Source: Guillardia theta CCMP2712
Lineage: Eukaryota; Protista; Cryptophyta
Reading direction: 5' to 3'
DNA length: 64,000 nucleotides
Assembly: GCF_000315625.1 (NCBI RefSeq)
Contig: NW_005434661.1
Span: 108,725 to 172,724 of the forward strand
A program made the translations under genes and the position numbers. The notes under the pieces were generated by a model that was given only the letters and a program-made list of their open reading frames with translations, was not told the DNA's origin and did not search any database. This document shows, piece after piece, positions 1 through 64,000 of this stretch (positions are counted from its first letter, which is position 1; each line of letters starts with the position of its first letter).

Positions 1-351
1 CGCCTGTCAACACACCTGTCAAGAGCAGGCCTCCTGCTGGGCACTCTCCTCACCTGCTCCAGCATCCGCTCCCTCCCTCTGCACGCACGACTCCCACACG
101 TCACACCCCAGCTGTACTCCCTTACACCCTCTATCTCCGCCTTCCCAATCCAGCTTCCTGCACTTGAGATCAGCTTAAGATGCTCTCTCAGCAAGAGAAA
201 TGTAAGTACGCTGAAGGAGGAGGGGGAGGAGGGGGCGATGAGACAGATGGAGTAATGGGAGGAGGACGGGGAGGGGAAGGGGGAGGGAGAAGGTGGAGTT
301 TGTGGTTGTAGTGGAGGAGAAGGAGGAGGAGAATCTGGAAGAGAAGAAATC

Positions 352-2533
352 TCACCCTCGTCGGAATGACCTTCCACTGATTCGATCGCATCGCTGAAGG
401 AGCCTCCGGGACCGGGACACGGGCTGCTGCTGGCCTCTGAGGTGGGTCCACTCGTCGACGCTGAGATGGTCTACCGGGACGAACATCTCCTTAGCCAGCA
501 AGTCGCTCATGGTGCCTGAAGGGATCGAACTGCCGTAGAACATGTCCTGTGAGATTTTTGTCTCCTCCACCTTTTGCTGTCATCACGTCAGAGAAGGCAA
601 GACGAGCACAAGGCAAGGAGGAGAAGGGGCAAGGGGCGGAGAAAGAGGAGAGGGAGTGAAGGGGAGGTGGTATGAGGAGGAGAAGGAGTGTTTCATGGAT
701 GGAAGTATAAAGAGGAGGAGCTGCAGCAGCAGCTTAGGATACCTTGGGCCACACACAGAACCCGCTGGTGAACAGATAATCACTCTCCGTCGCTTGCCCT
801 GGAACAGAATCAAAACCAAGGGGAACGCGCATGTTGCCTCTACCCGAAGACACGGACTTTGACACGTCTGCCATGGAGCAAATGTAGAATTGAGAGTCCT
901 CAGACACTCTCATGCCGATCTTCTGTCTCGCCAGATGTTCCGACGTGTGGATCGCTATGAGGGAAAGGTTTCCTGCCGAATATTCTCCGCCAAAACTCAG
1001 CCAGCGCCCCCCGAAGAGATCAGGAGAGAACTTGGAGAGTTTCACAGCCTAAGGTCATGAGTCAACCTGGTGTACTGGGAGAGGAGGGAAACTCACTGAG
1101 GTTCGCATCGGTCTGTTGAGAACAACTCCAACCGTCTGTTCTCGGTTGTCTTCAAGAATCAGCACAACCGACTTGTGCAGATACTGTCCGATACGCATCA
1201 TGTCAGCACGTAAGCTGCTTCCACGACCTCAGACAAACCTCTCGAGCGAAGATGAAAGGTGCAGGGCCGTTGGCCCGGAGGAGCAAGCCAGCCTTGAGGC
1301 TCGGGAGGGTATGCTGTGGAATTCGGATCTCCTGTCACTCCCTTGTCAGCTGAAGGGTCCAGAAGAGACCTAGTACCTCGGGCCTGTCAATCAGCAGCCT
1401 CCTCGCCCACTCCTTCATCATCGCGTCCTCCAACTCTGACTGAGATTTCGCCGAGAAACTCCCAAGCCCAACAGCAGACATCCAAGTATCCCATATGTCG
1501 ATCCCCGCCTCCTCCTCTGTAGAGCTGAAACCTTTCAAATCGTCGAGTATGCGGGCCAGCAGAACGTCCGACGAGACCGTCGACTTCCTCACGCAGTTGT
1601 TGCATCTCTTGGAGTATTCCTTGCAGACTTGTTGGCAGGCCTGACAGACCTGCGACTTGGTTGACTTGCCCGCGGATGCTATGAACCAGTTCCTGTTGAG
1701 TCCGGAATCAACCTGAGCTTCAAGATCCCCAGATGCCCACCCAACATATCCCAAGAAGACGACAAAGTCTTCTTTTCTCGCATGCCCAGCTTGCACAAGG
1801 GACTCAGCTGAGTTGAGGGAGGTGAAGTAGACGCCGTCTACTATCTTAGCTGATACTCTTTGTGCTACCTATCAACACATCATGTCACAACACAACACAA
1901 CACAACAGATCTACCGTTCACCTCTCCATCTAACTTGTGCAAGCAAAGATAGTGCTTCAAGTCCCGTGGAGCAGAGAACCCTTGGATGTTGCCTCCATGC
2001 CACAGCCTCCATCCATTCTCCGTCGAGAATTGAGATGGCCTGTTGAGAATGATCCCCTGTGTGTAACGCGGGGTGTGGGACAGGACGAGCACTAAACTTT
2101 TGTGAAACTGTTGGTCGACATGTGGGCTGTGCGTGTTGATCGAAAACAGCAAGGTCCCGGCTTGCACTAATTCGCCTACATCGTACTTCCAAACATTCGA
2201 CGTTGTCTGTGCTTTATCGGCCGCGTTGTTCAGCCTCTTTACTCCAGCCTTGCCTTCTTTGCCAGTGGTCAGATACTGTTCTTCCAGCTTCTCCCTGAAC
2301 GTCAGCCAGTCACTGCGATCACTTCCCAAGTCGCTCTGCTGCATTCTTGGGATTCGAAGATGCTTCAGGGAGCGAGATTGCCTGACACAAATATGGTCTT
2401 GCTGTCTTGAGCCGACTGATGCATAGCGGAGCAGACCATGCTGTGTGGAGATGAAGGAGTTGCTTCCTTGAAGAGAAATGAGCAGCACAAAAAGGAGGAT
2501 GTGAAGATATCCATGGCAGGGGCTCGAACCCAT
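352..2533 (-). CDS. Multi-exon protein with two DUF179 (AlgH/YqgE-like) domains and a bipartite plastid-targeting presequence; 3' end uncertain
   Basis: N-terminus MGSSPCHGYLHILLFVLLISLQGSNSF (signal + F). Domain 1: FHKSLVLVLSHTPRYTQGIILNRPS...WHGG...VFLGYVGWASGDLEAQV. Domain 2 read from 1095-1200 on the minus strand: YLHKSVVLILEDNREQTVGVVLNRP, then FGGEY...FTSGFCVWPK. Confidence 0.75.
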
Positions 2534-3184
2534 TCTGACTCAAAGAAATACCAAAGGTCGTCCGATGCGCAAGGCTTCAGACAAGTCTTTTCCTGGAGGG
2601 TCGAGCGTTCGATATCGTTCTAGCCTATCTCTTATTTCAAACTCCAGGCTCCTGAAAACCATGTCACGGTCGTCACATCCTAACTACGATTTCGTCGAAT
2701 GTTTGCGAAGCAAATGGTTCAGCCCGCCTCCCCTTCGTCCTCTCTATCCTGTCCTTACTGCTGCCCCACTTTCTCTCTCTCCCCCCCCTCCCCTGCATCC
2801 CTTCGCTGCATCCCTTCGCTGCATCCCTTCCATGGGTCTCTCCCTCTCCCCCTCCTGGCTCTCCTCCCCTACCGTCCTCTTGCCATGGCTCAAAACTTCC
2901 CTGTAGGATGACTCAGATTATTGGGGCGCATTTTAAGAAAAACCTGCAGGGGTTTACATTTGCAGAAGTTGTACTTGGCAAATTGATTCAATTCAATAAA
3001 CTGAAAATAGCTGATAAAATTTGAGATTTGTTTTCGAAATATTTCATTTAGTCGAAATTTGAAGTTTTTGTGGAAATCCTGAAATCATTAGTCGCAACTC
3101 GGTTGTTGCAGTCCTCCCACCGGGGCCCGGGCCCGGCCCGGTACCCGCCAAGTTACTGAATCCGGTTCAGCACGTGAAGGCGCA

Positions 3185-6194
<3,010 letters not shown>

Positions 6195-6360
6195 CTACTC
6201 CGCCAACCACTCCCGCCGTCAACTTCCAACCATAGCCAGACTGTTTTTGAGTAAAGAAGCCCGGGCCCGGCGACGACTCACTGGCAGCGGTGACCGGGCC
6301 TCCGGGCCGGCGGCGCGCGGGCGTCCCGGAGTGATCGGACGGTACTCACGCGGGGGACTT

Positions 6361-6405
6361 GTCCTGCGCGCAGTTAAGTGAAGGTATCAGTTAAGTTTGG
6401 GGGAC
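6361..6405. repeat. 45-nt dispersed repeat, copy 1 (copy 2 at 22403-22447)
   Basis: gtcctgcgcgc(a/t)gttaagtgaaggtatcagttaagtttgggggac, one mismatch between the copies. Confidence 0.9.
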
Positions 6406-6451
6406 TGATTTTTAATTTCACTTTGAGTAAAGGCACGACGGTAGTTGACGG

Positions 6452-6492
6452 TCCTCGTACTGATTTTTAAGTTAACTTTGAGTCAGTAAAGG
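6452..6492. repeat. ~40-nt dispersed AT-rich repeat (gtcctcgtactgatttttaa-ttaactttgagtaaag family)
   Basis: Related copies at ~6405-6433, 22573-22609, 22610-22640, 27126-27156 (inverted) and 27649-27680. Confidence 0.8.
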
Positions 6493-7153
6493 GTACGGAT
6501 GGCGCAGTGGCGCGGCGGTGACCCGGCCGGCGCCGGGCGACCGTACGGCGTACCGTCCGGCCGGGCCGCGGGGTTTGACTCCAATAAAAATGACTTATAT
6601 TTGAGTTCTCCAAAACATTTGGAGAAGAAAACAAGAAATTAACTTTTGTCACGGCGAAAAAATCAGGCGGAGTCAGCCGGAATCTGGAATCTGGAATCTG
6701 GATTGAATCCGGAGGCTGGACTTGAATCTGGGAACCGGCGCTGAAACGGCCCTTATTCAAGGTGCTACAGTCAAACATCCAAATAGTTGCTACTCACGGG
6801 CGGCAAGGAACGATCCGAGACTTACAGAAGAACTTCTTGGCTAGGACTCCTCACGGAGGCCCCCGCCCTTCCGACCGTGAGGACTGCCAAGTGCAGCAGC
6901 GCGCCTGGTACCTTTGGTAGGCTAGGGCTTGGCTAGGAGAGTACCCCTACTACAAGTAGTATAGTTGAAGCGGAGTCAACCTAGTTCTTTACTGCTATTC
7001 TTCCGACCTCCAAGTTTGATGTATTGAATAAGTTAATAAAAGGATTATACGGAAGCCCCGATCATAGAACCCTTTTGCGTATCCTCCGTTCTCCCTTGCG
7101 GTTGCCCCTACATCTCTCCTCGCCTCGTGCTCCTCGTTCATGCCGTCTAGGCT

Positions 7154-7438
7154 ATGCAGATCACCATGACGATGAACCCAGCAAGTCAGACTCGAGTCCG
7201 CGTCCCCTCCATGCGCATCACCGACCAGCAATGGTCCTACGTGAAGGCCGCCCAGCACCTCGCCGCGAGTCGCAAGATCGAGATCCGCAGTGAAGGCAAG
7301 CAGCTCCTGCACAACATTGCGGACGCTAAACAGAAGCATCTTGCAAAGCTCAGGCAAGCAGCCCAACAGCGCCAGGAGCTCGGCATGGATGTCGAGTCGA
7401 GAGAGACTGCGATCTCGAGCATGTTGGAGCAGGTGTAA
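7154..7438 (+). CDS. Small intronless orphan protein, paralog 1 of 3 (94 aa)
   Basis: Shares RITDQQWSYVKAAQHLAASRKIEI...G.QLL.NIA.AK core with ORFs at 8511-8861 and 9629-9952. Confidence 0.75.
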   Translation: MQITMTMNPASQTRVRVPSMRITDQQWSYVKAAQHLAASRKIEIRSEGKQLLHNIADAKQKHLAKLRQAAQQRQELGMDVESRETAISSMLEQV

Positions 7439-8038
7439 GAGGAAGGGCGGGGGGGGGAAGGAGAATGCAACAGACAGGCGGGGTCGGGGGCGAGGGAGGG
7501 AGGAGAAAGGCGGGAGAAACCTAGGGCTGCTTTAGTGGGATGTAGTATATCGAAATAAGGGATGTAGATACGAGAGGGAATAAAGGCGCCTTGTCATCTT
7601 ACCTCCAGGATTGAAGCATGCAAAATTTTGCAAGTCGTTGTAAAAGCGATCAGTTGTGGAATTACTGCGCGTCTGTCCATCCCTTCCTCTCATGCCTTCG
7701 CATATAGTTGCCGGGTCTTCAGCAGGACAGCAACTCTTGCTCCCCTAGACATTCTTCCCTGATCCGAACCTATCCTAGAGCTTCCTCCCTCCCTTCCCCC
7801 GCGCTCTCGCGCTTTTAAATCGAACAATCTGTGACGCTGACTAGGGACTAAAGTGAAGCACAACCATTTGCGGGAGTCAGCGAAAAACCAGGACTATGCT
7901 GCTATTGCAGTAAGACCACAAGGACATGATTCTATAGCAGACTCGAAGACAGAGATAGAAAACCGCGTACTGACGTCGCCTGTGGAGTTGAAGTTTTGCT
8001 TCAGAAAGATCTGCAACGATGAAGGACAGCAGTGAATG

Positions 8039-8097
8039 TGGAGTGAGTGAGTGAGTGAGTGAGTGAGTGAGTGAGTGAGTGAGTGAGTGAGTGAGTG
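8039..8097. repeat. (GAGT)n microsatellite
   Basis: Direct reading, ~14 units. Confidence 0.95.
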
Positions 8098-8510
8098 TAA
8101 CAGACAAAGTGAAGCAGTCTTTTCACAGTCTTTTCAATTTCCTCATGGTCGATGTAACATGGAGTGCACATGAAAGAGTGAAATCACTTTCATTTGCTTG
8201 TCTTTTGTCTTCAACCCATTTGTACATTCAAATCGATCAATGTTAAATAGATCTCTCAAGCTGTGTTTGTTGCGTACGGTACGTCTTTGTGCAGTTAGTG
8301 CAAAGAAATGCCCTGTCTCTACTTCACTCATATCACGTCATCATGAGCTATGACACAACCAGATCTTTACATCACCACTAGAGGGCAATTTTTTTCAATG
8401 TAAAAGCAATAAAGAATCCAGATCACTTTTGTTTCTATTTACATTCTATGATACATCAATGCAATAGCGATAACAAACAACGTCTCAGCAAACTCTTTCA
8501 CATTGGCAAA

Positions 8511-8861
8511 CTAATTGCCCCACGAGGGGTCCTTGATTCCCTCAGTCACGTCTCTATATGACTCCGACCTCCCGATCTCCTTCAATTGTGGAAACGCTGC
8601 CCTCCTCGTCCTCGCAGATTCCGTTCCATCCTCCCTCTCCTGCACTGCCTTCAGCTTCTCTCCGTACCTCCGCTTCGCCTCCGCTATGTTCTCCAACAGC
8701 TTCTGCCCGTCCGCCTGCACCTCGAGCTTTCGGCTGGCGGCGACATGCTGGGCTTTCGTGACGTAGGACCACTGCTCGTCGGTAAGGCGAAGAACAGGTC
8801 GATGGAGAATGGGTCGTCGTAGGGTCTTGCTGTCGAGAATGGTAGGTGCGATCGTGTGCAT
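8511..8861 (-). CDS. Small intronless orphan protein, paralog 2 of 3 (116 aa from first ATG)
   Basis: MHTIAPTILDSKTLRRP...RLTDEQWSYVTKAQHVAASRKLEVQADGQKLLENIAEAKRRYGEKL...LKEIGRSESYRDVT. Confidence 0.75.
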   Translation of the reverse strand: MHTIAPTILDSKTLRRPILHRPVLRLTDEQWSYVTKAQHVAASRKLEVQADGQKLLENIAEAKRRYGEKLKAVQEREDGTESARTRRAAFPQLKEIGRSESYRDVTEGIKDPSWGN

Positions 8862-9572
8862 GCTTGCTGTCGGGCGGGACGTGAGGGAGTTTGCAGGAGC
8901 AGAACAATTATTGAGCAAGTTCCCTGGTCTCCAGTCACATGGGCGAAGTTGATTTCCCCTCTATCGTCGTGTGTAAAGCTCTCAGGACCCCACCCTATAA
9001 TAAGTCTGTGACCCTCCAAGGGTTCTTGGGGCTCACCTCCAATAGGCCCAAATTTGTAGATCCTAGTACCCCCACCCCTTCATTCCGACTGCCAACCCAC
9101 GGTCGCCCTTGCAAAGTTCCGTTTACTCCTCAGCCTGCGGCTGTCATGGCGCTTTCGGTTGACTTGGAAGAGACCTCAAGGTTCCCTTGCGACTTTCTCG
9201 AGTCCACTGGTCACGCGTCCGGAAACTATGAACTTGCAGACATATAGTGCGGTCATGACATCGGTATTGATAGACCCCTCCATTTGCCGGTAATACTACC
9301 CGTTCAGTCTCAATGTCGGTCACGAGGGTGTCCCTGTGACCTCCGGCTCATTGAGTCTGTGACTCCTTCAACCGCAGCGTTTCAAGCTTGTTTCGGTTTC
9401 TTGCCTCGTGACAGGCTGCCGTGGATATATGGTGAAGCTTATTTGGACGGGTTCTTTGCCCCATGAAAGGAGGGGTACATTAAAGCTTACGGGTTTGATT
9501 ACATTGAAGGTGGGGTGGTGCAGTCAGCCTCGCTCATGTGACTCGAAACTAGGTTCCCCCGCCCCCCCTCCG

Positions 9573-9578
9573 TATATA
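9573..9578 (+). promoter_or_regulatory. Candidate TATA box of paralog 3
   Basis: TATATA ~55 nt upstream of ATG 9629, followed by a pyrimidine-rich leader. Confidence 0.4.
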
Positions 9579-9628
9579 GTTCCTCCCTCCCTGCTCTCCC
9601 TAGCCCACTGGTTGTCACTCCCACCACC

Positions 9629-9952
9629 ATGAACACGATTCGCTTTCAAGAATACGCTGCCACCAAGACCCTTCGTCGTCCTTTCATCCGCCTTACCGAC
9701 GAGCAGTGGTCCTATGTCAAGAAAGCCCAGCGTGTCGCCGCCAGCCGAAAGCTCGAGGTGCAGGCGGACGGGCAGAAGCTGTTGGAGAACATAGCGGAGG
9801 CGAAGCGGAGGTACGGAGAGAAGCTGACCAACATGCAAGGGGACGGATCTGTGGATAGAAATTCTCCTCCGCCTCATTTGAAGGAGATCGGGAGATCGGA
9901 GTCGTTCACAGATGTCACTCTTGGTTGTGAAGAGATGGTTCATTGCCCTTGA
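9629..9952 (+). CDS. Small intronless orphan protein, paralog 3 of 3 (107 aa)
   Basis: KTLRRPFIRLTDEQWSYVKKAQRVAASRKLEVQADGQKLLENIAEAKRRYGEKL...LKEIGRSESFTDVT; ATG in ccaccATG context. Confidence 0.75.
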   Translation: MNTIRFQEYAATKTLRRPFIRLTDEQWSYVKKAQRVAASRKLEVQADGQKLLENIAEAKRRYGEKLTNMQGDGSVDRNSPPPHLKEIGRSESFTDVTLGCEEMVHCP

Positions 9953-11257
9953 AGAGGAGATAAACATGTCATAGATGTACACTAGGTTGTAAATAGATAA
10001 ATCAATCTGAACTCACTCCTTGAAAATTTCCTTTGAACGAAAATAGCTTATGTTCAGTTTTTTTTGCGAACACTTTCGAAACTGGTCAATCATATACTCC
10101 ATCTCTTCTGCCCATGCAAGGTATACCGTGTAAGGCTTTCTAGGTCCTTCAACAGATTCTAATTCAGCTCCAATCATCAGAGAAGTCGCTGACCAATCTT
10201 TCGATCTAACATCATCGTCAGGCTACCTGAAGCTTTGGAATCAACTTCGCCGACTAATTGTAACAAAATACCAGCAACAGTTCTTGTCACCAATCGCCTA
10301 CTTCAAGACTGAGCATGGTCAGACTAGTTGTCCTTGGTCACACCGTTCGCGGGGCCGTGTGCTGACTGAGCATCATACTACTATGGTTGGGCTGGGCCTG
10401 GAGGTGACTAAAAGTCAGCTGGGAGCACCGTGATCGGACGGCGGGACCGTCACGCTGTGGGCGGCGGCCGGGCACAGTGACATGGTTGCCTGGTGACTCC
10501 TGGACTCCGGGACGGTCCGATCAGCGACTCGGACTCTCTGGCATAATCGGCCGCCGGGCGGCGGCGGACCGAGCCTCAGGACCGTACAACTTGTCACGCA
10601 GTGTGCCAACTGATAGTATCGCCGGAGTCGAGTGTCCCGGAGTCCACTCTTGCCAACATCGGATCTTCGTATGCACCTGCGGAGTCACCCCGCGAGTGCT
10701 CAGGACGGGCCGCCGGGCCGCCCGGTTCAACTTCACCGCGGCGAGGCGAGTATCATAGTACTACGAGTCGCTGCACTCTCAAATAACAAGCCAACCTCAG
10801 GGTAATTATTAGACGAGATAATAGGGCAGAAAATGTCACAAGAAAGAGCAAGATAAGCGAACCTGTGGTGAAGGACGCGTGCACGATGATGGTCAAGGGG
10901 AAGGAGATGAAGGGTTGAGAACAAGCGGAGGGCGGGAAGACAGCAGAGGACGATTGCTCTGAGGAAAGAAGAGATGCGACTGGCATGCAGGATCGCAGCA
11001 GCCCTCAGATGCTAGATGTGTAGAGGACAGGATGGAAGAAGCAGGGGTTTCGGGAGTGAGGGAGGAACGGAGGAAGGATTCTTGTTGCTGTAAGACCCAT
11101 GAAAGCAAGGATGTGTGTGAGTGTTTGCTAGATAGAATCGTTCAGAATTTCTGAATCCTGAATGTTTGAATGGTGCTCTTCAGAATGGGCAGAAACTCGT
11201 AACGCACCTCGTGACCTTTGAGCTGATTCCGAAGTCGCAGGCTCAGCCAAGGGGAGC

Positions 11258-11790
11258 ATGGCAAACCAGTCAGCAAAGAAGGCGGATCAGAGGACAAAGG
11301 ACTTCAGGTGTGTACACTCACAAAGATGCTGCTAGTGGATCCCAAATAAGAAGCTGATTGCAGGCAATACCATGGGTTAGCTATTGTGGGACTAGCAGTG
11401 CTCTATGCTCTTATCAAGTTCCTCATCTTCAGTGCAACATGGCAGAGGATGCACACCGTCCTGTTCGCCGTCTCCGTCGTCATGCAGTATGCATGCTACA
11501 GCTGGATCTTCAGCCACCTGGAGTCGGGTGGACGGCTGGATGACAAGGGAGGGATCGTCGAGAAGTGCAGGGACGTACTGTACCTCTCCATGATCGCCAT
11601 GACACTCTCGCTCGTCTCCGACTATGCCTGGCTCTTGTACTCTATCTTTCCTCTCTATCTGGTCTGGAAGGTGCTGACGTGGATTGGATCGTCCGTGTTC
11701 GGGTCCAAGGAGGAGGAGCCGGTGGAGTACCAGCTCTCCAAGACCCAGCAGAAGAAAATGAAGAGGGCGGAGAAATTCGGAAGGGGCTAG
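11258..11790 (+). CDS. TMEM208: TMEM208/SND2 (DUF788) ER membrane protein of SRP-independent targeting
   Basis: MANQSAKK N-terminus, one intron (~11308-11363), TM segments, L..GG.....DVLYL, WLLY...PLY, C-terminal SKTQQKKMKR; all typical of this family. Confidence 0.85.
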
Positions 11791-11879
11791 AGCAGCAGTC
11801 ACTGTCCCCCGCGCCTTGCCCCTGCTGTCCTACTTTCTCCCTGTTCATTTACTCTAAAATAATAATCGACCGGACCTCA

Positions 11880-14237
11880 CTGCAGCACTAGAACTGGGTC
11901 CCATCTTGTCAAAAACCTGCTGGGGTAGTGGCTGGGGTAGATGCTCAACGTTGGTCGTCTCGAACGATCTCAGAAAACTTGGTAGTGAGCATCTGCGATT
12001 CCGCAGTTACTTCACGCCCATCTGATCTCAACCTCCCTGCCTCCCTCCCTGCCTTCCCCCTTGCACTTTTGTCTCCTCTCCCTCCTACCCCCTATGCCTC
12101 CCACCCTCCTCAATCTCGTCCGCGGCCTTTCCTTCACCTGTTTGGTTCCTCGGTTGGCAAAAGGGAAGAAGCTGGTGGGCCTCTCAGTTGTGAAGATTTC
12201 AACGGTTTTGCCTTGTATGTTGTCAGTTTCTCTCTCCCTCAAGACTCGCCATCACCTGCTGCTTGTGGAATCCCCAACGTTGTCGCAAGAGAGATCGCCA
12301 GGTCCTAGAGAGAGGTTGAGGAGGCATCGAAACAAGTCGGAGAGAACATGGTCGCCACAAGTCAGAACGAGCAAGGCAGGGAAAGTGAGGACGAGGAGGA
12401 AGACAGGCAAATGGGGAGTAGAGCAAATGGGAGTAGCAGAACGAGAGAAGCAACCAACCTTGGGGTTGATTCTTCCAACCGCCGTGTCTCCTGTCTGGAG
12501 CTGAAAGGTTCCATCAGGATGTGTTGAATTGATGCCGCACGATCGAAGAATGGTGTAGGGAACCCCTGCAGAACTCAATCAGCCACGTCCTTCGTCCTTG
12601 ATTCATCCAGCTAATGCCCTGTTCCCTGCTCCCTGCTCCCTGCTCCCTGCTCCCTGCTCCCTCAAAGACCTTACCTGTCGCCTTCAGCTTCTCCTCCCCC
12701 TTCAGCTTGCTGCCAAGGATGTTGAGAGGGTTGAGCCTGACGATTGCGATGCCTGCTGCTTCGGGGTACTAAGGGAAAAAGGTAAGACGTGACGGCACGA
12801 GAGCAAGGGACGGATCTACCTTCTCCTTCTGCTCATCTGACCATCCAGGACGAGTGACAGCAGCGCTGGACAGCAGAACCAGCCGAGGGAGAGTCTCCTC
12901 CACTCCGTCCCCTTGCTCCTTCCTGCAGGATTGGGGAGTCACGAACGGGGAGGAGCAGCCGCGGGCTCCTGCTTCACCTCTCAACTGTGACGGTGCCTTC
13001 TCCTTTCGCAATCAGAGGGGGAGGCTGGTCTTTGAGCATCTGCAGCACATTCAGGGGCGAAGGCTGATCATGAACTTGTTACCTCTGCCATCATGGCAGG
13101 CCCGCGGATGTCGAGAGCTCTCCTCAGTTTCTGCTCCGACGTTAAATCCCACGCTATGCCTTCCTGTCCCTTTCCCTCCTACTTCTGTTCAACTTTTCTA
13201 TTAAACCTCTTCTATTCCCCTTTCCCTTCTACTTCTGTTCTCCCGTCCCATTAAATCACTCCTATTTCCCTTTCTCTCCCTCTTCCTGTACGAACATAAC
13301 TCCTCGAGCCCTTATCTGCAACCTCACCCTCCTCTTCCTTCCTTGGAACCACCACCTACTGCTAGCCCTCTTCCACCGTGTGCTCGTTCACCTGCTGCAT
13401 TTTGATCTTGACGAGGTACAGCAGCCGGGAGAAAATCCCTCCTCGAGGCGGAGCGAAGCCTGAGGCGCACCAGACGGCCTGACTGACTCCTTGCGTGATG
13501 GTTCGAACGTCACTCTGAAGCGAAATCAGCACGAGAAAGCGCACGAAATGACGAGGAGGCCCACCCGCTTGTTGAGGTCACACTGGACAAGTTCGATCCT
13601 CGAAGGGTAGTCCTTTCACCAAGACTGTCAGTCAAGTCCGCCCGTGACCTCTCACCAGCCTCCTCCACATGGGGCCTCAAGAACGCTCACCTTGGTGAGC
13701 TTCGACAAGACCTGAGAGGCTTTGGTTTCGTTTCGAAACGTAGCTCTCACTTGCGATCCTGGATATCTCAGCAAGACCTGTGCTATCGTCACCAAATTTG
13801 TGCCTCCACCTCTTTGACAGTACCTGCTCGCAGACATACCGTCCCACTCTTCCTGTTGCTCCAGCAACAAGGATAGTCCTCTTTCCGTTTCCATTCTCGG
13901 CCTCTGCCAGTGAGATGGTCTTCATCCTGAGCGATGAGATTCGCCAATTCTCCTTGTTCCTAGCACGAGCTTTCACACACAGCACGAAGAAATCAAAACA
14001 AGAATTCAACTGATGGACTTCACCTTCCAATCATGCAAGAGTGTCTGACCGACGAAGCTATCAGAGAGACTGAAGGAGGGAGAAGAGGTCATAACGCTGC
14101 CTGTCTCCGGGACACGAGCTACCTGGCAACGCTGATGGGGATGTGAAGGAATAGGCCAGGGTAACGTTGCAGAGGAGAACAAAGAGGAAGAGAGATGAGA
14201 TCCTGGAAGCATGGCAACAATCTGAACACGTTGCCAT
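11880..14237 (-). CDS. Plastid-targeted NAD(P)-binding Rossmann protein (atypical SDR, Tic62/NmrA-like), multi-exon; 3' end approximate
   Basis: MATCSDCCHASRISSLFLFVLLCNVTLAYSF presequence; TILVAGATGRVGR, IELVQCDL, AVWCASG, RLVLLSSAAVTRP, K..GEEKL..GVPYTILR, GDTAVGRI. Confidence 0.8.
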
Positions 14238-15000
14238 CTTGCTGGAGACTTTCTTTCACACGCAAATGAAGAACAAACTGAGAAAAAAAATACGTGTCAT
14301 GTTTGACCTTACGCCATGTCCCCCCTATCGGCACGTGCTTGAATCATGCAATATGGCACGGTCAAAGACCATAGAGGAGGACCCTGATATCAGCATTCTC
14401 TGTTTCTGACATGCTCCTGTGCATTCTGGCATTCTCGTCCACAGCGATCTAGTTGGAATCAACCCACTTGCTTCGCACGCCTTAAAACGTTCTACCTGAA
14501 ACCTCCTGCCAACAAGCCGTGCCTACTTCCTTCCGCATAGGATTCTTCTTCTTCCTCCCCCATCTCTCCTTATCACTCGATCTCTACTGCTCCTGCTCCT
14601 CGTCTCGCAGCCAGGCACCATGCCGCCTCTCCTCCCGCCCTATTCCCTGATCCCCATTGGCCTCCGGCATATCCCGAGGGGATCTTTTAAAACGTTTTAG
14701 AGAATCCCCCAGACCTCAATTACAAAATAGTTAGTACTATGGACCCTTATAATATTTATTACTTGTACTGCAATCGTTCATAGGGGTGATCGATATCTAA
14801 ATACAAACAATATATATTTTATTTTTATTCCGTGACATGGACCAACTATATCAATTTTACACGAACCCCTCCTACAAAGATTTCTATCTATAATGTTTTT
14901 GAGTCCGTTTCATGTTTTTGCCAACCTATAAAACTTTAGCTGTGTGGCTCGGTGCTGCATTGTAACTGTCGGGGTAAAACCGAATATTGCCCTAACGGAC

Positions 15001-17169
15001 ATGCCGGTGGAGCAACCGGGAGGAGGGGAGGGGGAGGAGGATCGGAGGAGGGCAGGAGCGGAGCGGAGAGGAGAGGACATAGTTTCCTCCATGCCTACTA
15101 GTGAGATCGACAAGCTTGCTCTTCGGAAGGCGAAGGAAATGGCGAGCAGTGCCGTTTCCTCAGTGTTCCTGACACTTTGTGGGAAATCGGACGAAGAGGA
15201 CAAGTTTACAGGGTGAGCGATGACTGTATGATTGTTTGCATTCGCATCTGATTCATGCAGCCATGTATGTTCTCTCGTATGATGCACTTCTTTGTTCGCA
15301 CTTGCAGATCTGCTTCTCTCTTCCATTCTCCTGTCTTGCAGGCTTCTTTTGACATAAAATTTGCTTGCTCAGGATTCAGAAAGAGATGGATTTCCACATG
15401 CAGAAAGTCGTGGAAGAATCTTTCTCTGCTGGTATGGAAGTAGCAGAAAGGAAGGCAGCTAAGGAGAAAGCAAACAGCAGCAAACTGTTCAAAGAGAGAA
15501 CTGAGCAGATTGTGAAGGAATATGAAACGAGACTTGCATCGCAAAAAGCTGAAGATGAGGAGGAGATGACCAAGACATGTGAATCTCTTCAATCTCAAGC
15601 TGTAGCTTGCAGTGAGCTCGTCGACATGGCGGCATCCATGATCGAGACATGGTGCCAGGCGCTGGGCTCGTCTGAGATAGCGAGAAAGGGTTTGGAAGAG
15701 GAGCGGAAGCGATTGGAGGAGGAGCTGGCCTCGAGTAGAGCAGCCTTGAGTGCAGCAGAAGCGAAGCTGAGTGAGGCGATGCAGAGGATGAGGAGGAAGG
15801 AGGAGAAGGTCAAGGAGCTCGAGGCGTCTCTCTCGGGCTGCCAGCAGTCGCTGGTGGAGGTCAAGAGCAGGTGGAGGGCAGACGCCGAGCTGGTTCAGCA
15901 CCAGGTGAGCCTCTTGCTGCTTCACGACGGAGAGACGCGTGAAGGAAGGTCGCAGCTCCAGGATGAGGTCTCTGCCCGTCTCGCGGCACAGGAGGAGACG
16001 AGGGTCTGCCAGGAGGAGCTCAAGGGATTGAAGGCGTCCATCTCGCACAAGGCAGGACGCTCCGTGACTCTCCTCGGCTGTGGATGACGATGACGCAGGA
16101 GAACGTGCTTGACAACATCGACAATGGCAGCCCGGAAGACATCATCTGGAAGCTGGAGGAGGAGAGGAAACAGCTCAAGGTACCTCTGCCCTCCCTTCTT
16201 CGTGCTCGCTGAACCTGCGCTCCTCTCCCTCCCCCAACGCAGCTTCGGCTCTTGTCGTTGGAGAAGCAGGTTGCGGAGGACGAGCGAAGGCATGCCAAGG
16301 CCATGCAGCAGGTTGCTCTGCCGTTGCCCCGACGCTCCCTCACCTCCTTTGCAGCTGCAGGAGAAGCACGTTGAAACACTGCTGGCAGAGAGGAACGCCA
16401 AGGCATTCTCAGAGCAGGTCTAGATTTATTCTCCTCTCCCTCCTCCTCCTAGCCTCTCCTCGCACTGAACTGACCTCCGCAGGTCGCACAACGACTCGAG
16501 CACGAGCTCCTCCAGCTCTCGGTCAACCAGTACAAGAAATCCTGTGCACAGCAGGCTCGTCTCTTTCTCCCGTCCTCTCCTCCCCTTCCTCCTACCTGCT
16601 TCAGTTCCTTACTTTGAGCCCGCCATCCATTTGGCTCCTTCCTCCCTCCTTGCGTTCCGTTTTCTCTCCTCCCTCCTCACTCCCTGCCTCCTTTCCAGCC
16701 TTCCTCCGTCACTCACTCTCTCGCTCTTCAGACCTGGGCTCTCAAGAAGCGAGGGTACGGGAAGAAGCAGATGGACTTCCAGGTGAGACTTGAGAGCCAC
16801 CCACTGTCTTGAACAGCCCAGCAGGATTTCAGCTCGGAATACGAGAAGTTGATCGGCACAGAGACGCGGCAAACTGTGAAAGAGGAAGGGGTTCTCCCCA
16901 GCTTGCCGAGCATTCCCGACCTCTCAAGAGAACTTCTGTTTGGAGGAGGAGGAGGAGGAGGAGGAGGAATATCCTTGAAGCCGCATGCGGAGCTGCAGGT
17001 CTCGACAGCAAGGGAGAACAGCTGCCCACCGCTCAACCTGTCCTTGCTGGAGGGGCGCAGGACAGCAGCAGGCGCTGCTGCTGGGACTCCGAGCACAGAG
17101 AGGCACGAGAGGAGCCGCGTGCCCCGCCCTCCTCCCCGTGCTCACTCAAAGTTGGCAACAGCTCGTTGA
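15001..17169 (+). CDS. Multi-exon coiled-coil protein of unknown function
   Basis: Long E/K/R/L-rich heptad stretches (15365-16087 and following exons) separated by GT-AG introns; start could be 15001 or 15091. Confidence 0.6.
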
Positions 17170-20100
17170 TCAGGGCCTCTTTCTCTCTCCCTGCTTCCTC
17201 TCCAGGTTGAGGAGAAACGCGACAGCAGCCTTGGTGCCGTACTGGAGGTAACGGAAAGTTTGCCGTGCTTCCTCGTCCATGTCCTGCCCCTCCTGGGTCC
17301 GATGGGTGAGAGGCATGACGACGAGCTGCGGTGAGATCAGGGGAAGCATGAAGCCGGCGCAGCACCTGAGAGGCAGGGAGGACTTTGGTGAGGATGGAAG
17401 GGAGAGCGCTGGAGCACCCTTCATAGATGACCTGAGGCTCCTTGCGGTAGGCTAGCCGCATGGAATCGGAGAGAGCCTGAGGAGAGGAGGAGGATGAGAA
17501 AGGCAGAGTGAGGAGGAAGAGTCGACGCTTGCCTGGTACAAGGGCGTCTCACGATCTACTTCCCAGGCAGGCCAATGGGTCTGAGCATTGAGCTTGATCT
17601 GCCGCAGCTTCAGAGATCAACAGCGCAGAGGAAGAGGAAGCGAGAGCAGGGAGCAACGGCTGAGAGGAGGGCAGCAGGATCAGAGAATGTCGCACTTCAC
17701 AAGCTGTGTTCATGATGTTGGCTCCGCGGAAGAATTGCTGCGTCACTGCCTTGCTAACCTGCACCCCAGCTCAGCTCCAGCAATTCTGTTGAGCCAGGCA
17801 CCAGCTCGTGATCCACTCCAATTGGGTACCTGACGCTCAACCTCGCCAAGGGCTTGCTGGGAATCACCTGAGGTCGGCTACTCAGCGATGTCGAGCCCTC
17901 AAACTCCCCGTTTCCCCTCCATCCGTCCCTTTCTCCCCCCTCCTCCACTCCATCCTCCTTCACCTCTATCCTCTCCTCCCCCCTCCTCCCATCCCTTGTC
18001 CTCTTTGCCCTCCCCACTCCCCTCCTTCCTCACAGTTCGCATCGCCTCGTTGTCGCAGCCGGTGGAGATGCTGTGGAAGGACAGGGAGGGCTGGAACCAC
18101 GCGCGAGCCAGCATGTCCTTCTTCTCGAAGACGCTGCTGTCGAGCTGGGGCTCTACATCTCTCCAGGACTCTGGCAGCTCCTGATCCTGGAAGAGGGGGA
18201 TCAGAGACAGACAGGAAGACGGACTGAGGACGGGGTGGGGGACGAGGGAAGACCTCTTGAAAGAAGTCCAGCTCCTGGATTATCTTCTGGTGCTTCGGAT
18301 CCAATTGCCAGTCTTGCAGCTCAGGAACTTTGCGGGATCGTCAGATTCCTCCTCGTCCCCTCCTCCTTCCTCTCCTCTCTCCTTTCCTTCTCCTCCTCTT
18401 CCTTCCTCGCGGCATCCTCCCCTCCCAAGAGCACCTGCGATGGATCCATTGGGGTGGACCAGTGAGCTGCAGAACAAGTGGATCAGAGGGAAGCATCGAA
18501 ACAGACAGACAGGAAGACAGACAAACACACATACACATAGTCTTAACACGCAGCTACCTGAGCGCGTGCACGAGGGCCGCGAGCGGCTCCATCAAGACTC
18601 CGCCGAAGTAGCCGGAGTGGAGGTCAGCGAACTGAGCCTGGCGCAAGCGAGTAAAGGAGTCAACCGCAGCAGAACTGAGAGGAGGGAGAGGAGAAGTGCG
18701 GGGAATGGGAGAGGGAGGGGTGGGGGGGCGGCAAGCAGTGGATGGAAGAGGTGATGAACATTGCGAACCTGCGCTTTTGCAAAGAATGTGGAAAGTCCGC
18801 GATAGCCATGGATGATGGCAGGCTGGAAAAGAATGAGGAGGGAGGGAGGGAGAGGAGAGGAGAGGAGAGGAGAGGAGAGGAGAGGAGAGGAGAGGAGAGG
18901 AGAGGAGAGGAGAGAAGAGGAGAGGAGAGGAGAAAACCTTGTATGACTGCAAGAAGCTCTGAAAGTCGCAGTCAAAGGAAGAGAACATGAAAGCAGACTT
19001 GCAGGTGAGAGCAGGAGAAGAGGGGTGGAAAAGAGAAGAAGGAGGGGTAGCAAAGGGAAGAACGGGGAGGAGAACGCAGTCTTACTCCATCCATGATCAC
19101 GACACCAGCGTTCTTCGAGGATAGATGGCGCGACTTGACGAGGCGCTGAAGGGCTCGAGGAGAAATCATTCCTTGCCTCACATGGACCTCACTAGCTGAC
19201 GTACCTTTCTCTAGTAACGTCGTATGCGCCTCCTCCAGACAGTCGATGATGATCTCAACTTTGAAGGGGAGCGGCAGCTGGAGTTCTGCAGGCAAGTCAC
19301 AGTTCCCCTCCCCTCTCTCCTCCTTCAACTTCTTATCGCTGCAATCGCGACAATCCACACCAGCATCTTGGCGACATCTCCGCCATACCTGCATGGAGAT
19401 GATAAGAGCACCTTCAACACGCAGACATCGCATGCCCTTCAACCAAACACCTCTCCCTTCCTCGCCCCTCGCGCCAGCTCACCTGAGCTTCGACAAGTTC
19501 ACGTCCGAGTTCTCTATCAGGGAAGCGTCGCCGTCAGCGATGATCTCAGTGTCTGCCATCCCCGAGAGAAAGAGAGGCTCTGACAGCAAGAGTCAGAGCA
19601 GCACCTTCTTACAGCTCGTCCTCACGGATATGAGCGTACACGACGAGCGAGCTCTTGGAAGACGCCTCATCCTGCTCGAAGCTGGCAACAAGGACCTCGG
19701 GCAGGTTCTCATAGAACATCTCTGCGGGCAACATCAGGGCCTCCAGCATTCGACCAGCAGCCACGTCGTAGTGAGATCACCGGAGGAGTTGGGGTATAAG
19801 AGAGCAGCCTTGTCAACAGCCGGCAGGCTGTTGAAGTCATCGGGGATGTGCATGTCGTGGAATTTCCTTCCAAGAGGGCATGTCAAGGGGCAACTTTGTC
19901 ACTGACGTCTCGTCTCCTCACTGTGATAACTTGAGCCGTTGTCTCCCTGTCGGAGCTGAGTGAACTGTCGCTCCAACCTTGTCGAGAAACATCTTCATCG
20001 CTTCGATGGTCTGTTTGACATTGTGATTCACTTCTTCTCTTCAATCCCTCCCCTCCCGATCCTTTCTCCTCCCTCCTCCTCTCCTCCATCATCACCATCA

Positions 20101-22151
20101 TCACCTCCTCCTCCCCGCCCCTCAACCCTCCTCCTCCTCTTCCTCCTCCTCCTACTTTCTCCAAACTTCCCAGCTTCTGATTTCCTCTTATCCATCCGGC
20201 CTCGACTGCTTCTCCTCTCTTCCTCCTCCTTGGCCTCTCCACTTCTGTTTCCTCCAATCCTCCATCGATATGATCCTCTCACACCCCACGCTCCTCTCCT
20301 CCGGCACCGTAGTTCCGTTGCCCGCGCAAGAGTCTGCAAGCGTCATCCAGGTGCGGTAAATCTCACTCTCCATCTTGTCGATCTCAGACCAGGCGTCCTG
20401 CAGGCAAGGATCATTCAGACAAGCAAACTTCAACCTCCATTCCCTGTCTCTCAGTATCCTTCACTGCTTCTGCAGAACAGCTTGCACATGTTTCTCCAAC
20501 ACAAATACATCTTGTTTCCCATCTCTTCCCTACTTCCCAATTTTCCTCCTCAACAAACCAGCCACCAGAAACAAGAATTCGATACTTTTACCTCCAGGTG
20601 GGGAAAGTCCTTGATCTCGTCGAGGAAATTTTTGAGGTCAAGATACTCTGCGAAGATATCAGCACAACTCAGCGTCATATCTCCAATGTGTCGCACTCTC
20701 TTCTCCATTGACTTCAAACCTGCCAGGTCTGCTCTTGTCCAACCACTGCATATCTGATCAGCACTGGCAAACTACTCCCTCCCTCCCTCCATATGTCCCT
20801 CCCCTCCCCTCCCCTCCCCTCCCCTCCTCAACTCTCCCTCTTCCTACCAATGTCCCATCGTATGAAATGTTAGAAGCTATGAAGTGAGACTCTTGCGCCA
20901 TGGCTTCATGACCTCAGTCAGCAACGAGCAGGCAGGGCTTGCAATTCGTTACCAGACGCAAACACTGCTGGGTTTCTTAGCAGAGCGCTGTCCTTCACCG
21001 TCAGCGTACATGCATCATGCATGCAGACTGCGACGAATTCGTTCTAGCACGACCCTGAGCACGGAAAAGGAGCCATGGCAGTCGTACCTCGAAGAGGAAG
21101 CAGTTGCTCACGTATGCCTTAGCCCGTCCACCGATCCTCAGCCCTGCCGAAGAGAACAGCCCGCAGTCCTGTGCACGTCTGAGCGAGCAGCTCGTAGCAC
21201 ACGCCATGCTCACTTGGATGGTGCAGTCTTTCAAGGTAACGTCGGAGGAGCCCATGGCAACGACTCCATCCGTTGCCATGTCTGGCAGGAAACAACCATC
21301 TCAGTTCATCCAGAAGTCAGGACTCATCATGGTTGACCTATTCTCAAGTTGGAATCATCGCACTGCTTTCCAAAGCCCCCGATCAAACTAAATTGCAACA
21401 TCACTCTCAATAAAAGACGATGGAACGCAAACCAGTTCGAGATCTCAACCAACGAACTCTCATCGCATCTGGAAACTTCTCAAAACAGAAATCCAGGCTC
21501 ACATACAAACGACAACCTGAGCACAACAAACTCATTGCTATGCAGGATACAATTGCTCAACTTCCAGGGTCCCCCAAGAATCTTGACTCCTGCTCGTTGT
21601 CATTCACCACATTGAGGTCAGGGCCGGCCCCTCCTTGCCTGCTTCTTGACAGATGAAGGTGCTGATAACAGTCTTCCATTGAAGAGCGTGCCTGAGCAGC
21701 ATGTAAACATCAGGCATGGTGCTGATAGTGGTACCAGGATCCTCTACTTCCTTCCTCGAGGCAGAGAGGTCCTGAGAGGGGGCACTCCTCTGCTCCGATA
21801 ATCTTGAACTGTGCTTTCAGCGACACAACCTGATCTGCCGACCTGCATGAATGTCAAGCATGACAACAAGAGGAGAGGACGAAAGGGATTGCTCTACCAC
21901 ATCAGGTTCTCCTCCACCGCGTCCGGAGCTATCCGAATCACCTGCTCCTCATCCCCCGCAGCATTCCCTGAGCGTTGGTTGGCGTATCGAACTGCTGATG
22001 CAAAGTGCTGCTCGTCAGAGGAGATGGTGAATTCATGGTGTCCTCCTCCTCTGAGCCTCAGCCTTGCTGGGACACTGAGCGATGACATAGGAGCATGCTT
22101 CTCAGTCGTAAGGCAGCAAAGGAGGAGGATGAAGAGTCCGATCGCCTTCAT
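17170..22151 (-). CDS. Signal peptide + RLRLRGG presequence, right-handed beta-helix-like region and C-terminal degenerate M20 (CNDP2/Dug1-like) peptidase; probably one multi-exon gene
   Basis: M20 motifs: LPFKVEIIIDCLEE, DLHSGYFGGVLMEPLAALVHAL, RAWFQPSLSFHSI, VIPSKPLARLSVR, YRKEPQVIYEG, YGTKAAVAFL. Beta-helix-like: DGVVAMGSSDVTLKDCTI, AGLRIGGRAKAYVSNC. N-terminus MKAIGLFILLLCCLTT. Confidence 0.65.
18850..18932. repeat. (GAGAG/GAGGA)n pentanucleotide microsatellite, intronic
   Basis: Direct reading. Confidence 0.9.
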
Positions 22152-22402
22152 TGTCTGGGTACAGCCTTGCTCATGGAGGTCCGACCGAGAGAGAGATCGA
22201 GCATAGACAAGCAGCAGTCCAACATGTCAGGGTCCAGAGGAGAAGGGGAGCGGGAGCTACAAGGATGCATGTCGGGTCCTGGCCCCATCGGAACTTGCGC
22301 AGGACATGACCGGACCGGGACACCCGGCCCGGCCGGGGCCCGGGCCGTAGTCACCAGCTTCCTTTACTCCGAGTCCTCGCAGTGACCGTACTGGGGAATG
22401 GA

Positions 22403-22447
22403 GTCCTGCGCGCTGTTAAGTGAAGGTATCAGTTAAGTTTGGGGGAC
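22403..22447. repeat. 45-nt dispersed repeat, copy 2
   Basis: Matches 6361-6405 at 44/45 positions. Confidence 0.9.
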
Positions 22448-23069
22448 AGCAGTTGGCAGGATTAGGTTTGGTTCTCGCTGTCTTTTCTCTTCTCGCCGTT
22501 TGGCCCGGCAGTGCGATCGGACAGTGTCAGGGTTACTGAAGCCTCCTCGACTGAGAGTCTCCTACTGAAGTTGTCCTCGTACTGATCTTTAACTTAACTT
22601 TGAGTAAAGATTTTTAACCGTCTAACTTTGAGTAAAGAAGTCACACTGTAGTAAAATCATCGTAAACTTCCGTGACTCTCACAGGCTGCGCTGGTCACTG
22701 TCACCGCTTGGGGGGACTCGAACAACGGACGGGGGCTTGTCACGGACTCTGACTCACAACTTAAAAGCACACACCGCGCTCGCCACTGATGAGCCTCCGA
22801 CACATTAAAAAGAAACAATTATTACCCAGAACTTCTCACCGACTGCAAGAACTTATCCGGGTTCTTACAGGGGAGCAGCCACGATAGTACCTTCTTGGCT
22901 CACCCACCCCGAAGAGTAGGGTTCTTACACCAGCGTAATTATTAGAACTTAGAACTTATCCGGGCGTAATTATTAGTCATCATGTGCCTCCGAAACTATT
23001 CGGGGAGCAGCCACGATCAATCTCCTTGGCTGACCCATCCCGAAGAGTATCATGTTCAGATCTTGAGGG

Positions 23070-23078
23070 TATAAAAAG
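23070..23078 (+). promoter_or_regulatory. TATA box upstream of duplicated membrane gene (copy A); also at ~27787-27793 in copy B
   Basis: ggTATAAAAggg ~60 nt before the ATG in both copies although surrounding DNA has diverged. Confidence 0.6.
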
Positions 23079-23131
23079 GGGTTATATGAAGTTTACAGTA
23101 GAGTGTCGAAGTAAACATTCGTCGTAAAGCG

Positions 23132-24870
23132 ATGAGCCGCGCGATGGCGTGCGAGGGCGAGGAAGCCATGGAGCTGACGTGCGTCAGCGAGTCAAGTGAG
23201 CGAGAATCTGAAGCCCGAGGGACTCACAACAAACCTCTGGAGTTCTGCTACTTCTACACGCACTCGAAGGGCGACTTCCTCCAAAGCTGCATCCGGGAGA
23301 GGATAGTCTACAAGTACAAGCCCAGCGCCATCTTCTTCTCGCCTGAGCCTCTGTCTGCCGTGCTGGCCTGGCCTCGAGCACAGTTAGCCCTGGCGCTGTT
23401 GAGTGCAACATGGTTGGTCTTCATCACACTGAAGCTGCAGTCAATCCAATCTGCAGGGTATTTCTCGCTGGTGAACGAGGAAGCGAGGGTGCGAGAGTTC
23501 TCGACGGCAGCTTTTGGACGGGACCGAGAGCTTGCCTGCTCGTGGGAGCTTGTCCTCGAAATGTTCATATCCTTCCTCCTGGGTGTCTCCGGGCTTCTGA
23601 TCAGCATCCTTGCGCATACGAGTCGCATCGAGTTAGCTAAGCTGGTAAGTACATGGGTTAATTGACAGTCACCAAGAGACTGAGAGGATCGCAGTTGATG
23701 CTCGTCACCGGCTTTGTCGGCATCACGACCAATTTCATCATCTTCGTCAAGCTGACGTTACAAGGCTCTGCCAGGAGTGGGCTGAGGACGCCGAGCTGGT
23801 TCTTTTTAGTGAACGTGATGACGGTAAGTTGTGTGCGAGTGCTGGGAGCGACGCTGAGGTCACCCTGCAGGACGTGCTTTTGTTTCCTATGCCGCTGGCA
23901 GTGAACGAGAGCTGGGTGGTGGAGCTAGTGCTGCTGGACAGCATAGTCCACCTGAGTGTGGAGTTTGCGGACGGACAGCTGCCATACTTGTACATGCTGA
24001 TGGCAACCGTTGCCCTCAGCTTTCTGCTGGCGCGCGAGCGTATGAGATGGCGAGTGCTGCGGGAGATGCGTCAGGAACAAGAAGGAGCGTGGGAGGAAGA
24101 ATGGATGAAGATGCGAGGCAGCTGGGCTCTCCGGTCTCTGACGAAGGCTCTTCGAGTTGGGCCCGACTATCGGTCGTTTGCGTTCGGGTCTTTTGGTCCG
24201 ATCGTCATAGTGAGCTCAGAACGTCGTCAGGATGAGGAGGCAGAGCTGGATTACATCCCGGCTTGCAACCCCAAGACCAACACGAAGGTGCAGACGTCAC
24301 CTGACAGCCTCGACCAGCTCTACGCTCAGGCGATCCTCATCGAGCCTGTCTTCCTCCTCAAGGTCCAGGCCCTCGCCTTCGCGTCCGACGGCTACTTCCC
24401 TCTTGACAGCTGCCAGGACAGCTCCCCCGAGTACGTGCGATGGCGAGACGCGGTGAGGGACGACACGCTAGCAGACAGGGTGAGGTGGGCAGCCATCAAG
24501 AGCGCCTCTAGAGCCATCGAGAAGCTTGTGCGCGCATACAACTTTGTCAGAGCTCACGGATGTGGTGCGGCAGACGATTGTGTTTGCGGGGCTGGAGGAG
24601 CTGCTGCTGGGGGTGAAGGCGGTGCTGGACGACCCGGAGCTGGAGGTGGTGAGGATCAAGAACAGGCTCGATCCAGGCTTCGACTCGACGCTGTCGGGGG
24701 GGTACCGGGACGTGGCGATCAACGTACGAGTAGTGAGTGACGAGACGAGGAGGAGAGGGGTAGAGGGACACGTGTGCGAGCTTCAGCTGATCCTCCAAGA
24801 CTTCCATGCCCTCAAGTCCATGGACGGACACAAGAGGTACGTGCAGTTCCGCAACATCCGGTGTGAGTGA
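23132..24870 (+). pseudogene. Half-length, frameshifted copy of the membrane RelA/SpoT-like gene (6TM + one chimeric synthetase-like domain)
   Basis: Near-identical to 27852 onward but lacks ~2 kb of the middle; frame break at ~24545 (AAC TTT G TCA GAG) splits it into ORFs 23829-24740 and 24526-24870. Confidence 0.75.
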
Positions 24871-25216
24871 CGTCGAGGGCGGAGCCTCTCGCCGGGCAGT
24901 GAGAGAGGAGGGGCTTAAAGTCGAGCTTAGTAAACAAGACTGAGAGGCATCAGCTGTACACTTACCTCTCCTTTCCGAGGCCTGCCCTCGGAGCCTGAGT
25001 CGCCGCAATCCGTACTCAGTCGGACGTCATCCTACCGCGTCCGGAGCTATCCGAATCACCTGCGCCTCATCCCCCGCAGCATTCCCTGAGCGTTGGTTGG
25101 CGTATCGAACTGCTGATGCAAAGTGCTGCTCGTCAGAGGAGATGGTGAATTCATGGTGTCCTCCTCCTCTGAGCCTCAGCCTTGCTGGGACACTGACCCG
25201 CATGATATACGAGCAT

Positions 25217-25433
25217 TGTTGTATCGATGAGGATCCGGAACCACGGATACTCGTCGGATATTTCCCACCATCGCCACCATCGCCACGGCGGCTATCTCAG
25301 ATCGCCGATCCCTTGTGCGTGAAGTAGTTTACCTCCTGGCAGTAAACTTAGAGACTTCTATCTTCTGCTTCTCTATCTTCTTCATCCTTTCTTTACTCGT
25401 GTCGTTAACAATCTCTGTGTTGTGTATGCAACA
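25217..25433 (+). mobile_element. Candidate 5' LTR (217 bp)
   Basis: Begins TGTTGTAT, ends ATGCAACA (imperfect terminal inverted repeat); followed after 3 nt by TGGAAGCGAAGTGG (PBS-like); interrupts the duplicated host sequence exactly after gagcat. Confidence 0.7.
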
Positions 25434-26842
25434 TTCTGGAAGCGAAGTGGTTGATTCATGACCTCGAAACAAGGCACTCAGCCTCGATCTAAGCAATCAG
25501 GAGCATTTCAAACTGAAATTGCTGAAGAGAGTTCTGAGGAAGACTCTGAGTCGAATGGAGCGAGCGGCAGCAGCAGCAGCAGCTTTCTCCGAGTCAGACT
25601 AGTGGATCTTTGACTCAAACTTATAGAGATGGAGATGTCCCCTGCGAAGTATTCTGCGATCAGAGGAGGCAACTCAGAGAGCAACCGCCTCCCCTGCAAC
25701 ATCGGTACGTCTGCCAAGCTCGGAAAAGTTTTCATCCGACCTCGTCATGTCACTCGCCAGTGGCGCAGGACCGAGCTCTTCTCCTTCTTCGTCGAATGTA
25801 TGCCCTCCTGGCTGACACCACGCAGGACGAGCATTTCCACATCAGTGCTCGACGAGTTTGAGACAGCAGATGCTGCTGCAACACCGGAGCTCCCGCCTCT
25901 CGCACGGAAAGTCACCCTGCTAGATGCGAATGCTGATATCTATTCAGCTGAGGAATCAGCTAGCGCTGAATCCTCTGATCAGGAACCAGTCCTCTCCAAT
26001 CGGACTCTCGTGAATTTGCTGACGAACGGGGAGTCCAAGAGTTTCAATTCCAGTCGCATTCCGCTCTGTTGAAGAAGTGTTGAACCGCGAATTGATCGCT
26101 GATGGCAAGCGATTGCAACTCGCAAATGGGTCAAAAGCATCACGCCGCTGTTCACCAACGAAGTAATGGTGGTGGTAGAACGCAAGTACGGCAAGAGCCT
26201 CGAAGCAATCAACAGGCTCAAACGGGATGAATTTTCAACTTATCTTAGTTCATGTCTAGCCTCGATGCGGAAAGCCAAAAAATATCCGAGACTCAGCTTG
26301 ATCAGCTCAAGCAGCAGCCCAACGAATCCGCCTGGGCGTACTTGACTCGCGCCACAACGCTCTTCGCTACCGTGCGGCTCGAGTCGCAACTTGAAGTCGG
26401 GTCAGCTATCTTGTATTTCAATGATCAGCCACTCCGGAAATTCATCAAAGGAGCCCTCTCCGAGCAAGGACTTCAGCCTCGACCGTCCCAAGTCAGCTCA
26501 AGCCGCATCCCCCTTCATCTTGAAGGAGAACTCCAGGCTACCATCGCGTACATGCTCGATACTGCTGCGACCTTCGCCGCTTGAACCAAGCCGTTTTGAA
26601 TCAGCAGACCGCCGCAACTCCTACCGTCGATGAGATGTTGGAAAATCGGATTGCAGCGCGTTCCAGAATCTGGACGAAAAGATGGCAGCGTTGTCGCTGA
26701 TAAGGACTTGAGGAAGGCTTTGGGATCGAAGCACGGTTTCGGATGAATTTTTGAGCAGCTTGTTCAGAGTGAGCCTGAGAAGTAAACTACCGGCGTACGC
26801 ACAACCACCACATACTTGTCTATCTTCTTCATCCTTACTTTA
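25434..26842 (+). mobile_element. Degenerate LTR-retrotransposon internal region (gag remnant), truncated; no pol or 3' LTR in window
   Basis: Broken ORFs from ATG 25458; QLDQLKQQPNESAWAYLTRATTL...KFIKG resembles the retrotransposon gag L.Q...ES...Y..R motif; absent from duplication unit A. Confidence 0.65.
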
Positions 26843-27851
26843 CGAGAGAGATCGAGCACAGATACTTCTTTACTAGTAAGCAGCACGCGGCAGTCCAAGA
26901 TGTCAGGGTCTAGAGGAGCCTGAAGGCCCGGAGAGCTACACTGAGGATGCATGTCGTGTCTGGGCCCCATCGGAACGGGGGCCGTTGTGACTGCGGTGCA
27001 GGACATGACCGGACACAGTGCCTCAGTGGCCGCCCGGGCCGGGCCGGGCCGCCGGCGGGCTGCAGGCCGAGCTTCCTGATAGTACTCGGCATCTTTCAGT
27101 GACTCAAAGTTAAAAGGAGGACAATCCTTTACTCAAAGTTAAGTTAAAAATCAGTTTACTGTGGCACTGGCCAAACCTTTTTTACCGTGGCTCGGACTCA
27201 GTAGTGAGATTGAGTAAAGAAGTTAAAAAGAAAGTAATAAACGTGGCCACTGTAGTAAAATCCGATGATCATCGTAAACTTCCGTGACAGGCTGCGCCAT
27301 AACAACGGACGGGGGCTTGGAATTTTACTAACTTATGAACTGCGATGCCTGAATCGCAGACAGCCGGGCCGTGCCATTAGCCGGTTCCCCAAAGCCCCCC
27401 AGGCTTCGGGGGCCCTGGCTCCGACCTCCAGGCTCGCCGATTTCCTAAGTCTCAACATAATCAATTCTATCATGCTCGCGGCAGTGAGCTTCAGCTTCGG
27501 CGTCCACTGAAGAGCCTCCCGAGTCCGACACATTAAAAAGAAACAATTAACCAGAACTTCTCACCGACTGCAAGAACTTATCCGGGTTCTTACCACGGCA
27601 CGATATCTTGGCTCACCCATTGCCCCGTAGAGTAGGGGCTTTTATAGTTACTGATTTTTAACTCAACTTTGAGTAAAAGGTTCAACGGCTCATACACCAG
27701 CGTAATTATTATTAGAACTTGCCGGGCGTAATTGGTCATCGGTGCCTCCGAAACCATTCGCAGGGGGAGCGGCCACGATCAATCGGTATAAAAGGGATTA
27801 TATGAAGTTGACAGTAGCAGAGTATTGAAGTAAACATTCGTCGTAAAGCGG

Positions 27852-30800
27852 ATGAGCCGCGCGATGGCGTGCGAGGGCGAGGAAGCCATGGAGCTGACGT
27901 GCGTCAGCGTGGCAAGTGAGCGAGAGGCTGAAGCCCGAGGGAGTCACAACAAACCTCTGGAGTTCTGCTACTTCTACACGCACTCGAAGGGCGACTTCCT
28001 CCAAAGCTGCATCCGGGAGAGGATAGTCTACAAGTACAAGCCCAGCGCCATCTTCTTCTCGCCTGAGCCTCTGTCTGCCGTGCTGGCCTGGCCTCGAGCA
28101 CAGTTAGCCCTGGCGCTGTTGAGTGCAACATGGTTGGTCTTCATCACTCTGAAGCTGCAGTCAATCCAATCTGCAGGGTATTTCTCGCTGGTGAACGAGG
28201 AAGCGAGGGTGCGAGAGTTCTCGACGGCAGCTTTTGGACGGGACCGAGAGCTTGCCTGCTCGTGGGAGCTTGTCCTCGAAATGTTCATATCCTTCCTCCT
28301 GGGTGTCTCCGGGCTTCTGATCAGCATCCTTGCGCATACGAGTCGCATCGAGTTAGCTAAGCTGGTAAGTACATGGGTTAATTGACAGTCACCAAGAGAC
28401 TGAGAGGATCGCAGTTGATGCTCGTCACCGGCTTTGTCGGCATCACGACCAATTTCATCATCTTCGTCAAGCTGACGTTACAAGGCTCTGCCAGGAGTGG
28501 GCTGAGGACGCCGAGCTGGTTCTTTTTAGTGAACGTGATGACGGTAAGTTGTGTGCGAGTGCTGGGAGCGACGCTGAGGTCACCCTGCAGGACGTGCTTT
28601 TGTTTCCTATGCCGCTGGCAGTGAACGAGAGCTGGGTGGTGGAGCTAGTGCTGCTGGACAGCATAGTCCACCTGAGTGTGGAGTTTGCGGACGGACAGCT
28701 GCCATACTTGTACATGCTGATGGCAACCGTTGCCCTCAGCTTTCTGCTGGCGCGCGAGCGTATGAGACGGCGAGTGCTGCGGGAGATGCGTCAGGAACAA
28801 GAAGGAGCGTGGGAGGAAGAATGGATGAAGATGCGAGGCAGCTGGGCTCTCCGGTCTCTGACGAAGGCTCTTCGAGTTGGGCCCGACTATCGGTCGTTTG
28901 CGTTCGGGTCTTTTGGTCCGATCGTCATAGTGAGCTCAGAACGTCGTCAGGATGAGGAGGCAGAGCTGGATTACATCCCGGCTTGCAACCCCAAGACCAA
29001 CACGAAGGTGCAGACGTCACCTGACAGCCTCGACCAGCTCTACGCTCAGGCGATCCTCATCGAGCCTGTCTTCCTCCTCAAGGTCCAGGCCCTCGCCTTC
29101 GCGTCCGACGGCTACTTCCCTCTTGACAGCTGCCAGGACAGCTCCCTCGAGTACGTGCGATGGCGAGACGCGGTGAGGGACGAGACGCTGGCAGACAGGG
29201 TGAGGTGGGCAGCCATCAAGAGCGCCTCTAGAGCCATCGAGAAAGTCCTTCTGCTCTGTGACGGGCGGGTGTCAGAGCTCACGGATGTGGTGCGGCAGAC
29301 GATTGTGTTTGCGGGGCTGGAGGAGCTGCTGCTGGGGGTGAAGGCGGTGCTGGACGACCCGGAGCTGGAGGTGGTGAGGATCAAGAACAGGCTCGATCCA
29401 GGCTTCGACTCGACGCTGTCGGGGGGGTACCGGGACGTGGCGATCAACGTACGAGTAGTGAGTGACGAGACGAGGAGGAGAGGGGTAGAGGGGCACGTGT
29501 GCGAGCTAAGGCTTGCGGTCATGTCGTTACATCGATTATCATGCTCAGTCATGTCTTCCAAATTTCAGAGCGTCAAACAGATTCTTCGGTTCCGTCATGG
29601 CTGGAAGATGTCGATGCAGCTGTATGACTACCGATGGTTTCTTGATTGGCTTCATCCGGCGGGAGTGGAGGACACCTCACAGATCCTCAACGACATCTCC
29701 TCCACCCTGCTGGCATGCAAAGCCAACGAAGAGAAGCCTGAGATCACAGTGGCGACATTCAAGAGCTTGTATGCCGGAGACTTGCTGGACACCCAGCTGG
29801 AAAAGACGGCCCATGGGGTCTTAGGAGTCTCGACCTCGACCATCATGTTCTCCTCCACGCCGCTCACTAGCGCCATGCACAAGCGATTTTTCCAGCTTGT
29901 GACGCTTGTGGTAGGAATCTCCTTTGGGTACTTTGTGTTCACCGGAGAGAATGCGGCTCAAGTGTCCAGGAACGGAATGATGCAGTCTGATGCTTATCGC
30001 CTGCGCATCAAGACCGTTCGCAACGCTTCCGCAGCAGCTCGCCCTGAGGTCTACAACAGCTCCTTTGCCCTGGTCAGAGACTGCTGCTCTCGCTTCTACC
30101 CCTCGTCAGTGTCGGTCCGAGACTCCTTCCTCTACTTCAGCTTCAATGAGTCGTTCCCAGCTAACGGCTGGCAGCTGGAGATTGCATCTGATCGAAGTCT
30201 GGCGCAGTTTGACCCCCACGAGCTGACGCTCCAGCGATGGGACGAGACGTCAGACGCAGGCAACGCCTCGTGGGAAGAGATCAGCTCCTTCTCCTGCAGA
30301 GCGCACCCAGAGCTGAAGCTCTGCAATGCTGTTGGGGAGCTGGCGAGTGACACCACGATCCGGTTCGAGCTGAGGGAGCCATGGAGAAAGATCATGCGCT
30401 ACGTGAATCATGTGGAGCAAAGCGCCGTATGCTTTCTGGCTGTGTTCTTTGCGCTTATCCGCAACTCGTTTCTTGCCAAGACCTTTGTCTCTTCTCCTTT
30501 CCATATCGCTGGGGTGCTGGAGCTGGTGACCTGCATGCCTGTGAACTTTCTTGACCCGGAGAGTGCTCACGACTTCATCTTCGGTATCGCAGACCTCGGC
30601 TACGGGCTGATCCTTCAGTTCAAAGAGCGGTACACGCTCAGCGCTCTCCCGGTCTACTGCTTGGTCACCACCTTGGGCGACATTGCCATCGGAATGGACT
30701 GGTTCCAAAGCCCCCAACCCTTCCACGTGGACTACATCCCTTTCAGCACGTACGTCCTACTTGTAGCATGGAGCTACTTCTGGTTTTCGAGGAAGATGCT

Positions 30801-31656
30801 GCTCCGCAAGGCCCTGAAAGCCATCGAAGGAGACAAGATCAAGTACGACGAGCAGTGGAAACTGCTGGTCTCGCAGCAAGAGAGCCTGGAGCGGCTGACA
30901 GAGCTTGCAAGCAAGTGCAAGCAGGTCCCTTCAAGTCCCGCCAAACAGAAAGGAACTCAAGATGTCCTCTTCGACCCCGACAACCCTTCCATCTACGATC
31001 GACTCCTTCTCCAGCTCCACCCCAACGATCAACAACCCGGCATGTCAGGAGCCAGGACGATCAAGCGCGAGCATCGAGTGAGGTCCCTCGACCAGCTCTA
31101 CGCTCAGGCGATCCTCATCGAGCCTGTCTTCCTCCTCAAGGTCCAGGCCCTCGCCTTCGCGTCCGACGGCTACTTCCCTCTTGACAGCCTCTGCCAGGAC
31201 AGCTCCCCCGAGTACGTGCGATGGCGAGACGCGGTGAGGGACGACACGCTGGCAGACAGGGTGAGGTGGGCAGCCATCAAGAGCGCCTCTAGAGCCATCG
31301 AGAAGCTTGTGCGCGCATACAACTTTGAGGTCTTCCGTCTCACGGACGTGGTGCGGCAGACGATTGTGTTTGCGGGGCTGGAGGAGCTGCTGCTGGGGGT
31401 GAAGGCGGTGCTGGACGACCCGGAGCTGGAGGTGGTGAGGATCAAGAACAGGCTCGATCCAGGCTTCGACTCGACGCTGTCGGGGGGGTACCGGGACGTG
31501 GCGATCAACGTACGAGTAGTGAGTGACGAGACGAGGAGGAGAGGGGTAGAGGGGCACGTGTGCGAGCTTCAGCTGATCCTCCAAGACTTCCATGCCCTCA
31601 AGTCCATGGACGGACACAAGAGGTACGTGCAGTTCCGCAACATCCGGTGTGAGTGA
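27852..31656 (+). CDS. ~1235-aa polytopic membrane protein with two RelA/SpoT synthetase-like nucleotidyltransferase domains and a discoidin-like ectodomain
   Basis: Exons 27852-28364, 28415-28543, 28591-31656 join in frame over 50- and 47-nt GT-AG introns. Each catalytic-like domain: IKSASRAIEK, LTDVVRQTIVF, RIKNR, GGYRDV, HVCEL; second ends ELQL...GHKRY. Confidence 0.85.
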
Positions 31657-32258
31657 CGTCGAGGGCGGAGCCTCTCGCCGGGCAGTGAGAGAGGAGGGGC
31701 TTAAAGTCGAGCTTAGTAAACAAGACTGAGAGGCATCAGCTGTACACTGACCTCTCAGGCTCCGGGCCTTTCCTCCTGCCGCAGTGCCCTCGGAGCCTGA
31801 GTCCGGCGCCGCAATCCGGATAGGATGACGTCCAACGATTCGAGCGATAATGATAGCCCAAGTTGAACCTCCTATAGCGACAGAGTCAAACATAAGTTTA
31901 AATTAGTCACGCCGTTATAAGGTCGGATAATCAGGAGACAGGCTCTGTATACCGAGGAGGCGGCTTCAACCGACCCTGACACTGCTATCACTGATGGCAT
32001 CATGTCATGCCCCCTGCGGCGCGCCCGGGGCTCCGGGAGTTCGGCCGGCGGCCAGCCTGGCACTGCCGCAGGCGGCCGGCCGGACTCCGGGACCCGGCGT
32101 CCGGCGGGCCCGACCCGGTGGCGGTGACCGGGCCCGTACCGGGCCGTCACTCAGTAATTTTTTAAAACCAACTTGCCAGGGCTCATTGCATTCTGATTTG
32201 ACTACCGGTACATTAGATTTCAAATCAGAGGGTACTGTTCAGGGTTCCGGAAATAGTC

Positions 32259-33530
32259 ATGGCAGCCGGATGGGGATCGGCGATAGCCGCCGTGGCGATG
32301 GTGGCGATGGTGGGAGGGATGGTGGCTGTCTTGACGTCTCCGTCTCCTCTCGCAGCCACCAGCCAACTACTCAGCACAAGTGAGCAGGAGAGTAGCCGAA
32401 AGCTGGTAGGAGGCGATCGGAGGACTGTAGGATGGGTCAAAGTCGATCCACCAAAGATTCATATTTCTCCGCTCCATGTGGATGCGTCCATTGACGATGG
32501 CAGCCTCGACTCCTTGTACAGAGAGGTAAGGCCCGTTGAGCTCGCGATGCCTTGTATCTACTTCTTGCTGATCACTTCTCATCCTCCGTTTCCAGTCGGA
32601 GAACGAGCTGCTATCGGACTTGAGGGAAAAACTCCAGGAGAAAGTGGAGAAAGAGGTACAACGGCAGGTCAAGGAGAGAGTTCCTGCCATGCAAGCACAA
32701 CTTGAGAAGGAGGCGAGAAAGAAGCAGCTTGTTTCTGATATCACCAGCGAGATGGAGCAAGTGAACGCGGGATTCAATGCTATCGAGGACCTAAAGGTAG
32801 GAGTTGAAGCGCACAAGGCCTTGTTCTTGATATGCCAGCAGGCGAAACAAGCGGAGTCAGCGAAAGCACTGGAAGGGCTGGAGGAAGACATGAATTCAGA
32901 CGAGACCAAGACTCTCTTCCAACAGGCAATGGCTCTTCTCAATGCCGGGAATGCTACCAACTGCTCCAGCGGAGCAGATGCTAATTGCACAAACGGTACC
33001 AGCTCCGAGTTGCAAGAAGAAGTCACTTCGCAGGAGAAGGCTATCCTGAAGACAAACTTAGCCTTGAAGCAGCACCAGATGGCTTTGCACAAGCTTGTCA
33101 TGGAAAGCAAAAGTCTTGCTAAGCGAAGGTCAGCTTTGGTCCCCAAGAGCCCCTTGCTGCAAGTCGAGAAGGATCTGAAAGCAAAGAAGCTAAAAAGCAA
33201 GCAGCTAGCAAACGCTTGGATGAAAGACAAGCGGGAGATCCAGCAGGAGACGATGAGATTGAACGCTCTGCTCAGAAACAAGGAGAGCAAGTCAGCGAAG
33301 AAGGTCACTCCGGAGTCATTCGGAGAGAAGCAGGCCTTCATGAAGTCGTTTGCCAAAGGCTTTGGGTTCGTCTCCAAGCAGGTGAGGGCTCGAGACCGTG
33401 ATAGCTTGCATGTGACTACTGTAGCAGAGAAAGTTGACGCAGCAGGAGCAGCGCTTGAAACAAATCATGCAGGACTGCGTAGAGGGGAAGGCTGACTGCT
33501 TGAAGTATGCTTTGAAGATGAAGAAGTAAA
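32259..33530 (+). CDS. Signal-anchored coiled-coil protein of unknown function (3 exons)
   Basis: Hydrophobic N-terminus AIAAVAMVAMVGGMVAVL; long K/E/Q/A helical ORF 32620-33381; N-glycosylation sequons NATNCSS/NCTNGTS; last exon RKLTQQEQRLKQIMQDCVEGKADCLKYALKMKK*. Confidence 0.7.
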
Positions 33531-33899
33531 TCCGATCACAGCCCTTTCACATGACTGGGTTTTATTCACAATATGGTCTTGATGGGCATGGACTCTAATA
33601 CGACCTGACATGAAACTGCTAACGGACCCTAGAAGGACCAGCTGGGAAACAGAGTAAGCAGAGAAGAGGTGGATACCACGGTTGGAGGGAAGAAGAAAGT
33701 GAGAATTGGCGATGCATAATCCAAAGATAGTCGCAACGGAGCAAAGGAGCATAACAAACGGAACAGCGGGAAGTGCAGTGCAAGACAGAGAGGGGGAAGG
33801 AGGAAATAGGGCAGGCAGCGGGTTGCTTGTCCCATCACTGACATGTGCTCGTCGCTGGCTGAAGGTCTTCCATTCGAAGGCTTCACGTTGGTGCGGGGA

Positions 33900-33970
33900 G
33901 GAGTGACAGAGCGATTTGGCTACATTCCAGTCAGCGCAGTACAGGACAAGAAGCAGTAGATAGCAAGAGT

Positions 33971-34060
<90 letters not shown>

Positions 34061-37000
34061 TGGAGCAGAGAAAGACAACCTGTGGCTGGTATGCTTTGCG
34101 CGGGGCAGCTGCCTTGGGCAGAGGCGGTTTCTGGTTGTCCATCTGATGAGGCATGCACCCCTACTGGCCGAGTTAGACAGGAAGAGGAGCGAAAAACGGA
34201 GGAATGGATAAGTAGAGGCGGGGAAGTGGAGGAGGGGAGGGGAGGAGAGAGGAGGAGAGGAGAGAGGAGGAGAGGGGAGGGGAGGGGAGTGGAGGGGAGG
34301 GGAGGAAGCAGAACACTGAGGAGACATTGAAATTCAAACACAGAAATCAGGGGGGCGGTGAGAAGGTCTGGGGACCATCTCTAGCACTGAGAAGCTTGCT
34401 CCTCCCAGCGGCAGCCCCATGAAGCCACTGCCTGCTGTGGAGCTTGACGGAGTCTACGGCCAGCGTGTCAGGCGGTCATACGACAAGGAGGGAAACCTTG
34501 ACCTTATCAAAGGGGAAGAAGTTGTTGGCAGAGAAACGAGGAGAGTATCTCCCGCGGGAAGAGGTGGCGTGGCTCTCATTCCTGCACCTCTTGTCACTCT
34601 GACGCTCCTGCCCCGGCCCCTGCTCCTCCTCTGACCCTCTCCTTCTCCTGTCCTGCCCGCTCCCGCCCCCCGCCTCCCCCCCCCCCAACTCACCCTCTTT
34701 TTTCCTCTTCGCCTCATCTACTCACCCATCAGGCATCTCTGGTAGCCTCTCCCTCGGGGACTTGGACCTCCGATAGGGCGAGCGCGAGCGAAAGCCGCTG
34801 AGAGGAGTCAGGGAGCGCAAGCCGGGGGGCACTCAGGTACCGGGGGACGAGAGGACCCGACCGAGGAGAAGGAAGGCCGGTAGAGAAGCTGGCCTGTTCG
34901 AGCTCAGGGGTCCGTCCCATGACGTCAGAGGCCTGGATTAGAGTAAGAGAGGAGGGAGGAGAGGAGGAGAGGACGGCACGTTGTCGCCGTGGATGTTGTA
35001 GGGGGAAGCATTTGCTGCCTGCTAGGGGACGACGGTTATTTCTCGTGGAAGGTGACAGGTGCCGGAGTGACCTGACGAGAGTCGCTCTGCTCTAACATCT
35101 GGAGATGGCGGGCAACCTGTCCAGCAGCGTGACGAGCTGTAGAGTTGTTGAGGTCGATTAACCTGGATGTCAAGCTCCTGAAGCTGCTGCTGGACCTGAC
35201 AAACGTCCGTCACCTTCAACTCTGCAGCATCTCCACAGCGAGCGACCTGTGACAACTCCTGCGAGCGATGATCCAGGTACGGTGATGTCGAACGGTTGTT
35301 CACTTGTCTGCTCTTTGAAGGAGTGCTAAGAGGAGACTGTCTATTCGAATTCTGCAAGAAGCTGCTAGTCAGTGGACGAGCTGCTGCTGCAGAAGCAAGG
35401 ATAACGTAGTAGTGGTTGTCAAAGTTGTCATCGTCCTCCATCCACTTGTGAGGGTACCTGCGTCCAACGGCAGAGTCAAAACAACGTCAGTTGCGCCTCC
35501 TTTCTTCAAGACCTTGCTTCATGAGAGTACATGTCGTTGATAATGTGCCGGTATCTTCTCAACAGAACCGGTCGGTTCAACTGAAGATGCTTCAGCTCCC
35601 CCTCTCCTCTCCATCCTCCCAAAATCCTCCCCCGTCCCCCTCTTCCTCCTACCGAGCCGTCTGGCTTCAACGTGCCGTTGTGGACAGAGAAATCCTCCCT
35701 CAAAATCTGCCAGCTCATCTCAGCGTCTTGGCTGAAAGTGCTGCCTTTCAAACCTGAAATCTGCGGATCTGGACATTCTTCATGTAGATTTGATGGTTCA
35801 CAAACTCGAGCTCGAGCGCGAGGCCTGCCGAGAAAGATGAGATCTGATAACAAGGAACAGCACAACATCGTCGACCTCGACGGAACAGAGCACACTGCCT
35901 TGCGCTCATGACTGAAGAACCAGGTGAGTGAGGAGACAGTGCTCATCCACAAGCTCACTTGTAGCGGCTTCAGATCCACTCTTGGACGCCAACTGAAGTC
36001 CTGCACCCACCAGGTAAATCTACGACCCCAACCCTGACGAAACCCCCTCACTCCCCTGTCTGTCACCTCCTCCTTCTCCCCCTCCTTCTCCATTCTACCT
36101 GAGTGATCCAGCGCCAGCCCTGAGCTGCCTGATGCGGCTTTCAAAGTGATCAAACATCCCATCTCGTCCGACTGCCAGGGCATCTTTAAGTTCGCTTAAC
36201 GCAAGCGCAGGCCTTTCACCGTAGGATGGGAGACGAGCATGCAGAAGTGAACGGGGTCGATCTTCATCACAACACGTCACACGGCATGTCAAGTTGCCAA
36301 TCTCTTCACCTCCTTGCATACAAGCCTCTCTATCGGCTCCGCTTGGATCTTCGCACTATCGTCAGCAGCCACACTCCCAGCCAGACCCCAGCTCACCATC
36401 TCTCCATCTGAGGTTGGCACCATACCAGCTGCCAGCTGGGGGTCGACGCCGCCAACTTCCGAAGACTCCAAGTCTGAGTACGCTCGCGGGCGCTGAGGAA
36501 CGGGAGAGCTGTTGGAGCGACTGTATGCGTACGAGCCATTGTTTCTCTGCTCCTGAGGGACCGGAGAGTCAGCCGACAGAGGATGATGGTGATGATGGTG
36601 ATGACGATGAAGGGGGCCGGGGTGGGGGCGAGGAGGGAGAGGAGGAGCAGAAGCAGGAGGCAGTCCCGCGATCAACAGGCGGGAAAAAGACTCACGTCTC
36701 GCTCTTCAAACATCGATTGCTGACTCGACGGCTGGCTGCCGCCTCTGGTCGGGTCCAGGTCAAGATTACCTTGCAAGGCAAGGACAAGTTAGCAAGCGCC
36801 ACTGGATGCGCCTCCTCGCTCAGCAGCGGTTCTTCTCCTCTCCTCACCTCTAGGCTGATTGATAACAAGGTTCGGTGGCCATCGCTGCGGTTCCCCCGGG
36901 GGGGTAGGGAGGGAGCGTCCGTCAGGAATCTTGCTGTTGTTGAAGTTGGACAGCATCCCGGGGTAAGAGGAGATGGGCCGCTGGGTCGGAGACCGAGACC

Positions 37001-37417
37001 GAGACTGCCACAGGGCGTCAGGGCCGACTTGACTCGCCACGGAGGAGACTACCTGGTCATAGATAGTCGAGGAGGGTACTGGAGCTAAACTCCGCATCTC
37101 CCCGAGTCGGCAGGTCCCTTCTCGCTGGAGGTCCTGCAATGGCGGTTGCTCTTCAAGATTCTGCGGGGCAGGTGCAGGAAAGATGGGAGAGATGTCTTTG
37201 TTCTCGATGAATGTGAAGACAGGGATCGACTCTACGTTTCCCTCCTTGTCCACGAACCCACAGGATGCCTGCACGGACGGCTCTTTCTGGGCCGACTTCT
37301 CTTCAACAACTGGGTAAATGCACCTGTCCCAACATCAGATCCCATTGTTTGTGCATTAATCAGGAAGAAAGCAATCATCACGTCTGACATCAGTATAGGT
37401 AAGGGATGAAATGACAC
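33900..37417 (-). CDS. Multi-exon Pro/Ser-rich hypothetical protein; boundaries uncertain
   Basis: Chain of minus-strand ORFs (36789-37274, 36289-36675, 35506-36183, 35022-35441, 34729-34920) flanked by splice-like junctions; no family recognised. Confidence 0.5.
33972..34068. repeat. (GAGCAG)n hexanucleotide microsatellite
   Basis: Direct reading, ~15 units. Confidence 0.95.
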
Positions 37418-38868
37418 CTCTTCATCTAATATCTTTCTACCTCGTCATCATGACTGTACGGTCTACCAGTCTTTCCGCAAATCCGCATTTTCTCTCCTTC
37501 TTCTTTCTCCCTACCGATCTTCTCCGATCGGCTCGCTCCTTCCCCTCGCTTCTCCTCTGTTCGCTGATCTCCTCTCCTCTCCTGCTTTCCTCTCTTCTCC
37601 TGTCCTCGTGTCCTCTGCTTCTGCCATGTTCTGTCCTGTCCTTTCATCATCCTCCATGTATGCTTCCCTTCCCCCCCCCCCCCCCCCCCCCCCCCTCCCC
37701 CTCTGACTCACCTCAGACATCCTCGCAGCCTACTCATGCCCTCCCATGCCGCATTTCCCGACTGGAAAACTCGCCGGGAGGTTTAAGCAATCCTAAGATT
37801 CCAAAACTTATTGATGTAAATTCGCATTTGAACAAAGATTTTCATACAATGACTCAATATTTGGGTATTTATCCCAAAATCAGGAAATTGTTGAACAAGT
37901 CTGCGGAGATCGGATGTCAGTCAACATGGCCCCACCCCCGAGCCTACCCCTACCCCTCATCTTCAACGCATCTCAAAATCCCACCGGTACTTTCATCGCA
38001 TGCTACCCCACCCCTGGTGTGCATCGCCTTCAACCACACATTACACCCCTTCTATTAGAGTGAACATCACCCCTAGTGATAGAAATCAGTTGCCACTACC
38101 CCTCACAGTCGCAACGGGGAAGGTGGAAAAGGGTCATCATCTGACCACCCGTCCTCTCATCTCTGCAGGACCCCTTGTCCATTATTCACCACCCATCCCT
38201 TCCATCGTCGAATTGTAGCAGGAACTGAGGGGTGGTACAAGCATGAACTTATGGAAGACAAAACTTCAGAACTTTCAGACTTTTCATGAACTTTTCATCT
38301 CTCACCCTACCCTCAACAAAACTGTCAGACGAGCATGTACCCGTACTTTTACGGTCAAAAATACGGGTACATTGGACACAGACTGCCCGGCCTTCAACGC
38401 AGACAGTTCATAGCCGTTGACTACTGCCATACTGTTCTCATGTCGGAAGTCGGCTGCCAGTACAGCCTGCCCAGAGAGCTCGTTCCTCCAAGGCTACTCC
38501 CCCTCATCTTCAAGTCACGCCTGCACCTGTACCCAGTGCACTTGTTAGCACCTGCTGACTGCTCCTGCTCCTCTGATCAGTACCGTACGGTACTCTTGCA
38601 CTGCTCATGCTCCTGAACTCCTGCGGCTCCTGCCGCTGCACTGTGAATATCAAATTCTCATGTACACAATAGCCAGATCGCGTCCTCAGTTCTCTCAGTA
38701 TTTGAAAGTGTGCATCAGTGTTATCAGTTCGTGTTATTAGCTCATGTTATCACCTCATGCTATCAGTCAGTTCCGTGTCATCAGTTTGTAAGATGTCCAA
38801 GTTTTCGATTTTCTCTCATCTGAGACCGACAGGACTGAAAGCTCACGAGCAGGTGACGCACGTTTGCC

Positions 38869-39470
38869 CATGAGCCTCACGAAGAAGATCGAGGCTTTGA
38901 AAGAGGACGAGGTATATCTCAGGTCAAAAGACCTCAGGCCTCTCTTCTGCACGATGATATCTCAAGGTCAGCAGCATCCTTTCTTCCTCCATGACGTTGA
39001 ACGAGCTCTGCCATGCAGTTCTGCTCCAGCAGAAACAGGACCTGAACACAACTCTACAGGAAGTGCTGACAGCAGAGCTAGCCAAAAAACAGAGCCATAC
39101 GGCAGACACTTCCAACACTAGTTACTCTGAGTCTCTTGATTTGGCAAAGGCGAGGAGGTGGAGGCAGCGACCGGCGTCCGCGTTTGTTCCTTCCAACGCG
39201 CAACGATGCGTGATCGATAGGAAGCCAGCGACAGCGAGAGGGAACCCGCGAGGGGAAGAGAAGCTGAAGGAAGCACGAGCTGATCCCAAGGAGGAGTTGA
39301 ACAAGGAGATCGCGGAGTTGAGACGGAGGTTGAGTTGGCTGCTTGCCTCGATGAGGACCTGACGTCTGTGCAGCATGTACGAAGAACAGGCGAGAGTGAA
39401 GATGCTCAAGGAACGCAGAGATGAGCTTGCAGCGCAGAGAGGAGAGGGAGAGCAGAACGCATCGGGATGA
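38869..39470 (+). CDS. Small multi-exon coiled-coil hypothetical protein; start uncertain
   Basis: MSLTKKIEALKEDE...TLNELCHAVLLQQKQDL...RPASA...RKPATAR...KEELNKEIAELRR|MYEEQARVKMLKERRDELAAQRGEGEQNASG*. Confidence 0.5.
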
Positions 39471-39542
39471 AACATTTTGAAGGACTTCACTGATGATGTA
39501 TCGTGCTGCCAGTCAGATCCTTGTCGCTCCTGTCCGTCGATC

Positions 39543-42009
<2,467 letters not shown>

Positions 42010-42740
42010 CAACGAGGCGCAGGGGCAGCGGGGGCTTACCTTGTTCTGACAGCATGCCCGGAATACTCTGATACCTTGCGCTCCTCCCAAACTGATTGCA
42101 GAGGTTAACACACATCACGAGATCCATCTCATGAGGATAAACTATTGCATCTACCATCTCCTCAACAATCATATCCTCGTCCAATCTGCTGTCTCCTCGT
42201 GTTATCTCCTGTATCCTAATCGGACCTTCGTTTCCTTGTATCCTCTTCCCCCTCCCCACCCAGCGTCCCAACATGCCCCCTATCGCTCCCTCTCCCGCGG
42301 CATCTTTCCGGCATGATAGCCATAGGTCATCTTCGTCTTGCCATCTCCTCCCTCTCTGATTCTCTGCCATTTTCATCTCCTCCTCTTCATCACCTCAGCA
42401 TGGTGGCCGCTCCTCGGTAACTATGGGGTGGGGGGTGGAGAAAGGCAAGGTCCTTGCAGTGTTTTCGGGGGTAGTATCCCAGTTTTACGATAGTAAGTTA
42501 GGGGGTAGGGGTACAAGAGCAAAGAATTTTCCTCTGCACACCACCCCTACTGTGGTCTGTGGGGTGTGTGTCTCCCAATGCGGTCGGTATGAGTCTTATC
42601 TACAGCATGGCCGAGAGCTCAAGCTGCTTGCTCGATGCTGCTATGGCTCCCTTGACCCTCGGAGGTTGGTCCCTCTTCTCCTCCTAATACTCCCTCGTCG
42701 CACGCTTCCAATCCATCCTGCCCTCTTACTGCCTCCGCTC

Positions 42741-42836
42741 CCTGTCGTTTTGTTCTTCTCCGTTCCCTGTCGTTTTGTTCTTCTCCGTTCCCTGTCGTTT
42801 TGTTCTTCTCCGTTCCCTGTCGTTGTGTTCTTCTCC
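42741..42836. repeat. 25-bp tandem minisatellite, ~4 copies
   Basis: cctgtcgttttgttcttctccgttc repeated head-to-tail. Confidence 0.9.
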
Positions 42837-42869
42837 CTCTATCATCGTCTGTAAGTTCGAAACCTGTGC

Positions 42870-48166
<5,297 letters not shown>

Positions 48167-48792
48167 AGTGATTCTGGAAAAAGGGGGGTATATTTGTGGG
48201 AAAGTGTATGGTGGGGTGAATGTGATAGGGGGTGAGTAACATTCGGAAAGCGAGGGTCCCTGGCCGAAAAAGGGTCATTTTTCGCGATCAACACCAGGGG
48301 TCACAAGTAGTAGTATCAAAGTACCCCATGTGGTATGCTCGAGAAAGGGGGTAGGTGGTAGTTCTTGGCAGAGAGATTGGCGGGAAAACAGCGGAGGGAG
48401 TGGCGGCCGGGCTCCAGTTGCAGCCGTGTGAAGGTTGTCAGTGACTCCGATCCGGGGCCGGACGCTCGGCCGAGTCACGCGGCTCCGATCCCGGCCCGGG
48501 CAGGCCCGGGACCCACAGTCCGGGCGATCATCCCCCGGCGGGTGAGCCTACTACCGTACGCGGCCCGCCGGCCCACGGTGACCGTGCCAACCGTTGAACT
48601 ACCGGCGTACTGAGGCCAGCAGACTCGAGGCCCTAGTACTGAGCCGTGACCGTGACCGTCATCATGGCATCGAACCGTGTCGGACGGGGCGGCCCGGCCC
48701 GCCACGAGAGTAGGGTCAGGCAACGATAGAACACTTTTAATGCACACATGTCAATTAATAGCCAATGCCGCGCTGACCGAAAAGAAAGATTC

Positions 48793-49794
48793 TCATCTGG
48801 ACCTCTCAGCTGCTGAGGCTGAAGCTCTCGGAACCCCCGGACACTCTTCGAATGGAGTCAGCACAGGAGGTTGAATATCTGATGCCTCCTCCCTGCTCCG
48901 TTCATCAGTCCCCGATACAGCCTCCGAGCCCGCTCCGGATGGTCTCAGAATTGCAGCAAGCCCCGAGCTATCCAGCCGAGCAGGTGGAGCTGCCTGCCTC
49001 AACCCGACCAACCGAGCAAGGTCTGACACAGTCTCCGACAGCACTTCTCCCGTTTGCAGCGCCGCAGCAGGTGTTGCTTCCCCGCCATGCGAGGCTGCAT
49101 CGCCGCCTTCATTCGATGGATGAGCATCGCCCTCTTCGTCCTGCCCCCTCCCGGAGTTGGTCAGGCTCTCAGGAAGAGATGGAGCGTCGCTTCCTTGCCG
49201 CATGCTTCTTGGCTGAGGAGTAGAGGAGGAGGAACCCATGCGCAGGCTAGACCGATGTGCACTTCCAGTGATGGCAGAGGTGCTATGAATGTCGGTCTGC
49301 GCCTGAAACTGTTGCGCAATGCCATGCAGGTCCATGGCAGGTAGAGGCCACCGGATGCCGAGACGTCGCAGGTACTCTGCGCTCACTGGAATCTGGGTAC
49401 CGTCCGACTTGACGAGCACAGGATAGAACCTGACGTTGCCGCTCGCGTCAGTCTCAGTCAGGGGCTCGTCTCCCAGCAACGTGTCCTCCATGGCACCACT
49501 CTGCTGGCTCCCCTCCTCAGGCAGATCGTCGACGCCAGGATCGACATCTCCGGAGGCCGCCATGCGCGCCCCAGCCTCGATGTGCGAGGAGAGGGCAGGA
49601 TCGGACGAGCCTTGCACAAGATCGTTGATCTCGCTTCGCGGGCTGTGATAGATCTTCATCCCTGCAAGCGCGTATGTGGGCCCTTCCCCCTTGCTTGGAG
49701 TCAAGTCGCTTTCTGTTGTTTCTTCATGCCATTCTTCTTCATCATCTGAAAGATCGACAGTCAATGTGAGAGAGTGAAATGAATCCTTCTCCAC
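48793..49794 (-). CDS. Acidic, largely disordered hypothetical protein (probably last exon; true start upstream)
   Basis: 333-codon open frame preceded by a CAG acceptor; no family recognised. Confidence 0.5.
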   Translation of the reverse strand: MEKDSFHSLTLTVDLSDDEEEWHEETTESDLTPSKGEGPTYALAGMKIYHSPRSEINDLVQGSSDPALSSHIEAGARMAASGDVDPGVDDLPEEGSQQSGAMEDTLLGDEPLTETDASGNVRFYPVLVKSDGTQIPVSAEYLRRLGIRWPLPAMDLHGIAQQFQAQTDIHSTSAITGSAHRSSLRMGSSSSTPQPRSMRQGSDAPSLPESLTNSGRGQDEEGDAHPSNEGGDAASHGGEATPAAALQTGEVLSETVSDLARLVGLRQAAPPARLDSSGLAAILRPSGAGSEAVSGTDERSREEASDIQPPVLTPFEECPGVPRASASAAERSR

Positions 49795-50965
49795 CTGCTG
49801 CTTTCGAAATCCGAGGCTTCTTGGCTGGTGACTCCAGATTTATCCTTGTTTGTACTTCAGCCATTTGTTTCTCATCTCCTTAGGGAAGAGCTGCATGTGA
49901 AGTTCAAAAGCATCCACACAATGATATACAACAGGTTTAGATTGGTGTTATCATCGTGTTTACCAGATTTTGGCATGATTCTCCAGACTTCAGTCACCAC
50001 TCATCCTCTTTCATTCTCCTTGTCCGAATACGCCTTCTTTGTTAAACAAAAGTGAGTTGAATGTGTTTTGACAAGGATTCACATTCATCGACAGCCATGA
50101 TTTAAGAAATCTGATGCAATGCTCACAATGTCAACATATGCATCGAAACGGAATAGTTCGATCTCCTCTCAATACCATGACACGATCGCAAGGCAATCAT
50201 GCGGACAAACAGCTCTGATTCTTGAACATCACTTGAGTTCTACACAGCTTCCCAGCATGCACGTGATCAACGATTTGTCGACCCCTTTCATGACTCCCTT
50301 CATGACACCATCACGGGCTCCTCCCCACTGGACATCGCAAGATCCCACAACGAGAGTCCTCCCGAGAGATTCACCCTCTCCTCTCTCCCGCAACATCTCA
50401 CGGCATGCAAGGAAAACCTCGCACAGGCACTTGATACAGCAATACGAACCTCCTCCTATGCTCTGATGGACAGGGGGCCTCCTCCTGCGCGCCGACAGGG
50501 ATCCTCCTCCCCCTCTCCACGGCAATGCTGGCGCGCTCCAACTTCCTCCGCACGTGAAGACGAGTGGCCCAATAGCCCCATACACTCTCCCGCCGGATGA
50601 TACCCGGTGGAAATTAATAAATCCACTCAAAATTAGACGGGCCGGATTGGGTGCGGAGTGTGCAGTCATGGGCTGCTGCCTTTTTTCAGTTTGTAATAAA
50701 GAAGCTGAGGCAAGCTTGATCGATCTCGAATCCAGAAGGAGCGAGCATGATGGATGCCAGAGCGATCGTCGTGACAGGTGTCTCTAAAGAGGAGGAGGAG
50801 GAGGAGAAGGAGGAGGAGGAGGAAGGAAGGAACGAAGGAAGGAAGAAAGGAAGAAAGGAAGGAAGAGGAGAAAGGAAGGAAGAGGAGAAAAGAAAGGAGG
50901 GGAGAGAAGCTGAAGTATAAAAGAGGAGGGAATCGCTGGTGGGAGGGCAGGGCCTTTGTGACATC

Positions 50966-52948
50966 ATGGCGCCCAGCCACTGCTCTGTAAAGTTTCTGAC
51001 ACGATTCACCGCAGTGTGCTTGATTGTCCCGCTCCTCGGCGAGTCGGCTGATCTGCCATCGATATCCCTGCCTAGATCATCGGGACGTTGGCTCTCGCAA
51101 CGAGTTGCGGTGGTAGCATCCAGCGAACCAGTTGCAAACTCGCCCGGAACCTTCAGGGCTCTCGATGCTCCGCTGCGTTGCAGGCTGAGGGGTGGGAAGG
51201 AAGAGTCTCAGACCCCTAGCCTGCAGCTTCCTGTGCTTCGGAACCTCCTGGACTTCTCCACGTCTCTGACCAACGCAAGGTTTCGTTGCACCCGTTAAGG
51301 TTTTGGGTGGGGCATTGACGTTACTGCTAGCTCAGGGCGTCCGAATATCACCTACTCTCAGGAGAGGATGGAATGGCTGAAGGTGATGCTTTGAATTGCA
51401 CGACGGCATGCCTACTCACATACCTCCTCCTCGTGCTCTATGTGTTGTTGCCCTCTGTGCGATGACTGGGGTGATAGGATGCGATGAAGGAGATGCTGGA
51501 AAACACGACAGACGTCTTCAAGACATCTGTGAAGCAGCTCGATCTCAATGAGAGCTCAGGTGTGTCATACTTGCATGATGATTCGAGCCCGGACGAGCAT
51601 GGAAGCTGTAATGTATCGACCACGTTGATCGATCAAACAGAAGAGAACGTGGCGATGAAGGAAAGAGCGTTGGAGGTGATTACTGAGCGAGTGGACAACA
51701 TGGATCTCGCGCTCGGGCTGAACAACCTCGGTGAAGAGGAGGAGGAGGAGGAGGTGGTGGTGGTGAACTGCTGATCAACGTGGCAGGCGGGTTCCAACCA
51801 CTGGTGGATTGTCTCAAGAGCAACCACAGCGGGGTCCGATGGCGGGCAGCAGATGCGATAGCCGTCTCCGTCCAGAACTATCAGAACATGCAGCAGGTCT
51901 GAAAGTTGACACTCTCGTGTTGAGACGACGGTGTTGATACGAGGAGGGAAGATTGCAGTGGAGTACGGCGCTCTCAACCTGCTGACTCAGATGTACGCGA
52001 ACCGAAGTGAAGAGTCCTCGACGAGATACAAGGCAAGGGCGAGAGGCTTTGGAGGGCTCCTGTGTCTCTTGTTTCTTATGGTGGGTTTCTCCTAAAGGCT
52101 CTCCATGCCCTCTCGGCTCTCATCAAGGGGAACTCAACGAGTGAACTCTGGTTTTTGTTCAACAACGGCCTTGCGATGCTGCGGGTTGACATACAGGCAA
52201 GTGGAGGCGATGGAGATTGAGGGTTTACGATGACCTGCGGACAGATAGGAGAGATTCGTATCAAGCGGAAAGCGACTTTCGTCATGTCTCAATTGTGATG
52301 CTCCAACTCACTTCTCCATCATTCTTTGATGGGTCAATCATCCTGTTTGCTTGTCTAGGATCCCTCTTATCCCTTGTCTTCCTGATTTCTGAAAGATAGT
52401 GACTGTTTTTCATTGATCAGACTCAAGTCCAACGCGATGCTGAGGCAAGCTGTTGTGCTGGTAATCATCAGGTCATTGCGAGTCTTCATGATGAGCATCG
52501 CAGGTGGAACGGGGAGACAAAGGAAAGGGAGTGCTCCCAGAGCTCGTCAACCTCCTCATACTTGGAGGAAACACGACAGACTCACAGGTCTTGTGGCCGA
52601 TGATCGTGTCATGCTGGCTGATGAGCTACCAGGTCTTTGAATTTGCCACCTCTGCACTTCTTGCGCTGTCACAGGACCAGGACCAGGAGCAGGTTTAGAC
52701 TACTTTGTGCGCTCTGACGAGCTGAAGAGCATGTCGACAGGCAAAGATGATGAGAGAAGAATTCCCTGGGCTTGTTAAAGTGCTCAAGGAGAGGCAGGAC
52801 ATGCTGCTGCGTGATGGAGGTGGGGGAGGAGCGAGGGAAAGTCACTTAGGTTGCCCTGACAGACATTTGAGCAGCAAAATCAGAAGACGAGGACTTGCAA
52901 GAACTGACTCAGCTCATCGACACATTGCAAGCCCCCCCCGCCAAATGA
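50966..52948 (+). CDS. Multi-exon hypothetical protein with signal peptide and RLRGG-containing presequence
   Basis: MAPSHCSVKFLTRFTAVCLIVPLLGESA...LRCRLRGGKEE; series of short exons with GT-AG introns; ends EDEDLQELTQLIDTLQAPPAK*. Confidence 0.6.
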
Positions 52949-53098
52949 CGTTTGAGGAGCGCAGAATGATCAGATACCTGAAAGAACAAGATTGTGCTCA
53001 ATGGTTCAGCACGACCACAAGCTATCCCCTTCCTCCCTCTCTCGTCCCTTCTCCACGCTCCCTGTCGTCACAGCGATCTCTTCCTCTTCTCGAGCACT

Positions 53099-54208
53099 CT
53101 ACTGAGCAGAGCCCTCTGCTGGAACCATGTACAGGGTGTCCGAAAGCCACGCGCCCGACGCCTTGTCCTGGCTGAACTGCCACCTCATGGTCACCTGGGC
53201 CTTACTGGGCTGGTCGGGGACGCTCTCGACAAACTCGGGAGGAACGCCGTTGATGAGCATCTGCTTGTAGGGAGCTCTTACTTTCACTTCCATGATCTCC
53301 ACCTTGGCTCCCTCGTTGACGAAGGGGCCGCCCAGCGTCTTGATCTTGAAGTCATCGAAGTTGCCCAGGAGGATACTGCGAGGAGGGAGGTGGGTTCAGC
53401 GGGCGTCACAGGGCAGGTCAGGGCCTCACTTGTACTTGGTGTTCTTCATCTGGTTGAAGAAAGTCTCCTCCGGCAGGCTCTTGATCGGGTTGGTGGGCGA
53501 GGTGAACCTGAGGATCGTCTTCAATCCGTTGTCTGGAGCCGGGTCGTTGTTGTTCTTCAACGCTCCCATCAGCAGGGTGACCACGTCTGTGGTTGACAGC
53601 TTGGACGAGGGCTCGGCTCCCGCTGCTCCTTCCTGCCTACCGTCTGATACGAGGTCCACCTTCTCTCCTACTTTAGCCTGGGGCTGGCTAGCAGAGCTCC
53701 TTAGGCCAGGGAGGTTCTCGTTAGCGGCTCGCTGGCTGTGGGAACATCTAGTGAACAACGAGCCTGCAGGCGCATGTCGACCTGTCGAAGAGCCCTTGGA
53801 TCCTGGCTGCCTCTCGACGCAGCTTCTCCAGCTCCTCCTCCTGCATCGACACGCTGACGACGCAGCAACAGCTCTGGCAGAGCTTTACCTCTGTGAGTGC
53901 TCCGGCGCGGCTGGTCGAGAGAGCCAACGTCACAGGCACGACGAGCGACTGGACGAACTTTCTTCTCCCGTTGTTGCCAGGGACTTGGGAGTGCTTGCAA
54001 GAGATCAGACTCGCGTTGCATCGCTCACCACTCACCATCCGTAAGCTCGTGAGTGATGACGCTGCTGTCCTGATCCCCGCAGTGCTGGGGCTGACGACGA
54101 ATCCTGACCCTGGCAACCATGTCGGTGATCGAGCAAGGGATGGGTTACAGAGATACCTGTCTGGAAGAGGAAGGCTTGCAACGCTGTTACAGCCAAGAGG
54201 AAACGCAT
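53099..54208 (-). CDS. Thylakoid-lumen candidate, DUF4864/NTF2-like domain, tripartite presequence (signal + transit + twin-arginine)
   Basis: MRFLLAVTALQAFLFQT|GSGFVVSPS...; NGRRKFVQSLVVPVTLALSTSRAGA-LTE (RR, hydrophobic core, AxA); VV...MGALKNNNDPAPDNGLKTILRFTSPTN...MRWQFSQ...GAWLSD. Confidence 0.7.
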
Positions 54209-56599
54209 CTGTTCAGAAGCAACAAGGTCAACAGCAGGTATTCCTTAATCCTTTCTAGCATCCTTCAAGCATGGTTTCACAGGAGGATGAGAGGAAGAGA
54301 ACACGGAGAGCTCATCAGGTGAACTCATTTCCTTCTCCCACAGCAAACTACAGCTATCTCTTCTTCTCCCGCCCTCGTCGCTCAGCTCGTTGCTGTTCTA
54401 CAGCAAGATGAGGCAAGGCGCACTCGGCCGGGCCGAGCCGCGGGCCGGTCCGAATTTCCCGGCAGCGGCCCGGGCCCGGCGCACCGTCCGACGGTCCGTC
54501 GGCCCAGGCTGACTCCCCGGGCCCGCTGAGGAGCCGAGTCGACGTTCGGAGTTCCGACTCCGTCTCCGAGGGCTCGGACTGAGCCTCGGCGCGGAGAGCC
54601 AGAAGCCGGCAATGAGTTGCCGCAGTGACGCCTGGCGCTGCCGCGCCCCGGTTCCCGGGCCGCTGACGGCGCGGCCCGTCTGAATACCGGGCCGACGGAA
54701 CTCCCGGCAGTTTCCAAGTTCACCCGGGGCCAGTGACCGGCGTACCCGTACGGGTAGTACGGTCCAAGTCCAAACGTCCAAGGATTGAGGCCCGACCGTA
54801 TGATGCCCGGGCCAGACTCCGGCCGGGCGGTGCCCGGCGGGCCTCAGCTCAGTCAGCGGCTCGCCCGGCGCCTCCCGGACGGTCCGGACTCCGGGAGGCT
54901 CGGAGCCGGCCCAAGACTCAGGCTGCGTCTGTGAGCCCCGGGCCCGGCGGCCCCTGAGCCTCGACCTAACATCGAGCGGTTCATGTCAATTTTTTTTCAC
55001 CCCACGGAATCAGTCAAACGTAAGTAAACCCCGTCACACCCCACCCACCAACTTCCGTCCTTCCAGCTCCGAAAACACAGCAGGGGGGGGGGGGGGTAGT
55101 ATTGAACTTTGGGTCACATGACGAGATGTCAGCTTTCCAGGTAGAACTATTGGTAAGAAGCTTTTTCGCAAATATATTCTATGAGAATAGAACTCCGGGC
55201 CGCTGCCCATTGTATTTTTACTATTTTCTCACTCACTATGCCTTCTTGACCTCATGATCTGTAGTAAAGAAGACGGGTTCAATGTCAAAACTTGTACTAC
55301 CCCTCACTGACCTAGACCCTCAGATTGCCTCATATCACCCACCCTTTTGACTTCACCGACTGAACACCTGTACAACTGTACCCCCATCTCACCCCTACCT
55401 TGGTCGTTTAGGGACGAGGTTACGACCCCAGGATATTCATTTTTTAAAATGAAACGATTGAGACTCTTTTTTACTACAAATCCGTGCAATATTACCACAC
55501 GTGGACCTGCTGACGTCCACGAAAGAGGCGGGGGAGATATCTGAGGGTGAGGGTCCGAGATCACGGGTACTTGGATAGTAAAATTTGATGGTAGTCAGAG
55601 TCAAATGTATTGACGGGGTAGGGGTGGAAAAGAGTTGTAAATGACCCCACTCGGCACCTTCCCCCATCTCGTTTGACTATAGAGACCCCACCCTCACCCT
55701 TTCCATATCCTGCACCTCCCCTATCAAAATTAAAACTGGGAGGTGGTACGGGTGGTCAAGTGGTGATGCTGTTATCATTCCTATTCATAAATAAGGGTCA
55801 ATTGGAAGCATTGTCCTGGTCAAAACAGGGTAGGGTAGGTCCATCACCCTTCAGACCCCAGTGTTTACCTTTTTCCTGCACTGGAAAGTACCCGTCCCAC
55901 GGCTTCGGTTGGAGCCCTTTTTGGGCCTATAGTCAAAATTTGCTATATTCACTATAGACCCGCATGGAAGGATACCTACCCCTCCTCAATGGAACCAACC
56001 TCCAACCCCTACCGCAGTACCCGTTTAGAATGGGCACTTGGTAGGGGTACCTCAAGCTTCCCGCCACCTACCAATGCCTCCTGCTCTGATCGAGATGCCG
56101 GCGCATGCCGCATAGCGTCCTGACTCATAACCCCCTGCCCCACTATGCTCCAAACATCTTCTACCAGTTCCTCTCCTTTGATGCTGACGTAGAACGCTCG
56201 TGATAAACTTGTTGGAGGGTGTTGAAGCATTTTGTGCCTTGAGCTCGCTTTCAAACGCTTCTCGCCCCTTGTGTGCGTCTCAGATGGCCACGGGCCCTTC
56301 TGTGTCTCCCCCCTGTTGCTGTTCCCTCATGTTTGATTTGAAACTGTTGTGTTTGCTACCATGCAATCGCTTCGAGCTAGACACACTGATTTGCCCCATG
56401 AACAGGACTGAATTGAAAGTTTTCTTGGAATCCTTGCCCGCCTTCTGGACCTCCGAATCAAAAGCACAACTGGGATTTTTTTTGATTTGTTGGTCATATC
56501 CTACATATATATGCGCTTGATCTTGATCGTCGAAGCAAGCATAAACTGAGCTGAAGCTTTTGCGGGACACGAGAAACACAAGGCTTACTGCTGGCCAAC

Positions 56600-60505
<3,906 letters not shown>

Positions 60506-60876
60506 AGAGGAGGAGGAATTGAAGAGGAGGAGGAGCAGCGGCAGCAGCCGCTGGTTTTGAAGGGGGCCTGCATTGTACATATGGGTTGTGAATATTTTTC
60601 TTAATTTTGGTCAATCAACCATTAACAGGAGTGATCTTTGAAAGACTTTAAATTGAAAATGAATAAGAAATCAAGAAATGGAAGATTGTCTTTTCCCCGC
60701 CTCCTCGCTGCTCCCTTCACTCTCCTCTCCATCCTTCTCCTCCCTTCCCAGTCCGCCTGCTCTCGCTCTGATTCTTCCCCCGGGCTCTCTCGCTCACTCA
60801 GCGACCCTTGTCTCCTTGCTCCTTCCCAGCTCCCTCTCCTCTCCTCATCGCTCTCTCGTAGCTCCTCATCAGGTGG

Positions 60877-63800
60877 CTAGACAGCATGTCTGCAGCAAAC
60901 ACAATCCTCCCCATCGTCAGCGGCACCTCCTCCTGCGTCGAGATCAGTTCGGGTCTCACCATCGCTCACATCACCTTCACCCATCTTCCTTCCTCGTCCA
61001 GGAACCACAGCAGCCTTCCTGCTGGATAGAGCTTGTCGTTGACCATGCTCGCTTCTATTGCCTTCAGGTAGCTCTTCCTCCACATCTCGTCCACCTCTCC
61101 CTCCGCTCTGTCCTTTTCGCCTCCTCCTCCTCCTCCTCCTCCTCCTCCTCCTCCTCCTCCTCCTCCTACCTCTAGCGGTAGCAGACTCTTCATGCGACGC
61201 ATGCACATCCTTACGATCCTCTCGACCGCCTCCTCCTCCTCTGCCAGGAGACAAGCAGCATCGCACACGTCGCAGACGCTGCGAGGAGCGAGTGAGCTCG
61301 TCGCGCCCTCCAGCGCTGAGCCTCACCTGCCGAGGGAGAGGCGGCAGATGACGTCGTCTCGGAGGAGGATGGATGTGATGGACCCACGAACTCTCTCGCT
61401 CAGCTGCTCTGAGACCGAGCAGGGGGCAGCGAAGGCGAAGCAGCGGATCTGAGGGAAGAGCTGCTGCCATCGCGCCGTCAGGAGCGACGCTACTCCTCCT
61501 CCCATGCTGTGACCGACAAGCCTTAGCCCAAAGCCTCTGCAGCCCCTCGTTAGATCCTCTACCCCCCGCTCCCCCTCCCCCTCCCCCTCCCCCTCTGCAT
61601 CCCTCTCTGCCACTTCCTCACCTCGCATCCGTCCTCAACTTCTCCTCAACAGTCTCGCGCAGCTTTGCGTCCATATTCACGGCGCTTTCCCACATACCCT
61701 GGTGCACAAGCGCGTTCTCGAGGCCGAGGAGACGAACGGGGGCGGAGGAGCAGCGAAGGTCGGCAAGCACGTCGGAGACGTCGCGAGTTCCTCTGATTGC
61801 CAGGACAAGGTTGCGAAACTGAATGAAGCAAAGGGGTTGAGAGACAGAAAAACAGGGAGAGAAGGCGGAGGAGGAGGAGGAGGAGGAGGAGGAGGAGGAG
61901 GACAGACAATGTCATTCCCTAGCACCAACAGCATCATCGTCACCTTCTTGTCCAACAAAAGGATAAAACAAGGCTCGTGCAGCTCCGCGCTCGTCCACTC
62001 CTCCTGTATTATACAAGTCTCGTCGAGCTCGAGATCCTGCAAGACAGCGTCCTGGTTGTTGCTGAGTTTGAGATGACAGACAGCAACAACATCACACTTT
62101 GTTTCTCTGCAGAAGTTTCTTGGCATCGACCTTGGAGTCTCCCATCACGATATCGTGAACTTGATCATAAGAATCGTGAGGCAGCAAACCCTCCTGACTT
62201 TTTCCCTCACCTCTCCCGTAACACAGCGATGCCAACCTCGCATATCTGCGCAGCTCCTCGATGTTGATGTCATCGTCGTCTTGCAGGCAGGGAGGGGCTG
62301 TGCAAACCAAAACATTATTGCTCTCGTCGAAAGGGACGCCATCCATCATCATCATCGAAATTATCGAAATCAACATCTTTTTATCAGGTTTATCCTCATC
62401 GTCGCCGTCATGATCATGATCAGCATTAGCATCACAATCGTTTGACTCTTCCTCCTCCTCGACCAAAACTTCCACAGCCACCAACACAATCTCCTTCTCC
62501 TCCGTGAATGGAGTTCTCACGTTCGTTATTCCTCTCCCGTTTCAGCTTGTTTAGGCATCCTTGACAACCGTAGTCGACTTCTTCGATGAACTGAACGATC
62601 GAAGTGTCAGGGATAGCCAACGAAGGAGGTGAGAGTAGAGAAGAATGAGAGAGAAGAGGCGAAAATCTGAGATGATCAGAGAGGTGAGATGAGCGATTGA
62701 GACTGAGACTCTCAGACAAGATTGCGGTCTCAAAACCACAGCAATCAGAATGGAGAACGCGTCACAAACGACAACATCGTTCCCACCTGCAGGCAGGCAA
62801 CTCCAACCAATCCTTTGATCATCTGCCTCGTACTGACGTTCTTGATTTTGTGCTCCACTTGTGTCTTGTAGATGTTCATGATATGCTCCAACATCTTCGA
62901 GCAACGTCACATCATCTGTCTTCTCCCAAAATCGAGAAAGAGCAGCAAACTGAGCGAGTGACAGAGGGGAGGAGATGGTATCGCAGCGACCAGAGAGGAG
63001 CAGGCGGACAGAGTGGAGTGGGGAGAGGGAGAGGACAAAGTGAAAGAAGTTGAGCCAAGGGAAGGAGAAGAAGGAGAAGCAACAGCAAAGAGGATCTTAC
63101 CCAGGCTCCATCTTTTCCTAGGATGATTTCATGTTGTTTCATCGACATCACATTCTTTATCACGTCGAAGAAATCGCTGCTCGCTCTCAAAGATCTCTCA
63201 GTAATGCTGCCTGCTGTACATGGCGTGACTTTTCATCCTTCTACGCCTCCCCCCCCCCTTCTCCCTCTCCCTCTCTTTCTCCTCCTCCCCCTCCTCCTTC
63301 TCTTTCTCCTCCTCCTTCACTTTCCATCTCCCTTCCTCCTCTGCTTCTCTTATCGCATTCCAGCTCCTGTAAATCTCTCACCAGCTGGTGTCAAGTTCAA
63401 GTTCGCCGTCTGTCTGATCCTTTCCAGCCACCGCATCCCTGTGAAAGCTGCGCTTTCCCCCTCCCCCTCCCCATTCCTATCCCCCTCCTCCCCTCTCCCT
63501 CTCTTGCCCCCGAAGACTTGTCCCGCGCTCCTGATCGCGTCGGAGCATCTCGAAGCCAACGGCTCTGCGTGAGGCCGGGCCCAGTCGAGCACGTTCTTTG
63601 CCACTTGCATCGCCGAGCTCCCCTCCAGCATGAAAGGAAAGGACATCCCGGCCTCCCGCACATGACCATTATCCTCTTCCATCTTCTCCTCTTCCTCCAC
63701 TTGTCCCTCCCCCATCGCCCTCCCTGTTGAGGGCTCCATAGTTCGCAGGTCTCAAGGGAGGTTCTGATCTCAGCCCCTCCGATGCTCCGTCGAGTTCTTG

Positions 63801-63930
63801 TTGTAGCCGGACCCTCACATCAGCTGCTTCTGCGTTCCCTGCTAACATGGTCAGCATGAATGCGACTGGCAGTGCTCTCGGCTCCTCGTCGTTGCTTGAT
63901 CCTCCTCGTTCCTCGTGTTCTGCTCCTTTC
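60877..63930 (-). CDS. Class-3 lipase (diacylglycerol lipase-like), multi-exon; 5' end may lie beyond the window
   Basis: VGHSMGGGVASLL nucleophile elbow, HKGMLEGA-like (HQGMWESA), CFAFAAP, DDVICRLS, KLYPAGRL, LRRYARLASLCYG. Confidence 0.85.
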
Positions 63931-64000
63931 CATCCCTCATCTCATGCCGCCCTATTCCCCTCTCCCCTCTCCCCTCTCCCCTCTCCCCTCTCCCCTCTCC

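Follow-up and report, generated by a model that had tools for sequence, protein, structure and literature searches.

Known alarmone synthetases are soluble stress enzymes of bacteria and plastids, toxins of bacteria or, in some fungal NLRs, effector domains. The Tas1/FaRel toxins drain ATP into (p)ppApp, and CapRel/FaRel2 pyrophosphorylate the 3' ends of tRNA. Tas1 of Pseudomonas aeruginosa (PDB 6ox6), a toxin exported by type VI secretion, synthesises (p)ppApp and is encoded beside its immunity gene, and the RSH1-4/CRSH proteins of plants and algae are nuclear-encoded, soluble, long plastid proteins with an HD hydrolase domain that score above the Pfam thresholds. Some fungal NLRs carry an N-terminal RelA_SpoT effector domain (Dyrka et al. 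2014, PMC4986451), for which a toxic action on the cell itself has been proposed. In animals, MESH1 and ppGpp are present with no obvious synthetase (2022 review, PMC10107265).

In the cryptophyte Guillardia theta, a three-exon gene on the forward strand (27852-31656 of the window, i.e., the whole stretch of 64,000 nucleotides analyzed) encodes a 1235 aa protein of the order 6TM - C1 - 6TM - C2, in which the second 6TM part bears a beta-sandwich outer loop and both C domains are of the RelA/SpoT fold. Read from its sequence, the gene points to a putative eukaryotic system, driven by receptors, for nucleotide signalling or defence. If active, the large eukaryotic family to which it belongs, joining the synthetase fold to polytopic membrane sensors, would represent a new class of receptor enzyme and could supply (p)ppGpp- or (p)ppApp-like nucleotides from outside the plastid. 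By what means the cytosol of a eukaryote might produce such nucleotides is an open question. The literature yielded no description of such a protein, in agreement with the preliminary description of the locus, which knew of no such system.

Gene structure and deposited model

Table 1. Features of the gene and its product, in window coordinates.
Feature	Position	Strand	Residues and description
Exon 1	27852..28364	+	aa 1-171; ATG-started ORF; GTAAGT donor at 28365
Intron 1	28365..28414	+	50 nt, GTAAGT...CAG, read from sequence; frame restored by its removal
Exon 2	28415..28543	+	aa 172-214; TM3 and start of TM4 of M1
Intron 2	28544..28590	+	47 nt, GTAAGT...CAG
Exon 3	28591..31656	+	aa 215-1235 and stop; rest of M1, C1, M2, C2
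M1	28101..28752	+	aa 84-268; six hydrophobic helices across both introns; hydropathy
C1	29023..29547	+	aa 359-533; degenerate RelA/SpoT-fold domain; HMM, residue table, alignment
Conversion tract in C1	29028..29507	+	DNA 98-100% identical to 31086-31568 in C2
M2	29884..30822	+	aa 646-958; TM1, outer loop, TM2-TM6
Beta-sandwich domain, first loop of M2	29980..30369	+	aa 678-807
Juxtamembrane helices after TM6 of M2 (IKYDEQW...)	30826..30918	+	helices 361-391 of AlphaFold model
C2	31081..31653	+	aa 1045-1235; C-terminal domain, small-alarmone-synthetase-like and complete

The spliced frame of about 1235 aa given in the preliminary description was recovered from these exons and introns. Exon 1 encodes a hydrophilic N-terminus without a signal peptide, followed by TM1-TM2 of M1; exon 3 is a single uninterrupted open frame of 1021 codons, and both exon junctions are crossed by one continuous phmmer alignment to paralogue P0152. 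The translation and the NCBI model GUITHDRAFT_134859 are concordant over aa 5-327. In the deposited model both soluble domains are spliced out, probably because of their repeat-like look, and as it omits them, proteome surveys will miss members of the family.

Contigs from two DNA runs bridged 29463-31115 without difference, and in contigs from DNA runs M1 leads into the head of C1, and the tail of C1 leads through M2 into the head of C2. The runs are DNA, as their contigs include the introns. No read-derived contig bridged 29057-29463. RNA evidence was thin: in the part of one raw RNA run that was read, only 1 read fell on the gene. Upstream of the gene lies a broken paralogue, and downstream of it a coiled-coil gene.

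A complete C2 and a degenerate C1

Sequence-profile and structural matches assigned both C1 and C2 to the RelA/SpoT (small alarmone synthetase) nucleotidyltransferase fold, as had been proposed. C2 carries K1111, R1115, K1119, R1122, Y1124, D1133, R1136, G1180-Y-R1182, E1206, Q1208, H1223 and Y1226; in a profile search these motifs (K..R...K, D..R, GYR, E.Q and H..Y) aligned with those of B. subtilis YwaC/RelP, and none of the motif residues has been lost in 24 distant proteins with two domains or in 51 aligned relatives. The closest solved protein by sequence was the toxin Tas1 (E 2.7e-4; identity 21-22% in structural alignment), CapRel and FaRel2 were among the structural matches, and identity to characterised RSH enzymes was 12-22%. 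A comparison with PF04607 and with the RelQ/RelP structures had been suggested at the outset; it succeeded for the fold (identity 13-18%) and failed for Pfam, in which the protein gave no match to PF04607 (gathering score 27 bits), the best score among the 51 relatives being 21.8 bits, with 19 of 51 matching below threshold. No Pfam or NCBIfam model matched the protein above threshold or in a usable way, and Pfam returned nothing for ten longer single-domain relatives and four single-domain Guillardia loci. Bacterial and archaeal genomes scanned with C2 peptide patterns, a method that detects close relatives only, yielded no relative.

The HMM match of C1 (202.5 bits) covered profile positions 1-173 of 188. 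C1 retains K424, K432, D446, R449, GYR 493-495 and E519, with L435/C437 in place of the Syn1 R/Y, R521 in place of Q (E-L-R, not E-x-Q) and a tail with S..F where H..Y is expected and without G-H..Y (lost positions R78, Y80, Q164, H179 and Y182). This degeneracy is systematic across the family (24 two-domain proteins). The Syn motifs listed in the preliminary description are thus all present in C2, and C1 departs from them at E.Q (E-L-R) and at H..Y (S..F tail); by its residues C1 is not equivalent to C2.

These data bear on whether the domains are enzymes of this kind. They might instead form a pseudoenzyme or scaffold module, or pyrophosphorylate a non-nucleotide target, the main job of the protein then lying in the helical bundle (e.g., transport). 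The distance from all characterised RSH enzymes, the missing Pfam match, the clear degeneracy of C1 and a transmembrane bundle that gave generic matches only, with no informative relative, are in keeping with such a role; the catalytic and substrate-binding motifs of C2, all kept in both sets of relatives, would be hard to explain without catalysis, and this account was judged quite unlikely.

The conversion tract in C1 is broken by a C1-specific 34-nt patch (29244-29277; aa 433-443) and stops exactly at the Glu-Leu codons preceding the C1-type tail, which starts at R521, and this patch-and-tail pattern was seen again in five paralogues. Comparison of the two cores in six paralogues gave 96-100% identity between C1 and C2 of one protein and 67% between proteins, and the short patch and tail remain position-specific. 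On the alignments, the pattern is one of concerted evolution with conserved boundaries. It amounts to a natural experiment, in which gene conversion repeatedly makes C1 and C2 alike while two short segments remain distinct in every paralogue; these conversion-resistant segments hold the residues of first interest for mutation.

Three copies of the 480-bp C core, 98-100% identical, lie in the window, and mis-assembly through this near-identical repeat, or the reading of two adjacent genes as one, would account for the unbridged interval in C1 and for the absence of both domains from the deposited model. Such an artefact was considered extremely improbable: C1 runs into M2 with no intervening stop codon, the contigs of the DNA runs link the same parts, and the C1-specific patch and tail match C1, not C2, of the paralogues. 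At least 28 other loci with diverged C1/C2 and unambiguous assembly also have the same order in one open frame, and a Hanusia transcriptome protein has the same M1-C1-M2-C2 order.

Membrane part, family and proposed mechanism

The order of six helices, C1, six helices and C2 given in the preliminary description was supported by hydropathy for M1 and by an AlphaFold model (aa 600-1235) for M2, in which TM1, the beta-sandwich loop and TM2-TM6 follow one another and the six helices are long. The helices of M1 were assigned only from hydropathy and homology to M2. M1 and M2 are homologous (hhalign probability 97.5%, E 4.9e-12, 201 columns), and the M1-C1-M2-C2 order therefore reflects a unit of 6TM plus synthetase that was duplicated in tandem. 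Four N-x-S/T sequons and conserved Cys/Trp mark the beta-sandwich loop of M2, which is probably extracytosolic; from the positive-inside residues, together with the sequons and the conserved Cys in this big loop, we infer a cytosolic orientation of C1 and C2. In the juxtamembrane helices after M2, Y367 is invariant and W371 nearly invariant (family alignment A4), and an equivalent helix, Arg-rich and with a conserved W, follows M1. The W-containing helix had been placed at the end of each linker, before SLDQLY; it is actually directly after TM6, ~60-85 aa earlier. An ESM Atlas look-alike search with M2 returned one eukaryotic cluster at 0.85, a lead only. As expected from the first reading, neither a plastid presequence nor an HD hydrolase domain was detectable in the 1235 aa, nor was a signal peptide; the N-terminus is acidic, not hydrophobic, and there was no HD_4 match in the protein.

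The genome of Guillardia theta holds at least 29 tandem two-domain genes of this kind, and the suggested survey of relatives was positive in cryptophytes, with relatives in six genera. The family as a whole numbers 1927 clusters. It expands, recombines and leaves broken copies, a behaviour that suits immune-type receptors no less than sensory ones. In a search for Venus-flytrap receptor genes beside C domains, the 21 ANF_receptor matches and the 90 C-domain matches did not coincide anywhere. Two of three ANF_receptor loci had a weak C-profile match further downstream and on the same strand (small search; E 2.3e-5 and 3.7e-4).

A defence or cell-death effector, in which the membrane part would sense infection or damage and the RelA/SpoT-fold domain would poison its own cell, was regarded as rather unlikely. 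It draws on the large, recombining, partly broken set of paralogues, on Tas1 as the top sequence match among solved proteins, on the D-x-x-R form of Syn2 that is common to Tas1 in the profile alignment, and on CapRel and FaRel2 among the structural matches. The PADLOC candidate PDC-S33 was weakly matched by 7 of the 51 relatives (best E 4.5e-4), and in fungi the domain serves as an NLR effector (PMC4986451). HD_4 hydrolase domains in the genome number only two, each inside one of its two canonical long RSH genes, and no obvious dedicated cytosolic or stand-alone hydrolase for such a messenger was seen there. For a toxSAS/Tas1 context, no adjacent antitoxin or immunity gene or secretion system was seen, and the gene is spliced and eukaryotic.

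The preferred reading is a membrane-sensor protein with a working C2 pyrophosphokinase, a regulatory or structural C1 and a cytosolic purine-nucleotide messenger; taken whole, its chances were put as evenly balanced. The cryptophyte family arose when a unit was duplicated in tandem that consists of a bundle of six helices and a juxtamembrane helix leading to a small-alarmone-synthetase (RelA/SpoT-fold) domain, with the N-terminus, C1 and C2 predicted to face the cytosol and the beta-sandwich loop of M2 the outside or a lumen. C2 retains all residues that RelP/RelQ-type enzymes use to hold ATP-Mg and the acceptor purine nucleotide and would be a working pyrophosphokinase, and C1, in which Arg/Tyr of Syn1, Gln of E-x-Q and the tail H..Y are missing, would be its regulatory or structural partner. 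A stimulus at the membrane or outer part, possibly a ligand, would alter C2 activity via the conserved Y/W juxtamembrane helix and so shift how much 3'-pyrophosphorylated purine nucleotide, ppGpp-like or ppApp-like, the cytosol contains. Counting against this reading are the absence of a Pfam or NCBIfam match above threshold, the single RNA read, the lack of an obvious dedicated cytosolic hydrolase in the genome, the toxin Tas1 as nearest solved protein by sequence, and the expansion, recombination and broken copies of the family. More tentatively, cryptophytes may possess a cytosolic, receptor-driven alarmone-type messenger system with dozens of surface or endomembrane receptors, in which C2 would answer external cues by making a pp(p)Gpp-/pp(p)App-like nucleotide and C1 would act as allosteric partner, in a design convergent with animal adenylyl cyclase.

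Comparison with known systems

RelQ/SAS1 and RelP/SAS2 (PDB 5ded, 6fgk, 6ewz) share the fold at an identity below the Pfam threshold. In contrast to these enzymes, the Guillardia domain is part of a eukaryotic membrane protein with twelve helices, is present twice with one copy degenerate, and has Syn2 as D-x-x-R, not D-x-x-G-x-R. Unlike Tas1, the protein is a resident eukaryotic membrane protein with no immunity partner seen. Plastid RSH proteins belong to the same superfamily and are likewise encoded in the nucleus of a photosynthetic eukaryote, whereas the Guillardia protein has no HD domain or presequence, has twelve TM helices and forms part of a separate, very divergent clade. In the fungal NLRs, too, a receptor-like protein of a eukaryote uses the synthetase fold as its output outside the plastid; they are soluble NACHT/NB-ARC proteins with a Pfam-recognised domain, whereas in the Guillardia protein sensing would fall to a bundle in the membrane and the domain occurs twice.

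The preliminary description had likened the protein to metazoan transmembrane adenylyl cyclases (class III), and this holds for the layout and not for homology. Pfam found no class III cyclase domain (PF00211) in the protein, the TM bundle had no specific match, the catalytic fold is RelA/SpoT and not class III cyclase, and the RSH active site lies within one domain and not at a C1-C2 interface. Both systems are ordered 6TM-C1-6TM-C2, each having arisen when a unit of 6TM plus catalytic domain was duplicated in tandem; in both, one C domain has a canonical site and the other a degenerate one, and TM6 of each half is followed by a helical segment.

Gene model and deposited annotation

In this nuclear DNA of Guillardia theta CCMP2712 (G000 contig 13), joining the three exons by conceptual splicing gave a protein of 1235 aa, in line with the preliminary description (about 1235 aa), and the acidic N-terminus without a hydrophobic signal agreed with its statement that no presequence is visible. 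Searches of the protein against Pfam and NCBIfam returned nothing significant. RNA support consisted of one read only, so that transcription and splicing of this copy are predicted from genomic sequence. Contigs of two DNA runs spanned the C1 tail, the second membrane half (M2) and the C2 head (29463-31115) without joints, and likewise ran from the first membrane half (M1) into the head of C1, leaving the inner part of the C1 repeat unbridged; an assembly artefact was judged very improbable.

In the database the gene is GUITHDRAFT_134859, a "hypothetical protein" of 1243 aa. This deposited model matched the new one across aa 5-327, dropped C1 (aa 354-540 of the new model) and C2 as introns, and ran on into a downstream coiled-coil gene. 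Repeat masking of a domain with roughly 90 copies may be the cause, and further family members may be mis-modelled likewise. A coiled-coil-like protein rich in Lys and Glu, and unrelated to the tandem gene, is encoded by the downstream open frames; GUITHDRAFT_134859 wrongly fuses part of it to the tandem gene. One small paralogue carries the UniRef name "RelA/SpoT domain-containing protein".

Coordinates of the tandem gene, its repeats and related features (window positions unless a contig or locus is named; G000 is the Guillardia genome)
Feature	Position	Strand	Remark
Exon 1	27852-28364	+	Sequence reading
Intron 1	28365-28414	+	GTAAGT...CAG ends, sequence reading
Exon 2	28415-28543	+	Sequence reading
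Intron 2	28544-28590	+	GTAAGT...CAG ends, sequence reading
Exon 3	28591-31656	+	One open frame, 1021 codons
C1 repeat	29028-29507		98-100% DNA identity to C2 repeat
C2 repeat	31086-31568		
Patch	29244-29277		34 nt, break in identity
GUITHDRAFT_134859	27852-33495		Protein P0151
Coiled-coil-like frames	~32259-33495	+	
Partial copy	23132-24870	+	Flanks 22208-24970; 98% identical
Long RSH gene	G000:C47:131263-132737		HD_4 + RelA_SpoT
Long RSH gene	G000:C24:131220-132315		HD_4 + RelA_SpoT
Short frame	L019:2134-2586	-	G000 C262; E 2.3e-5
Short frame	L018:2093-2533	-	G000 C133; E 3.7e-4

Fold, topology and duplication

C2 (aa 1045-1235) was queried alone against 1.84 billion representative proteins, yielding 1927 clusters that passed E <= 0.001, of which 169 also passed E <= 1e-30; the domain lay at the extreme C-terminus in many matches and was present twice in about 30. 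A 51-sequence alignment (A2) was invariant at K67, K75, D89, R92, D113, R138, E162 and H179. Two solved proteins were within reach of its profile: the secreted toxin Tas1 at E 2.7e-4 and, at E 1.8e-3, B. subtilis YwaC/RelP. The K, K/R, D..R, GYR, E-x-Q and H..Y motifs fell on the matching motifs of YwaC, in agreement with the Syn1-5 match first proposed. Sub-threshold matches to PF04607, covering nearly the whole model, were obtained in 19/51 members, an AlphaFold2 model built on A2 reached a pLDDT of 94.2, and the best 50 Foldseek PDB matches were RSH synthetases without exception. From the YwaC/Tas1 profile match, the PF04607 matches, AlphaFold2 and Foldseek, the RSH synthetase fold is firmly predicted for the C2-type domain, though by sequence it falls beyond the limits of the Pfam family; the earlier fold assignment stood, and the PF04607 check proposed with it was sub-threshold at best.

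Hydropathy identified six hydrophobic segments in M1 (aa 84-268) and further ones in M2 (aa 646-958). For aa 600-1235, AlphaFold2 with an input of 24 homologous units (pLDDT 81.8, pTM 0.72) placed one TM helix, a beta-sandwich of ~130 residues and five TM helices with very short loops in that order, followed after TM6 by two juxtamembrane helices, a ~55-residue disordered stretch and C2. The 6TM-C1-6TM-C2 layout first described was upheld. Four N-x-S/T sequons lie in the sandwich, along with Cys and Trp residues conserved across the family, and Arg/Lys-rich segments follow TM6 in both halves. With six helices per half, these features would place the N-terminus, C1 and C2 in the cytosol and the sandwich outside. 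Profile-profile comparison found M1 and M2 homologous (probability 97.5%, E 4.9e-12, 201 columns), the match taking in a Glu conserved where TM5 begins and a Y/F-D-x-x-W helix after TM6; the protein is thus a (6TM-SYN) x 2 product of tandem duplication. The large loop of M2 was either lost from M1 or never there.

Conversion and divergence of C1 and C2

The C1/C2 DNA identity is broken by the patch and ends exactly after Glu-Leu codons, and five paralogues showed the same pattern of homogenised cores with distinct patch and tail. In C2 numbering, core residues 87-163 were 96-100% identical between C1 and C2 within a protein and 67% identical at the same position between proteins; for the patch (residues 76-86) and tail (residues 164-191) the within-protein values were 9-32%, and the between-protein values were 62-66% for the patch and C2 tail and 41% for the C1 tail. 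The higher core identity within than between proteins indicates that gene conversion keeps homogenising the cores gene by gene, a concerted evolution with fixed boundaries. In the tandem gene and in each of the five paralogues the patch and tail of C1 type have survived, which is good support for a functional difference between C1 and C2.

Across 24 two-domain proteins (<=50% redundancy, 25 motif positions), C2 was invariant or nearly so at 25/25 positions; a pseudoenzyme, or a non-nucleotide target, was considered improbable. C1 retained K67, K75, D89, R92 and E162 and varied at R78, Y80, R124, Y137, Q164 and G178, with Arg at Q164 in 10/24. C1 of the tandem gene has L435 and C437 instead of Arg and Tyr, R521 instead of Gln, and Ser and Phe at the positions of C2 His1223 and Tyr1226, so that the Syn motifs first listed are complete in C2 and partly lost in C1. 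In RelQ/RelP structures the Syn1 helix binds ATP phosphates, and Syn4/Syn5 serve catalysis and acceptor binding. Given these site roles and the residues lost, C1 is probably inactive or altered.

Family and proposed function

The Guillardia genome contained 90 matches to C2, among them at least 29 pairs; the two members of a pair lie ~2.1 kb apart in a single open frame 1000-1500 codons long, and the better match is always the 3' one. Named relatives came from six cryptophyte genera: Guillardia, Hanusia (a two-domain protein of 1253 aa from the H. phi transcriptome), Hemiselmis, Chroomonas, Rhodomonas and Cryptomonas, the last represented by the non-photosynthetic C. paramecium.

The partial copy stands in tandem with the gene. 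It comprises M1, interrupted by the same introns, one C domain that is a C1/C2 mosaic, and tail, stop and 3' flank of C2 type; it looks like a duplicate minus 2061 bp through C1-C2 recombination. Compared with C1 and C2 it lacks 5 nt between 24549 and 24550, which shifts its frame and points to a probable pseudogene or to an error of sequencing. Separately, two short frames weakly matched the C-domain profile in a small search, on the same strand as and downstream of tandem ANF_receptor (Venus-flytrap) domains, and would fit a branch of single-pass receptors that is more divergent and carries an output domain of this type.

We give about an even chance to the tandem protein being a stimulus-regulated, membrane-bound pyrophosphokinase, in which C2 would work on the cytosolic face, making a nucleotide similar to ppGpp or ppApp, with C1 as its degenerate partner. 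HD_4 hydrolase domains occurred solely in the two canonical long RSH genes (both domains over Pfam cut-offs), and no stand-alone HD_4 hydrolase was found in the Guillardia genome search. This lack of a dedicated hydrolase, the Tas1 affinity of the C2 profile, weak PADLOC candidate matches and the restless gene family speak for the main alternative, a toxin-like defence output, which was judged rather unlikely.

In full-text literature searches no eukaryotic RSH protein of membrane-anchored or receptor type was found described, consistent with the initial view of an undescribed system. Outside plastids, the nearest eukaryotic precedent comes from fungal NLRs, in which RelA_SpoT serves as an effector domain (PMC4986451). 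Fold and chemistry are already known, unlike the architecture, the lineage and the way in which C1 and C2 differ.
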